Assembly (NCBI RefSeq): GCF_003334315.1 | Contig: NZ_QOWR01000014.1 | Strand: one strand, 5' to 3' | Source of the DNA: Escherichia coli | GTDB taxonomy: Bacteria > Pseudomonadota > Gammaproteobacteria > Enterobacterales > Enterobacteriaceae | Length of the DNA: 64,000 nt | Part shown: piece by piece, positions 1-64,000 of the stretch | How the letters are laid out: the number at the start of each line of letters is the position of its first letter | Position numbering within the stretch: the stretch's first letter is position 1 | Translations under genes and position numbers: made by a program | Notes under the pieces: generated by a model | Told to the model about the DNA's origin: nothing | What the model saw: only the letters and a program-made list of their open reading frames with translations | The model's database searches: none

Positions 1-81
1 ACAGGTTCTACGTTTAGTTGCCGCGCTTTTATATGCGCTTGATTTACAACATCTTCTGGATAATTTTTACCAGAAAAATCA

Positions 82-846
82 CTAATTCTTTCGTTGCTCC
101 AGACGACGCAGAGAACGCTCACGGCGGCTCTCTTCACGACTTCTGTCGAGCAAAATTTCTTCGATAAAGGCCAGATGGCGATGCGATGCTTCGCGCGCTT
201 CTTCCGGCTTACCGGCCATAATCGCTTCAAATATGCGGGTGCGGTGACTACTCACCAGCGGCAGCATCTCGCGACGCGAATAGAGCAATTCGAAGTTCTG
301 GCGGACATTCTGGGCCAACATCGGCTCCATACACCTTAGCAGATGAAGCAGAACCACATTGTGGGCCGCTTCAGTGACAGCAATCTGATACTGGAGTACG
401 GCGTTTGATTCCGCGTCCAGATCGCCAGACTGCTGCGCCAGCTCTATGGCGTGGTGGAGTTCACGGATGCGTTCCTTGTCTTCATCGGTACTACGCAGCG
501 CGGCGTAATAAGCGGCGATACCTTCCAGGGCGTGTCGTGTTTCGAGCAAGTCATACTGTGACTCAGGATGGTCGGAGAGCAGCTCCACCAGCGGATCGCT
601 GAAGCTTTGCCATAGGCTGCTCTGGACAAAAGTGCCGCCACCCTGGCGACGAAGCAACAAGCCCTTCGCTTCGAGACGTTGAATCGCCTCACGCAAGGAG
701 GGACGGGAGACGTCAAACTGTTTTGCCAGTTCGCGTTCCGGTGGGAGTTTTTCGCCCGGGCGGAGAGTGCCTTCGAGGATCAAAAACTCCAGTTGCTGCT
801 CAATCACATCGGAGAGTTTTGGTTGGCGGATTTTGCTGTAGGCCAT
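82..846 (-). CDS. pdhR: Pyruvate dehydrogenase complex repressor PdhR (GntR family), 254 aa
   Basis: ORF 82..879 translation contains the PdhR sequence ([18 protein letters not shown]...); start trimmed to the internal ATG at 844-846 to give 254 aa. Confidence 0.93.
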
Positions 847-877
847 GAGTTCCTGTCTTAAGCCACTTGCCGAAGTC

Positions 878-894
878 AATTGGTCTTACCAATT
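878..894. promoter_or_regulatory. PdhR operator-like perfect palindrome AATTGGT-ctt-ACCAATT upstream of pdhR
   Basis: Read directly: aattggtcttaccaatt, 7-bp perfect arms around a 3-bp centre, 32-48 bp upstream of the pdhR start; matches the PdhR box consensus as I recall it. Confidence 0.7.
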
Positions 895-1386
895 TCATGT
901 CTGTGACGCTAAAGTAACAAAGTATTCACCTTATGTCCATACAGGTTTTGATTGAAATCATGAAACTGTGCACATTTTAACAACTTGACATATATAACGT
1001 TTCAAAGTTGTAACTATGCACAAATGTAGACTTTACGTAGGAAAGGAGTTTTTTAACGATTATTAAACTATAAAAATCCGAATTGAACCGATTCACTTAC
1101 CAATTTTGTGATTTTTAATTCAATTAAAACGAATTTAAATTCATTCTACATATTGAGAGGGATTGAGGCTGAGCTTTACAAACGGTTTCTTTTTAAGCAA
1201 CTCATCTTCAACCATGCATAAAGCGGGTGCATTCGCTGCCGCATACCATTATTCTTGATCTGACGGAAGTCTTTTTGTAACAATTCAAACTTCTTTGATG
1301 TAAACAAATTAATACAACAAACGGAATTGCAAACTTACACACGCATCACTGCGTAGATCAAAAAAACAACCACCGCACGAGGTTTC

Positions 1387-2760
1387 ATGATGGAAGGTCA
1401 ACAGCACGGCGAGCAGCTAAAGCGCGGCCTTAAAAACCGCCATATTCAGCTTATCGCGCTGGGTGGCGCGATAGGGACCGGGTTATTCCTGGGTAGCGCC
1501 TCCGTAATACAGTCCGCAGGGCCAGGGATTATCCTGGGTTACGCCATTGCTGGTTTTATCGCCTTTCTGATCATGCGTCAGCTGGGTGAAATGGTGGTCG
1601 AAGAACCTGTCGCAGGCTCCTTTAGCCACTTTGCTTATAAATACTGGGGCAGTTTTGCCGGTTTCGCCTCTGGCTGGAACTACTGGGTACTGTACGTTTT
1701 AGTTGCCATGGCTGAGCTGACTGCCGTGGGTAAATACATTCAGTTCTGGTATCCGGAAATCCCCACCTGGGTTTCTGCCGCCGTATTCTTTGTGGTGATT
1801 AACGCCATCAACCTGACCAACGTTAAAGTGTTTGGCGAGATGGAGTTCTGGTTTGCCATTATCAAAGTTATCGCGGTGGTCGCGATGATCATCTTCGGCG
1901 GCTGGCTGCTATTCAGTGGCAACGGCGGCCCGCAGGCGACCGTTAGCAACCTGTGGGATCAGGGTGGTTTCCTGCCGCACGGCTTCACCGGGCTGGTGAT
2001 GATGATGGCGATTATCATGTTCTCGTTCGGTGGTCTGGAACTGGTGGGGATCACCGCAGCAGAAGCTGATAACCCGGAGCAAAGTATACCGAAAGCAACT
2101 AACCAGGTTATCTACCGCATCCTGATTTTCTATATTGGTTCGTTAGCCGTTCTGCTCTCACTGATGCCGTGGACCCGCGTTACCGCCGATACCAGTCCGT
2201 TTGTGCTGATCTTCCACGAGTTAGGCGATACCTTTGTGGCGAATGCGCTGAACATCGTGGTACTGACTGCGGCGCTCTCCGTGTACAACAGCTGCGTATA
2301 TTGCAACAGCCGTATGCTGTTTGGTCTGGCACAACAGGGTAATGCGCCAAAAGCGCTGGCGTCTGTCGATAAACGTGGTGTACCAGTAAATACCATTCTG
2401 GTGTCTGCACTGGTAACGGCGTTGTGCGTACTGATTAACTACCTTGCCCCAGAGTCCGCTTTCGGACTGTTAATGGCGCTAGTGGTATCTGCACTGGTAA
2501 TCAACTGGGCGATGATTAGCCTGGCGCATATGAAATTCCGTCGCGCCAAGCAGGAACAAGGCGTGGTAACTCGCTTCCCTGCTCTGCTTTATCCGCTGGG
2601 TAACTGGATCTGCCTGCTGTTTATGGCGGCGGTACTGGTGATTATGCTGATGACCCCAGGAATGGCGATTTCGGTATACCTGATCCCGGTATGGCTGATC
2701 GTGTTAGGTATCGGCTATCTGTTTAAAGAGAAAACCGCCAAAGCCGTAAAAGCGCATTAA
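1387..2760 (+). CDS. aroP: Aromatic amino acid:H+ symporter AroP, 457 aa
   Basis: Full-length ORF (MMEGQQHGEQLKRGLKNRHIQLIALGGAIGTGLF...), APC-family permease, divergent from pdhR. Confidence 0.95.
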   Translation: MMEGQQHGEQLKRGLKNRHIQLIALGGAIGTGLFLGSASVIQSAGPGIILGYAIAGFIAFLIMRQLGEMVVEEPVAGSFSHFAYKYWGSFAGFASGWNYWVLYVLVAMAELTAVGKYIQFWYPEIPTWVSAAVFFVVINAINLTNVKVFGEMEFWFAIIKVIAVVAMIIFGGWLLFSGNGGPQATVSNLWDQGGFLPHGFTGLVMMMAIIMFSFGGLELVGITAAEADNPEQSIPKATNQVIYRILIFYIGSLAVLLSLMPWTRVTADTSPFVLIFHELGDTFVANALNIVVLTAALSVYNSCVYCNSRMLFGLAQQGNAPKALASVDKRGVPVNTILVSALVTALCVLINYLAPESAFGLLMALVVSALVINWAMISLAHMKFRRAKQEQGVVTRFPALLYPLGNWICLLFMAAVLVIMLMTPGMAISVYLIPVWLIVLGIGYLFKEKTAKAVKAH

Positions 2761-2769
2761 TCTCTCTAC

Positions 2770-2794
2770 GCCCTCACCCGTACAGGGTGAGGGC
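2770..2794 (+). terminator. Stem-loop after aroP, between convergent aroP and ampE
   Basis: gccctcaccc-gtaca-gggtgagggc, perfect 10-bp stem 10 nt past the aroP stop; weak downstream T-run. Confidence 0.55.
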
Positions 2795-2802
2795 AATAAT
2801 CT

Positions 2803-3657
2803 TTACACCAACGCCCCGTAAATCGTCAGTAGTGCAATCACCACCACGACCACGAACGAGGTTTTCTTCGCCATTGAAACCGCTGCCTTCGGCGTCTCCA
2901 CCTTATCGACATGCGGTTCACGCGCCAGAGAGAACTGCGCCAGACGCGTTAACACCTGATACTGCGAAGTATGGAAATCACCCAGCGAAGCAAACCAGGC
3001 CGGTAACGCTTTCTCACCATGACCGATCAAGGCATATACCACACCCGCAAGACGAACCGGCACCCAATCCAGTACATGAAGCACGGCATCAATGCCGGAC
3101 TGTAAACGATGATGCGGCGTCTGATATCGCGCCAGCCAGTATTGCCATGCACGCAAAAACGCATACCCCATCAGCGTAACGGGTCCCCAGGTTCCCCCCA
3201 CAATCAGCCAGAACAGCGGTGCAAGATAAAAACGAAAGTTAATCCACAGCAATGCATTTTGCAGCTCACGCAAATACTCACGTTCGTCGCAGCCTGCCGG
3301 GACGCCGTGAATCATGGTGAGTTCGCCAGCCATCGTGGCACGGGCATGGCTATCATTACGTGAAGCAGCTGTCAGATAAGCATGATAATGAAGACGAACT
3401 TTACCTGCGCCAATACACAGCAAACCAATCAGCAGCCACACCAGTAGCGTGGGAACGTTGAACAATACTCCCTGCAATGCGCGTAACAGTAAAAAAGTCA
3501 CGCCCATCGCAATAATGGTCATGCCTAACGTGCGCCCGAGAGAAAAATGTTTCACCCGCCGAAAGAACGCTTCAAGACGATGATCAAGCTGCCAGTGCTC
3601 GCCCAACTTAAACAGGCGCTCGAAAATTAACACCAGTAAGGTTGTAAATAGCGTCAT
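2803..3657 (-). CDS. ampE: Inner-membrane protein AmpE, 284 aa
   Basis: ORF 2803..3696 contains [26 protein letters not shown]...; start set at the ATG at 3655-3657, which overlaps the ampD stop (ATGA). Confidence 0.9.
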
Positions 3658-4205
3658 GTTGTCTCCTTGCTGACCAGCACACGAAACCGTACCCAATCAA
3701 ATGCAGGACCGGGATCGGTTTTCCGATCCGGCGCAATATCACAATGGCCCGTCATGTTTTTAGCGATATCCGGATAGCAATCAATCAGTGCCCGCGTAAC
3801 CGCCGCAAGCTGTTGATACTGCGCATCGGTATACGCCAGCGTATCGGTGCCTTCAAGCTCAATCCCAATAGAAAAATCATTGCAGCGTTCGCGCCCCTGA
3901 TACTGAGAGACTCCCGCATGCCATGCACGTTTATCGAAAGGAACATACTGGACTATTTCACCATCACGGCGAATCAAACAGTGAGCGGAGACGCGCAAAT
4001 GGGCGATCTCAGCAAAGAAAGGATGTGCCTGCGGATCAATAGTTCCAGTGAATAATGCGTCGATCCACGGACCGCCAAACTCGCCTGGCGGCAGGCTAAT
4101 ATTGTGCACCACCAGCAGGGTGGGTGTTTCGTCATCCGGGCGGCAATCGTAATGTGGTGAGGGAACGCGGCGCGCGCCAACCAGCCACCCCTGTTCTAAC
4201 AACAT
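3654..4205 (-). CDS. ampD: 1,6-anhydro-N-acetylmuramyl-L-alanine amidase AmpD, 183 aa
   Basis: Full-length [48 protein letters not shown]...; forms the ampDE operon. Confidence 0.95.
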
Positions 4206-4232
4206 GCAGGATCTCCTTATATGTGGTGCTAA

Positions 4233-5186
<954 letters not shown>

Positions 5187-5388
5187 TAGTTGACAGATTT
5201 ATCCGCTCCATCGCGGGCGGATAATCTCCCCTTCCCCAACTTTCTTCGTAACGCCTCGCAAATTTCTTGTCTTTCGCTGCAACGAAATAAAAAACCTCGG
5301 AATCTGCTTTCCCGTTTCGTTTTTTGCCCCTCGCCTGTGCTGATGGCGTTTGCCAAAGTAGCGCCAACCAAATCAAGGAGCGAAACAG

Positions 5389-5829
5389 ATGGACAAGCAA
5401 CGCGGTTTTACACTTATCGAACTGATGGTGGTTATTGGCATCATTGCCATTTTAAGCGCCATTGGTATTCCCGCTTATCAAAACTACCTGCGCAAAGCCG
5501 CACTCACCGACATGCTACAAACCTTTGTGCCTTACCGTACCGCCGTAGAGTTGTGCGCGCTGGAACATGGTGGATTAGATACCTGCGACGGTGGCAGCAA
5601 TGGCATTCCCTCGCCTACCACCACCCGCTATGTTTCAGCCATGAGTGTGGCAAAGGACGTGGTGTCGCTGACCGGGCAAGAAAGTCTCAATGGGCTAAGC
5701 GTCGTCATGACACCGGGTTGGGATAACGCAAACGGCGTCACCGGCTGGACGCGCAACTGCAATATTCAAAGTGACAGCGCATTGCAGCAAGCCTGCGAAG
5801 ATGTCTTCCGCTTTGATGACGCCAACTAA
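5389..5829 (+). CDS. ppdD: Type IV prepilin (major pilin) PpdD, 146 aa
   Basis: N-terminus MDKQRGFTLIELMVVIGIIAILSAIGIPAYQNY is a class III leader with the G|FTLIE prepilin-peptidase site and a hydrophobic N-terminal helix. Confidence 0.95.
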   Translation: MDKQRGFTLIELMVVIGIIAILSAIGIPAYQNYLRKAALTDMLQTFVPYRTAVELCALEHGGLDTCDGGSNGIPSPTTTRYVSAMSVAKDVVSLTGQESLNGLSVVMTPGWDNANGVTGWTRNCNIQSDSALQQACEDVFRFDDAN

Positions 5830-5838
5830 GGAGCGGCA

Positions 5839-7224
5839 ATGAATATTCCACAGCTCACTGCCCTGTGTCTGCGTTATCATGGAGTCTTGCTGGATGCCAG
5901 CGAAGAGGTGGTTCATGTTGCGGTAGTCGATGCACCTTCGCATGAGCTACTGGACGCATTGCATTTCGCTACCACCAAACGTATTGAGATCACCTGCTGG
6001 ACGCGCCAACAAATGGAAGGTCACGCCAGTCGCACACAACAGACATTGCCCGTAGCTGTTCAGGAGAAGCATCAGCCCAAAGCAGAGTTGCTAACTCGAA
6101 CGTTACAATCTGCGCTGGAACAACGCGCGTCTGATATTCATATCGAACCAGCGGACAATGCCTACCGCATCCGCTTGCGTATCGACGGCGTATTGCATCC
6201 TTTACCGGATGTTTCACCGGATGCCGGAGTCGCATTAACCGCCAGATTAAAAGTGCTGGGAAACCTGGATATTGCGGAACATCGCCTGCCGCAGGACGGG
6301 CAATTCACTGTCGAACTGGCAGGAAACGCCGTCTCATTTCGTATTGCGACCTTACCATGTCGGGGTGGTGAAAAGGTGGTATTAAGGTTGTTACAGCAGG
6401 TGGGTCAGGCACTGGATGTCAACACGCTTGGAATGCAGCCGTTACAACTGGCGGACTTTGCTCATGCCTTGCAACAACCACAGGGACTGGTGCTGGTAAC
6501 TGGCCCTACCGGCAGCGGCAAAACGGTCACGCTTTATAGTGCCCTGCAAAAGCTGAATACCGCTGACATTAATATTTGTAGCGTCGAAGATCCAGTTGAG
6601 ATCCCCATAGCCGGACTAAACCAGACGCAAATCCATCCGCGTGCCGGACTCACCTTTCAGGGCGTTTTGCGTGCGTTATTGCGCCAGGATCCTGACGTCA
6701 TCATGATCGGAGAGATCCGCGATGGCGAAACAGCAGAGATCGCTATTAAAGCGGCGCAAACTGGTCACCTGGTGTTGTCTACCCTACACACTAATTCCAC
6801 CTGCGAAACGCTGGTACGTTTACAGCAAATGGGGGTCGCCCGCTGGATGCTATCATCGGCGCTTACGCTGGTAATAGCCCAGCGTCTGGTACGCAAACTT
6901 TGCCCACATTGTCGCCGGCAGCAAGGGGAGCCCATCCACATTCCAGACAATGTATGGCCATCGCCGCTGCCCCACTGGCAGGCACCCGGTTGTGTACATT
7001 GCTACCACGGTTTTTATGGTCGTACGGCCTTATTTGAAGTTCTGCCCATAACGCCGGTCATTCGTCAGCTTATTTCCGCTAATACCGACGTTGAATCGCT
7101 GGAAACGCACGCACGACAGGCGGGTATGCGTACGCTTTTTGAAAACGGCTGCCTGGCCGTAGAGCAAGGCTTAACCACCTTTGAAGAGTTAATCCGCGTA
7201 CTGGGGATGCCGCATGGCGAGTAA
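5839..7224 (+). CDS. hofB: Type IV pilus assembly ATPase HofB (GspE/PilB family), 461 aa
   Basis: Walker A GPTGSGKT and a C-terminal CxxC...CxxC tetracysteine motif are visible in the translation. Confidence 0.95.
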   Translation: MNIPQLTALCLRYHGVLLDASEEVVHVAVVDAPSHELLDALHFATTKRIEITCWTRQQMEGHASRTQQTLPVAVQEKHQPKAELLTRTLQSALEQRASDIHIEPADNAYRIRLRIDGVLHPLPDVSPDAGVALTARLKVLGNLDIAEHRLPQDGQFTVELAGNAVSFRIATLPCRGGEKVVLRLLQQVGQALDVNTLGMQPLQLADFAHALQQPQGLVLVTGPTGSGKTVTLYSALQKLNTADINICSVEDPVEIPIAGLNQTQIHPRAGLTFQGVLRALLRQDPDVIMIGEIRDGETAEIAIKAAQTGHLVLSTLHTNSTCETLVRLQQMGVARWMLSSALTLVIAQRLVRKLCPHCRRQQGEPIHIPDNVWPSPLPHWQAPGCVHCYHGFYGRTALFEVLPITPVIRQLISANTDVESLETHARQAGMRTLFENGCLAVEQGLTTFEELIRVLGMPHGE

Positions 7225-8416
7225 GCAACTCTGGCGCTGGCATGGCATAACCGGCGACGGCAATGCGCAAGATGGGATGCTATGGGCAGAGAGCCGTACT
7301 TTACTGCTTATGGCACTACAGCAACAGATGGTTACCCCACTAAGCCTGAAGCGAATCGCCATCAATTCTGCGCAGTGGCGAGGAGATAAAAGCGCGGAAG
7401 TCATTCATCAACTGGCGACGCTACTCAAAGCAGGGTTAACGCTTTCTGAAGGGCTGGCTCTGCTGGCGGAACAGCATCCCAGTAAGCAATGGCAAGCGTT
7501 GCTGCAATCGCTGGCGCACGATCTCGAACAGGGCATTGCTTTTTCCAATGCCTTATTACCCTGGTCAGAGGTATTTCCGCCGCTCTATCAGGCGATGATC
7601 CGCACGGGTGAACTGACCGGTAAGCTGGATGAATGCTGCTTTGAACTGGCGCGTCAGCAAAAAGCCCAGCGTCAGTTGACCGACAAAGTGAAATCAGCGT
7701 TACGTTATCCCATCATCATTTTAGCGATGGCAATCATGGTGGTTGTGGCAATGCTGCATTTTGTTCTGCCGGAGTTTGCCGCTATCTATAAGACCTTCAA
7801 CACCCCACTACCGGCACTAACGCAGGGGATCATGACGCTGGCAGACTTTAGTGGCGAATGGAGCTGGCTGCTGGTGTTGTTCGGCTTTCTGCTGGCGATA
7901 GCCAATAAGTTGCTGATGCGCCGACCGACCTGGCTTATAGTGCGGCAGAAATTGCTGTTACGCATCCCGATTATGGGTTCACTGATGCGGGGACAAAAAC
8001 TCACGCAGATCTTTACGATTCTGGCGCTGACACAAAGTGCAGGCATTACTTTTTTACAGGGCGTAGAGAGCGTCAGAGAAACAATGCGCTGCCCGTACTG
8101 GGTGCAACTTCTGACACAAATCCAGCACGATATCAGTAACGGTCAACCCATCTGGCTGGCGCTAAAAAATACCGGTGAGTTTAGCCCGCTCTGTTTGCAA
8201 TTAGTGAGAACAGGAGAGGCATCCGGCTCTCTGGATCTCATGTTAGACAACCTCGCCCATCATCATCGGGAAAACACAATGGCGCTGGCGGATAACCTCG
8301 CAGCCTTACTGGAACCGGCGTTGCTGATCATAACGGGAGGAATTATTGGTACGCTGGTGGTGGCAATGTATCTGCCAATTTTCCATTTAGGCGATGCGAT
8401 GAGTGGGATGGGATAA
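7214..8416 (+). CDS. hofC: Type IV pilus inner-membrane platform protein HofC (GspF/PilC family), 400 aa
   Basis: Full-length ORF overlapping the hofB 3' end by 11 nt; polytopic membrane protein. Confidence 0.93.
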   Translation: MASKQLWRWHGITGDGNAQDGMLWAESRTLLLMALQQQMVTPLSLKRIAINSAQWRGDKSAEVIHQLATLLKAGLTLSEGLALLAEQHPSKQWQALLQSLAHDLEQGIAFSNALLPWSEVFPPLYQAMIRTGELTGKLDECCFELARQQKAQRQLTDKVKSALRYPIIILAMAIMVVVAMLHFVLPEFAAIYKTFNTPLPALTQGIMTLADFSGEWSWLLVLFGFLLAIANKLLMRRPTWLIVRQKLLLRIPIMGSLMRGQKLTQIFTILALTQSAGITFLQGVESVRETMRCPYWVQLLTQIQHDISNGQPIWLALKNTGEFSPLCLQLVRTGEASGSLDLMLDNLAHHHRENTMALADNLAALLEPALLIITGGIIGTLVVAMYLPIFHLGDAMSGMG

Positions 8417-8444
8417 CGCTGGCGTGTTGCTCCACGCCAGCGTT
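8415..8444. terminator. 12-bp perfect-stem hairpin between convergent hofC and guaC
   Basis: aacgctggcgtg-ttgctc-cacgccagcgtt; no strong U-tract on either strand, so terminator function is inferred from position only. Confidence 0.5.
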
Positions 8445-8450
8445 GGGAGA

Positions 8451-9494
8451 TTACAGGTTGTTGAAGATGCGGTTTTCTTGTTCCTGCACACGAATAAACG
8501 TGGTGCGCTTGGTCAGCTCTTTCAGGCGTGAAGCCCCAACGTATGTACAAGCTGAACGCAGGCCGCCCAAAATATCTCGCGCGGTATTTTCAACCGGGCC
8601 TCGCAGCGGCAGCTTAACGGTTTTACCTTCTGCTGCGCGATATTCCGCAACGCCGCCAACGTGACGTTTCATCGCAGACTCGGAGCTCATGCCGTAGAAC
8701 AGCATAAATTTCTCGCCGTTCTCCTCAACGATGCGACCGCCGCTCTCTTCGTGGCCCGCCAGCATGCCGCCAAGCATGACGAAATCGGCACCGCCGCCAA
8801 AGGCTTTCGCCACATCGCCCGGCGTGGTGCAGCCACCATCGCTGACGATCATTCCGCCCAGACCGTGCGCAGCATCGGCACATTCGATTACCGCAGAAAG
8901 TTGCGGATAACCGACGCCTGTTTTGACGCGAGTTGTACAAACAGAACCTGGGCCAATGCCAACTTTAACGATATCGGCACCTGAGAGGATAAGCTCCTCA
9001 CACATTTCACCAGTCACTACGTTACCAGCACAAATGGTTTTGGTCGGCCACGCTTCACGCGCTTTCGCAACGAACTGCACGAAGTGTTCGGAATAACCAT
9101 TCGCCACGTCAATACAAACGAAGTTTAATGCCGGGTTCAGGTCGAGAATCTGTTTAGTTTTTTCGAAATCCGCATCAGACGTACCGGTAGAAACCATCAC
9201 ATGTTTCAGCACATCAGCGGAAGAATTGTTGATAAACGCTTGCCACTCTTCGACAGAATAGTGTTTATGCACAGCAGTCAAAATATCAAAAGAAGCCAGC
9301 GCAGAGGCCATAGAAAATGTGCCTACGGTGTCCATATTTGCGGCGATAATCGGCACGCCGGACCAGCTCTGACCTGAATGTTTGAAGGTGAATTGACGTT
9401 CCAGTTCAACATCGGAACGGCTTTTAAGAGTGGAGCGTTTAGGGCGGATGAGAACGTCTTTAAAACCTAACTTCAGATCTTCTTCAATACGCAT
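8451..9494 (-). CDS. guaC: GMP reductase GuaC, 347 aa
   Basis: Full-length [38 protein letters not shown]...; IMPDH/GMPR family. Confidence 0.95.
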
Positions 9495-9718
9495 GTGCGG
9501 ATTCCTGGGGTTAATGGCTATAAGGGTAAGAGCGCAACTCCAGTGACGCTATCATACGCACTAATCAATGCGGCGCAAGACTGCGAAATTGTCTTTTTTT
9601 ACGCTACAATCCCATAAATTTACCTGGTAAATAGTGAGCGAACGTTTCATCAATTTCGCTTTCGTGCACTCATTTTTAACGTTTTGATAATCATGATGAA
9701 TTCCCGGGAATATAAATT

Positions 9719-10339
9719 ATGAGGTATATAGTTGCCTTAACGGGAGGCATTGGCAGTGGCAAGAGTACCGTTGCCAATGCGTTTGCTGATCTCGGAATTA
9801 ACGTCATTGATGCCGATATTATTGCGCGTCAGGTGGTTGAACCAGGTGCACCTGCGCTACATGCCATTGCTGATCACTTTGGCGCTAACATGATTGCTGC
9901 TGATGGAACATTGCAGCGCCGGGCCTTGCGCGAGCGGATCTTCGCCAACCCGGAAGAGAAAAACTGGCTTAACGCCCTGCTGCATCCGCTGATTCAGCAA
10001 GAGACGCAACACCAGATCCAGCAAGCTACTTCCCCCTATGTACTGTGGGTTGTGCCATTGCTGGTAGAAAACTCACTGTATAAAAAAGCGAATCGAGTGC
10101 TGGTGGTGGATGTCAGCCCAGAAACGCAACTTAAGCGCACCATGCAGCGCGATGATGTAACTCGCGAGCATGTCGAACAAATCCTTGCTGCTCAGGCAAC
10201 GCGCGAAGCCCGCCTTGCCGTGGCAGATGACGTCATTGATAATAACGGCGCACCGGATGCTATCGCATCGGATGTTGCCCGCCTGCACGCACACTATTTG
10301 CAGCTTGCGTCGCAGTTTGTCTCACAGGAAAAACCGTAA
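9719..10339 (+). CDS. coaE: Dephospho-CoA kinase CoaE, 206 aa
   Basis: [22 protein letters not shown]... with P-loop; stop overlaps the zapD start (TAATG). Confidence 0.95.
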
Positions 10340-11082
10340 TGCAGACCCAGGTCCTTTTTGAACATCCACTAAATGAAAAAATGCGTACATGGCTGCGCAT
10401 TGAGTTTTTGATTCAGCAACTCACCGTTAATTTACCCATCGTTGACCACGCTGGCGCGCTGCATTTCTTCCGTAATGTCAGTGAATTACTGGATGTTTTC
10501 GAGCGCGGCGAAGTCCGCACTGAGCTGTTGAAAGAACTTGACCGGCAGCAACGTAAACTCCAGACCTGGATTGGCGTGCCTGGCGTGGACCAGAGCCGTA
10601 TTGAAGCATTAATTCAGCAGTTAAAAGCGGCGGGGAGCGTATTAATTTCCGCGCCGCGTATCGGGCAATTTCTGCGTGAAGATCGTTTGATTGCTCTGGT
10701 GCGTCAGCGACTGAGCATCCCAGGCGGCTGTTGCAGCTTTGATTTACCTACATTGCACATTTGGCTGCATCTACCCCTGGCGCAGCGCGACAGCCAGGTA
10801 GAAACCTGGATTGCCAGCCTGAACCCGCTCACCCAGGCACTTACCATGGTGCTGGATTTAATTCGCCAGTCGGCCCCCTTCCGTAAACAAACCAGCCTGA
10901 ATGGTTTTTATCAGGATAACGGTGGCGATGCCGACTTGCTGCGCCTGAATCTGTCGCTCGATTCACAGCTTTATCCGCAAATTTCCGGACATAAGAGCCG
11001 TTTTGCCATTCGTTTTATGCCGCTGGACACTGAAAACGGACAGGTACCGGAACGTCTGGATTTCGAACTGGCCTGTTGCTAA
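10339..11082 (+). CDS. zapD: Cell-division factor ZapD (YacF), 247 aa
   Basis: Full-length [30 protein letters not shown]..., translationally coupled to coaE. Confidence 0.93.
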
Positions 11083-11091
11083 GGAGTAAAA

Positions 11092-11289
11092 ATGTCAGAA
11101 ACTATTACGGTGAATTGCCCAACCTGCGGGAAAACGGTGGTGTGGGGTGAAATCAGCCCGTTTCGGCCATTTTGCTCCAAACGTTGTCAGCTGATCGACC
11201 TCGGAGAATGGGCTGCTGAAGAAAAACGAATCCCCAGCAGTGGCGATCTTTCCGAAAGCGATGACTGGAGCGAAGAACCAAAGCAGTGA
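11092..11289 (+). CDS. yacG: DNA gyrase inhibitor YacG, 65 aa zinc-finger protein
   Basis: [41 protein letters not shown]... with CxxC...CxxC zinc ribbon. Confidence 0.93.
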
Positions 11290-11295
11290 CATTTG

Positions 11296-11500
<205 letters not shown>

Positions 11501-11504
11501 TGAC

Positions 11505-11894
11505 CTACAGACGTTTAAGCTTCGCAATTACCGGTTCATTGGCTGGCGGAAAATCATCGGCATTAAGACCGACCAGCGACATCCACTCACCGGGTTGCCC
11601 TTCTTTACCCCACGGCTCCCCTTCCCAGCGTTCGACCAGCCAAAACCACAGTGTTATATGCCTGTCCGGGAATTCATATTCCAGTTTTTCAAATAGCGAA
11701 AAATGTTGGGGGGTAATCCCGACTTCTTCCTGAAGTTCACGCACCACCGCCTGTTCCGGCGTTTCACCCATTTCAATTTTACCGCCGGGAAACTCCAGTT
11801 TATTCGCCATGTGCGCATCTGCTGCGCGACGCGTTATAAAGATTTCATTGTTCTCGTTGCGAATAATACCTACCGCAATTTGCAGCTTTTTCAT
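11505..11894 (-). CDS. mutT: 8-oxo-dGTP diphosphatase MutT (Nudix), 129 aa
   Basis: MKKLQIAVGIIRNENNEIFITRRAADAHMANKLEFPGGKIEMGETPEQAVVRELQEEVG... with Nudix box. Confidence 0.95.
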   Translation of the reverse strand: MKKLQIAVGIIRNENNEIFITRRAADAHMANKLEFPGGKIEMGETPEQAVVRELQEEVGITPQHFSLFEKLEYEFPDRHITLWFWLVERWEGEPWGKEGQPGEWMSLVGLNADDFPPANEPVIAKLKRL

Positions 11895-11908
11895 TGTCTT
11901 AAACCTAT

Positions 11909-11936
11909 AAAAAAGGCGCAGAATCCTGCGCCTTTT
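11909..11936 (-). terminator. Rho-independent terminator downstream of secA
   Basis: Minus strand reads ggcgcag-gatt-ctgcgcc followed by a U-run, 20 nt after the secA stop. Confidence 0.7.
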
Positions 11937-11953
11937 ACTTCAACAGTTAGCTT

Positions 11954-14659
11954 TTATTGCAGGCGGCCATGGCACTGCTTGTATTTTTTACCAGAACCGC
12001 ACGGGCAAGGATCGTTACGTCCTACTTTGCGCTCTCCGGTTTGCGCCGCCAGTGCAGCTGCGGCTGCAGAGTCGTCATCCTGATGGCTAAGCTGCTGCAT
12101 TTGCGCTAAACGCTCGGCTTCCATACGACGCTGTTGTTCCAGCTCCTCAACCTCTTCAGGCATACGTACCTGAACTTTGCTCAGCGTACTGATAACTTCA
12201 TATTTCAACGACTCCAGCATCGCTGCAAACATGGAGAACGATTCACGTTTGTATTCCTGCTTCGGATCTTTCTGTGCGTAGCCACGCAGGTGGATACCCT
12301 GACGCAGATAGTCCATCGCTGCCAGGTGCTCTTTCCACAGGGAGTCAAGCGTTTGCAGCATGACGCCTTTCTCGAAGTGACGCATCATCTCAGCACCAAC
12401 CACTTCTTCTTTACGCTGATACACTTCGATGGACTGCGCCAGAATGCGCTCACGCAGCGTCTCTTCATGCAGTTCTGGTTCTTTATCCAGCCACTCGGCA
12501 ATTGGCAAATCGAGGTCGAAATCGTTCTTCAGACGTTCCTGCAGCCCCGGAATATCCCACATTTCTTCCAGCGACTGTGGTGGAATGTAGGCATCAATGG
12601 TCGCTTTGAACACATCTTCACGAATGCTGTTAATGGTTTCGCTCACATCGCTGACATCCAACAGTTCGTTACGCTGGGAGTAAATGGCGCGACGCTGATC
12701 GTTAGCCACGTCATCATATTCCAGCAGTTGCTTACGAATGTCGAAGTTACGGCTTTCAACTTTACGCTGGGCGTTGGCAATCGCTTTAGTCACCCACGGG
12801 TGTTCAATGGCTTCGCCTGGCTTCATACCCAGTTTACGCATCATGCCGGATACTCGGTCGGAAGCAAAAATACGCATCAGCGCATCTTCCATCGACAGGT
12901 AGAAACGGGAAGAACCAGCATCCCCCTGACGACCAGAACGACCGCGCAACTGGTTATCGATACGACGGGATTCGTGACGCTCGGTACCGATGATATGCAG
13001 GCCACCTGCTTCCAGTACCGCATCGTGACGTACCTGCCAGTCGGCTTTAATTTTTTCAATTTGCTCTGCGGTCGGATTTTCCAGCGCGGCAACTTCTGCC
13101 TGCCAGCTACCACCGAGCACAATATCTGTACCACGACCCGCCATATTGGTCGCGATAGTCACCGCAGCCGGATAACCTGCCTGAGCAACAATCGCCGCTT
13201 CGTTGGCGTGGAATTTGGCGTTCAGGACGTTGTGCTTAATACCGGCTTTGGTCAGTTCGTTTGACACCAGCTCCGATTTTTCGATGGAGATAGTACCCAC
13301 CAGCACCGGCTGGCCTTTCGCAGTACGTTCTTTGATATCTTCAATGATCGCCTGAATTTTTTCCGCTTCAGTCATGTAGACCAGGTCCGGCAGATCTTTA
13401 CGAATCATTGGACGGTTGGTCGGAACAACGACGGTATCCAGCTTGTAGATTGAGCTAAATTCGAAAGCTTCGGTATCAGCAGTACCGGTCATCCCCGCCA
13501 GTTTTTCATACAGACGGAAGTAGTTCTGGAAGGTGATCGAAGCCAGCGTTTGGTTTTCGTTCTGGATCTGCACACCTTCTTTCGCTTCCACAGCCTGGTG
13601 CAGACCATCGGACCAGCGACGGCCCTGCATGGTACGACCGGTGTGTTCGTCAACGATGATAACTTCACCATCTTTAACGATGTAGTCGACGTCACGGGTA
13701 AACAGCGCATGAGCGCGCAGCGCCGCCGTTACGTGGTGCATCAGCATGATGTTGGCCGGAGAGTACAGAGACTCCCCTTCATCCATGATGCCCTCTTTCA
13801 CCAGCAGTTCTTCAATCAGCACCAGACCACGTTCGGTCAGGTTCACCTGGCGAGATTTTTCGTCCACCGAGAAGTGGCCTTCGCCCTGGAAGGTTTCGGA
13901 GTCTTCTTTTTCCTGACGGATCAGGTGCGGAATAATTTTATTCACGCGTTTATACATTTCCGAGCTGTCTTCTGCCGGGCCGGAAATGATCAGCGGTGTA
14001 CGCGCTTCATCGATCAGGATGGAGTCCACTTCGTCCACCAGCGCATAGTGCAGTTTACGCTGTACACGTTCTTCAGGGCTGAACGCCATGTTGTCGCGCA
14101 GGTAGTCAAAGCCGTATTCGTTGTTCGTACCGTAAGTGATGTCAGCTGCGTAAGCTTCGCGCTTTGCCGGTGCTGGCATGCCCGGCAGGTTGATACCGAC
14201 AGTCAGGCCAAGGAATTCAAACAGCGGACGGTTGTTTTCGGCGTCACGTTGCGCCAGGTAGTCGTTGACGGTAACTACGTGCACGCCTTTACCGGTTAGT
14301 GCGTTCAGGTAAGCAGGCAGCGTTGCGGTCAGGGTTTTTCCTTCACCGGTACGCATTTCGGCGATGCAGCGTTCGTTAAGAACCATACCGCCGAGTAACT
14401 GAACGTCGAAGTGACGCATACCAAAGACGCGCTTACTTGCCTCACGTACCACGGCGAAAGCTTCCGGGATCAGATTTTCCAGCACTTCGCCTTTTTCCAG
14501 ACGTGCACGAAACTCTGCGGTTTTCCCTTTCAGTTCTTCGTCGGAGAGTTTTTCCATCTCCGGTTCCATGGCATTGATGATGTTGACCACTTTGCGCATC
14601 CGGCGCAGGGTGCGATCGTTACGACTACCGAAAACTTTAGTTAACAATTTGATTAGCAT
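11954..14659 (-). CDS. secA: Preprotein translocase ATPase SecA, 901 aa
   Basis: Full-length [50 protein letters not shown]...; C-terminal zinc-binding [14 protein letters not shown]. Confidence 0.97.
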
Positions 14660-14720
14660 AATAAAATCTCAAACGCCCCGCGTTGCGGAGTTAATAAAAT
14701 GAAGTAAAGGTTTATTGTTG

Positions 14721-15401
<681 letters not shown>

Positions 15402-15463
15402 TCACCTGGCCGGAGAGAGTGCCAGATTTGCCAGTCGAATTTTATACGACAGTATAAATGTCG

Positions 15464-16402
<939 letters not shown>

Positions 16403-16481
16403 CTATCCAACCGAAGTGTACTATACATTCGGCGGGCCAGTTTAGCACAAAGAGCCTCGAAACCCAAATTCCAGTCAATTC

Positions 16482-17633
16482 TTAATCAGCTTGCTTACGC
16501 AGGAATGCTGGGATATCCAGATAATCCGGCTCTTTCGCAGTTTGCGGCGCATTGTCATTCACGACTTTAGCAACCGGCTTCTGCTCCTGGGTCAGCGGAG
16601 CCATCCCATGCTGCTGGTAGCGATCCATCACTGGCTGCTGAACCTGCTTATTGGTCACCAGAGTGATTTCAGGACGTTTGTCCATGCCGATACCTGTCGC
16701 AACAACGGTTACGCGCAGCTCGTCATTCATATCCGGGTCAAGAGAAGTACCGATAACCACAGTCGCGTTGTCGGAAGCAAATGCACGGATGGTGTTACCT
16801 ACCGTTTCGAACTCATCCAGACGCAGGTCGAAGCCCGCCGTGATGTTAACCAGCACGCCGCGCGCGCCAGACAGGTCGATATCTTCCAGCAGCGGAGAAG
16901 AGATAGCCATTTCAGCAGCTTCTTCCGCACGGTCTTCACCGCTCGCCACGCCAGAACCCATCATTGCGTAGCCCATCTCAGACATTACGGTGCGTACGTC
17001 TGCAAAGTCCACGTTCATCAAACCCGGACGAGTAATCAGTTCAGCGATACCTTGCACAGCGCCTTTCAGTACATCGTTCGCTGCGCCAAACGCATCCAGC
17101 AGGGAGATACCGCGGCCCAGAACTTTCAGCAGTTTGTCGTTCGGGATAGTGATCAGAGAGTCCACATGCTTGGACAGTTCAGTGATCCCCTGCTCCGCGA
17201 ATGCCATACGCTTCTTGCCTTCAAAGTTGAAAGGCTTAGTGACGACAGCAACGGTCAGGATACCCAAATCTTTTGCCACTTCAGCGACGACTGGTGCTGC
17301 ACCTGTACCGGTACCACCACCCATACCCGCAGCAATAAAGACCATGTCTGCACCTTCCAGCGCCGCACGCAATGCATCGCGATCCTCATCAGCCGCATTG
17401 CGGCCAACTTCTGGATTAGCGCCAGCGCCCAGTCCTTTGGTGATACCGCTACCGATTTGAATCGTCTGTCCAACCGCTGTTTTACGCAGCGCTTGTGCAT
17501 CGGTATTTACCGCGAAGAATTCAACACCTTCAATGCGCTCGCGCACCATGTGTTCAACAGCATTACCGCCGCCGCCGCCGACGCCGATGACTTTAATCAC
17601 CGCGTCATTGGTAAGTTCCATTGGTTCAAACAT
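16482..17633 (-). CDS. ftsZ: Cell-division tubulin homologue FtsZ, 383 aa
   Basis: [30 protein letters not shown]... with the GGGTGTG tubulin signature. Confidence 0.97.
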
Positions 17634-17693
17634 AGTTTCTCTCCGATTTGTGCCTGTCGCCTGAGGCCGTAATCATCGTCGGCCTCATAAAAA

Positions 17694-18956
17694 TTAAAAC
17701 TCTTTTCGCAGCCAACTATTGAGTCGCTTGATCCACGAGCCAACTGATGCTGTAACACGTTTTTCTACTTCAGCTTCACCGTTAAGATGTGACTCTTTCC
17801 CATAGTGAAGCAATCCCACCGCCGTCGAATAATACGGCTCCTGAGCATAATCCGTTAAACCGGTAATGTTCAGCGGCGCGCCGATACGCACTTGCGTATG
17901 AAACACGCGCTGAGCACAGGCTGCAAGACCTTCGATCTGCGCTGCGCCACCGGTTAATACAATGCCTGCCGCCAGGTGATGTTTAACCCCTTGTTGGCGA
18001 AGCTTTTCCTGCAACTGCAATATCTCTTCGTTGACCAGGTTGAGCAGCTCGGTATAGCGCGGCTCGATCACCTCTGCCAGTGTCTGACGTTGCAGACTCC
18101 GTGGCGGACGACCACCTACGCTCGGCACTTCCACGCTCTCATCTTTTCCAACGATGGAACCCAGCGCACAACCGTGGCGAACTTTAATCGCTTCGGCGTC
18201 GCTTGGCGGCGTGCCAAAGGCGTAAGCGATATCACTGGTCACGACATTGCCAGCATAAGGAATTACCTTAGTGTGGCGCAATGCCCCACCGGTATAAACG
18301 GCGATATCCATTGTACCACCACCGATATCGACGACGCAGACACCCAGTTCACGTTCATCTTCCGTCAATACCGAATAACTTGATGCCAGTCCGGCAAATA
18401 TCAGTTGGTCAACTTTCAGCCCACAACGTTCAACCGCTTTGACGATGTTTTTCGCCATATCGTTGTGACATGTGATCAGGTGCACTTTTGCCTGCATCCG
18501 CACGCCCGAAAGTCCTACCGGATTCTTGATCCCTTCCTGATAGTCAATCGCATACTCTTGCGGGATCACATGCAGCACACGATGCTCATCGCGCACACGC
18601 ACCGATTTCGCGGTATGGACGACGTTTTCCACATCTTCTTGCGTTACTTCTTCTTCAGAAATAGGCACCATACCAATTTCATTCTGGCAGCTGATATGCT
18701 TACCAGAAAGCGCCAGATATACCGAAGAGATCTGACAATCTGCCATCAATTCTGCCTGGTCAATGGCGCGCTGTACGCACTTGACCACGGATTCGAGGTC
18801 GTTCACCCCGCCTTTATCCATACCACGCGACGGGCAGCTGCCCACGCCAATGATATTGACCATACCGTCGGGCAGAACTTCCCCTACTAAAGCGGCAACC
18901 TTCGCGGTACCAATCTCCAGTCCTACTACCAGTTTTCTGTCCGTCGCCTTGATCAT
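17694..18956 (-). CDS. ftsA: Cell-division protein FtsA (actin-like ATPase), 420 aa
   Basis: Full-length [42 protein letters not shown]... Confidence 0.96.
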
Positions 18957-19783
18957 TGTTGTTCTGCCTGTGCCTGATTTTGTTGCTGAGTAGATTCCTC
19001 TGGCGGCAAGGGCGCCCAGCCTACTGCCGCTCCAGAGTCATAACGCAAATCAACGTAGCTAATCCGTTTGCCATCGGTTTGCGCCTGCTGCTGTAAAACC
19101 GGATAAAGTTCTACAAAGCGAGCCAAACGTTTCATCGTATCGCCCCGGCCAAGATTGAGCTTAATATCGTTATTCAGCGTCAACTGCCAGGAACGCCGCG
19201 CGGTCATCGCCGCTTCCTTCAGAGTAAATCTGTCCTTTGCCAGCATCTGCCCCATTTCGCGATAGCCCTGCAACACTTCATTAGCGCTGCCTTCCGGGCC
19301 ATACAGCATTGGAAGCACCTGCTTGCTGGTGCGATCTGGCGGCACGCTGAAGGTGTTTCCTTCCGCGTCTACCATGTGTTGATCATTCCACCGCGCAATC
19401 GGCACATATTCAACCAGATGAATCTTCAATTCATCAGGCCACTGCTTTCTGACGCTCACCTGCTTAATCCACGGCAGGCGTTGTTCTATTTGCGTCTGGA
19501 TGATGTTGACATCCTGGGTCATAAAGGTACCCGGCTCACCCAATGCCAGGATCGACTGCCGGATATCGTCATTACGCGTGTAATGGCGTTCACCGGTCAA
19601 CACCAGCTTTGAGAGCGGCAGGCGTTGCGCATCTTCCATCCAGCCCAACACGACCCAGCCGCTCACCAACACTGTCGTTAAAACGGTCAGCAGGAAAAGG
19701 ATCCCCGCCAGACGCGTTCCATTATTGCGGCGAGAAGAAACCTCTTCTTCGCTATTTCGCGTGTTCAGAGCAGCCTGCGACAT
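18953..19783 (-). CDS. ftsQ: Cell-division protein FtsQ, 276 aa
   Basis: Full-length ORF with a single N-terminal transmembrane segment; stop overlaps the ftsA start. Confidence 0.95.
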
Positions 19784-19784
19784 A

Positions 19785-22173
<2,389 letters not shown>

Positions 22174-22226
22174 TCTTTACGCCATTAACTTCTTAAATTC
22201 ATACGATGCAAAAGGCATCGCTACAA

Positions 22227-23294
22227 TTACGCCCGGGCAACCCGGCTCACTTCATTTGCCACTCGCTCGGTGGCATCCGGAATGGATGCAGCGCGGGCGC
22301 GTTCTGCCATGGTTAATAAGGTTTCTCGCGACCACCCGGCCAGGGTGTTGGCGACAGCATCCACGCTAAGCTGTGGCTGCTCGATAATTTTGGCTGCGCC
22401 CGCTTTTTCCAGCGGTAGCGCATTCCAGTATTGCTGGCGGTCTTTATGTTGAAACGGCACAAACAACGCCGGTAGTCCTGCCGCGGCGATTTCACTCACC
22501 GTTAACGCACCGGAGCGGCAAACGACGACATCCGCCCACGCATACGCCGCCGCCATATCATCAATAAATTCCGTCACTTTATGCTGCGGTTGCCCCGCTT
22601 CGGCATACGCCTGTTCAACGGATTGTTGCGAACCTTTGCCGCTCTGATGCCAGATAGTGACTGAATCACCCAGTTTCGCAGCAACCTGCGGCATTGTCTG
22701 GTTAAGAATGCGTGCGCCCTGAGAACCACCCACTACCAGCACACGAACCGGACCTTCACGTCCAGCCAAACGTTGCTGCGGCAACGGCAGCGCCAACACA
22801 TCGGTACGCACCGGGTTACCCACTACTTCCGCATTAGGGAAAGCACCTGGAAACGCCTGCATCACTTTGGTGGCAATCTTCGCCAGCCATTTATTGGTTA
22901 AGCCCGCAATACCGTTTTGTTCATGAAGTACAACCGGAATGCCTAACGACCACGCGGCCAGACCACCTGGACCTGACACGTAGCCTCCCATACCGAGCAC
23001 CACGTCAGGTTTGTACGCTTTCATAATCGCCCGCGCCTGACGCCAGGCGTTGAAGATACGCAGCGGGGCAGCTATCAGTGCTTTTATACCTTTTCCACGC
23101 AGACCAGAGATACGAATGAAATCAATTTCGATGCCATGTTTTGGCACTAAGTCCGCTTCCATACGGTCGGCAGTCCCCAGCCAGCGAACTTGCCAACCCT
23201 GAGCCATTAGATGGTGCGCAACCGCCAGTCCCGGGAATACATGTCCACCGGTTCCGCCTGCCATCACCATTAATCGCTTTCCTTGACCACTCAT
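22227..23294 (-). CDS. murG: Lipid II synthase (UDP-GlcNAc transferase) MurG, 355 aa
   Basis: Full-length [37 protein letters not shown]... Confidence 0.96.
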
Positions 23295-24535
23295 CGTGAA
23301 CCTCGTACAAACGCCTGCGCTTTCTCCAGACGCGTTTCATAATCAATACGCAACAGCATCATGATGGCTGTCGACATAATCAGTAAGCTCGAACCACCGT
23401 AACTGATCAGCGGCAATGTCAGACCTTTGGTCGGTAACATCCCCGCCGCCGCGCCTACGTTAACCAGCGCCTGGAAGCTAAACCAGATGCCAATAGAACA
23501 GGCGAGAAAACCGGAAAAACGGTGGTCAATTTCTAATGCTTTACGGCCAATCGACATCGCGCGAAAAGCGACGAAGAATACCATTAAAAGTGCCAGCACC
23601 ACACCGACATACCCCAGTTCTTCGCCGATAATGGCGAAAATAAAGTCAGTGTGCGCTTCCGGCAGATACTCCAGTTTTTGTACCGAGTTACCTAAACCTT
23701 GCCCCCAAAGTTCGCCGCGACCAAACGCCATCAGCGATTGCGTTAACTGATAGCCGCTGCCAAAGGGATCTTCCCACGGGTTCCAGAATGCGGTAACACG
23801 GCGGATACGGTACGGTTCGGCGAGTATCAGCAACACAACCGCTGAAATGCCCATACCGATAATGGCAATGAACTGCCACAATTTCGCTCCCGCCAGGAAC
23901 AACATCGCCAGCGTAGTCACAAACAACACCACCACCGTACCAAGGTCTGGCTGTGCCAGCAGTAACACTGCCAACACCAGAATCACGCCCATCGGTTTCA
24001 GGAAGCCGCGCAGGTTATTACGTACTTCGTCGCCTTTACGCACCAGATAGTTGGCGATATAGCAAAACAGCGACAGTTTTGTCAGCTCCGCAGGCTGGAT
24101 ACGCAGCAAACCGAGATCGATCCAACGCGATGCCCCTTTAACCGAGCTACCCACTACCAGGACGATCATCAGCAGGATGATAGATCCGAGCAGCATCGTG
24201 GCACTGTAGCGTTGCCAGAACTCCATCGGCAGACGCAGCGTAATGATCGCCAGAATAAACGCCAAAATCAGATAGACACCATCACGCTTCGCGAAGAAGA
24301 ACGGATCGTTGGTTAAGCGTTGCCCTATGGGCATTGACGCCGAGGTCACCATGATAAAGCCAATCGCCGCGAGGCCGAAGGTCAGCCACAGTAAGGTGCG
24401 ATCGTACATGATCAGGCTGTCGGTATCTTTTTCCCGCGAGCCCATCACCCAGCCCTTTAGCGCCGTGGAGATCCAGACCAGGATACTGAATCCTGGCAGG
24501 CGCGGCATTTTCAGGCGAGGGAGAGATAAACGCAT
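23291..24535 (-). CDS. ftsW: Peptidoglycan glycosyltransferase / cell-division protein FtsW (SEDS), 414 aa
   Basis: ORF 23291..24538 begins at an upstream TTG; ATG at 24533-24535 gives [16 protein letters not shown]... and overlaps the murD stop. Confidence 0.93.
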
Positions 24536-25851
24536 CAACCTAACTCCTTCGCCAGACGGGCAAACTCATTGCCTCGTTGTTCAAAGTTCTTGAACTGATC
24601 AAGGCTGGCACAGGCTGGGGAGAGCAGAACCATATCGCCCGGCTGAACACGCGGAGCCAGCAAGCGCATCGCCTGTTCCATAGTTTCGGTTTGTTCTGCC
24701 ACTTCCGGGCGTAGCGCCGCCAGCTGCGCGCCGTCACGACCGAAACAATACAGACGTACGTTATCGCCATTCAGGTAACGCGCCAGTGGGCTAAAGTCCG
24801 CCGATTTACCATCGCCACCCAGCAACAAATGCAGTGTGCCGTCTACGTGCAGGCCATTCAGCGCCGCTTCCGTACTGCCGACGTTGGTCGCTTTCGAATC
24901 GTTAATCCAACGTACGCCGTTATGCTCCAGCACAACTTCAAAGCGATGCGGCAGACCAGTGAATGTGGTTAACGCTTTCAGGCTGCTGGCACGCGGTAAC
25001 CCTGCAGCATCTGCCAGCGCCAGCGCCGCCAGCGCATTGGTGTAGTTATGCTGCCCGGAAAGTTTCATCTCTTTCACATTCAGCACTTTCTCGCCTTTAA
25101 CCCGCAGCCAGGTTTCGCCCTGCTGATGATTCAGGTGATAGTCACCCATGTTGACGCCAAAGCTGACGCAGCGTTCATCCGCACCGCGAATCGGCATTGT
25201 TAAGGCATCATCAGCATTAACCACGCAAACTTTCGCGTTTTCGTAAATGCGCAGTTTTGCTGCACGATACTGTTGTAAACCAAACGGATAGCGATCCATA
25301 TGATCTTCAGTCACGTTCAGAATGGTCGCTGCTACCGCCTGTAAGCTGGAGGTGGTTTCCAGCTGGAAGCTCGACAGTTCCAGCACGTACAGTTCACACT
25401 CATCATCCAGTAGCATCAACGCAGGCAGGCCAATATTGCCACCCACACCAACGTTAACCCCCGCCGCTTTCGCCATTTCACCCACTAGCGTGGTGACCGT
25501 GCTTTTGCCGTTAGAACCGGTAATCGCCACAATCGGTGCTTGTGCTTCGCGACAGAACAGCTCGATATCGCCAACGATTTCGATTCCGGCATCAGCGGCA
25601 GCGCTTAAGGATGGATGCGCCAGTGCAATACCGGGACTGGCGACAATCAGATCTGCCGCCATCAGCCATTCATCATTCAGACTGCCCGTGTGGCGTTCTA
25701 CGGCTTCGGGTAATTTATCCAGGCCAGGCGGTGTCATACGCGTATCCATAACGCGCGGCGTCACACCGCGAGCGAGGAAAAAGTCCACGCAGGAAAGCCC
25801 GGTGAGGCCCAGGCCGATAATGACGACATTTTTACCCTGATAATCAGCCAT
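24535..25851 (-). CDS. murD: UDP-N-acetylmuramoylalanine--D-glutamate ligase MurD, 438 aa
   Basis: Full-length [33 protein letters not shown]... Confidence 0.96.
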
Positions 25852-25853
25852 GA

Positions 25854-26936
25854 TTAACGTACCTTCAGCGTTGCCAGACCAATCAGAACCAGCATCAGCG
25901 AAATAATCCAGAAACGCACAATGACGCGCGGTTCCGGCCAGCCTTTCAGTTCATAGTGGTGATGAATCGGTGCCATGCGGAAAATACGTTGTCCGCGCAG
26001 TTTAAAGGAGCCGACCTGCAGGATGACAGAAAGCGTTTCTACCACGAACACGCCCCCCATAATCACCAGCAGGAATTCCTGACGTAGCAGTACGGCGATA
26101 ATGCCTAACGCACCACCTAACGCCAGCGAACCTACATCGCCCATAAAGACCTGCGCCGGATAGGTGTTAAACCACAGGAAGCCCAGTCCTGCCCCGACTA
26201 TCGCGGTACAGACAATAACCAGTTCCCCGGCGTGTCGCAGATACGGTATATGCAAGTAGCTGGCAAAGTTCATATTGCCGGTCGCCCACGCCACCAGCGC
26301 AAAACCACCGGCGACAAATACGGTCGGCATAATTGCCAGGCCGTCGAGACCATCGGTCAGGTTTACCGCGTTGCCAGTACCCACAATGACGAAGTAAGCC
26401 AGCAGAATGTAGAACAGCCCCAGCTGCGGCATCACATCTTTAAAGAATGGGACCACCAGCTGCGTTGCGGGCGTGTCTTTGCCGGCAAGGTACAGGGCGA
26501 AGGCGACACCCAGCGCAATGACCGACATCCAGAAATACTTCCAACGAGCGATCAACCCTTTGGTGTCTTTACGCACCACTTTGCGATAATCATCAACAAA
26601 GCCAATAACACCGTAACCTACCAGCACCACCAACACGCACCAGACGTACGGATTGGACGGGTAAGCCCACAGCAGTACGGAGATCACAATCGCCGTCAGG
26701 ATCATAATCCCGCCCATGGTCGGCGTACCGCGCTTGCTGAAGTGTGATTCAGGACCGTCGTTACGCACCACCTGACCAAAGGAAAGTTTTTGCAAATGAG
26801 CAATCATACGCGGGCCCATCCACAATGAGATGAACAGCGCGGTCAGCAGGCTGACGATGGCGCGAAACGTCAGATAGGAAAAGACGTTAAAGCCGGAATA
26901 ATATTTGACCAAATGTTCGGCCAGCCAAACTAACAT
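25854..26936 (-). CDS. mraY: Phospho-N-acetylmuramoyl-pentapeptide transferase MraY, 360 aa
   Basis: Full-length polytopic membrane [34 protein letters not shown]... Confidence 0.96.
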
Positions 26937-28288
26937 GTCCCATTCTCCTGTAAAGCGCGTACTACCTCTTCCATGGCGGCACTACGTGAACCCTTAACTA
27001 AAATCGTAATTACCTGTTGCTCAGCAATCAGTAATTTAAGACGCGTAATTAACGCAGTTTTATCAGCAAAATGTTCGCCAACGCCGCTGGCGGTGCTGAT
27101 AGCATGGCTTTGTTTACCCACGCTTAACACGCGGTCAATACCAGCAGCTTTTGCCGCCTCGCCCACCTGTACATGGCAGGCTTCGCTTTCAGCGCCCAGT
27201 TCCGCCATATCGCCCACCACCAGCACGCGGTAGCCCGGCATTTCAGCCAGTACCTGGACTGCTGCAGTCATTGAACCGACATTGGCGTTGTAGGAGTCGT
27301 CGAGCAGCAACTGGTTTTCTGCCAGTTGGATGGGGAACAGACGGCCTGGAACAGCTTTCAGATTTGCCAGCCCCGCTTTGATAGCATCAAGCGTTGCGCC
27401 CACGGACATGGAGAGCGCAGCGGCTGCCAGCGCATTCGCAATATTGTGACGCCCCGGCAACGGCAGCAGAACATCGACGCTACCGGTTGGGGTTTGTAGG
27501 GTAAATTCCATACCGTGCGAGGTCACATGGATATTGGTGGCGGTGAAATCGCTGTTGGCGGCATTGGGTGAGAAACGCCACACTTTGCGTGAGCCAATTA
27601 CGCTCTGCCAGTTCAGCCAGTCGTTGTTGTCGGCGTTCATAATGGCGATACCGTTTTCCGGCAGGCCGCTAAAGATTTCACCTTTCGCTTTCGCGACACC
27701 CGCAAGCGAGCCAAAACCTTCCAGATGCGCCGCTGCCAGGTTGTTGACCAGCGCAGCTTCCGGGCGAGTCAGACTCACAGTCCAGGCTATTTCGCCCTGA
27801 TGGTTCGCGCCAAGTTCAATAACTGCGTAATCGTATTCCGGCGTTAAGCGCAACAGCGTCATCGGTACACCGATGTCGTTGTTGAGATTGCCTGCCGTAT
27901 AAAGCGTGTTGCCGCACTGGCTTAAAATCGCCGCCGTCATCTCTTTAACGGAGGTTTTGCCGGAGGACCCCGTCAGAGCAACCACGCGCGCCGGAACTTG
28001 CTGGCGAACCCATGCAGCCAGTTCACCAAACGCCAGACGCGTATCCTTGACGATTAACTGCGGCAGGTCGATGTCCAGCGGACGGCTAACCAGTAGTGCG
28101 CCTGCGCCGCCAGCTTTCGCCTGGTCGGCAAAATCGTGGGCATCAAAACGTTCGCCTTTCAGGGCAACAAACAGGCAGCCCGGCGTCAGTTTTCGGGTAT
28201 CAGTGGTTACAGCATCAAGGGTGATATCTGCACCTTGCAGTTCACCGTTGAGAATGTCGGTAAGTTGGCTAAGGGTTACGCTAATCAT
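26930..28288 (-). CDS. murF: UDP-MurNAc-tripeptide--D-Ala-D-Ala ligase MurF, 452 aa
   Basis: Full-length [37 protein letters not shown]... Confidence 0.96.
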
Positions 28289-29772
28289 GCAATCACCCCC
28301 AGCAGACGCGCCACCGTGACGCGATCGGAGTAGTCCAGACGCTGATTGCCAACAATCTGGTAATCTTCATGGCCTTTGCCCGCGACCAGTACCACATCAT
28401 TCTCTTTAGCCTGCATAACGGCGCAAGTCACCGCTTCAGCACGGCCTTCCATCACTTTGGCATGTCCGGCATCTAACATTCCCGCCAGAATATCGTTGAT
28501 GATGGCACGCGGTTCTTCGGTACGCGGGTTATCGTCCGTCACCACCGCCACGTCAGCAAACTCTTCGGCAATTGCGCCCATCAGTGGACGCTTACCTTTA
28601 TCGCGATCGCCACCACAGCCAAAGACACACCACAGCTTGCCCGCACAGTGCAGACGCGCCGCCTGTAAGGCTTTTTCCAGTGCATCCGGCGTATGCGCGT
28701 AATCCACCACCACCGTCGGTTTGCCTGGCGCAGTGAACACTTCCATACGTCCGCAAACCGGTTGCAGACGCGCGGCGGTTTTCAGCAGATCAGCCAGTGG
28801 ATAGCCGAGTGCCAACAGTGTCGCCAGCGCGAGCAGCAGGTTGCTGACGTTAAAAGCGCCCATCAGATGGCTTTCAATTTCGCCATCGCCCCAACTTGAG
28901 CTAAAGCGAATCGTCGCACCGCTGTCGTGATAGTTCACTTCGGTCGCTTTCAACCAGCGTCCGTGACAGTTCGGATTAATATGATCTTCCATTGATACCG
29001 CAACCGCGTCCGGCAGTTTTGCCAGCCAGCGGCGGCCCACTTCATCGTCGGCGTTAATAATCGCCTGACCGCAATGATGCTCAGAATAAAGCAGCCATTT
29101 CGCGGCTTCGTAGTGTTCCATATCACCATGATAATCAAGGTGATCGCGGCTTAAGTTGGTAAAGACCGACGCCGCAAATTTCAATGCCGCCACACGGTGC
29201 TGTACCAGCCCGTGGGAGGAAACTTCCATTGCGCAAAACGTCGCGCCCTGATCCACCAGCCCCGCCAGCTCATGCTGAACATCGACTGCCGAACCGGTTG
29301 TATTTTCTGTCGGGATCACTTTCCCCAGCAGGCCGTTACCAACGGTGCCCATTACCGCGCTGGTTTCGCCAAGCAGTTGGCTCCACTGCGCCAACAGCTG
29401 GGTAGTCGTGGTTTTGCCGTTGGTGCCCGTTACGCCCACGAGACGTAAATTGTCAGAGGGTTCATGGTAAAAGCGGCCCGCCAGTGCAGATAAACGCTCG
29501 TTGAGCTGGCTGAGATAGATGACCGGTACGCCGTGCATTTCACGGATTTCACCATCGGTCGCCTCATCTTTCGCCTCTGCAATAATGGCAGCCACACCTT
29601 GCGCTATCGCCTGCGGGATATATCGACGCCCGTCCGCCTGATGACCTACTACAGCTACAAAGAGATCGCCCGCCGCAGCCACACGGCTGTCGAGTGTCAT
29701 CTCTCGCAGTGCTCGCGAAGGTGCGTCTGGCACCCACGGAGCAAGAAGGTCGCGCAAATTACGATCTGCCAC
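28285..29772 (-). CDS. murE: UDP-MurNAc-L-Ala-D-Glu--meso-diaminopimelate ligase MurE, 495 aa
   Basis: Full-length [47 protein letters not shown]... Confidence 0.96.
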
Positions 29773-31525
29773 CTGTCCCCTCGCCTTGATTAATCACAAA
29801 TTCATTTTTATCGCCCGTTGTCAGCGCATCCGGCTCGATGTTCATGGTACGCAATACGCCGCCCATGATGGCACCAAAGACCGGCGCGGAAACGGCGCCG
29901 CCGTAGTATTTACCCGCCTGCGGATCGTTGATAACAACAACCAGCGCGAAGCGCGGCTGACTCGCAGGCGCAACGCCTGCGGTATAAGCAATATATTTAT
30001 TGATGTAGCGACCGTCCGGCCCGACCTTTTTCGCGGTACCGGTTTTAATGGCGATACGATAGCCTTTAATCGCCGCCTTCACGCCGCCGCCGCCTGGTAG
30101 CGCCACGCTTTCCATCATATGCACCACAGTGCGGACAATGGATTCCGGGAAGACACGTTCACCGGGAACCGGGGGGTCAACTTTGGTAATCGACAGTGGG
30201 CGATAAATGCCGTAGCTGCCGATAGTTGCGTAGACTCGCGCTAACTGTAATGGTGTTACCATTAGCCCGTAGCCGAAAGAGAAGGTGGCCCTCTCTATGT
30301 CAGACCACCGTTGTTTTTGAGGATATAAGCCACTGCGTTCTCCGACCAACCCCAAATTGGTCGCTTTTCCCAGTCCAAAACGTGAGTAAGTATCTACTAA
30401 CGCTGAGGACGGCATCGCTAACGCCAGCTTGGAAACACCGACGTTACTCGACTTCTGTAATACCCCGGTCAGGGTTAATTCGCTGTAGCGTGCCACGTCT
30501 TTGATTTCGTGGCCGTTAATTCGATAAGGAATGGTATTGAGTACCGAGTTTTCCCGCACCACGCCACGTTGCAACGCGGTCATTACCACCATCGGTTTAA
30601 CCGTTGAGCCCGGTTCAAACACGTCGGTGATGGTACGGTTACGCATCGCCTCTTTCGGCGTGCCGCTCAGATTGTTAGGGTTGTATGACGGGCTGTTAGC
30701 CATCGCCAGCACTTCACCGGTGTTGACATCCACCAGCACGGCGCTACCAGATTCAGCCTTGTTAAAGGCCACCGCGTTGTTCAGTTCGCGATAAACCAGC
30801 GCCTGCAGGCGTTCATCAATACTCAGCGCCAGGTTGTGCGCTGCCTGGCTGTCAGTAGAAGAAATATCTTCAATTACGCGACCATAGCGGTCTTTACGCA
30901 CAATGCGCTCACCCGGCTGCCCGGTAAGCCATTTATCGAAACTCTTCTCAACGCCCTCAATCCCTTGACTATCGACGTTAGTAAAGCCGATGAGGTGAGC
31001 AGTCACTTCGCCGGACGGATAGTAACGGCGAGACTCTTCACGCAGATGAATCCCCGGCAGTTTCAGTTTTTTGATGTAGTCCGCCATGTCAGGGTTCACC
31101 TGACGCGCCAGATAAATAAAGCGCCCTTTCGGGTTGGCGTTAATGCGGGCTGAAAGCTGATCCAGCGGAATATTGAGCGCGTTAGCCAGCGCCTTCCAGC
31201 GGTCACCGACGCTGATACCGCCAGCGTCATGCACTTCTTTCGGGTCAGCCCAAATCGCTTTTACCGGCACGCTCACCGCTAACGGGCGACCAGAACGGTC
31301 AGTAATCATGCCGCGGGAGGTGGAAACTTGCTGAACGCGAAGAGAACGCATGTCGCCCTCTTTCACCAGCATATCCGGGGAGATAACTTGTAACCACGCT
31401 ACGCGTCCGAGCAGAAAAGCCAGCGCCAGGAGAATACAGCCGCATAACAACGCAAAACGCCAACTGATAAAGTTGGCATGTTCTTCCTGACGTTTTGGTT
31501 TCTGCGTTTTCGCCGCTGCTTTCAT
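29759..31525 (-). CDS. ftsI: Septal peptidoglycan transpeptidase FtsI (PBP3), 588 aa
   Basis: Full-length ORF with STVK, SSN and KTG transpeptidase motifs. Confidence 0.96.
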
Positions 31526-31540
31526 GCGTCGCGTTTATCC

Positions 31541-31906
31541 TTATTTTTGCACTACGATATTTTCTTGTGACGGATCAACATGCTGCATTTGCAGCTTTTC
31601 CGTGGCGATCCTTTCCACCCGGCTATGGTCGCCGAGCGCATTCTCTTCAAGGATCAGGTTGCGCCATTCAATGTCTAAAGCATCTCGCTCCAGCACCAGT
31701 TGTTCGCGCTGAGCGGTCAGTAAACGGGTATGGTGCGCCGTGGTTACCACAGTCACCGCCGTCAAAATAATGCAAATGAACAGGCAGAGTGGCAGCTTCC
31801 CAAATCGCAAAAGATCGTCACCGATAACACCAGGCAATGCATGGCGCTCGTGGCTTCCCATCGATCCTTTAACTTTGCTTAGAGCTTCTGTCACTCTGCT
31901 GATCAT
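31541..31906 (-). CDS. ftsL: Cell-division protein FtsL, 121 aa
   Basis: [54 protein letters not shown]...; bitopic with a leucine-zipper-like periplasmic part. Confidence 0.95.
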
Positions 31907-32844
31907 GCATTCGTCCTCTCTGCAATACGCAGAACTGAACTACGGGCACGAGGGTTCTCAGCCACCTCTTCTTCGCCCGGCATTAACTTGCCTAGTGCTC
32001 GCAGCTGACGGCCACCCAGTTTTTTGAGCTGCTCTTCAGTCATCGGTAACCCTGCCGGAACTTGCGGACCGCGGCTGTTTTCACGCATAAAACGTTTCAC
32101 AATACGGTCTTCCAGCGAGTGGAAGCTGATGATCGAAAGCCGCCCACCCGGGGCCAGCACGTTGAGCGAGCTTTTTAGCGCCTGCTCTATCTCCTCCAGT
32201 TCACTGTTTACCCAAATGCGCACCGCCTGGAAGGTACGGGTCGCGGGATGTTTAAACTTATCTTTCACCGGCGTTGCAGCAGCCACGACTTCCGCCAGTT
32301 CTTTGGTGCGGGTCATCGGCTGTTCGCGGTTACGCTCGACAATGGCGCGGGCAATGCGTTTGGCAAAACGCTCTTCACCATAGGTTTTCAATACCCAGGC
32401 GATATCGGCTTCTTCTGCGGTTTGTAGCCATTCAGCGGCTGACTGCCCACGGGTTGGGTCCATACGCATGTCCAGCGGACCATCGCGCATAAAGGAAAAG
32501 CCACGTTCAGCATCATCAAGTTGCGGTGAAGAGACGCCAAGATCGAGGAGAATGCCGTCGATCTTGCCGATAAGATCGCGCTCGGCAACGTATTCGCCCA
32601 GCGCGGAGAAAGGTCCGTGGATGATGGAGAAGCGCGGATCATCAATAGTCTTCGCAACGGCGATAGCCTGCGGGTCGCGATCGATCGCCAGCAAACGCCC
32701 CTCTTCGCCAAGCTGCGAGAGGATCAGACGTGAGTGACCACCGCGACCAAAAGTCCCATCAATGTAGATGCCATCAGGACGGATATTGAGGCCATTAACG
32801 GCTTCATCCAGCAGCACCGTAGTATGTTTATAGTTTTCCATCAT
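31903..32844 (-). CDS. rsmH: 16S rRNA m4C1402 methyltransferase RsmH (MraW), 313 aa
   Basis: ORF 31903..32973 contains [38 protein letters not shown]...; ATG at 32842-32844 gives 313 aa. Confidence 0.93.
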
Positions 32845-32845
32845 T

Positions 32846-33304
32846 TTATAGAGACAAGTCCTGCAGTCGCTCCGATAAGTCTCCGGTAGCCAACTGCTCT
32901 GCGTCGATATCTTCCTTGACCTGTTGATGCCAGGTTGTTTCATCCCACAGCTCAAACTTGTTGAACTGTCCAACCAGCATCACTTCTTTTGTCAGCCCGG
33001 CATGTTGCCGCAGTACTGGCGCGATTAACAATCGACCTGCGCCATCCATCTGACATTCGCTGGCATGACCTAACAGTAGGCGCTGCACACGGCGCTCAAC
33101 CGGGTTCATGCTCGACAGACGCGATAATTTTTGCTCGATAATTTCCCATTCAGGCAGGGGGTAAAGCAGCAGGCACGGGTGATAAATGTCAATGGTGCAA
33201 ACCATTTGACCGGCAGCGTTCTCAAGCAGCTGTTCCCGATAACGGGTAGGCACTGATAAGCGCCCTTTGCTGTCGAGATTGACTAACGTTGCTCCCCGGA
33301 ACAT
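32846..33304 (-). CDS. mraZ: Transcriptional regulator MraZ, 152 aa
   Basis: ORF contains [35 protein letters not shown]...; ATG at 33302-33304 preceded by a Shine-Dalgarno-like aggggtgagg; first gene of the dcw cluster. Confidence 0.93.
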
Positions 33305-33323
33305 GCCAGCCTCACCCCTTATT

Positions 33324-33348
33324 CCCACTTTGCCCCACAATTTCCCAC
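33324..33348 (-). promoter_or_regulatory. Three GTGGG direct repeats at 10-bp spacing in the mraZ leader (MraZ operator, Pmra region)
   Basis: Plus strand shows cccac at 33324-33328, 33334-33338 and 33344-33348 (GTGGG on the gene strand), exactly one helical turn apart; matches the reported MraZ binding-repeat architecture. Confidence 0.7.
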
Positions 33349-33905
33349 TGAAAGGAGTTTACGGAGCTGAGGAAAAGCTTGTCAAGCCAGTCACAAGGCA
33401 TACCGAGGTAAAAAACCCGATGTTTACGGCTAATATCAGCGTTGTTTATTTTACGTCCAACGTGCGAAGCAAATTAACGTTATGAATAGCTGTAAGAAAA
33501 AATCCCTCATCGTCATCACTGTTTTAAAATGACTCACTATTTTCCACAGCAAATATAAAGTGTCAGTTTGCGACGCGAGCGGCATTTTAGGACATATCTT
33601 CCCCGGTTAACAGTCCTTGTTACGTCTGTGTGGCGCTTGATGCCAGCGGGTTTGCGCAAAAGCAAAGAAAAGTGTTTGTTAAATCGGCAATTCATCGCCG
33701 CATGTAACAAAATAATGCAAAAACGCGCTGTCGATATCACTTAATTATTGTGAATTTCAGCTGGTGAGTTAATTAACGGGCGGGTTTAAAAGCATTTATC
33801 AATAATAGTCAGGAATAGTCTTATTTACTTTAAGCATATTGATGTCCAGTCCCGTACTCTACGCGCCAGAGGGAAATTCACCTGGCGCGTATTTTTGTTC
33901 GCGGC

Positions 33906-34910
33906 TTAGCTACGGCTGAGCACGCCGCGGCGATAGAGATTACGTTTAATGCGCGTTAAACCAGGTTTTGGCTTACGCGGTTCGTCCAGGCTTGCCAGGA
34001 CAATCTCCAGCACACGCTCTGCGACATCGCGGTGACGTTGAGCCACTGCCAGCACCGGACACTGTAAGAAGTCGAGCAGTTCGTTATCGCCAAAGGTGGC
34101 AATTGCCAGGTCAGAAGGCAGTTTGCCGTCGCGACGCAGCGTGACATCCATCACTCCTTGCAACAACGCAAACGACGTTGTGAACAGCGCCTGCGGCATC
34201 GGATGCGTTTCCAGCCATTTTTCGAATAACTGGGCAGCCGCCTCCCGCTCATAGCTGTTGGCATACAGGAAATGCACTTCGCGCGGATCATCTTTCCAGG
34301 CAGTACGGAAACCTTGTTCACGCAGGAAGCTGACAGAAAGCTCCGGTAGCGCACCAAGATAAAGCACCGTCTCGGCGGGAAACTTACGTAACTCTTCCGC
34401 CAGCATTTCGGCATCATCCTGATCGGCACCAACCACGCTGGTGAAGTGTTCACGATCGAGGGCGCGGTCCAGCGCGACAATCGGGAACGGGTCGTTAGCC
34501 CAGCGTTGATAAAAAGGATGCTCAGGAGGCAACGACGTCGAAACAATAATGGCATCAACCTGACGCTGTAAAAGGTGCTCAATGCACCGCATTTCGTTGT
34601 CTGGCTGATCTTCTGAGCAGGCAATCAGCAGTTGATAACCCCGTTGCCGCGCCTGGCGTTCAAGATAGTTAGCGATGCGGGTATAGCTGGTGTTCTCCAG
34701 ATCGGGGATCACAAGACCAATAGAACGTGTGCGTCCAGCACGAAGCCCAGCTGCCACGGCGTTCGGGTGGTAATTGTGCTCACGCACCACAGCCATGACT
34801 TTTTCAACGGTTTTGTCGCTCACACGGTATTGCTTCGCTTTGCCGTTAATAACATAGCTTGCAGTGGTCCGCGACACTCCCGCCAGCCGAGCGATTTCAT
34901 CCAGTTTCAC
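33906..34910 (-). CDS. cra: Catabolite repressor/activator Cra (FruR), LacI family, 334 aa, GTG start
   Basis: Full-length ORF (V/M)[55 protein letters not shown]...; start codon reads GTG. Confidence 0.95.
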
Positions 34911-35034
34911 AATTGCCCCTTGCGTAAAATGTAAAAACCATAGCCATTGTACTGGTATGGGTTAAATTCATTAACATCTAAGCGCAGAAAATTAACTGCG
35001 GCAACTGCTTTTATTCCAGGTTCCCACTGATTTC

Positions 35035-35068
35035 GCAAAAAAAGCCCAACGTGACATGTTGGGCTGTA
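35035..35068 (-). terminator. Rho-independent terminator downstream of ilvH
   Basis: Minus strand reads gcccaac-atgtcac-gttgggc followed by a 7-U run, about 20 nt past the ilvH stop. Confidence 0.75.
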
Positions 35069-35089
35069 AATTGCGCATTGAGATCATTC

Positions 35090-35581
35090 TCAACGCATTA
35101 TTTTATCGCCGCGCGAAAGTCCGACCACACCAGAGCGAGCAACCTCCACAATTTTCGCCACATCGCGAATCGATGCTAAAAATGCATCAAGCTTACCGCT
35201 GGTGCCTGCTAATTGAACGGTATAAAGCGAGGGTGTGACATCGATAATTTGCCCACGGAATATTTCCGTATTACGTTTCACTTCGTCACGCCCGTAACCG
35301 CTGGCCTGAATTTTCACCAGCATGATTTCCCGCTCAACATGCGCGCCCTGCCCCAACTCACTCACGCGCAAGACATCGACCAGTTTGTGTAATTGCTTTT
35401 CGATCTGCTCAAGTACTTTTTCATCGCCCACGGTCTGGATGGTCATACGCGATAATGTCGGATCGTCGGTTGGCGCAACGGTCAGGCTTTCAATGTTGTA
35501 GCCACGCTGGGAAAAAAGGCCAATCACGCGGGATAACGCGCCTGATTCATTTTCGAGTAAGACTGATAATATCCGGCGCAT
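35090..35581 (-). CDS. ilvH: Acetolactate synthase III small (regulatory) subunit IlvH, 163 aa
   Basis: ORF contains [49 protein letters not shown]...; ATG at 35579-35581. Confidence 0.93.
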
Positions 35582-35583
35582 AA

Positions 35584-37308
35584 TCAGGTTCTCTCCGTTT
35601 TGCTTAACCACATTTCATCCATTCCGCCCCCGCGAATCTGCATCGGGTAGACGTGCTCGCTGCCATCGACGGTAACATCAACAAACACCAGGCGATTATT
35701 GCGCACCTGTTCCAGCGCCTCGCTAAGTTTGCTTTCCAGCTCATGCGGATGAGAAATCTGGATCCCGACATGCCCATAGGCTTCCGCCAGACGGACGAAA
35801 TCGGGTAGCGATTGCATATAAGATTGTGAATGACGGCCGGAATAGATCATGTCCTGCCACTGCTTCACCATCCCCAGATAGCGGTTATTGAGATTCACCA
35901 CCAGTACGGGCAACTCGTATTGCAACGCGGTAGACAGTTCCTGGATGTTCATCTGAATACTGCCGTCGCCAGTGACGCAAACCACGGTTTCTTCTGGCAA
36001 CGCCATTTTGACGCCCAGTGCCGCAGGTAAACCAAAACCCATCGTGCCGAGGCCACCGGAATTGATCCAGCGACGCGGTTTGTCGAATGGATAATAAAGT
36101 GCAGCAAACATCTGGTGCTGCCCGACATCGGACGTCACGTAAGCGTCTCCCTTCGTCAACCGCCAAAGAGTCTCGATCACCGCCTGCGGTTTAATCTTTT
36201 CACTGTGAGTGTCATATTTCAGGCACTGACGAGCGCGCCACTGTTCAATTTGCTGCCACCAGTCGCGGATCTCATCCAGTGGTTGATGGGCGGATTCTTG
36301 CGACAAGAGTTCAAGCATTTGTTCGAGGACCTGGCGAGCATCCCCCACAATCGGGATATCCGCAGTCACGGTTTTAGAAATGGAAGTAGGATCAATATCG
36401 ATATGCAGAACAGTGGCATTTGGGCAGTACTTTGCCAGATTGTTCGTCGTTCGGTCATCAAATCGTACCCCGACGGCGAAAATCACATCCGCGTTATGCA
36501 TCGTCATATTGGCTTCGTAGGTACCGTGCATTCCCAGCATGCCCAGTGCCTGACGATGCGTTGCCGGAAACGCCCCCAGCCCCATCAATGAGCAAACAAC
36601 GGGCAGATTCAACGCCTCCACCGTTTCTTTCAACTGCTGATGGCAGCCCGCCGTGATTGCCCCACCGCCTACGTAGACAACCGGTTTTTTTGCCGCTACC
36701 AGCGTTTGCAGAGCACGCTTAATTTGCCCTTTATGTCCGGTAGTAGTGGGATTGTAAGAACGCATACTGACCGACTCCGGCCAGACATAGGGTAATTTGT
36801 TCGCCGGATTAAGAATATCTTTCGGTAAATCAACGACTACTGGTCCTGGGCGACCACTTGCCGCCAGCCAGAAAGCCTTTTTCAGCACCTGCGGAATGTC
36901 TTCCGTTTGCTTAACCAGAAAACTGTGTTTAACCACCGGTCGCGAAATCCCCACCATGTCGCACTCCTGAAAGGCATCGTAACCTATCAACGAGGTCGCT
37001 ACCTGCCCGGAAAGGACAACTAATGGAATGGAATCCATATAAGCGGTGGCGATGCCAGTAATCGCATTGGTCGCCCCTGGACCCGACGTTACCAGCACGA
37101 CGCCGACTTCCCCGGTCGCGCGCGCCAGGCCATCGGCCATATGCACCGCCGCCTGCTCATGACGAACTAATACATGATCAATACCACCCACGGTATGCAA
37201 TGCATCATAAATATCAAGGACTGCGCCTCCGGGATAACCGAATACTTGTTTAACGCCCTGATCGATAAGCGATCGGACGACCATCTCGGCTCCAGACAAC
37301 ATCTCCAT
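35584..37308 (-). CDS. ilvI: Acetolactate synthase III large subunit IlvI, 574 aa
   Basis: ORF 35584..37398 contains [37 protein letters not shown]...; ATG at 37306-37308. Confidence 0.93.
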
Positions 37309-37625
37309 GGCCTGCCTCACTGTTTGACGGAAAAAATGTGTAAAACACATTAACCGTCCGATCTTGCTTAAGCAATTGGCAGCCAGAGACATAAACACGG
37401 GGTAATAAGAATAAACAGGAGGAAAGGTGAAAAGAAACGATAAAATCCTCCATTACAGAGGATTAAATTGATAATAAATCGGCTGAATCCCACAACTTAC
37501 AGCAATTTCTCTATTTTTTTAATTAATCCTAAAATAGAGAGCCCACACATTCAGAATAAAATTCTACATTCAATAAAAAATGCAGAATAAACCAGACATT
37601 CATGTCTGACCTATTCTGCAATCAG

Positions 37626-38570
37626 TTAGCGTTTGCAAATTGAGACTAATTGCTCTTCCATCCACTGATGGCCTTTATCGCGCCCGGCAGCTTCATGCCA
37701 GGAGAGATAACAGGTTCTGCTGTTTTGTTTTAACGGCAGCGGTAATACCTGTAATTCTAAGGATTCAGCGAACTCTTCAGCCAGCCAACGCGGCGCAATA
37801 GCGACCAAATGCGTTTGCGACACCACGCTAAGTACGCTCATCATTGCCATGCCCTGATACGCGATACTGGCTTGCTTATCTACCGTGTCATACCAAGGTT
37901 GACTAAATGACGCGAAACGATCGAGCGAAACCGCCGCATGTTGTTCGTTATAAACATCATGTTTCAGTAACGGGCCCTTAATTGTTGGATGATTTTTGCT
38001 GGCTACCAGCACCATTTCATCTTTAAATAATGGTACGCTGGTAAATTCAGGACGATGGAAGTCTTCATAACTAATCACAAACTCCGTTTCCTGATAACGC
38101 AGCTGATGTTCAGTGTTCTGATTTAATGAAGACTTGAACATAACATGTATATTTGGCGCAATCTGCTCAATGTGATTATAAATCTGCGAGGTCAGAATGC
38201 TGTCTAACGGGCTGCAAACACAAAGATGAAATACACGTTCACTACTCGCGGGTTCAAAACCTGAACCAGGCAATTCATTTTGTACTAGTTGCAATGCCTG
38301 GCGAACTGAACCAAAAAGTTGAAATGCGCGAGCAGTCGGTTGAATACCACGGCCATAACGAACAAAAAGCTCGTCATTAAACATCACCTTCAGGCGTGCA
38401 ACAGCGTTACTGACCGCAGGTTGCGACATACCCAGAACATGAGCGGCACGGGTAATGTTTTGCTCCTGCATCACGGCATCGAAAACGGTTAATAAGTTGA
38501 GATCGACCATGCGTAGCTGTGGCTTGCTTAACTCCGCCGTCTCTGAATGATCTGTTTGTACCTCTGGCAT
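37626..38570 (-). CDS. leuO: LysR-family global regulator LeuO, 314 aa
   Basis: ORF 37626..38654 contains [60 protein letters not shown]...; ATG at 38568-38570. Confidence 0.92.
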
Positions 38571-38654
38571 ACTTAACTCCACTGTCACACTTAACTCCCT
38601 TTCCCTTATTGGAATGCAGAGAAATAATCCTGAAGAATATGATTTATCATGCAT

Positions 38655-39130
38655 ATAAAATAAGAAAAAGGAAAATGAGTAAAATTAGGAAAACATAAAG
38701 ATACGGGTTCTGATAAAAACAGAATCCATTGCCGTGAAATGAGTCATTTACCACAGCATAATAATCCATAATGATTTTGTTGCGAAAACAATCTAATCAT
38801 AACTACCGCGAATACTCAATCATCTACAAAATGGATTAAATGTGCTTATTTAATAATTAATTTATATATTTAATGCATTAATTCTTAACATTAATTGATC
38901 AATAATATTCACCAAATCAATATCAAAAAAAATCGCAAAACATATAATTCAATACAAATCATCAGGATAGGTTTTGCAACGCGTGCATTTTGTCCCCTTT
39001 TTCCTCGTTGATTAGATGCAAAAATTTATGCTGAAATATGTCAACCGATGAAAAGCGTCGGTAGTTAAGCAGAAATTAATATCGCTTACTTTAACCACCG
39101 CAGCACAATTAGCTAATTTTACGGATGCAG
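38655..39130. promoter_or_regulatory. Strongly AT-rich leuO-leuL divergent control region (expected H-NS/LeuO-bound)
   Basis: Very AT-rich tracts read directly (e.g. taatttatatatttaatgcattaattcttaacattaattgatcaataatattc); H-NS/LeuO binding is from established knowledge of this locus. Confidence 0.6.
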
Positions 39131-39229
39131 AACTCACGCTGGCGGGACGTTTTTATTGCGTCAGGGTTGACATCCGTTTTTGTATCCAGTAACTCTAAAA
39201 GCATATCGCATTCATCTGGAGCTGATTTA

Positions 39230-39316
39230 ATGACTCACATCGTTCGCTTTATCGGTCTACTACTACTAAACGCATCTTCTTTGCGCGGTAGACGAGTGAG
39301 CGGCATCCAGCATTAA
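39230..39316 (+). CDS. leuL: leu operon leader peptide LeuL, 28 aa
   Basis: [28 protein letters not shown] with four consecutive rare CUA Leu codons (cta cta cta cta) followed by the attenuator hairpin. Confidence 0.92.
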
Positions 39317-39337
39317 GCCAGCACGCAGTCAAACAAA

Positions 39338-39366
39338 AAACCCGCGCCATTGCGCGGGTTTTTTTA
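39338..39366 (+). terminator. leu attenuator (rho-independent terminator)
   Basis: aaaaaa-cccgcgc-cattg-cgcgggttttttt, GC stem plus T-run between leuL and leuA. Confidence 0.9.
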
Positions 39367-39408
39367 TGCCCGAAGCGAGGCGCTCTAAAAGAGACAAGGA
39401 CCCAAACC

Positions 39409-42071
<2,663 letters not shown>

Positions 42072-42073
42072 TC

Positions 42074-44090
<2,017 letters not shown>

Positions 44091-44097
44091 TCCCCTT

Positions 44098-44120
44098 GCC
44101 CGGTCAAATGACCGGGCTTT
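44098..44120 (+). terminator. Stem-loop after leuD (leu operon terminator), between convergent leuD and setA
   Basis: gcccgg-tcaaatga-ccgggc followed by ttt. Confidence 0.6.
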
Positions 44121-44138
44121 CCGCTATCGTCCACGTCA

Positions 44139-45317
44139 TCAAACGTCTTTAACCTTTGCGGTTAAAAATAATGCGATAACAGAAATAACCGCAATTACCC
44201 AGTAGACAGCAAAGTGCCCCCAACTTTGTGCAATTGCTCCCTGAATAACGCCAGCCAGAATTACCCCGGTAGAAATACTGTTAGTAAATAAGGTGGTAGC
44301 TGCCCCCGCTCTTCCAGGCATTAAATCCTGAAACCATAGCATCCCAATACCCGCAACAATGCCGATAAATACAGCGTTAAAAAGTTGCAGCGTCATCAAC
44401 GCCAGACGGCTATGAAATAAAATCAATCCGGTGTAAAACAGTACTCCTGCCGCCACTGCTATGACCATCATTCGCCGCTTACCATAACGTTTGACATAGT
44501 AGCCAGCCAGAATCATTGCTGGTATTTCCAGACCAGCTGCCGTCCCCATCAGGAAACCCGCCAGTTTGTCTGGCAATCCTAACTCGCTACTGATCCACAA
44601 CGGCATATCAATAATGTACATGGTGTTGCAGGTCCACATTAACGTCGAGGCGACAAATAACATCCGTACGTTACTATCCTGCCAGCCACCTTGCATTGAT
44701 AAAGCATTTTCCGACGGCAGTTCTACCCGCGCCACAGACGGAAGCATAAATGCAATCAATACCAGACTGAGTGTGAATATCCCGGCGGCAATCGAAAACA
44801 TCACCGTAAAGCCGTAATTCAACGCCAGCATAAAGGCCAACGGTGGACCGATAACCCATGCCAGAGAAAGCTGCGCACGCATCACCGAGCTAAACATCAC
44901 CACTTCTCGCGCCGAGTTATCCGCATATTCCCGCGCCAGAGCAAATAACTGTGGCATTGCCGTATTGGCCAGAGATGCCAGAAGCACACCACAGGTGATA
45001 AGCGTCAGATAATGACGATTAAATGCAAACAATAGCGCATTGCCGATAGCCATCAAACAGCAAAATATAATCAGTTTTCGCCGATCGCCCTGACTGTCAG
45101 AACGTTTTGCCAACCAGAGGCTTACGCCGATCCCAGCAATAGCATTCACCGTATAAAAGAGTCCGATCCAGAAAGGTTGCGCGCCAACCTCACGACTCAG
45201 GTATAAGCTCAATGTAGGAGCCTGTAGCGCCCCGGCCACCCCCATCATAAAAGCGACCAGCATAAATGCCGCGTAAACACCGTTCATACGGCGAGCCATC
45301 GTCATTATCCAGATCAT
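44139..45317 (-). CDS. setA: Sugar efflux transporter SetA (MFS), 392 aa
   Basis: Full-length ORF MIWIMTMARRMNGVYAAFMLVAFMMGVAGALQAPTLSLYLSREVG...; lies immediately downstream of sgrS on the same strand. Confidence 0.94.
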   Translation of the reverse strand: MIWIMTMARRMNGVYAAFMLVAFMMGVAGALQAPTLSLYLSREVGAQPFWIGLFYTVNAIAGIGVSLWLAKRSDSQGDRRKLIIFCCLMAIGNALLFAFNRHYLTLITCGVLLASLANTAMPQLFALAREYADNSAREVVMFSSVMRAQLSLAWVIGPPLAFMLALNYGFTVMFSIAAGIFTLSLVLIAFMLPSVARVELPSENALSMQGGWQDSNVRMLFVASTLMWTCNTMYIIDMPLWISSELGLPDKLAGFLMGTAAGLEIPAMILAGYYVKRYGKRRMMVIAVAAGVLFYTGLILFHSRLALMTLQLFNAVFIGIVAGIGMLWFQDLMPGRAGAATTLFTNSISTGVILAGVIQGAIAQSWGHFAVYWVIAVISVIALFLTAKVKDV

Positions 45318-45344
45318 ACGTTCCCTTTTTAGCGCGGCGAGAAT

Positions 45345-45571
45345 AAAAAAAACCAGCAGGTATAATCTGCTGGCGGGTGATTTTACACCAATACTCAGTC
45401 ACACATGATGCAGGCAAGTCAACTTTCAGAATTGCGGTCATCCCACTGCATCAGTCCTTCAAGCATGGTTAATCGTTGTGGGACGCTTAACCAACGCAAC
45501 CAGCACAACTTCGCTGTCGCGGTAAAATAGTGCTGATAAAACTGACGCATGGGGCACCCCCTTGCTTCATC
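45345..45571 (-). ncRNA. sgrS: Small RNA SgrS (glucose-phosphate stress sRNA), about 227 nt
   Basis: Minus strand reads GATGAAGCAAGGGGGTGCCCCATGCGTCAGTTTTATCAG ... CCAGCAGATTATACCTGCTGGTTTTTTTT, matching SgrS as I recall it, including the 3' terminator hairpin with poly-U and the internal sgrT ORF. Confidence 0.9.
45419..45550 (-). CDS. sgrT: SgrT, 43-aa peptide encoded within SgrS
   Basis: MRQFYQHYFTATAKLCWLRWLSVPQRLTMLEGLMQWDDRNSES read from the ATG at 45548-45550. Confidence 0.85.
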   Translation of the reverse strand: MRQFYQHYFTATAKLCWLRWLSVPQRLTMLEGLMQWDDRNSES

Positions 45572-45638
45572 GTTAGGAATTATTGACTTAATATAGGGAA
45601 AATAAAATTGCTGTCTTTTGCACAGGAGTTCCCCTTTT

Positions 45639-64000: not shown

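Follow-up and report, generated by a model that had tools for sequence, protein, structure and literature searches.

The FadR, LldR and GlcC proteins, GntR regulators of the FadR subfamily, bind as winged-helix dimers to operators that are short palindromes with a GT-N-AC core, and a metabolite lowers their affinity for DNA. Compared with the PdhR box, these operators differ in arm sequence and effector, and each regulator has its own specificity. The PdhR operator of Ppdh in Escherichia coli K-12 is said to have been described by Quail and Guest in 1995. In a gSELEX survey, the pdhR operator gave the highest PdhR peak and was the only site with 14/14 consensus bases (Anzai et al., 2020; PMC7660256). 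The PdhR boxes of cyoA (AATTGGTataACCAATg), lldP (AATTGGccctACCAATT), grcA/yfiD, ndh, glcD and mraZ, and the one internal to ftsI, share with it the GGTnnnACC core, the AATTGGT-N3-ACCAATT symmetry and the regulator. However, these other boxes match the consensus at 7–13 of 14 positions, have a lower gSELEX signal and are placed differently relative to their promoters, and the perfect 14/14 palindrome occurs only at pdhR.

The aroP gene, which is divergently transcribed from pdhR, belongs to the TyrR regulon and has two TyrR sites downstream of its start. By the published definition, a strong TyrR box agrees with TGTAAA-N6-TTTACA at 10 or more of 12 positions and has the invariant G-N14-C. The paired TyrR boxes of tyrP, aroF and aroL each consist of a strong box (≥10/12) and a weak box 23 bp apart, with G-N14-C in both, and the same arrangement is found at aroP. 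Unlike those of tyrP, aroF and aroL, however, the aroP pair is located downstream of the start sites and, according to the literature, recruits RNA polymerase to the promoter P3 instead of acting by simple occlusion. In detail, TyrR, acting with aromatic amino acids, is described as bringing RNA polymerase to the divergent P3, and the overlapping P1 is thereby shut off.

The DNA studied here (the window) is a 64,000-nt stretch of an E. coli chromosome whose orientation is reversed relative to K-12; K-12 coordinates are obtained by subtracting the window position from 122938. Positions 1..2800 were matched in 5424 of 5426 genomes, among them many complete E. coli chromosomes with 100% identity. 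For the pdhR-aroP region in complete E. coli genomes, three matches are to plasmid-labelled records, which could be F-prime-type elements or mislabelled replicons. The K-12 MG1655 counterparts of the two genes are b0113 (pdhR, 122092..122856) and b0112 (aroP, 120178..121551). Between pdhR on the minus strand and aroP on the plus strand is a divergent spacer at 847..1386, which bears out the 540-bp region of the first-pass annotation. This spacer is AT-rich (35% G+C) and differs from that of the K-12-derived strain DH10B by 1 nt, which is outside the PdhR box (99.8% identity). The features of the locus are given in Table 1.

Table 1. Features of the pdhR-aroP locus, in window coordinates
Feature	Sequence	Position	Strand	Remarks
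pdhR CDS		82..846	minus	GntR/FadR-family pyruvate-sensing repressor; opens pdhR-aceEF-lpd; 100% identical to RefSeq-annotated pdhR
PdhR operator (PdhR box)	AATTGGTcttACCAATT	878..894	no strand	+11..+27 of pdhR transcript; K-12 122044..122060
pdhR transcription start site	A	904	minus	From string in PMC2759082
pdhR core promoter (putative -35/-10 assignment)		911..939	minus	-35 TGGACA (939..934), 17-nt spacer, extended -10 TGtTACTTT (919..911)
FNR site	TTGATtgaaATCAT	948..961	no strand	Centre at -50.5 from pdhR start site; highly conserved
Cra/FruR-like box (candidate)	TGAACCGATTCA	1084..1095	no strand	About -185 from pdhR start site; K-12 121843..121854
aroP divergent promoter P3		1243..1271	minus	-10 TGGTAT (1248..1243); overlaps aroP P1 on opposite strand
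TyrR strong box	TGTAAAcaaattAATACA	1299..1316	no strand	10/12 to consensus; G-N14-C present (G1300, C1315); K-12 121622..121639
TyrR weak box (predicted)	CGGAATtgcaaaCTTACA	1322..1339	no strand	8/12 to consensus; G-N14-C present (G1323, C1338); K-12 121599..121616
aroP CDS		1387..2760	plus	Aromatic amino acid:H+ symporter; RefSeq annotation under match

The palindrome at 878..894 is the textbook autoregulatory operator of PdhR, and as such it is already known. It is the same site as the K-12 Ppdh operator (K-12 122052 in PMC7660256, which is window position 886), with an identical 17-mer, the same distances to the ATG and the transcription start site (TSS), and the same flanks in the EMSA probe. 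The operator is listed in regulon databases and already serves as a part in pyruvate biosensors. Overall, we are all but certain that PdhR binds 878..894 as the operator of pdhR-aceEF-lpd, and that aroP is controlled independently via a strong and a weak TyrR box. The basis for this in our analysis is the uniqueness, top score, conservation and position of the box, and the evidence for PdhR binding and for the pyruvate response is from the literature. We found no evidence that contradicts the PdhR-operator reading.

The site AATTGGTCTTACCAATT at 878..894 has two 7-bp arms, AATTGGT and ACCAATT, which are perfectly complementary and flank a 3-nt spacer, and it is located 31 nt upstream of the pdhR ATG. 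Its sequence and coordinates are exactly those given in the first-pass annotation, which had described a 17-bp site with perfect 7-bp arms. It agrees with the palindromic consensus AATTGGTnnnACCAATT, whose core is GGTnnnACC, at all 14 specified positions. The box is the sole instance of ATTGGTNNNACCAAT without mismatch in the 64 kb, and the 17-mer consensus AATTGGTNNNACCAATT with up to one mismatch was found once, against 0.02 matches expected per window. To score the site independently of itself, we built a PdhR matrix from the 27 other gSELEX sites in Table 1 of Anzai et al. (2020; PMC7660256), leaving out 878..894. The box scored 21.76 bits of a maximum of 23.0, the best among 63,984 window positions, so the weak or absent matrix score that could have spoken against the annotation was not seen. 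The second-best score in the window was 16.9 bits, for a site within ftsI. None of 5000 dinucleotide-preserving shuffles of the divergent spacer attained the score of the box. The site thus confirms that this operator can be recognised from sequence alone.

For a survey across species, the PdhR protein was scanned against one genome per species, and 80 loci were fetched. These include loci from Escherichia, Salmonella, Citrobacter, Kluyvera, Klebsiella, Raoultella, Enterobacter, Lelliottia, Kosakonia, Pluralibacter, Shimwellia and Serratia, and aroP is the divergent neighbour of pdhR in every fetched locus that extends that far. None of the 14 specified bases of the box varies among the 80 fetched loci, the K-12 locus and the window, and the 3-nt spacer occurs in five forms (CTT, CAT, CTG, ATG and AAT) across the fetched loci. 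In 78 of the 80 fetched loci, the box is 30–33 nt away from the pdhR ATG. In a MAFFT alignment of the 79 distinct divergent spacers, the columns of the arms are 100% conserved and those of the 3-nt spacer about 90%. Among complete E. coli genomes, the 31-mer at 871..901 was found in 5408 of 5426, with at least 99% identity in 5401. Given that the arms are invariant and the 3-nt spacer is free, with no compensatory changes, the pattern is that of a DNA palindrome contacted by protein and not that of an RNA stem. Invariant arms around a free spacer, seen here in about 80 species, may serve as a positive-control signature that separates protein-bound palindromes from RNA stems.

The pdhR TSS was mapped by 5′RACE to an A that is 58 nt upstream of the ATG, in agreement with earlier mapping (Olvera et al., 2009; PMC2759082). 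The promoter string printed in that study, GTATGGACATAAGGTGAATACTTTGTTACTTTAGCGTCA, is the reverse complement of window positions 904..942, with the TSS as its last A. Thus, +1 corresponds to window position 904 and the PdhR box to +11..+27. The first-pass annotation had placed the box just upstream of pdhR; this holds for the coding sequence but not for the transcript, since the box is an operator in the transcribed leader. The -35 and -10 elements in Table 1 are putative assignments made from the published TSS and the sequence. Positions 905..935 are about 100% conserved across the 79 sequences. A simple scan of 800..1450 for sigma-70 promoters and terminators made no calls, and we consider it uninformative because the mapped promoters in this region are all poor matches to the consensus. 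The pdhR promoter was indeed described as having “poor sigma-70 elements” (Olvera et al., 2009; PMC2759082), which fits the missing call.

Direct binding of PdhR to this site has been documented repeatedly. Göhler et al. (2011) used an EMSA probe, “PdhRop” (GCCGAAGTCAATTGGTCTTACCAATTTCATGTCTGTG), with exactly the sequence of window positions 869..905, and reported an 11.6-fold enrichment of the pdhR operator by PdhR ChIP-qPCR. Binding of PdhR at the pdhR promoter (PpdhR) was reported in one more published EMSA. In a biosensor preprint, the distance from +1 to the PdhR box is 11 bp, and the box confers control by PdhR and pyruvate when grafted onto unrelated constitutive promoters. The pdhR peak in gSELEX was 9,234 with PdhR alone and 9,889 with 1 mM pyruvate, whereas most other PdhR sites fall (PMC7660256). 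The missing pyruvate-dependent drop goes against the simple expectation and probably reflects saturation of the strongest site.

Given an operator just downstream of the TSS and the published binding of PdhR, we infer negative autoregulation of pdhR-aceEF-lpd that is relieved by pyruvate. Autoregulation of this operon had been proposed in the first-pass annotation, and the 14/14 consensus match, the best matrix score, the invariant arms and the published binding support it. In the mechanism that we propose, a dimer of PdhR, encoded immediately downstream, would bind both 7-bp arms (AATTGGT and ACCAATT) and, sitting on +11..+27, would block productive transcription of pdhR and the pyruvate dehydrogenase genes. 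Judged only by the +11..+27 position, the blocked step may be RNA polymerase binding, open-complex formation or promoter escape, or PdhR may act as a roadblock. As pyruvate accumulates, pyruvate-bound PdhR would lose affinity for DNA, as described in the literature, and the operon would be derepressed. Such a negative autoregulatory loop would match the capacity of pyruvate dehydrogenase to the supply of pyruvate. At the other end of the divergent spacer, control of aroP would be exerted by TyrR on 1299..1316 and 1322..1339, downstream of the aroP start sites.

We considered other explanations for the palindrome. That it arose by chance in AT-rich intergenic DNA and has no function is suggested only by the composition of the divergent spacer (35% G+C). 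The probability of this is practically nil: no shuffle attains the score of the box (0/5000), and the invariance of the arms across genera and the published direct binding already refute the idea. Alternatively, the palindrome could act mainly as RNA, with the 7-bp hairpin in the pdhR leader controlling mRNA stability or translation and with protein–DNA binding being secondary. The minimum-free-energy fold of the leader does include the palindrome hairpin. However, this fold is no more stable than those of shuffled sequences (z = -0.04, with 88 of 200 shuffles at least as stable), and an Rfam search of 700..1500 with E-values up to 1 returned no match. An RNA stem also fits poorly with arms that are unchanged in 80 loci, where compensatory pairs are absent and the loop is variable, and with the finding in the biosensor preprint that the box still gives PdhR/pyruvate control after being moved to foreign promoters. 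We therefore regard a primarily RNA-based function as extremely unlikely; there is a slim chance that the palindrome additionally serves as an RNA hairpin in the leader.

A further explanation is that the site is shared, with PdhR on 878..894 controlling the divergent aroP as well. The box is located in the divergent spacer and belongs to the gSELEX “type A” sites, which are upstream of both genes (PMC7660256). On the other hand, about 350–400 bp separate it from the cluster of aroP promoters (P3 -10, 1243..1248; TyrR boxes, 1299..1339), with a poorly conserved AT-rich stretch in between. Moreover, the pdhR and aroP ends are parted by an island of about 4.6 kb in approximately 1060 E. coli genomes, with both regulatory ends kept, and none of the papers that we consulted describes PdhR control of aroP. 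Sharing of the site thus seems very unlikely, and we retain the reading of 878..894 as the operator of pdhR-aceEF-lpd, with separate control of aroP by TyrR.

For TyrR, matches to the consensus were counted across the whole window. With up to two mismatches there was one match (1299..1316) against 1.95 expected, which is not above chance, and with up to three mismatches there were 12 against 21 expected. As the mismatch count was not above chance, we replaced it by a TyrR matrix in combination with conservation. The matrix was built from 12 non-aroP K-12 boxes of tyrP, aroF, aroL, aroG, mtr and tyrR. The sequence tgtaaacaaattaataca (1299..1316), with 10/12 matches and G-N14-C, is a strong box by the published definition and starts 88 bp upstream of the aroP ATG. 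It scored 18.57 bits and ranked first of 63,983 positions, with the runner-up at 11.3 bits, and its score was attained by 15 of 5000 shuffles of the divergent spacer. The GTAAA and TACA of this box are about 100% conserved, and G-N14-C is present in 79/79 sequences.

The partner of the strong box is predicted to be CGGAATTGCAAACTTACA at 1322..1339, which is on the aroP side of the strong box at a centre-to-centre distance of 23 bp. Its matrix score of 6.81 bits (rank 15 of 63,983) does not by itself set it apart from background, as a match of at least 6.81 bits is present in 72% of the shuffles of the divergent spacer. At a given position of the shuffled spacer, the chance of such a score is 0.0024. 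We assigned the box by its conservation and by its constant distance from the strong box: 73 of 79 sequences have a box scoring 5 bits or more at +21..+24 from the strong box, compared with 2 of 79 at the mirror offsets, and the G-N14-C of the weak box is kept in 75 of 79 orthologous sequences. In the deletion series of PMC7142922 (Paniagua-type constructs), the weak box is farther from P3 than the strong box. We also scored TGCAAACTTACACACGCA at 1328..1345 (7/12) as a candidate weak box; it has -4.4 bits (rank 1211), and 1322..1339 is preferred.

The first-pass annotation had noted imperfect TyrR-like motifs near 1276..1316. Its example TGTAAACAAATTAATACA (1299..1316) held up, as it is ranked first by the matrix, far above background, and is conserved; 1276..1293 did not, being unconserved and scoring no better than background. 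It is very improbable that tgtaacaattcaaacttc at 1276..1293, upstream of the strong box, is the second TyrR box. Its left half, TGTAAC, matches the consensus at 5 of 6 positions and it is 23 bp from the strong box, but its right half matches at 0 of 6 and it does not have G-N14-C, since position 17 is not a C. The matrix gives it -9.6 bits (rank 4521, background), and conservation at 1276..1296 is among the lowest in the divergent spacer and the lowest in its aroP-proximal region. A box of at least 5 bits is on this side in only 2/79 sequences versus 73/79 on the aroP side, and the deletion series (PMC7142922) puts the weak box distal to the strong box relative to P3. The placement of the second aroP TyrR box is thus corrected to 1322..1339.

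The region of 1276..1293 may have a different role. The P3 -10 sequence, TGGTAT, is from PMC7142922, and we tentatively placed the P3 -35 (GACTTC) at 1271..1266 by a 17-nt spacing. Positions 1243..1256 are conserved in the 79-sequence alignment. According to a figure legend in PMC7142922, in which coordinates are not printed, the P3 UP element overlaps the P2 -10. Based on the P3 -10 and the placed -35, 1276..1293 would be within this P3 UP element/P2 -10 area.

Lineages differ in what separates the two regulatory ends. Approximately 1060 of 5424 complete E. coli genomes, including ST131 and CFT073, align only to 847..1027 or 847..1036 of the divergent spacer. In one such genome (locus L089, 7191..11974), an island of about 4.6 kb is located between pdhR and aroP and encodes usp (annotated as tssD), four bacteriocin-immunity genes and three hypothetical ORFs. 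This island is the known PAIusp (PMC7142922). The insertion region corresponds to about 1037..1216 in the window. The flank with the PdhR operator is 98% identical to the window, and the aroP flank (1217..1386, with both TyrR boxes) is 76% identical.

In Superficieibacter sp. 1612_C1 (locus L056, 1542..2686), the spacer between pdhR and aroP is about 2 kb long and has a decayed usp remnant. Two ORFs of this remnant match Usp residues 1–185 (76%) and 224–386 (78%); the spacer is too short to accommodate the C-terminal nuclease part or the immunity genes. In the Klebsiella and Raoultella loci (L032, L064 and L068–L074), about 110 additional bp separate the aroP start codon from the TyrR boxes, which puts the strong TyrR box at -188..-199 instead of the usual position of about -85. 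In Raoultella, the strong box has a TACG end in place of TACA.

The conserved block on the pdhR side of the divergent spacer reaches to about 1036. Over 940..1036, the part of this block that covers about 100 bp ahead of the pdhR core promoter, conservation is 90–100% across genera from Escherichia to Serratia; some of it can be attributed to the FNR site at 948..961. An FNR ChIP-seq peak at 121,987 was reported, with a site at -50.5 for pdhR-aceEF-lpdA (Myers, 2013; PMC3688515), and the centre of the FNR site at window position 954.5 corresponds to K-12 121983.5. We considered the CRP-like sequence TGTGCacatttTAACA at 967..982 (centre at -70.5) and left it unassigned, as the CRP site of Kim (2018) is class II and overlaps the -35. 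An inverted repeat, ACAACTT/AAGTTGT, occurs at 978..984 and 1005..1011, and the conserved stretch at 985..1036 begins with a perfect TTGACA on the plus strand (985..990).

Further upstream, the Cra/FruR-like box has one mismatch to TGAAWCGWTTCA; with 0.73 such matches expected per window, it is not significant alone. Nevertheless, a Cra-like box with at most one mismatch is found in 71 of the 79 distinct enterobacterial spacers, in poorly conserved surroundings, and the best Cra-like match is 237–241 bp from the pdhR ATG in 74 of 79 sequences. The box is also kept in the strain with PAIusp (L089 position 7239). Cra was reported to repress pdhR-aceEF-lpd from a site “downstream of two promoters” (Kim, 2018), which has no obvious fit to 1084..1095. 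There is a slim chance that the control of pdhR has inputs beyond the textbook PdhR, FNR and CRP, through the Cra-like box at 1084..1095 and the block at 985..1036, both of which are kept across genera, from Escherichia to Serratia.

The 11-bp sequence CTTACCAATTT forms a perfect direct repeat at 885..895 and 1096..1106, with the copies 211 bp apart. We asked whether the copy at 1096..1106 could be another PdhR half-site that supports looping and rejected this, as its left arm matches at 1 of 7 positions and its columns are unconserved across genera. Being a lone and unconserved half-site, this copy is probably due to chance.

Other PdhR sites are present elsewhere in the window. The sequence TAATGGTGTTACCATTA at 30248..30264 in ftsI, which has the second-best PdhR matrix score, is a gSELEX “type D” intragenic PdhR site at K-12 92682 (PMC7660256). 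Göhler et al. (2011) used the probe “MraZop” for a weak PdhR site that precedes mraZ and the dcw cluster of cell-division genes, and 33363..33406 on the minus strand is an exact copy of it. With the sites at pdhR, ftsI and mraZ all present, the window carries three published PdhR targets.

Follow-up and report, generated by a model that had tools for sequence, protein, structure and literature searches.

Positions 5389..8416 of the window, the whole 64-kb stretch of Escherichia coli DNA analysed here, almost certainly hold the canonical chromosomal ppdD-hofB-hofC operon of E. coli, known as b0108-b0106 in K-12 and as hcpABC in EHEC. As the original prediction had anticipated, the locus is already known and well described, and in this strain it is intact and ordinary apart from one substitution in the pilin, G90D. 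The silence of the operon already has a published mechanism, namely a Sxy-dependent CRP-S promoter, and a set of conserved leader blocks upstream of ppdD offers a concrete place to seek the natural inducer of the pilus in commensal E. coli. The features of the locus are collected in Table 1.

Table 1 Genes and sequence elements of the ppdD-hofB-hofC locus (window coordinates)
Feature	Position	Strand	Description	Basis
ppdD (hcpA)	5389..5829	+	Type IVa major prepilin, 146 aa; 6-residue leader, cleavage after Gly6	ORF listing, NCBIfam, motifs
hofB (hcpB)	5839..7224	+	Hexameric assembly ATPase, PilB/GspE family, 461 aa	ORF listing, NCBIfam, motifs
hofC (hcpC)	7214..8416	+	Inner-membrane platform protein, PilC/GspF family, 400 aa	ORF listing, NCBIfam, motifs
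CRP-S core TTCGT-N6-TCGCA	5245..5260		Non-canonical CRP site needing Sxy/TfoX	
TG.AA (5278..5282) and A-rich TAAAAA (5288..5293)	5278..5293	+	Candidate weak core promoter	Inference
Leader blocks GAA-N6-TTCCCG (5300..5314); U/T tract to TTTTTG (5315..5326); CTCG; GTTTGCCAAAGTAGCGCCA (5346..5364)	5300..5366	+	Conserved blocks	Alignments, including 29 species
Shine-Dalgarno AAGGAG of ppdD	5375..5380	+	Invariant or near-invariant in 29 species	Read from sequence
G->A SNP	5657 (K-12 117281)	+	PpdD G90D (mature G84D), beta1-beta2 turn A-K-G	
Perfect 13-bp inverted repeat, 6-nt loop	8414..8445		Fills the 34-nt gap between convergent hofC and guaC	

The three open reading frames together span the segment on the plus strand, between nadC and guaC. 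They had been described as full length, and at 146, 461 and 400 codons' worth of protein they are; no internal stop was found in any of them on comparison with K-12. The hofB ATG lies 9 nt past the ppdD stop, which an AAGGAG motif overlaps, and the last 11 nt of hofB are shared with hofC, a junction layout that appears typical of a single translationally coupled operon. Gene order (nadC-ppdD-hofB-hofC-guaC), gene lengths and junctions are those of K-12 MG1655 (b0108, b0107, and b0106). Furthermore, the K-12 sequence is matched at every base by hofB, hofC, and the 202-bp nadC-ppdD intergenic region, while ppdD differs at one nucleotide (window position 5657), giving G90D. Judging from sparse SNPs across the window, the DNA comes from a K-12-like natural lineage of phylogroup A, not from K-12. 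The inverted repeat downstream of hofC folds at -23.2 kcal/mol (z = -3.97), and none of 200 shuffles was equally stable; it is likely a bidirectional terminator or a 3'-end stabiliser. No U-run follows it, and the consensus terminator scan left it uncalled because it lacks a T-run. No Rfam family matched within 5187..8450.

Protein profiles and motifs agree with these assignments, and no result speaks against the identification. PpdD has a class III signal peptide, with the short basic leader MDKQRG ending in Gly, then FTLIELMVVIGIIAIL, with Phe+1, Glu+5, and a hydrophobic alpha1-N helix; the predicted cleavage site G|FTLIE is thus present as MDKQRG|FTLIE. It scored 35.9 bits against TIGR02532 IV_pilin_GFxxxE (cutoff 16.3) and 265.6 bits against NF007862, the prepilin peptidase-dependent pilin (cutoff 138, residues 1-145). 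Its cysteines number exactly four, at precursor positions 56/66/124/136 (mature 50/60/118/130), and these positions match the two disulfides, mature C50-C60 and C118-C130, published for the enterobacterial T4a pilin subclass; the bonds themselves are predicted. HofB carries the full set of secretion-ATPase motifs, i.e., Walker A (GPTGSGKT, 222), an Asp box, Walker B (VIMIGE, 287), a His box (TLHT, 315), and a tetracysteine zinc motif of the CxxC...CxxC type (CPHC at 355 and CVHC at 385), as well as a full-length match to NF007755 (823.3 bits, cutoff 617, residues 2-460). Against TIGR02538 PilB it reached 485.8 bits, below the cutoff of 675.65, which reflects a separate subfamily rather than another function. 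Since HofB aligned to positions 160-561 of the 564 of the PilB profile, it is without the extension found at the N-terminus of long PilB proteins and is about 100 residues shorter there. HofC matched NF007861 over residues 1-399 (660.8 bits, cutoff 401) and is polytopic, with three hydrophobic regions (about 159-192, 212-236, and 361-395); PF00482 T2SSF was precomputed on identical or orthologous products. The intact Walker A and tetracysteine motifs of HofB and the full-length platform protein HofC of the original prediction are therefore all found in the sequence.

Comparison with hcpABC of EHEC O157:H7 (Sakai ECs_0112-0110), which the original prediction had proposed, revealed the same locus and architecture. 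The pilins are identical at 144 of 146 residues, the window having Asp in G90D and Thr in A121T. HofB differs by 4 amino acids (34 nt) and HofC by 10 (30 nt), and this strong synonymous excess shows that both genes are under purifying selection. In the upstream region, 8 of 202 positions are substituted, none of them in the CRP-S core, and EHEC has the CRP-S site as well as every conserved leader block. No sequence difference explaining EHEC pilus expression versus K-12 silence was found in the locus comparison. That homologues form pili in pathogens agrees with the literature on EHEC, whose haemorrhagic coli pili (HCP) depend on the medium and are made solely on Minca/minimal casein medium (PMC2920817; PMC2649431). 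The structures 6GV9 (pilus) and 6GMS (NMR) are of EHEC PpdD, so the window pilin differs from them at two residues.

The original prediction had also called all three genes intact. This holds for the reading frames and the named motifs, but not for every residue of the pilin, as ppdD is one base off K-12 and G90D falls at an otherwise invariant glycine. All 24 of the species representatives, from more than 10 genera and down to 73% identity, have Gly at residue 90, as do 129 of 131 close homologues; at the other family-invariant globular residues checked, the window pilin matches K-12. G90D leaves family membership untouched, as the equivalog score is far above its cutoff, but it raises the possibility of a defect in function. 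Given this rare substitution, intact motifs are no guarantee of a fully functional pilin in this strain. None of 5,422 complete E. coli genomes carried the allele, which occurred on about 10 draft contigs. Two of these contigs match the window base for base over 11.4-11.8 kb (11.8 kb in GCA_003334315.1), and others have different backgrounds. A sequencing artefact or a planted change was rejected, as the exact protein is in public data (P0017) and the allele sits on about 10 contigs of several backgrounds. A cluster of G->A differences from K-12 at the start of the window was likewise rejected as a sign of mutagenesis, the differences being mostly natural: in the first 18 kb, all except three are shared with the natural isolates SY3626 and TOE3.

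Placed in a tight beta1-beta2 turn, the substitution might destabilise the pilin or block its polymerisation, leaving the lineage effectively pilus-negative, with a rarely used system at an early stage of decay. We consider this unlikely, though it carries some weight. The invariance of the glycine and the rarity of the allele are what would be expected of a mildly deleterious variant, and ppdD knock-outs do arise naturally, as by IS903B in strain 74-2. Mature residue 84 follows beta1, which ends at about V81, and precedes beta2 and the T89-S93 loop. Nevertheless, E. coli has the allele in three or more backgrounds, it arose independently in a Salmonella pilin (P0033), and this recurrence indicates that it is tolerated at least transiently. 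Asp is also well suited to turn positions that favour Gly, being among the residues best tolerated there. Moreover, mature residue 84 is outside the set of residues reported to be critical for calcium binding or contacts between subunits (K30, D35, E53, H54, E92, E131, D132, R135, and D137). We infer that pilin with G90D is still assembled in this strain. Because the pilin is conserved above its own ATPase and platform and the turn glycine is invariant, the allele offers a natural way to probe the framework built from published structure and mutagenesis work.

The original prediction had pointed to the region 5187..5388 for promoter elements and had stated that the operon is poorly expressed in laboratory E. 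coli. The region contains a CRP-S site and lacks a sigma-70 consensus; within 4900..8800 no consensus sigma-70 promoter was found, against 2.8 expected. The CRP-S core is the best match within 5150..5400 to TGCGA-N6-TCGCA (8/10, versus 6/10 for the CRP-N core), so that ppdD has a CRP-S site upstream and no CRP-N site, as in the Sxy/CRP-S regulon. By itself this score is not significant, with 38 matches of at least 8/10 in the window. As 8/10 cores are this common by chance, it is conservation and published experiments that carry the assignment. Of 29 enterobacterial species, 28 retain the right half-site TCGCA, and Cameron & Redfield 2006 (PMC1635313) bandshifted a ppdD upstream fragment with CRP. 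The primers of that fragment map to 5175 and 5284, placing it at 5175..5305 with the CRP-S core inside, and the window is identical in sequence to the K-12 fragment shifted in vitro. A second CRP-S site was rejected, as the only 9/10 core in the window sits in the murF coding sequence and is hence due to chance. The TG and AA columns of the candidate core promoter are invariant in 29 species; transcription of ppdD would start at about 5290-5301, with a roughly class II geometry relative to the CRP-S centre at 5252.5.

With no usable sigma-70 consensus promoter and reliance on a weak Sxy-dependent CRP-S site, the operon is silent in ordinary culture. The literature agrees: no ppdD transcript or pilin was detectable in K-12 grown in LB or in any of the 72 ECOR strains (PMC1635313; PMC3330819). 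Plasmid-borne Sxy induced ppdD 90-fold, with absolute dependence on CRP and cAMP (PMC1635313), and sxy induction yielded processed PpdD (PMC3330819). By analogy with the identical K-12 promoter, the requirement for Sxy, CRP, and cAMP should carry over to this strain.

The leader blocks, within the roughly 90 nt that separate the ppdD start codon from the CRP-S promoter, are near-invariant across at least ten enterobacterial genera. The 144 nt upstream of the ppdD ATG are 58-73% identical between genera, versus 36-44% at the 4-fold degenerate sites of hofB and hofC. RNAalifold found no conserved RNA structure in the leader (-2.75 kcal/mol on 7 sequences; -0.73 on 29), and the blocks are explained neither by the CRP-S site, nor by a conserved RNA fold, nor by a reported sigma-54 site. 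Several other candidates were rejected. A sigma-54 -24/-12 element, TGGCGC-N5-TTGGCA at 5351..5366 on the minus strand, is oriented away from ppdD, and elements of its kind occur in the window as often as expected (7 seen, 7.1 expected); the available text of the E. coli sigma-54 ChIP-seq supplements and the gSELEX paper list no site at ppdD, nadC, or hofB. An intrinsic terminator or attenuator fared no better: the scan made a single terminator-like call (5314..5298), on the minus strand, which has no gene there, and the plus-strand stem contains an A-C mismatch, its pairing across genera being limited to GAA/TTC. A conserved upstream small ORF was dismissed because the E. coli ATG at 5344 is missing from other genera. 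The blocks could be bound by a protein or sRNA regulator not yet described, which would provide the natural signal that turns the pilus on, and separately G90D might alter fibre assembly or surface properties; this proposal is speculative and of rather low probability.

A second, post-transcriptional layer of silencing is very unlikely. Here the U-rich tract (5314..5326) would pair with the Shine-Dalgarno region (5374..5386) and block translation for as long as nothing opened the helix. In E. coli, the minimum free energy fold of 5285..5400 does contain a 13-bp helix between the two (overall -32.9 kcal/mol, z = -2.4), the duplex alone reaches -15.4 kcal/mol and was matched by 3-4 of 200 shuffles in Escherichia species, and the U-tract block is conserved across the aligned species. 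However, outside Escherichia the duplex is no better than shuffles (in Salmonella, -5.1 against a shuffle mean of -7.9), and the RNAalifold consensus contained neither this helix nor compensatory changes. The tract may also fall outside the transcript, given that the ppdD start is predicted, and Sxy induction by itself gives processed pilin (PMC3330819). As a conserved feature the helix was rejected, and what is left is a possible trait of Escherichia only.

The operon is one of four scattered clusters that jointly build the enterobacterial type IVa pilus, and it supplies pilin, ATPase, and platform only, so it is no self-sufficient system. According to the K-12 annotation of the collinear region, gspO/pppA, hofMNOPQ, and ppdAB-ygdB-ppdC are all absent from the 64-kb window, which accordingly lacks a complete type IVa pilus machine; the published reconstitution used 13 genes (bioRxiv 10.1101/856302), and in K-12 the remaining pilus genes are at other loci. 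PpdD would be made as a prepilin whose 6-residue leader is cut after Gly6 by GspO/PppA, encoded elsewhere, with N-methylation of Phe+1. A HofB hexamer docked on the inner-membrane HofC platform would then power PpdD polymerisation, and the fibre would exit via the HofQ secretin, aided by HofMNOP and the minor pilins PpdA, PpdB, YgdB, and PpdC (all outside the window). At the weak CRP-S site, cAMP-CRP would activate only with Sxy/TfoX, itself barely expressed. Once Sxy is induced, the system supports low-level DNA uptake, and EHEC grown on minimal casein medium adheres by means of this pilus. For this strain, assembly and function are taken by analogy from work on EHEC and K-12, for both of which (K-12 as a reconstituted system) extracellular fibre assembly has been published.

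Beyond E. coli, the nearest known systems are the competence and type IVa pilus operons H. influenzae pilABCD and P. aeruginosa pilA/pilBCD, along with the Sxy/TfoX-CRP-S regulons of gamma-proteobacteria. The operon has in common with them a pilin, a PilB-type ATPase, a PilC-type platform, and class III signal peptide processing, and in Haemophilus as in E. coli there is dependence on a CRP-S site and Sxy (PMC1635313). Unlike these systems, the operon here has no pilD, the prepilin peptidase gene. The second disulfide of PpdD, C50-C60 by its Cys positions, is a trait typical of the enterobacterial subclass as against the Haemophilus and Pseudomonas systems. Sxy induction brings functional DNA uptake in E. 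coli, whereas natural transformation has never been observed without an added recombinase (lambda Red).

Of 5,426 complete E. coli genomes, 5,424 carry the locus at ≥90% identity, and Salmonella, Citrobacter, and Pseudocitrobacter have it in the same gene arrangement. Identity between genera is 87-92% for PpdD and 62-74% for HofB and HofC. A natural knock-out exists in strain 74-2, where IS903B lies in the 5' end of ppdD. It is extremely improbable that the operon is an evolutionary relic, a silent and drifting remnant without present function in E. coli. No natural inducing condition is known for K-12, and both the lack of detectable pili in the 72 ECOR strains and the need for lambda Red in transformation would fit such a remnant, but the conservation data already largely refute it: the near-universal retention, the synonymous over non-synonymous excess against EHEC, and a promoter and leader conserved across genera well above neutral sites. 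DNA uptake after Sxy induction, pilus formation by EHEC, and the defect of a UPEC hofQ mutant in kidney colonisation argue against it as well.

Finally, a type II secretion module instead of a pilus, as the RefSeq name of hofB ('type II secretion system protein GspE', given by PGAP in thousands of genomes) and the matches of HofB and HofC to GspE and GspF profiles would suggest, has a practically negligible probability, because all the scores are below cutoff (TIGR02533 GspE, 457.6 against 630.25 bits; GspF, 263.7 against 424; GspG, 29.2 against 88.9), the E. coli T2SS gsp genes are at other sites, no genes for GspC, D, or H-M adjoin ppdD-hofB-hofC, and PpdD is a type IVa pilin with a solved fibre structure (6GV9).

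The locus is a known system, the ppdD-hofB-hofC type IV pilus operon (hcpABC in EHEC), and had been correctly identified in the original prediction. The three full-length genes expected there were recovered as same-strand ORFs with exactly the predicted boundaries, and every claimed motif was present: the prepilin leader MDKQRG|FTLIE in PpdD, Walker A (GPTGSGKT, 222) and the tetracysteine pair (CPHC, 355; CVHC, 385) in HofB, together with VIMIGE (287) and TLHT (315), and a full-length HofC with three hydrophobic regions. The four PpdD cysteines are placed as in the two published disulfides. Each protein exceeded the cutoff of its own NCBIfam equivalog model (PpdD, 265.6 bits, cutoff 138; HofB, 823.3, cutoff 617; HofC, 660.8, cutoff 401). 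The hofB start lies 9 nt beyond the ppdD stop codon, which is spanned by AAGGAG, and the end of hofB runs 11 nt into hofC. Between hofC and guaC, which converge, the 34 nt of intergenic DNA are occupied by a hairpin, plausibly a bidirectional 3'-end element; it is followed by no T-run on either strand and was therefore missed by the consensus scan. According to the K-12 annotation of the collinear region, none of the partner genes (gspO/pppA, hofMNOPQ, and ppdAB-ygdB-ppdC) lies in the 64-kb window.

Features of the pilus locus and of other parts of the window
Feature	Position	Strand	Details	Source or context
nadC (flank)	end at 5186	+		ORF listing of 3500..11000
CRP-S-type core TTCGT-N6-TCGCA	5245..5260		best match in upstream region	
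Leader blocks GAA-N6-TTCCCG, T-tract, GTTTGCCAAAGTAGCGCCA	5300..5366		near-invariant in at least 10 genera	
ppdD	5389..5829	+	146 aa	ORF listing of 3500..11000
hofB	5839..7224	+	461 aa	ORF listing of 3500..11000
hofC	7214..8416	+	400 aa	ORF listing of 3500..11000
Hairpin	8414..8445		perfect 13-bp inverted repeat, 6-nt loop; -23.2 kcal/mol, z = -4.0	
guaC (flank)	8451..9494	-		ORF listing of 3500..11000
AmpD A172V	3691		codon 172	difference from SY3626/TOE3
PpdD G90D	5657		codon 90	difference from SY3626/TOE3
ZapD Q147L	10778		codon 147	difference from SY3626/TOE3
naRNA4 (RF02564), REP-type	11312..11389, 11429..11505		yacG-mutT gap	Rfam
STnc40 (RF02057)	11909..11978		between mutT and secA	Rfam
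PssrA (RF02797), "plasmid-encoded Shigella sRNA A"	17625..17714	-	105.5 bits, gathering score 69	Rfam
naRNA4 (RF02564), REP-type	56178..56243		near 56.2 kb	Rfam

The region was present in 5,425 of 5,426 complete E. coli genomes and at least 80% covered in 5,424 (megablast of 5100..8500), always annotated as ppdD, gspE (= hofB), and hofC with nadC and guaC on either side. The same gene order was found in Salmonella enterica, S. bongori, Citrobacter koseri, C. rodentium, and Pseudocitrobacter. In K-12 MG1655, hofB, hofC, and the entire 202-bp nadC-ppdD intergenic region are identical to the window, and ppdD differs by one base. Comparison with the EHEC Sakai alleles confirmed the same locus, with two residue differences in PpdD, four in HofB (34 nt changes), and ten in HofC (30 nt changes); 8 of the 202 intergenic positions differ, leaving the CRP-S core unaffected. 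Over its full length, the window corresponds to approximately 58.9-122.9 kb of K-12 in reverse complement, with sparse SNPs, and its source is a natural K-12-like lineage, K-12 itself being excluded. Stretches of 11.8 kb and 11.4 kb are identical to the draft assembly GCA_003334315.1 and to a Logan contig of SRR1122540, respectively.

Judged from its shared gene order and its substitution patterns, the locus appears to be maintained rather than decaying. Substitutions in the three genes within E. coli are mostly synonymous. Between genera, the 144 nt before the ppdD start codon retain 58-73% identity, fourfold degenerate sites of hofB and hofC 36-44%, and the nadC-proximal part of the intergenic region is unalignable. 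PpdD (87-92% amino-acid identity between enterobacterial genera) is more conserved than its own ATPase and platform protein (HofB and HofC, 62-74%), the opposite of the usual pattern, in which surface pilins are most variable. A natural pilin knock-out was seen in one of the 5,426 genomes, that of strain 74-2 (NZ_CP050044.1), where IS903B (655..2096 of the extracted locus) interrupts the 5' end of ppdD at about window position 5389; the annotated gene is reduced to 405 nt, and the prepilin leader is therefore lost.

The silence of the operon and its control by Sxy and CRP are already in the literature, which supports the original reading of the operon as normally cryptic. Earlier attempts to detect the ppdD transcript failed (PMC1635313), and Sinha and Redfield found PpdD in none of 72 ECOR strains (PMC3330819). 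Plasmid-borne Sxy induces ppdD 90-fold, in absolute dependence on CRP and cAMP, and CRP binds the upstream fragment weakly but specifically (PMC1635313). Induction of sxy yields processed pilin and Sxy-dependent DNA uptake, detectable when lambda Red is supplied (PMC3330819). Inspection of the upstream region gave a matching picture: the consensus scan of 4900..8800 found no sigma-70-type promoter (2.8 expected), and a CRP-S-type core lies within the CRP bandshift fragment of Cameron and Redfield, whose primers map to 5175 and 5284. As the window holds 38 cores matching at 8/10 or better, an 8/10 score alone is not significant; the assignment of this core as the CRP-S site of ppdD relies on published experiments and conservation. 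The sole 9/10 match (TGCCA-N6-TCGCA, 27425..27440) was dismissed as a chance second site because it lies inside the murF coding sequence. Functional pili in pathogenic strains, also part of the prediction, are documented for EHEC, whose HCP pilus is made on Minca medium only (PMC2920817), and EHEC hcpABC expressed in K-12 brings PpdD to the cell surface (PMC2649431). Fibre (6GV9) and pilin (6GMS) structures have been solved.

The leader between the CRP-S site and ppdD provides the sole mildly novel lead. A DNA-pattern scan using one genome per species recovered 24 further enterobacterial species (Escherichia, Salmonella, Citrobacter, Enterobacter, Lelliottia, Pluralibacter, Phytobacter, and Kosakonia), all matches lying immediately upstream of a ppdD-type gene, plus eight chance matches in unrelated phyla. 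In the resulting 29-sequence alignment, where the search pattern itself accounts for part of the block conservation, 28 sequences retain the right half-site TCGCA, a TG.AA motif 18 nt downstream is invariant, and the GAA-N6-TTCCCG, TTTTTG, CTCG, and GTTTGCCAAAGTAGCGCCA blocks and the Shine-Dalgarno sequence AAGGAG are near-invariant. Loci picked by protein, free of this bias, carry the same blocks. In C. koseri (L008, 3644..3900), the intergenic region is enlarged to 357 bp by tandem REP/BIME-like palindromic units (GCCCGATGGCGCT...), placed upstream of the CRP-S and leader segment, which stays untouched.

These blocks are not accounted for by the CRP-S site, by an RNA fold, or by a sigma-54 site. 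Pairing of the U-tract with the Shine-Dalgarno sequence is predicted in E. coli, but in the other genera the duplex does not outperform shuffled sequences, and RNAalifold gave essentially no consensus structure (-2.75 kcal/mol for 7 sequences, -0.73 for 29; no compensatory pairs). The sigma-54-like GG-N10-GC spacing, read on the opposite strand of the strongest block, is a loose pattern at chance frequency, oriented away from ppdD, and no such site at the locus was found in the accessible sigma-54 ChIP-seq supplements or the gSELEX paper. There was neither a conserved upstream ORF before ppdD nor an Rfam match at the operon (5187..8450). That the leader holds an undescribed cis-regulatory element, or that the pilin variant described below has a functional effect, is in our view improbable.

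The one base separating ppdD from K-12 is an A at 5657, where K-12 and all 5,422 complete genomes have G; it changes PpdD Gly90 to Asp (G84D in mature numbering). None of the 5,422 genomes contains the surrounding 61-mer exactly (best match 98.4%). An artefact was rejected because the identical protein (P0017) is known from approximately 10 public contigs; both a K-12-like background and a more distant one, marked by a synonymous ppdD difference, occur among them. Gly occupies this position in 129 of 131 close homologues and all 24 species representatives, the most distant at 73% identity; a Salmonella pilin (P0033) has Asp. Asp is one of the substitutes for Gly that beta-turns tolerate comparatively well. 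The published structure description ends beta1 at about V81 and assigns T89-S93 to the beta2/beta3 loop, which places G84 in the tight beta1-beta2 turn A82-K83-G84; residue 84 is absent from the residues with a reported critical role in inter-subunit salt bridges or in calcium binding. A real functional defect seems unlikely.

Over the first 18 kb, the window differs from its nearest complete-genome relatives, SY3626 and TOE3, at exactly three positions, all non-synonymous (PpdD, AmpD, and ZapD) and all common to the draft assembly GCA_003334315.1; three of three is not statistically remarkable. Elsewhere, the PssrA match falls where ftsA meets ftsZ on the chromosome, on the strand of both genes, and probably reflects how the Rfam family was seeded rather than a plasmid element. 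In the REP region between yacG and mutT, an indel sets some strains apart (for example, comparison locus L011).

Follow-up and report, generated by a model that had tools for sequence, protein, structure and literature searches.

According to two papers that cite the original work on E. coli (PMC7761207; PMC8475190), MraZ binds to repeats located downstream of the -10 element of the promoter Pmra and represses the first 11 genes of the dcw cluster, from mraZ to murC, itself included. They attribute direct MraZ binding and MraZ-dependent repression in vivo to E. coli K-12. The cluster also contains internal promoters, and the distal dcw genes have promoters of their own. In a long-term E. coli evolution experiment, mutations just 5' of mraZ were recurrent early winners (PMC4301190).

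MraZ sites have also been described in other bacteria. The site in Mollicutes is (AAAGTGKN3)3 (PMC5282649). Cryo-EM of the M. genitalium protein showed four MraZ subunits on four boxes, bound via beta-strands with the ring oligomer opened, and E. coli MraZ was proposed to be a dodecamer rather than an octamer (PMC12957436). The B. subtilis site is (GTGG[A/T]G-N4)x3; this triple occurs only once in the genome, and repression by MraZ depends on it (bioRxiv 10.1101/2022.02.09.479790). In B. cenocepacia, the site consists of four 7-nt repeats with 3-nt spacers (PMC7761207). Overexpressed MraZ was reported as an activator in M. gallisepticum, so repression is not universal.

In this study, we analysed a 64-kb stretch of E. 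coli DNA (64,000 nt, hereafter the window), in which three GTGG(G) boxes precede mraZ. We conclude that these boxes are almost certainly the MraZ operator that controls the mra promoter in the dcw cluster of E. coli. This operator is already known and experimentally characterised in E. coli. The motif, its period, uniqueness and position at the promoter, the MraZ gene with its DNA-contact residues and the conservation of the boxes come from this analysis. E. coli MraZ binding and repression and the structural mode of box recognition are taken from the literature.

Repeat array and mra promoter

The window is part of the E. coli chromosome, and its dcw cluster lies on the minus strand. The region showed 97-100% identity in 5424 of 5426 complete genomes. 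The RefSeq annotation lists cra, mraZ ('division/cell wall cluster transcriptional repressor MraZ'), rsmH, ftsL, and ftsI. The mraZ ORF matched the NCBIfam equivalog TIGR00242 with 227 bits, against a cut-off of 98. Its product has the DXXXR motifs D11-R15 and D87-R91, plus K13, and it aligned with the MraZ structures of M. genitalium and M. pneumoniae. In this alignment, K13, R15, and R91 of the E. coli protein match K13, R15, and R86 of the M. genitalium one, the residues that contact the GTG(T/G) bases in the cryo-EM complexes (PMC12957436). The features of the locus are as follows; the boxes are named for the protein that they very probably bind.

33380..33385, minus strand: Pmra -35 hexamer TTGACA, from a consensus scan; invariant in 66 distinct leaders
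33356..33361, minus strand: Pmra -10 hexamer TAAACT after an 18-nt spacer, from a consensus scan; hexamer invariant in the 66 distinct leaders
33342..33349, minus strand: transcription start zone; about 33349 as predicted from the -10 hexamer, 33342 from the reported 38-nt 5' UTR
33344..33348, minus strand: probable MraZ box 1, core GTGG at 33345-33348; first G 7 nt past the -10 hexamer
33334..33338, minus strand: probable MraZ box 2, GTGGG, with invariant TT(T) just 5'
33324..33328, minus strand: probable MraZ box 3, AAAGTGG + G; AAAGTGG invariant
33324..33348, minus strand: whole probable operator, three boxes at a 10-bp period on one helix face; unique in the window
33310..33318, minus strand: Shine-Dalgarno region GGGGTGAGG, read from the sequence
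32846..33304, minus strand: mraZ coding sequence, 152 aa (TIGR00242, RefSeq annotation)

Read along the minus strand, the layout is TTGACA (33385-33380), an 18-nt spacer, TAAACT (33361-33356), CCTTTCA, GTGGGAAATT GTGGGGCAAA GTGGGAATAA GGGGTGAGGCTGGC ATG. The two hexamers gave 10 of 12 consensus matches in the scan, and TTGACA-18-TAAACT is a strong sigma-70 promoter. Direct reading and a pattern search located GTGGG on the minus strand at 33348-33344, 33338-33334, and 33328-33324; on the plus strand the three boxes read CCCAC. The box starts at 33348, 33338, and 33328 give an exact 10-bp period, and the boxes lie 44-20 nt 5' of the mraZ ATG (33304). The sequence-only reading had described three GTGGG repeats at exact 10-bp spacing, 20-45 nt 5' of this ATG, and its coordinates, spacing and distance were all correct.

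We searched the 64-kb window for the pattern GTGGG-N5-GTGGG-N5-GTGGG and obtained a single match, at 33324-33348 (-). The core GTGG-N6-GTGG-N6-GTGG was likewise found once, against an expectation of 0.007. The exact GTGGG triple was absent from all 100 dinucleotide-preserving shuffles, and its analytic expectation, calculated from the GTGGG frequency, was 5e-5 per window. GTGGG itself was not enriched in the window (96 observed vs 117 expected). However, when any exact pentamer was allowed, three copies at a 10-bp period were expected 0.14 times per window, and at least one such triple was present in 13% of Markov-simulated windows. Since triples of this general kind are not very rare, the significance of the array comes from the identity, place and conservation of the motif and not from repetition alone. 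A full-text literature search for GTGGG alongside MraZ returned only primer sequences and unrelated matches.

Several candidates for further boxes or sites were rejected. Two GTGG-N6-GTGG pairs (41135 and 55325) and, at 41125-41148, a triple with one mismatch were at chance level. Upstream of box 1, the sequence at the phase of a fourth box is ACTCC, within the -10 region. Downstream, the in-phase GGGG at 33318-33315, which forms the first four bases of the Shine-Dalgarno region, is a degenerate fourth unit, and through it a one-mismatch search of the window found the array shifted by one period. As this GGGG lacks the invariant T, it was not counted as a box. GGG at the phase of the fourth unit is conserved (leader alignment positions 37-39). 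Buttiauxella, Cedecea, Kosakonia, and some others, which have leaders of the 54-nt type, carry about 10 extra nt at the site of the fourth unit, e.g. GGGGAATTTA. By their sequence, these extra nucleotides look like a duplicated repeat unit.

The gap between TAAACT and box 1 is 7 nt, and the array overlaps the transcription start. A previous report gave a 5' UTR of 38 nt for the E. coli mraZ1p transcript (PMC5089854). With +1 at 33342, as given by this UTR, the boxes lie at -6 to -2, +5 to +9, and +15 to +19. With +1 near 33349, at the usual 7-nt distance from TAAACT, they lie at +2 to +26. The 38-nt UTR puts the start 14 nt past TAAACT, which is unusually far, and the geometry relative to +1 is therefore uncertain. 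With either start, the boxes overlap +1 or come directly after it, and the array extends over the start site and the initial transcribed region.

Conservation of the boxes in near and distant leaders

Within E. coli, at least 5384 of the 5426 complete genomes, one of them a K-12 MG1655 derivative, share the identical 46-nt leader from box 1 to the ATG, and the boxes were essentially invariant. The common polymorphism of the 89-bp promoter-leader lies at 33368 in the -35/-10 spacer and leaves the boxes untouched; this base is A in the window and about 1300 genomes vs C in about 4100 genomes. One of 5424 E. coli genomes, WS3294A (NZ_CP035819.1), has a 5-bp deletion of CAGTG at window positions 33346-33350, by which the GTG of box 1 is lost. 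Either this strain carries a natural mutation of the operator, or the assembly is wrong at this point.

We then compared the leaders of one genome per species. The scan gave 80 further Enterobacteriaceae loci, with an MraZ identity of 88-95%, or 81 with the window. GTGG-N6-GTGG-N6-GTGG was present in the leaders of all 81 species, and the -35/-10 spacer was 18 nt in all of them. The fifth base of boxes 1 and 2 was G in 80 of 81 species each. In contrast, the fifth base of box 3 (33324) varied: 54 species had T, 15 had C and 11 had A, and G was present in the window only. The box 3 fifth G is thus confined to E. coli among these species, with T, C or A in E. albertii and the others. GTGGG x3 is therefore an E. 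coli peculiarity over a GTGG x3 core, and the comparison of the leader sequences shows a conserved unit of GTGG followed by a six-base spacer rather than GTGGG. The earlier description of the repeat unit thus stands for GTGG in 81/81 species and does not extend to GTGGG.

The Enterobacteriaceae consensus is GTGGGAaTTT-GTGGGnnAAA-GTGG, 7 nt past the -10 hexamer. Freely varying columns were found just past boxes 2 and 3 and just 5' of box 1. Since hardly any position between -35 and box 3 varies in Enterobacteriaceae, these genomes alone separate boxes and promoter only at a few variable spacer columns. One locus of the scan comes from an assembly labelled Chryseobacterium sp. 18061 (CACSKA010000010.1). 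It has an Enterobacteriaceae-type mraZ locus with 92% identity to E. coli MraZ, and its displayed 75-nt leader equals that of Citrobacter sp. 18056. This assembly is probably mislabelled or contaminated.

The repeats might also act in the 5' UTR at the level of translation or the mRNA, for instance as standby sites that resemble Shine-Dalgarno sequences or as part of a structured leader, and would then be kept for mraZ expression and not for the control of transcription. All three boxes lie, or nearly lie, inside the transcribed leader, and they share with Shine-Dalgarno sequences a high content of purines and of G. However, the gap from TAAACT to box 1 was 7 nt in 73 of 81 species and 6-8 nt in the rest, whereas the distance from box 1 to the ATG was 43-45 nt in 61 species and 52-54 nt in the other 20, a shift of about 10 nt. 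Since the gap to the -10 hexamer is kept and the distance to the ATG varies, the array is positioned relative to the promoter and not to the ribosome-binding site. The conservation in register that had been claimed from the sequence alone thus holds in 81/81 species for the exact period and, with a gap of 6-8 nt, for the position relative to -10, but not for the position relative to the ATG. In the distant leaders described below, the array lies 53-255 nt from the ATG. A structured cis-regulatory RNA leader was also rejected: the secondary structure of the leader RNA did not surpass that of shuffles (z = -0.29, with a program that does not model quadruplexes), and Rfam gave no match at the leader at the gathering threshold or at E<=1. 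Taken as an element of translation or mRNA, the repeats make a scarcely credible case.

Other RNA elements and conserved blocks were observed elsewhere in the window. The 601-bp cra-mraZ intergenic region contains non-coding blocks at 33551-33592, 33471-33500, 33701-33720, and 33671-33690 (-), far upstream of Pmra, e.g. CCTAAAATGCCGCTCGCGTCGCAAACTGACACTTTATATTT and TTTTCTTACAGCTATTCATAACGTTAATTT. These blocks are 78-98% conserved among 79 distinct Enterobacteriaceae upstream regions and had no Rfam match. A small protein encoded by a 44-aa ORF in the same region (33585-33451) was rejected as a candidate; the ORF is intact in only 9 of 79 species. Rfam gave a PssrA match ('plasmid-encoded Shigella sRNA A', 105 bits) at 17625-17714 (-), between a 420-aa ORF ending at 17694 and a 383-aa ORF starting at 17633. 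By position, these ORFs are ftsA and ftsZ, which places the PssrA match inside the dcw cluster. Further known RNA elements found with Rfam were SgrS, the leucine operon leader, a TPP riboswitch, STnc40, and three naRNA4 (REP-like) copies, with coordinates 45345-45571 (-), 39216-39365 (+), 47328-47427 (+), 11909-11978 (-), 11312-11505 (-), and 56178-56243 (+).

For more distant leaders, a word-indexed protein search gave only Enterobacteriaceae MraZ with at least 84% identity, and the distant set was taken from a 50%-clustered library with exact-sequence look-ups. It consisted of ten MraZ representatives with 36-62% protein identity on metagenomic contigs, and rsmH and ftsL lie 3' of all ten mraZ genes where the contig reaches. 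Eight of the ten leaders had two to four cores at an exact 10-bp period within 170 nt of the ATG. Five of these had three or four GTG cores, a result obtained in 0/2000 shuffles for each, and the leader L087 (57% identity) showed the full E. coli layout TTGACA-N18-TAAACT-N7-(GTGG)x3. The other three had two cores; in one of them, the contig ends at the array. Of the remaining leaders, L091 had a spacing of 11+9, and L088 (54% identity, 746-800) had two GTGG pairs 224-255 nt 5' of the ATG. From the sequence, this position would imply a long leader; a long mraZ leader has been described for Rhodobacter. Periods of 7-9 and 11-13 gave no chain of three in the distant leaders, and coding-sequence controls never had more than one core. 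The repeats were thus recovered in the orthologous leaders in which the sequence-only reading had proposed to look for them, in 81/81 Enterobacteriaceae species and largely in the distant set.

A further possibility is that the repeats are the site of another regulator that binds direct repeats of about 10 bp, e.g. an OmpR/PhoB-type response regulator, and that the association with mraZ is incidental. Winged-helix response regulators typically use direct repeats one helical turn apart, which the array would suit. However, the GTG array of period 10 is also found with mraZ in distant leaders with otherwise unrelated promoters and flanks, and its pattern is found nowhere else in the 64-kb window. 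The same array has been reported in Mollicutes, Firmicutes, and Burkholderia, with MraZ binding demonstrated by EMSA or cryo-EM. The co-occurrence of array and mraZ across unrelated promoters and phyla makes another regulator very unlikely, and we give this explanation next to no weight.

As marks of an MraZ operator, we considered three or more direct repeats that share a GTG(G/T) core, a separation of six nt (10-bp period), a promoter or leader position directly 5' of mraZ and at or downstream of -10, a downstream gene for a cognate MraZ with two DXXXR motifs and, after it, rsmH and ftsL, and boxes kept in orthologous leaders with variable spacers. The window has GTGGG x3 at this separation and in this position, followed by such an mraZ gene and by rsmH and ftsL, and the boxes were kept in 81/81 Enterobacteriaceae species. 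The proposal of an MraZ autoregulatory operator, made earlier from the sequence, therefore fits in motif, period and position, with a TIGR00242 gene downstream and a leader that is that of K-12.

A possible G-quadruplex in the E. coli leader

The G-rich repeats may alternatively fold into a G-quadruplex, either in the non-template strand of the DNA or in the RNA of the 5' UTR, instead of or besides a protein operator. A canonical G-quadruplex motif, defined as four tracts of three or more G joined by loops of 1-7 nt, was found in the window. It reads GGG-N7-GGGG-N6-GGG-N5-GGGG at 33346-33315 (-), with a G4Hunter score of 1.59, and the box 3 fifth G (33324) completes its four tracts. A previous report described a G-quadruplex in S. 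aureus PmraZ and claimed a 'conserved G4 motif' in the mraZ promoters of Gram-positive as well as Gram-negative bacteria (PMC11796246). However, the canonical motif was present in only 1 of 81 Enterobacteriaceae leaders, because the GTGG of box 3 is followed by T, C or A elsewhere, and it was thus not conserved. The T of each GTGG is invariant and the 10-bp period is exact, both of which are needed by a protein that reads one face of the DNA but not by a quadruplex. Loops of 5-7 nt give weak quadruplexes. The folding score of the leader RNA given above (z = -0.29) also offers no support, within the limits of a program without quadruplex modelling. These results suggest that a quadruplex is a highly improbable explanation of the repeats.

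The two could also coexist, and the 35 nt across the operator and the Shine-Dalgarno region would then be used twice in E. coli: the duplex DNA would be the MraZ operator, and either the non-template strand or the mRNA leader would fold into a G-quadruplex. We consider this double use very unlikely. If it were true, E. coli would have an extra, species-specific layer of control. Since an earlier claim of a quadruplex exists for the mraZ promoter of S. aureus, this idea is only partly new.

Proposed mode of repression and comparison with known MraZ sites

For the MraZ operator, the following mode of action may be proposed. MraZ is an oligomer in which each subunit carries two AbrB-like DXXXR half-domains. 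With a spacing of exactly one helical turn, all boxes face the same side of the DNA, and neighbouring subunits would put their beta-strand 'cradle' motifs in successive major grooves, one per box. Starting 7 nt past -10, the array spans the transcription start and the first 20-25 or so transcribed bases. The position of the array over the start site suggests that bound MraZ hinders RNA polymerase at Pmra. This hindrance may occur at open-complex formation or at promoter escape, with an MraZ oligomer on one face of the helix that occludes or traps the polymerase; the blocked step is inferred. The outcome would be less transcription of mraZ and of the promoter-proximal dcw genes, that is, negative autoregulation. 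The sequence-only reading had extended this control to the whole dcw cluster, which is overstated, as the reported repression runs from mraZ to murC and internal promoters exist. The site at Pmra sets how strongly the promoter-proximal half of this cluster of division and cell-wall genes is transcribed, with ftsL, ftsI, and the mur genes in that half. The value of the present case is that of a positive control, in which an established operator was recognised from sequence alone, without tools. The comparative data add a sharper Enterobacteriaceae consensus.

The array shares features with each of the described MraZ sites. Like the B. cenocepacia site, it has a 10-bp period and a GTG motif, and it lies downstream of -10 and over the transcription start; the B. 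cenocepacia site differs in its four repeats and a 100-nt 5' UTR. Like the B. subtilis site, it consists of three direct repeats with a GTGG core at a 10-bp period in Pmra, whereas the fifth and sixth repeat bases and the position relative to -35/-10 differ. With the Mollicutes site, (AAAGTGK-N3)x3-4, it shares the GTG(G/T) core, the 10-bp period and direct repeats at the mraZ promoter. Box 3 of E. coli, AAAGTGG, equals the Mollicutes unit AAAGTGK, but the A-rich 5' flank is found in E. coli at box 3 only. Unlike M. genitalium with its four boxes, E. coli has three clear boxes and the degenerate in-phase GGGG.

The closest system is the Pmra operator of E. coli K-12 at the same locus, as far as it is described in the citing papers (PMC7761207; PMC8475190), and the 46-nt leader is identical to that of the K-12 MG1655 derivative. 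In the description given by one of them, the published K-12 site likewise consists of repeats between the Pmra -10 and mraZ (PMC7761207). The window departs from most E. coli only at 33368 (A/C), and it shows no detectable difference from the K-12 operator.

Follow-up and report, generated by a model that had tools for sequence, protein, structure and literature searches.

A GC-rich hairpin with a T-run on the opposite strand, very probably the 3'-end stem-loop of the cra mRNA in Escherichia coli

We report that the GC-rich hairpin lying just downstream of cra (fruR) in Escherichia coli is very probably the stem-loop at the 3' end of the cra mRNA. Published tables already contain both this 3' end and the exact fold; in substance, then, the identification is known. 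The one thing not yet described, a minor point, is how the A/T run beside the stem is oriented in Escherichia. On present evidence, we view the T-run on the opposite strand as the complement of an A-rich, unstructured linker, that is, as a by-product and not as the reason for the hairpin. The importance of the result is small; the hairpin is an ordinary feature whose sole oddity is a T-run facing the opposite strand. It nevertheless fixes the end of the cra mRNA, leaves the 600-bp cra-mraZ spacer outside the stable cra message, and makes cra a clean case of a common E. coli situation, an mRNA that ends sharply at a U-less hairpin. For scans that use sequence only, it is a reminder that an antisense transcript should not be deduced from a wrong-strand T-run beside such a hairpin at a gene end.

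The hairpin and the mapped 3' end of cra

The stretch of DNA analysed here (the window, 64 kb) is K-12-like and corresponds to the reverse complement of the ilvI-ilvH-cra-mraZ-rsmH-ftsL-ftsI region of MG1655. MG1655 positions are obtained as 122938 minus the window position, a mapping that was verified, and across the spacer the two sequences differ by one mismatch in 604 bases. A 711-base query spanning the spacer was found in 5,424 of 5,426 complete E. coli genomes, with 99.9% identity to K-12. As originally predicted, cra (33906-34910; 334 aa, GTG start) and mraZ (start at 33304) both lie on the minus strand with a spacer of about 600 bp between them, measured here at 601 bp. The RefSeq annotation of MG1655 holds no feature in this interval, and a full-text literature search returned nothing specific on a cra/fruR terminator. 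At the far end of the spacer, and separate from the hairpin, lies the minus-strand promoter Pmra (TTGACA-18-TAAACT, 33349-33385, with its start at MG1655 89588-89590).

The hairpin occupies 33860-33891 on the minus strand (MG1655 89047-89078) and is defined by its sequence, its folding and the conservation of its pairs in Escherichia. Its stem begins 16 nt past the cra stop codon and is a perfect, GC-rich helix of 10 bp (tacgcgccag, 33860-33869, with ctggcgcgta, 33882-33891) that closes a 12-nt loop, agggaaattcac (33870-33881). The original prediction had described eight of these pairs, cgcgccag (33862-33869) with ctggcgcg (33882-33889), around the same 12-nt loop and followed by tattttt on the plus strand; all of this is present in the sequence, and two further pairs, T33860-A33891 and A33861-T33890, bring the stem to its full length. 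Past ctggcgcg, the plus strand continues as tatttttgtt (33890-33899), and the run TTTTTGTT is found on that strand only. Read in the direction of cra, the order is AACAAAAATA-hairpin-TAGAGTACGG (in an alternative extent, AACAAAAAUA-hairpin-UAGAGUACGG), which bears out the earlier statement that the minus-strand side has no U-run. The linker from the cra stop to the stem (33892-33905, minus strand) is A-rich, GCCGCGAACAAAAA in the sense direction, and it is this linker that reads as TTTTTGTT on the plus strand.

Folded as RNA, the hairpin reaches -20.1 kcal/mol on the plus strand and -18.8 kcal/mol on the minus strand (z-scores -5.1 and -4.7), and none of 200 shuffles folded as stably. The entire window was scanned for GC-rich stems of 8 perfect pairs whose loop measured 3-12 nt and whose 8-nt tail held 5 T or more; this yielded 17 nested hits, which fall at about seven distinct places, versus 0.6 +/- 0.7 per dinucleotide shuffle, so that T-tailed hairpins of this type are enriched about ten-fold over shuffles; a terminator scan limited to loops of 3-8 nt missed the cra hairpin solely for its 12-nt loop. 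The other window hairpins with T tails include recognisable terminators, such as the canonical hairpin plus T-run after ilvH (35043-35065, minus strand), which contrasts with the U-less cra hairpin, and a canonical hairpin plus T-run at 39338-39361 (both strands) that resembles the leu leader attenuator. In an Rfam 15 search of 33100-34100 at E <= 10, the only match was to sR084, at 15 bits (gathering score 95; E = 6.5).

Two published maps place steady-state cra 3' ends at 33857/33856 (MG1655 89081/89082; PMC10687069, Supplementary Data 2-4, and PMC6131387), 3-4 nt beyond a stem whose last base is MG1655 89078. In the RNAtag-seq/TRS data of Bar et al. (PMC10687069), a terminus on the MG1655 plus strand has its peak at 89076-89087 and its dominant position at 89081 or 89082. 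It is labelled 'Primary' for cra, and the exact hairpin is printed as its fold (-19.3 kcal/mol, maximum U-tract 1); adjusted p values reach 1e-24 in three libraries that belong to one data set, and the terminus is seen again in other data sets. SMRT-Cappable-seq, which captures whole primary transcripts, lists a transcript from a start at MG1655 87968 (34970 in the window) to an end at 89082, covering b0080 (cra) only and flagged 'novelTTS' (PMC6131387). The row for this monocistronic transcript holds the values 94 / 20 / 6 / 24 / 119, which we read, with column meanings inferred from the text of that paper, as 20 reads ending at the site versus 24 reading through, with a median extension of 119 nt. 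The Term-seq tables of Adams et al. (2021) hold no 3' end on either strand between 83641 and 89783 and neither confirm nor contradict the site. Precise cra 3' ends at the hairpin were, next to a lack of plus-strand transcription across the spacer, one of the two observations by which the original prediction proposed to reject a plus-strand role, and both the TRS and the SMRT-Cappable-seq maps contain them.

A longer outer helix (CCGCG.AAC / GTACGGG) was considered for the mature RNA and rejected, as the mapped 3' end falls inside it and it is absent in E. albertii. The seven bases past the stem, GAGTACG in the sense direction (33850-33859, alignment columns 50-56), include the mapped cra 3' end and are invariant in eight Escherichia sequences whose linker and loop vary; this could mark a processing or pause determinant, or could merely reflect short divergence. 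In E. coli 23CRST031 (locus L083), the mraZ-side foot of the hairpin (about window position 33859) is the exact insertion point of an IS1 element, which leaves hairpin, T-run and cra undamaged. In strain 4/4, the spacer match is likewise split between two places.

Conservation of the hairpin and of its strand

For comparison, 80 loci were fetched from Enterobacteriaceae, one per species, giving 81 with the window. A GC-rich hairpin is present shortly 3' of the cra stop in all 81. Its sequence is unrelated between genera, and conservation over the hairpin is low across 19 genera, while the structure is kept; this is the pattern expected of selection at the RNA level. With a T-rich tail defined as 6 or more T among the 10 nt past the core stem, a U-rich tail on the sense side was found at 22 of 81 loci, six of which also have an A-rich upstream flank. 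Textbook terminators in the sense of cra occur in Atlantibacter, Kosakonia, Franconibacter, Phytobacter, Cedecea and others, for example AAAGGCAGC-NNNN-GCTGCCTTTTTT. By count, 54 of the 81 loci have neither tail nor A-rich flank, so that the hairpin of cra is usually U-less. These 54 include Escherichia sp. L002, for which the automatic parse failed; its linker, GAACAAAACGA, is A-rich as in other Escherichia.

An A-rich upstream flank alone, the arrangement that looks like an antisense terminator, was found at five of 81 loci: the window, three other Escherichia and one Enterobacter sp. Outside Escherichia, the reverse orientation thus stands alone at a single locus out of 76, and in these sequences it appears to be essentially an Escherichia trait.

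Which strand is maintained as RNA can be judged from the best hairpin picked independently on each strand within 125 nt past the cra stop. Where the two differed by more than 1 kcal/mol, the cra strand was favoured at 50 loci and the opposite strand at nine (Wilcoxon p = 1.6e-8 for strand stability, a value that overstates independence, the loci being phylogenetically related). G.U pairs in the stems numbered 132 on the cra strand versus 70 on the opposite strand.

Substitutions within Escherichia can be followed pair by pair. There, pairing is retained in 95% of stem cells, and changes on both sides are seen in two pairs. One C-G pair (alignment columns 24/43) has become U.G on the cra strand in E. 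albertii and, separately, in E. coli S1bESBLb; the variant keeps the cra-strand stem and places a C.A mismatch in the plus-strand stem. The E. albertii hairpin folds at -18.9 kcal/mol on the cra strand versus -9.9 kcal/mol on the plus strand. Within E. coli, the stem is kept and the loop is variable (AGGG, AGTG, AGAG).

In the linker, AAAA (alignment columns 13-16) is the same in all of eight Escherichia sequences, which represent four species-level lineages, and the remaining linker varies. The T-run is polymorphic within E. coli, TATTTTT versus TACTTTT. A haplotype family that includes the type strain ATCC 11775 accounts for 438 exact and 1,282 near-exact matches among complete genomes, and the sequences read from it have TACTTTT for TATTTTT, which shortens the plus-strand U-run to CUUUUGUU. 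The A-run upstream of the stem may do no more than prevent folding of the 16 nt that separate the stem from the terminating ribosome, or it may be under selection as the U-tract of the other strand.

Formation of the cra 3' end

The cra hairpin shares with canonical intrinsic terminators a GC-rich stem-loop directly downstream of the stop (10 bp, -18.8 kcal/mol, z -4.7), and on the plus strand the hairpin followed by UUUUUGUU fits their consensus. It is unlike them in that the cra strand, the one known to be transcribed, lacks a U-tract, whereas the strand that has one is without a recorded transcript end. Past the stem, the cra-strand tail UAGAGUACGG has two U in 10 nt, where a canonical terminator has a U-tract of about 7-9 nt. 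Without a U-tract on its sense side and with a 12-nt loop, the hairpin should support canonical intrinsic release only poorly.

We therefore lean towards a model in which cra transcription ends in the spacer, probably by Rho, and the RNA is then trimmed back to the stem. Transcripts from the cra promoter (MG1655 87968) would reach the hairpin and, there being no sense U-tract, would seldom be released in canonical fashion. Some polymerases would continue into the G-poor, AT-rich spacer and be terminated there, most likely by Rho. Exonucleases working 3' to 5' would subsequently trim the cra RNA as far as the stem, which would protect the message and set its sharp end. A candidate zone for Rho loading and termination is the G-poor, AT-rich stretch at 33708-33848 (minus strand); 78-nt windows starting 58-118 nt past the cra stop have C/G ratios of 1.4-1.9 at about 12% G, a signal that is mild and not specific. 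Together with the read-through in the SMRT-Cappable-seq row (columns read as above), these ratios agree with a stop in the spacer and subsequent trimming.

Our observations are consistent with a class of E. coli 3' ends described by Dar & Sorek in 2018 (PMC6061677), in which Rho-terminated transcripts have precise 3' ends just past stable, U-less stem-loops. In that study, C is mildly enriched over G beyond such ends, the stems guard against PNPase and RNase II, and no association is seen between Rho-dependent 3' stem-loops and A-tracts upstream of them. The cra site is alike in having a stable stem-loop directly upstream of a precise end, no U-rich tail, a mild downstream excess of C over G, and a folding energy near that of intrinsic terminators. 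It is unlike the class in its 12-nt loop and in the A-rich tract upstream of the stem, from which the class average is free; the conserved AAAA(A) at this place is a misfit that counts against our preferred explanation. By its sequence and 3'-end features, the cra hairpin fits the protective class, whose defining dependence on Rho and exonucleases is here putative.

A less probable account, which we hold only tentatively, is that the hairpin acts as a weak, non-canonical intrinsic terminator for cra, releasing part of the polymerases directly 3-4 nt past the stem without a U-tract, possibly aided by NusA or NusG, while the others read through. The sharpness of the 3' end so close to a stem of -19 kcal/mol agrees with such release, as does the share of reads reaching the site that end there (about 45%, from 20 vs 24, column meanings again inferred), and canonical terminators at the orthologous position in other genera suggest that the Escherichia version may be a decayed one. 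Against it, two T in the 10 nt past the stem and a loop of 12 nt are both unfavourable, and the 54 of 81 loci that lack a T-rich tail on either side indicate that being U-less is usual for cra. Nor does the sharp end favour direct release, for trimming predicts an identical steady-state pattern: the same 3' ends are expected from partial termination at the hairpin and from downstream termination with trimming.

In light of these data, the earlier description of the hairpin as a bidirectional or imperfect cra terminator can be divided. 'Imperfect cra terminator' holds, given the 3' ends 3-4 nt past the stem and the canonical equivalents in other genera; 'bidirectional' does not, the U-tract being on one side only and no convergent gene being present. 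The bidirectional terminators that serve convergent genes (Ju et al. 2019; Wang et al., bioRxiv 10.1101/2022.10.23.513370) resemble the cra site in having a hairpin readable on both strands and an A-tract on one side that serves the opposite strand as a U-tract; in the mog/satP pair of the TRS table (PMC10687069), for instance, the mog end is U-less with an A-run before it. They differ from it in that cra and mraZ are co-oriented, with no convergent gene or known transcript, and in that the cra hairpin is T-rich on one flank only. Neither convergent units nor two-sided A/U tracts are thus found here.

The opposite strand and the cra-mraZ spacer

That the hairpin might stop a plus-strand, antisense or divergent transcript was the other suggestion of the original prediction. 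In this account, the Escherichia hairpin is mainly or additionally a reverse intrinsic terminator that stops plus-strand transcripts from the spacer and shields cra from antisense RNA or polymerase collisions. The plus strand does have every sequence feature needed, a 10-bp GC-rich stem-loop of -20.1 kcal/mol followed by a U-tract, UUUUUGUU; the eight Escherichia sequences all keep the A-run from which this tail is read, while other linker bases vary; and the spacer is AT-rich, at 38-44% GC. Spurious promoters are common in DNA of such composition.

No transcript with a 3' end in that U-tract was found, however. Neither the four position-sorted TRS lists nor the SMRT-Cappable-seq tables have an opposite-strand 3' end at MG1655 89039-89046. 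The TRS lists have no MG1655 minus-strand terminus anywhere in 88192-89779, a range in which weak transcripts may fall under the calling thresholds, and the SMRT-Cappable-seq tables have no entry at 8903x or 8904x and, as sole start in the spacer, Pmra at 89588/89589. At the scan threshold, no promoter-like site was found on the plus strand of the spacer (33305-33860). Two plus-strand open reading frames there, 33568-33744 and 33267-33485 (58 and 72 aa, both with TTG starts), were rejected as genes, since in other Escherichia, in Citrobacter and in Salmonella they are interrupted by a stop or a frameshift.

The variation described above points the same way. E. albertii and E. coli S1bESBLb carry the C.A mismatch that weakens the plus-strand stem, a large E. 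coli haplotype family is typified by the T-run cut to CUUUUGUU, and such an orientation stands alone at only one of 76 loci outside Escherichia; a loop of 12 nt is also long for efficient termination. We consider reverse termination rather improbable, and the suggested stop for a plus-strand transcript finds no counterpart in 3' ends, promoter-like sites or conserved reading frames.

The two roles could also be combined. In Escherichia, the ancestral cra terminator would then have acquired a conserved upstream A-run and no longer have its sense U-tract, and its stem-loop would both cap a Rho-terminated cra mRNA and insulate cra from antisense transcription starting in the AT-rich, 600-bp region upstream of dcw. 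This combination seems to us unlikely, and any part in reverse termination, itself doubtful, would be an additional role only. Were reverse termination real, it would provide a small case of insulation against antisense transcription and no new principle.

A chance palindrome, or a DNA-level site (a protein operator or cruciform) with no function as RNA, is very hard to credit, even if a perfect palindrome can also be read as a dyad-symmetric DNA site: enrichment over shuffles sets the hairpin apart from chance, structure is kept between genera despite sequence change and with compensatory and G.U substitutions, an RNA 3' end maps to the hairpin foot, and the lack of similarity to any Rfam family is likewise listed against it.

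The spacer itself contains features that are distinct from the hairpin. Four blocks are almost invariant across 19 Enterobacteriaceae genera and far better conserved than the cra hairpin: 33550-33595 (MG1655 89343-89388), 33438-33472, 33672-33693 and 33782-33793. The first, TATGTCCTAAAATGCCGCTCGCGTCGCAAACTGACACTTTATATTTGC, is 46 nt long and lies far upstream of Pmra. The blocks have no Rfam match and no annotation.

Sense transcription is also visible within the spacer. In the MG1655 plus-strand part of the Cappable-seq table, three weak starts on the sense strand fall at 33795, 33701 and 33578 (MG1655 89143, 89237 and 89360), in addition to Pmra at 89590, and TRS has a sense-strand 3' end at MG1655 89480 (window 33458), annotated 'IGR'. 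The part of the spacer that precedes Pmra thus appears to give rise to short sense transcripts that also end there.

Between Pmra and the mraZ start, the minus strand carries three very highly conserved direct repeats, GTGGGAAATT-GTGGGGCAAA-GTGGGAATAA (33309-33345), which are probably the operator repeats of MraZ.

Follow-up and report, generated by a model that had tools for sequence, protein, structure and literature searches.

The leuO-leuA control region of Escherichia coli: the leu attenuator and the AT-rich leuO spacer in a 64-kb stretch of DNA

Described relatives and the layout of the locus

The leader of the leu operon follows the same logic as the trpL, hisL, thrL, pheL and ilvL attenuators, in which a short open reading frame (ORF) containing several cognate codons in a row is combined with alternative hairpins and an intrinsic terminator. 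These other leaders differ from the leu leader in their control codons and in their sequences. For control by a rare codon, in this case CUA, the leu leader is the standard example, whereas thrL, for instance, uses a major codon (PMC1183508). The selective-charging theory predicts that CUA is the most sensitive of the leucine control codons (PMC1183508). A rise in read-through upon leucine starvation is known for the leu operons of both E. coli and Salmonella (Carter 1986 and Bartkus 1991, as cited in PMC1183508).

The neighboring leuO gene has relatives of another kind. Like leuO, bgl and proU have an AT-rich regulatory region at which a specific activator lifts the repression exerted by H-NS and StpA, and BglJ-RcsB is common to bgl and leuO (PMC3950696). 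Unlike bgl and proU, leuO is a silenced gene that itself encodes an antagonist of H-NS, and it stands back to back with an amino-acid operon that is controlled by attenuation. In E. coli, H-NS and StpA repress both leuO promoters, P1 and P2 (PMC3950696, PMC5025477). Occupancy by H-NS and derepression of leuO in hns (stpA) mutants are reported for K-12 in the same papers and for Salmonella in others (PMC6797219, PMC10981669). The proximal promoter, P2, is activated by BglJ-RcsB, which is bound about 57-70 bp upstream; LeuO inhibits this activation and is a negative autoregulator in E. coli (PMC3950696). Positive autoregulation by LeuO in this organism is negligible at steady state (PMC5025477).

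A close described counterpart of the locus as a whole is the ilvIH-leuO-leuABCD region of Salmonella, which shares its genes, their order, the divergent arrangement and the AT-rich spacer with the E. coli locus. Salmonella leuO is kept silent by H-NS bound to the promoter region at a well-defined nucleation site, and invading or divergent transcription lifts this silencing (PMC6797219, PMC10981669). In an older model for Salmonella, the promoter relay, it is LeuO that stops H-NS from spreading (reviewed in PMC4264507), whereas in E. coli the relief comes from BglJ-RcsB and LeuO is mainly a negative autoregulator (PMC5025477, PMC3950696).

The window analyzed here, that is, the whole 64,000-nucleotide stretch of E. 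coli DNA, contains the same arrangement, with the gene order from left to right being ilvI (minus strand), leuO (minus strand), the spacer, leuA (plus strand) and leuB. The leuO coding sequence, for a LysR-type regulator, occupies 37626-38570 on the minus strand, and its ATG, the complement of 38568-38570, forms the left edge of the spacer; the gene is annotated as "transcriptional regulator LeuO" both in a strain that is 100% identical over the spacer and in K-12. On the plus strand, leuA (39409-40980), identified by its ORF and by annotation, encodes 2-isopropylmalate synthase and is the first structural gene 3' of the attenuator. The earlier note had delimited its region of interest as 38571-39408, and by both ORFs and annotation these coordinates are precisely the leuO-leuA spacer, 838 bp lying exactly between the ATG of leuO and the ATG of leuA at 39409.

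The spacer is 100% identical to that of E. coli strain SY3626 (NZ_CP059283.1), where the RefSeq names at the locus are leuO, leuL ("leu operon leader peptide") and leuA; the layout in K-12 MG1655 is the same. Only four of the 838 bases differ from K-12, all of them substitutions within 38671-38774. Among complete E. coli genomes, 5,400 of 5,426 have a match to the spacer, and in 5,379 the match covers at least 80% of it. Therefore, we consider it almost certain that the region is the known divergent leuO/leuLABCD control region of E. coli, made up of two independent devices that have both been characterized before.

For comparison, 80 loci of other species were fetched from a genome collection with LeuO as the anchor. 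Both genes are present in 78 of the fetched loci, and in every one of these leuA is found upstream of leuO in divergent orientation. These 78 loci, together with one further relative of E. coli, make up the 79 usable loci referred to below.

The leuL leader and its attenuation switch

The promoter of leuLABCD (39167-39195, plus strand), as read from the sequence, has a -35 element TTGACA at 39167-39172, a 17-nt spacer and a -10 element TAACTC at 39190-39195. The transcript would begin near 39202-39205. The -35 element is TTGACA in 68 of the 80 related sequences; the -10 element is TAACTC in Escherichia and TACCAC in most other genera. One of the conserved islands in the spacer (39189-39215, plus strand, 83% identity) runs from the -10 element to the transcript start. 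A consensus promoter scan of the region missed this promoter because the sixth base of its -10 element is not T, as the scanner required.

The leader peptide gene, leuL, is an ORF of 28 codons plus TAA at 39230-39316 on the plus strand, supported by annotation, and it is preceded by a Shine-Dalgarno sequence, GGAG (39218-39221), that lies 8 nt 5' of the ATG and is nearly invariant in an alignment of 75 distinct leaders. Codons 10-13 (39257-39268) are four consecutive CUA leucine codons. The claim of a 28-codon leader with four consecutive rare CUA codons is thus borne out, rarity included: CTA makes up 4.3% of the leucine codons in the 38 long ORFs of the window. With this codon usage, the chance of four CTA codons in a row is about 3e-6, and the (CTA)4 at leuL is the sole copy on either strand of the 64 kb. 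The leader was also said to be intact, and it is indeed identical to the leader of K-12 and to those of most E. coli genomes.

The Rfam covariance model for the leu leader, RF00512 (Leu_leader), matches 39216-39365 on the plus strand from end to end (model positions 1-148 of 148) with 145.8 bits and E = 1.6e-33, the curated gathering threshold being 50 bits. The leuL ORF lies inside this match. Models for the Thr, Phe and Trp leaders also match at 27.6, 25.7 and 19.8 bits, respectively, all below threshold and all on the palindromic terminator; these weak matches arise because the shape of the terminator is shared. A minus-strand match to the Leu_leader model, likewise below threshold, sits on the terminator as well. 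In comparison with the described leu leader of E. coli and Salmonella, the leader resembles it in all of the points tested, including a leader peptide identical to that of K-12 and a place directly 5' of leuA, and no difference of substance was found.

The intrinsic terminator, or attenuator, at 39335-39365 (plus strand) was recognized by folding and in the sequence, and its counterpart in the Rfam model is the terminal hairpin. The stem of 13 bp (39335-39347 with 39352-39364) has the GC core CCCGCGC/GCGCGGG and is capped by a loop of 4 nt; a run of seven T's occupies 39359-39365. The hairpin has a predicted energy of -20.2 kcal/mol, with z = -4.73 against shuffled sequences. A simple promoter and terminator scanner did not list this hairpin in the region. 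The earlier note had described a GC-rich hairpin with a T-run immediately after the leucine codons; the hairpin and the T-run are present, but "immediately" does not hold, as the terminator begins 66 nt past the last CUA and 18 nt past the stop codon.

The protector, preemptor and terminator scheme, reportedly due to Keller and Calvo (1979) and Wessler and Calvo (1981), is standard for the leu leader, and the predicted folds are consistent with it. Without a ribosome, the predicted fold of the leader consists of the terminator and one long hairpin (39216-39328), with an energy of -56.8 kcal/mol and z = -4.75. Within the long hairpin, the minimum-energy folds contain two inner protector hairpins (39255-39293, plus strand), in which GUCUACU (39255-39261) pairs with GGUAGAC (39287-39293) and CGCA (39271-39274) pairs with UGCG (39282-39285). 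At a pairing probability of 0.97, these helices would hold the sequence GCGCGG (39283-39288) when no ribosome is present. The competing helix, the anti-terminator or preemptor (39283-39347, plus strand), joins GCGCGG to CCGCGC at 39342-39347 in the 5' arm of the terminator.

Folding of the leader, which had been proposed as a check for alternative structures, predicts that the terminator and the anti-terminator are mutually exclusive and that the choice depends on the position of the ribosome. For a stalled ribosome, the part of the RNA that was folded extended from the 3' side of the ribosome to 39351, just before the 3' arm of the terminator. With the RNA ending there, the anti-terminator has a predicted pair probability of 0.97-0.98 when the ribosome sits on any of the four CUA codons, as opposed to 0.02 with the ribosome at the stop codon and 0.00 without a ribosome. 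The probability is near zero in these last two states because the small hairpins re-form and hold GCGCGG. Masking of the ribosome footprint alone was also tried with the A-site at 39263 and at 39266; RNA behind the ribosome then paired across to RNA ahead of it, and these folds were judged unrealistic.

When the complete RNA is folded with programs that do not model the order of synthesis, on which the attenuation choice depends, the terminator is preferred under every condition, even with a stalled ribosome (-31.7 versus -19.9 kcal/mol). Since the terminator wins at equilibrium, the switch would be set by the order of synthesis, and the predicted control is kinetic and not thermodynamic.

The following sequence of events can be proposed from these predictions. 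Transcription would begin at the leuL promoter, and the 28-codon leader would be translated while it is being made. When charged tRNA-Leu is plentiful, the ribosome would clear the four CUA codons and the protector hairpins would keep GCGCGG occupied; the terminator (39335-39364 plus the T7 run) would then form and transcription would halt before leuA. When the tRNA that reads CUA is poorly charged, the ribosome would stall on 39257-39268 and melt the protector hairpins. The freed GCGCGG would pair with CCGCGC (39342-39347) as it emerges, the 5' arm of the terminator would be taken, and RNA polymerase would read on into leuABCD.

Conservation of the leader among the Enterobacteriaceae is very high at just these elements. 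All 79 loci have a leader ORF in which three or four leucine codons follow one another, and together they encode 62 different leader peptides. As many as 311 of the 313 codons in these leucine runs are CUA, and the two exceptions are CTC codons in Atlantibacter. Two conserved islands on the plus strand emerge from the alignment, one from the CUA run to GCGCGG (39255-39291) and one at the terminator (39337-39375). In the alignment of the 75 distinct leaders, GCGCGGT (39283-39289) and the core of the terminator are invariant, and this holds even for the third, synonymous bases of the Arg codon (CGC) and the Gly codon (GGT); the flanking positions vary freely.

All six pairs of the anti-terminator and all seven GC pairs of the terminator can form in 100% of the 75 leaders. 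The switch helices never vary, and so, they provide support from conservation and no evidence from covariation; over the whole structure, covariation in the leader alignment barely exceeds that in shuffles. The inner protector helix has one compensatory pair, which is U-A in 51 sequences and C-G in 13. By comparison, the outer helices of the minimum-energy fold of the E. coli leader are paired in just 65-73% of the cells of the alignment in the other species.

One could suppose that the use of CUA is maintained mainly by RNA structure, with the codons pairing to GGUAG and supplying the 5' side of the protector helix, and not by the scarcity of the tRNA that reads CUA. The helices in question are indeed well kept: 39255-39261 with 39287-39293 and 39271-39274 with 39282-39285 are paired in 98% and 97% of the cells, respectively, in the 75 leaders, the former at the predicted probability of 0.97 given above, and the CUA repeat would permit more than one pairing register. 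However, the former helix takes in a single full CUA codon, the first, and two bases from the next, and the third and fourth CUA codons, which are unpaired, are equally invariant. Furthermore, replacement of CUA by CUG in the Salmonella leader, as described for Carter et al. 1986 in PMC1183508, made derepression require more severe starvation, a change in leucine sensitivity of the kind that the tRNA-charging theory predicts. We regard this explanation as unlikely to be the main one. The two explanations are compatible, and RNA structure may help to keep the first one or two codons as CUA but cannot account for the last two.

Every test that was run therefore supports the leader being a ribosome-mediated transcription attenuator, with the folds standing as predictions. 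It has a leader ORF with a ribosome binding site, a run of leucine codons, an intrinsic terminator and a predicted alternative helix that depends on stalling. This reading is based on the Rfam match, the annotation, the ribosome-dependent folds and the conservation of the CUA codons and of the switch hexamers, all of which agree.

The AT-rich spacer and the silencing of leuO

The leuO-proximal 570 bp of the spacer (38571-39140) are 68.9% AT (31.1% GC), compared with 47.2% AT for the window, a richness reached by just 0.05% of its 570-bp stretches. The earlier note had called these 570 bp extremely AT-rich, which is correct as an average; the composition is uneven, however, and the stretch that holds the leuL promoter (39051-39230) is only 59% AT. 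The main AT-rich tract is at 38600-38960 (74% AT) and, according to the literature, holds both the promoters of leuO and the silencing region that H-NS binds. Within it, 38830-38960 reaches 82% AT and 38836-38907 reaches 87.5% AT. A/T tracts of at least 4 number 17 in the 570 bp, about 3.3-fold the window mean of 5.1 (sd 2.8), and TpA steps number 54, about 2.3-fold the window value of 23.3 (sd 6.4). The A-tracts in 38657-38690 are spaced 7-9 bp apart and are not clearly helically phased.

These properties recur throughout the family. In the 79 other loci, the spacer is 747-941 bp long (median 814), and the median GC content of the tract is 32.7%, compared with 52.8% for the start of leuA; the tract is always at least 12 points below leuA. 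The sequence itself is poorly kept, with the identity to E. coli in 50-bp bins over 38671-39170 being 28-55% across the other species. The observation that composition and length are kept despite this turnover points to selection on composition.

Salmonella illustrates the pattern. The two subspecies in the comparison set have spacers of 820-827 bp with a GC minimum of 18-20% over 100 bp, and the spacer sequence has diverged from that of E. coli. Therefore, the 72-bp silencer and the LeuO sites mapped in Salmonella are not simply transferable to E. coli.

The sole block above 80% identity in the leuO-proximal spacer is a 16-bp island at 38641-38656 on the minus strand, GATTTATCATGCATAT, which lies 71-86 bp upstream of the leuO ATG and has a mean identity of 89% among 80 sequences from the Enterobacteriaceae. 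This island probably belongs to the proximal promoter of leuO or to its 5' leader.

Searches for individual sites in the tract were less informative. The consensus scan gave a weak sigma-70-like promoter candidate directed toward leuO, TTCGCA-17 nt-TATTAT at 38758-38786 on the minus strand, with 9 of 12 matches. The core motif for BglJ-RcsB, wwTTCykA, occurs at 38661-38668 and 38686-38693 on the minus strand and at 38880-38887 on the plus strand, and it is not discriminating, the window having 23 copies versus 25.7 expected. The H-NS high-affinity 10-mer, reportedly the motif of Lang et al. 2007, has two loose matches with two mismatches each, versus about 0.7 expected per 570 bp, and these are too weak to use.

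One alternative is that the spacer has no role in silencing and that its composition reflects the drift toward A+T of non-coding DNA lying between divergent promoters, which need AT-rich elements. The low sequence identity across genera, the few and loose H-NS matches and the number of promoter-like sites in the tract (two from the consensus scan, no more than in shuffles) would all fit with such passive drift. Nonetheless, the tract falls in the lowest 0.05% of the 64 kb in GC content, and its 300-bp GC minimum, 0.247, is far below the 0.297 and 0.337 found in the other AT-rich spacers of the window. Drift would also have to account for low GC and a length of about 750-940 bp in 79 of 79 loci whose sequences have turned over. 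Moreover, published genetics show that leuO of E. coli is under repression by H-NS and StpA, and Salmonella has a defined nucleation site for H-NS (PMC3950696, PMC5025477, PMC6797219). Passive drift is, in our judgment, very improbable as the explanation.

As for the tract being a remnant of horizontally acquired DNA and not a native regulatory spacer, the GC content some 20 points below that of the flanking genes is a typical foreign signature and foreign DNA is the usual target of H-NS, but the idea can be set aside with near certainty because synteny is conserved, the order leuO-spacer-leuL-leuA being found in 79 of 79 loci with both genes, including those of Salmonella, Citrobacter, Enterobacter, Klebsiella and Kluyvera, and the arrangement being shared by 5,400 of the 5,426 E. 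coli genomes, and the annotated flanks in the identical strain have no mobile-element genes and no repeats.

The view of the AT-rich spacer as a region of H-NS nucleation and silencing is, therefore, well founded; it comes from published work, and what we confirm here is the composition. The further statement of the earlier note, that the silencing is relieved by LeuO, is a Salmonella result and holds weakly in E. coli, where the activator of P2 documented in the literature is BglJ-RcsB. In published experiments, H-NS and StpA coat the AT-rich spacer, which lies mainly at 38600-38960, and so keep leuO silent under laboratory conditions. The routes of relief that have been published are BglJ-RcsB acting at the proximal promoter in E. 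coli and, in Salmonella, transcription or supercoiling that comes from neighboring promoters and LeuO serving as a boundary to the spreading of H-NS.

Meaning for the locus and the family

Both of the devices in this region are textbook examples or are well published, and the 838 bp hold nothing novel. The use of the result is that it clears the locus: the annotation is correct, both elements are intact and there is no surprise within the 838 bp. In addition, the counts across species put numbers on how tight the hold on the leu attenuator switch is.

The contrast between a spacer that turns over in sequence and one that keeps its composition and length leads to one further suggestion. The spacer may have been selected as a physical device and not as a sequence, one that holds an H-NS filament responsive to the negative supercoiling generated by transcription of leuLABCD. 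We offer this as a tentative and somewhat doubtful idea. The idea of a supercoiling relay is not itself new, as it already exists for Salmonella leu-500/topA strains and for engineered cassettes. In wild-type cells, leucine starvation sensed by the attenuator could be relayed to the leuO promoter by way of supercoiling. What would be new, if true, is a relay from leu to leuO that operates naturally and throughout the family.

AT-rich tracts and the distribution of the spacer in E. coli

The spacer between the start codons of leuO (minus strand) and leuA, at window 38571-39408, is not the only AT-rich patch of the window. The ilvI-leuO spacer is likewise AT-rich, with a GC content of 27-34% across 37400-37650, and within it the annotation places a very short ORF, 'protein YabR', on the plus strand at 37427-37471. 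The region at about 826-1370 ranks second in AT-richness among the patches of the window, and its 300-bp GC minimum is 0.297.

When 5,426 complete E. coli genomes were searched with the spacer and with the leader, 26 of them had no match, and three of the matches found were plasmid-borne. These may represent laboratory leu deletions and leu-carrying plasmids, respectively. Spacer coverage is below 80% in a total of 21 of the 5,400 matching genomes. In E. coli FDAARGOS_943 (locus L003, NZ_CP065615.1; 3288-3985) an IS1A element occupies the expected place of leuO and the AT-rich tract. This site is the counterpart of window about 37626-39068, and all that is left adjoining ilvI is the counterpart of window 39069-39408, that is, the leuL promoter and leader.

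The leuL promoter and leader in other genera

The -10 hexamer of the leuL promoter (window 39190-39195) varies among the 80 Enterobacteriaceae sequences compared. Ten of these, from Escherichia, have TAACTC and 68 have TACCAC; the -35 hexamer, TTGACA, is common to both groups. Lineages lacking four CUA codons in the leader are few (loci L007, L065, L072, L081 and L082 of those fetched from other genomes). The run is three CUA codons long in the leader regions of Salmonella enterica subsp. diarizonae and of two Siccibacter species, and two Atlantibacter leaders read CUA CUA CUA CUC.

One fetched record, CACSKA010000010.1, is titled 'Chryseobacterium sp. 18061' and contains a typical Enterobacteriaceae leuO-leuL-leuA locus, with a LeuO identity of 79% and four CUA codons. 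This record is probably contaminated or mislabelled.

The leuO-proximal block and the leu terminator

A 16-bp block on the minus strand, GATTTATCATGCATAT (window 38641-38656), occupies the stretch 71-86 bp before the leuO start codon and is 89% conserved between genera in a spacer that otherwise evolves fast. This block may be the proximal leuO promoter's core.

At the other end of the spacer, the leu terminator (window 39334-39388, minus strand) forms an almost perfect palindrome carrying A6 and T7 on opposite sides, and its minus strand receives a sub-threshold score of 33.9 bits as a Leu_leader terminator in Rfam. Because of these two sequence properties, the leu terminator could terminate transcription in both directions.

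Follow-up and report, generated by a model that had tools for sequence, protein, structure and literature searches.

The 64,000-nucleotide stretch of Escherichia coli DNA analysed here (the window) carries the sgrS/sgrT locus, and this copy is almost certainly the canonical E. coli glucose-phosphate stress module. The locus itself is well known and belongs to the textbook knowledge on sugar stress in E. coli. A sequence-only reading of this DNA had described a compact module consisting of a regulator, a base-pairing RNA, a small peptide and an efflux pump, and all four elements are found in the window. Their coordinates, and those of the other RNA elements discussed below, are collected in Table 1.

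Table 1. Features of the window considered in this work.
Feature	Position	Strand	Description
sgrR	45639..47294	plus	551-aa transcription factor
sgrR-sgrS divergent control region	45572..45638		67 bp; sgrS promoter; SgrR binding site according to published work
SgrS small RNA	45345..45571	minus	227 nt; 5' end 45571, 3' end 45345
GC-rich inverted repeat GGGGGTGCCCC	45551..45561	minus	SgrS nt 11-21; abuts the sgrT AUG and overlaps the ribosome-binding site
sgrT coding sequence	45419..45550	minus	43 codons and stop; SgrS nt 22-153
Base-pairing (seed) region	45384..45405	minus	SgrS nt 167-188, UGUGUGACUGAGUAUUGGUGUA
Intrinsic terminator	45345..45374	minus	8-bp stem GCCAGCAG/CUGCUGGU, 7-nt loop, eight U
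setA	44139..45317	minus	392-aa MFS sugar efflux transporter; same strand as SgrS
naRNA4 (CssrE)	11312..11389	minus	Rfam
naRNA4 (CssrE)	11429..11505	minus	Rfam
STnc40	11909..11978	minus	Rfam, 84 bits; secA 3' end (stop 11956..11954) and secA-mutT spacer
RF02797 'Plasmid-encoded Shigella sRNA A' (PssrA)	17625..17714	minus	Rfam, 105.5 bits
Leucine operon leader RF00512	39216..39365	plus	Rfam, 145.8 bits; ahead of leuA
TPP riboswitch	47328..47427	plus	Rfam, 66.1 bits; between sgrR and thiB; sroA small RNA in MG1655
naRNA4 (CssrE)	56178..56243	plus	Rfam

A scan of the whole window with Rfam places the SgrS family (RF00534) at 45345..45571 on the minus strand. The match has a score of 228.8 bits against a gathering threshold of 37 and an E-value of 2.7e-64, and it covers model positions 1-232 of 232 without truncation. 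The covariance-model search, which the sequence-only reading had itself proposed as a check, confirms thus a full-length SgrS far above the threshold, and the coordinates coincide exactly with those given there, where the strand was not named. The minimum free energy (MFE) of the RNA is −79.2 kcal/mol, which is better than that of 200 of 200 dinucleotide shuffles (z −3.43). Compared to sgrS of K-12 MG1655 (b4577, 77367..77593), the 227 nt of the window are identical, with no mismatch. The published layout of this RNA has sgrT at nt 22-153, the pairing region at nt 167-187 and an Hfq-binding 3' end (PMC12310071, review).

We now consider the base pairing with ptsG, for which a region near 45380..45420 had been suggested. 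In short-window duplex calculations, SgrS nt 167-188 (UGUGUGACUGAGUAUUGGUGUA) pair with positions −29..−8 of ptsG (AGCACCCAUACUCAGGAGCACU) with an energy of −27.8 kcal/mol, where the ptsG leader is the MG1655 copy and not the strain's own sequence, since ptsG lies outside the window. The paired ptsG segment spans the Shine-Dalgarno sequence, and the SgrS segment is unpaired in the centroid structure. Shuffled SgrS segments average −12.7 kcal/mol against ptsG, with −26.4 kcal/mol as the best value, and none of 2000 reaches the energy of the native segment. An unrestricted RNAduplex calculation with the full SgrS and the ptsG leader was also considered, but it yields one giant artificial duplex that 314 of 500 shuffles equal, and is thus uninformative.

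The pairing region sits in a block, TCATGTGTGACTGAGTATTGGTGT, that is invariant in a cross-genus alignment of 11 sequences; as the search pattern used to collect the aligned loci was itself derived from the pairing core, this invariance is partly forced, and the free observations are the flanking TCAT, GAC and T at the N positions. The Rfam consensus, too, shows the pairing region as the most conserved part of SgrS, and the same has been described independently of the present alignment (PMC2760817). The suggested location is hence supported: the pairing found here falls inside the interval, is complementary to ptsG and belongs to an invariant block.

At the 3' end of the RNA, the terminator scan finds a stem at 45374..45352 with five G-C pairs and eight U directly following it, in agreement with the earlier claim that the terminator is present. 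The stem is paired in both the MFE structure and the Rfam consensus, and it is kept in 11 of 11 homologues, with one compensatory change from G-C to A-U. With its long U tail, the terminator is a predicted Hfq-binding module.

At the 5' end, the gap that had been noted between SgrS and the divergent sgrR is indeed 67 bp, as SgrS starts at 45571 and the sgrR ATG is at 45639. This control region is 100% identical to that of MG1655, and the divergent E. coli allele discussed below matches it at 66 of 67 positions. By our own reading, an AATAAT at 45584..45579 (minus strand) is located at −13..−8 relative to the start of SgrS and is not accompanied by a good −35 element; this putative −10 element would fit an activator-dependent sgrS promoter. 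On the plus strand there is a promoter-like site at 45382..45409, but such sites are about as common in shuffled sequence (two found, 0.8 expected). Two antisense open reading frames on that strand, of 31 aa (45377..45472) and 41 aa (45405..45530), were rejected, as nothing supports either of them.

The sgrT reading frame starts with the ATG at 45550 and ends with the stop codon at 45421..45419. Its translation over 45550..45419 (minus strand) is MRQFYQHYFTATAKLCWLRWLSVPQRLTMLEGLMQWDDRNSES followed by the stop, unbroken, so the 43-codon frame is intact as had been claimed. The 43-aa peptide is identical to that of MG1655, and the frame is placed as sgrT (b4662) is there, in the 5' part of SgrS and upstream of the pairing region. 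It matches the Pfam family PF15894 'Inhibitor of glucose uptake transporter SgrT' with an E-value of 3.5e-13 and 49.5 bits (residues 3-37 against model positions 1-36 of 46), and among the NCBIfam models none matched. A start-codon mutation of sgrT has been described for the O157-type allele (PMC2760817); it is absent from the window. In the six-frame list of open reading frames, sgrT is visible solely as the tail of a 99-aa frame with a TTG start (45419..45718). The sequence-only reading had called this frame spurious, and rightly so, because it starts upstream of the transcript 5' end and crosses the promoter, its first 56 codons lying 5' of the SgrS start.

The flanking genes had been named as sgrR and setA, and both names hold. 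SgrR has 1126.8 bits against the NCBIfam equivalog NF010149 'HTH-type transcriptional regulator SgrR' (cut-off 476), with residues 1-550 aligned to profile positions 1-551 of 552. SetA matches TIGR00899, sugar efflux transporter (SET family), with 600.4 bits (cut-off 522.3), the SetB equivalog gives 448.7 bits and stays under its cut-off of 693, and the gene is named SetA in records with 99-100% identical DNA. The contribution of SetA to the stress response is described as unclear (PMC4021124, PMC10305011), and the idea that the stress-inducing analogue alpha-methylglucoside is exported has been tested and found no support (PMC4021124).

The order and orientation of the genes (thiB, the TPP riboswitch (sroA), sgrR, sgrS/sgrT, setA and leuD) are common to the window and MG1655, with the window being oriented as the reverse complement of the MG1655 region. 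Over MG1655 positions 74500-80000 there are 49 mismatches, none of which is in the SgrS RNA: 36 are in thiB, eight in setA, two in sroA/TPP, and one each in sgrR, leuD and the sroA-sgrR spacer. Judging from these mismatches, the window is an ordinary non-K-12 E. coli chromosome. With a 25-kb query, the best match is strain Z1323PEC0010, at 100%. It can be seen that the divergence from MG1655 is uneven, with the 36 mismatches of thiB falling within 984 bp (47458..48441), whereas sgrR has a single one over 1656 bp and sgrS is free of them. This pattern is suggestive of recombination with a boundary close to where sgrR and thiB meet.

The locus was also compared across genera by searching species-representative genomes with a plain DNA pattern based on the pairing core, which found 107 stretches. 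Rfam SgrS is above the gathering threshold in 16 of the 19 enterobacterial loci chosen, and an sgrT-like frame with the motif RQFY..YF.AT....WL......QRL.ML.ELMQW is present in 14 of these 16 homologues. The comparison with SgrT orthologues that the sequence-only reading had called for is therefore favourable, both in the Pfam match and in this common motif. In the 11-sequence alignment, the helix that contains the sgrT AUG is largely preserved. Of the 53 predicted pairs, nine have compensatory changes. sgrR adjoins SgrS in every other-genus locus whose DNA extends that far. setA comes after sgrS in ten other-genus loci, the arrangement being found in Citrobacter, Salmonella, Enterobacter, Pluralibacter, Superficieibacter, Siccibacter, Atlantibacter and Raoultella. 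E. albertii and E. whittamii differ in that they have sgrS and its terminator but no setA, with leuD directly next.

Two side observations were made in these loci. Insertions of ca 100-180 nt are found in the interval between the pairing core and the terminator in Klebsiella pneumoniae (L072 2072..2482), Raoultella (L066 351..682) and Enterobacter JUb54 (L082 763..1095), yielding RNAs of 332-411 nt. They fit a published remark on the size divergence of SgrS homologues. In addition, Rfam matches to the sok antitoxin (hok/sok) occur in three sgrS loci outside Escherichia, just past the setA 3' end in two of them (L070 185..332 and L022 6760..6911) and ca 11 kb from setA in the third (L005 14536..14688).

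Within E. coli, two haplotypes of the locus can be distinguished. A 361-bp query finds the locus in 5400 of 5426 complete genomes, at a single place in each. At least 95% identity to the query is seen in 3242 genomes (at least 99% in 3214 of these), and 2158 genomes are 90-95% identical, the match ending at the SgrS 3' end. setA DNA, which with its spacers occupies 44091..45344 in the window, is present in 3241 of the 5426 genomes, almost the same number as have the K-12-type sgrS, and about 40% of the genomes have an sgrS allele that is ca 91% identical and lacks setA. In strain K56-43-un (L002 3316..3350), which represents the 90-95% class, leuD is directly after sgrS, and SgrS is 89% identical to that of the window. 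The sgrR gene of this strain (L002 1484..3022) is annotated with 1539 bp and has a 117-nt gap relative to that of the window, which is probably a strain-specific in-frame deletion.

The window is of the K-12 type. The CFT073/O157-type allele, also found in E. albertii and E. whittamii, is ca 89-91% identical to the window SgrS and has in common with it the length of the RNA, the adjacency of sgrR, the pairing core CATCATGTGTGACTGAGTATTGGTGT, an intact 43-codon sgrT and the terminator design. The differences cluster between SgrT residue 32 and the 3' end, such that SgrT ends with ...EELMQWEGSHSDY; in addition, GGAGG precedes the AUG instead of the GGGGG of the K-12 type, and no setA follows sgrS, leuD being directly next. 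The difference between the two alleles, at 88% identity, was already published in 2009 (PMC2760817). The near-perfect linkage between the K-12-type sgrS and the presence of setA (3242 vs 3241 of 5426) is an addition to it.

Since setA follows sgrS in Salmonella, Citrobacter, Enterobacter and others, this arrangement looks ancestral, and the form without setA looks like an old Escherichia haplotype. A recent foreign origin of the setA haplotype was considered and rejected: SetA shares 86-88% identity with its counterparts in Salmonella and Citrobacter, and SgrR is similar, at 84-86%. These values fit vertical descent or an old polymorphism, and not a recent transfer. The Escherichia alleles without setA have GGAGGTGCCCC or GGAGGTGTCCC before the sgrT AUG (L002 3095..3105; alignment columns 27-38), compared to GGGGGTGCCCC in the window. 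As both are a better Shine-Dalgarno match and form a weaker hairpin, more SgrT may be made from these alleles.

Function is assigned to the window locus because its RNA and control region are 100% identical to those studied in K-12, and because of the literature (PMC4021124). In the published model, SgrR senses sugar-phosphate stress and activates sgrS, SgrS acts by base pairing to repress ptsG and manXYZ and to activate yigL, SgrT acts as an inhibitor of the PtsG protein, and SgrR induces setA within the sgrS-sgrT-setA operon (PMC4021124, PMC10305011; further sources on the mechanism of SgrS and SgrT are PMC2760817, PMC2760806 and PMC12310071). It is important to point out that our own results concern the identities of the parts, the intact reading frame, the ptsG complementarity, the terminator and the conserved layout, while induction by SgrR, Hfq dependence, SgrT-PtsG binding and setA co-transcription are taken from the literature.

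By analogy with K-12, the accumulation of sugar phosphates would lead SgrR to activate the divergent sgrS promoter, and the resulting 227-nt RNA would act as an Hfq-dependent base-pairing RNA. Pairing of SgrS nt 167-188 with the ribosome-binding region of ptsG would then block translation and lead to decay of the message, and thus to less glucose transporter; other published targets, e.g. manXYZ and yigL, would be paired as well. SgrS would double as the mRNA for the 43-residue SgrT, which would inhibit PtsG protein that is already present, and read-through of the SgrS terminator would allow transcription of setA, the sugar efflux pump.

The alternative that requires most consideration is that the window allele acts essentially by base pairing only, with sgrT being an intact but weakly translated or near-silent passenger, occluded by the hairpin and the surrounding helix. 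The inverted repeat GGGGGTGCCCC is present at SgrS nt 11-21, and both the MFE structure and the Rfam consensus place the AUG (nt 22-24) within a long helix. In K-12, this hairpin is reported to occlude the ribosome-binding site and to inhibit sgrT translation, resulting in a low SgrT output (PMC2760806), and with the native K-12 allele SgrT production was found to be very low and sgrT alone failed to rescue growth (PMC2760806, PMC4021124). Since the window allele has the same hairpin, an intact sgrT need not mean a well-expressed one. However, other genera have retained the frame and its motif, which points to selection acting on the peptide. That SgrT is made and inhibits PtsG is taken from the literature, in which ectopically expressed K-12 SgrT rescues cells and has been reported to bind PtsG (PMC2760806, PMC12310071). 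We regard a purely base-pairing role as doubtful, although deserving of some weight, and it is in any case a matter of degree and does not give the locus another identity. A chance reading frame within a non-coding RNA, on the other hand, is an option that is already refuted and to which we assign practically no probability. The frame is short, lies in a structured region and has no NCBIfam match, but the Pfam match to SgrT and the experimentally demonstrated function (PMC2760806) speak against it, as does the fact that 14 of 16 homologues, although their nucleotide sequences have diverged, have a frame at this position in which the motif is conserved.

Another option is that the 227-nt stretch is mainly a long 5' leader of the setA mRNA and no independent RNA. 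The distance from the SgrS 3' end to the setA ATG at 45317 is only 27 nt, a search for promoter-like sites on the minus strand from 45571 to 45317 (SgrS start to setA ATG) found none, and sgrS-sgrT-setA has been described as one SgrR-controlled operon (PMC10305011). However, a strong intrinsic terminator, with its eight U, lies ahead of setA, and about 40% of E. coli as well as E. albertii and E. whittamii keep sgrS and its terminator without setA. The RNA therefore stands alone, and the two transcripts can coexist. We consider this scenario highly improbable. The reading of the locus as the canonical stress module, with its RNA and its peptide, is thus retained, and none of the results speaks against it.

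Some of the other RNA elements in the window deserve a comment. The RF02797 match takes in the ftsA 3' end (stop 17696..17694), the start codon of ftsZ (17633) and the spacer between the two genes, and it is chromosomal; the plasmid-related name of the family is for this reason misleading here. The two naRNA4 matches on the minus strand are adjacent to each other, just downstream of mutT, and we take this family to correspond to REP-type repeats.

As to annotation, the sequence-only reading had stated that a protein-only annotation would miss the module entirely. This is correct for the RNA, as RefSeq/PGAP records with identical DNA have no sgrS RNA feature under the match, but not for the peptide, since sgrT is annotated there as a coding sequence, together with sgrR and setA. 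The curated MG1655 record annotates both sgrS (as ncRNA) and sgrT. The value of the finding is confined to annotation: where routine PGAP lists the sgrT coding sequence alone, the scan correctly identified the gene of a dual-function RNA. A transcript that base-pairs and also encodes a small protein is likewise known from RNAIII/Hld, SR1/SR1P, Spot 42/SpfP and AzuCR (PMC12310071); their sequences and targets are unrelated to those of SgrS, and they provide context and no common membership.

Work on the RNA, the peptide, the regulator, the targets and the adjacent pump goes back to 2004-2011, and the RNA in the window is identical to the studied one, so that no new biology is involved in its identification. 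For the species as a whole, the two old haplotypes might give the phylogroups a different balance between RNA- and peptide-based control of glucose uptake, a tentative proposal that we consider rather unlikely at present.
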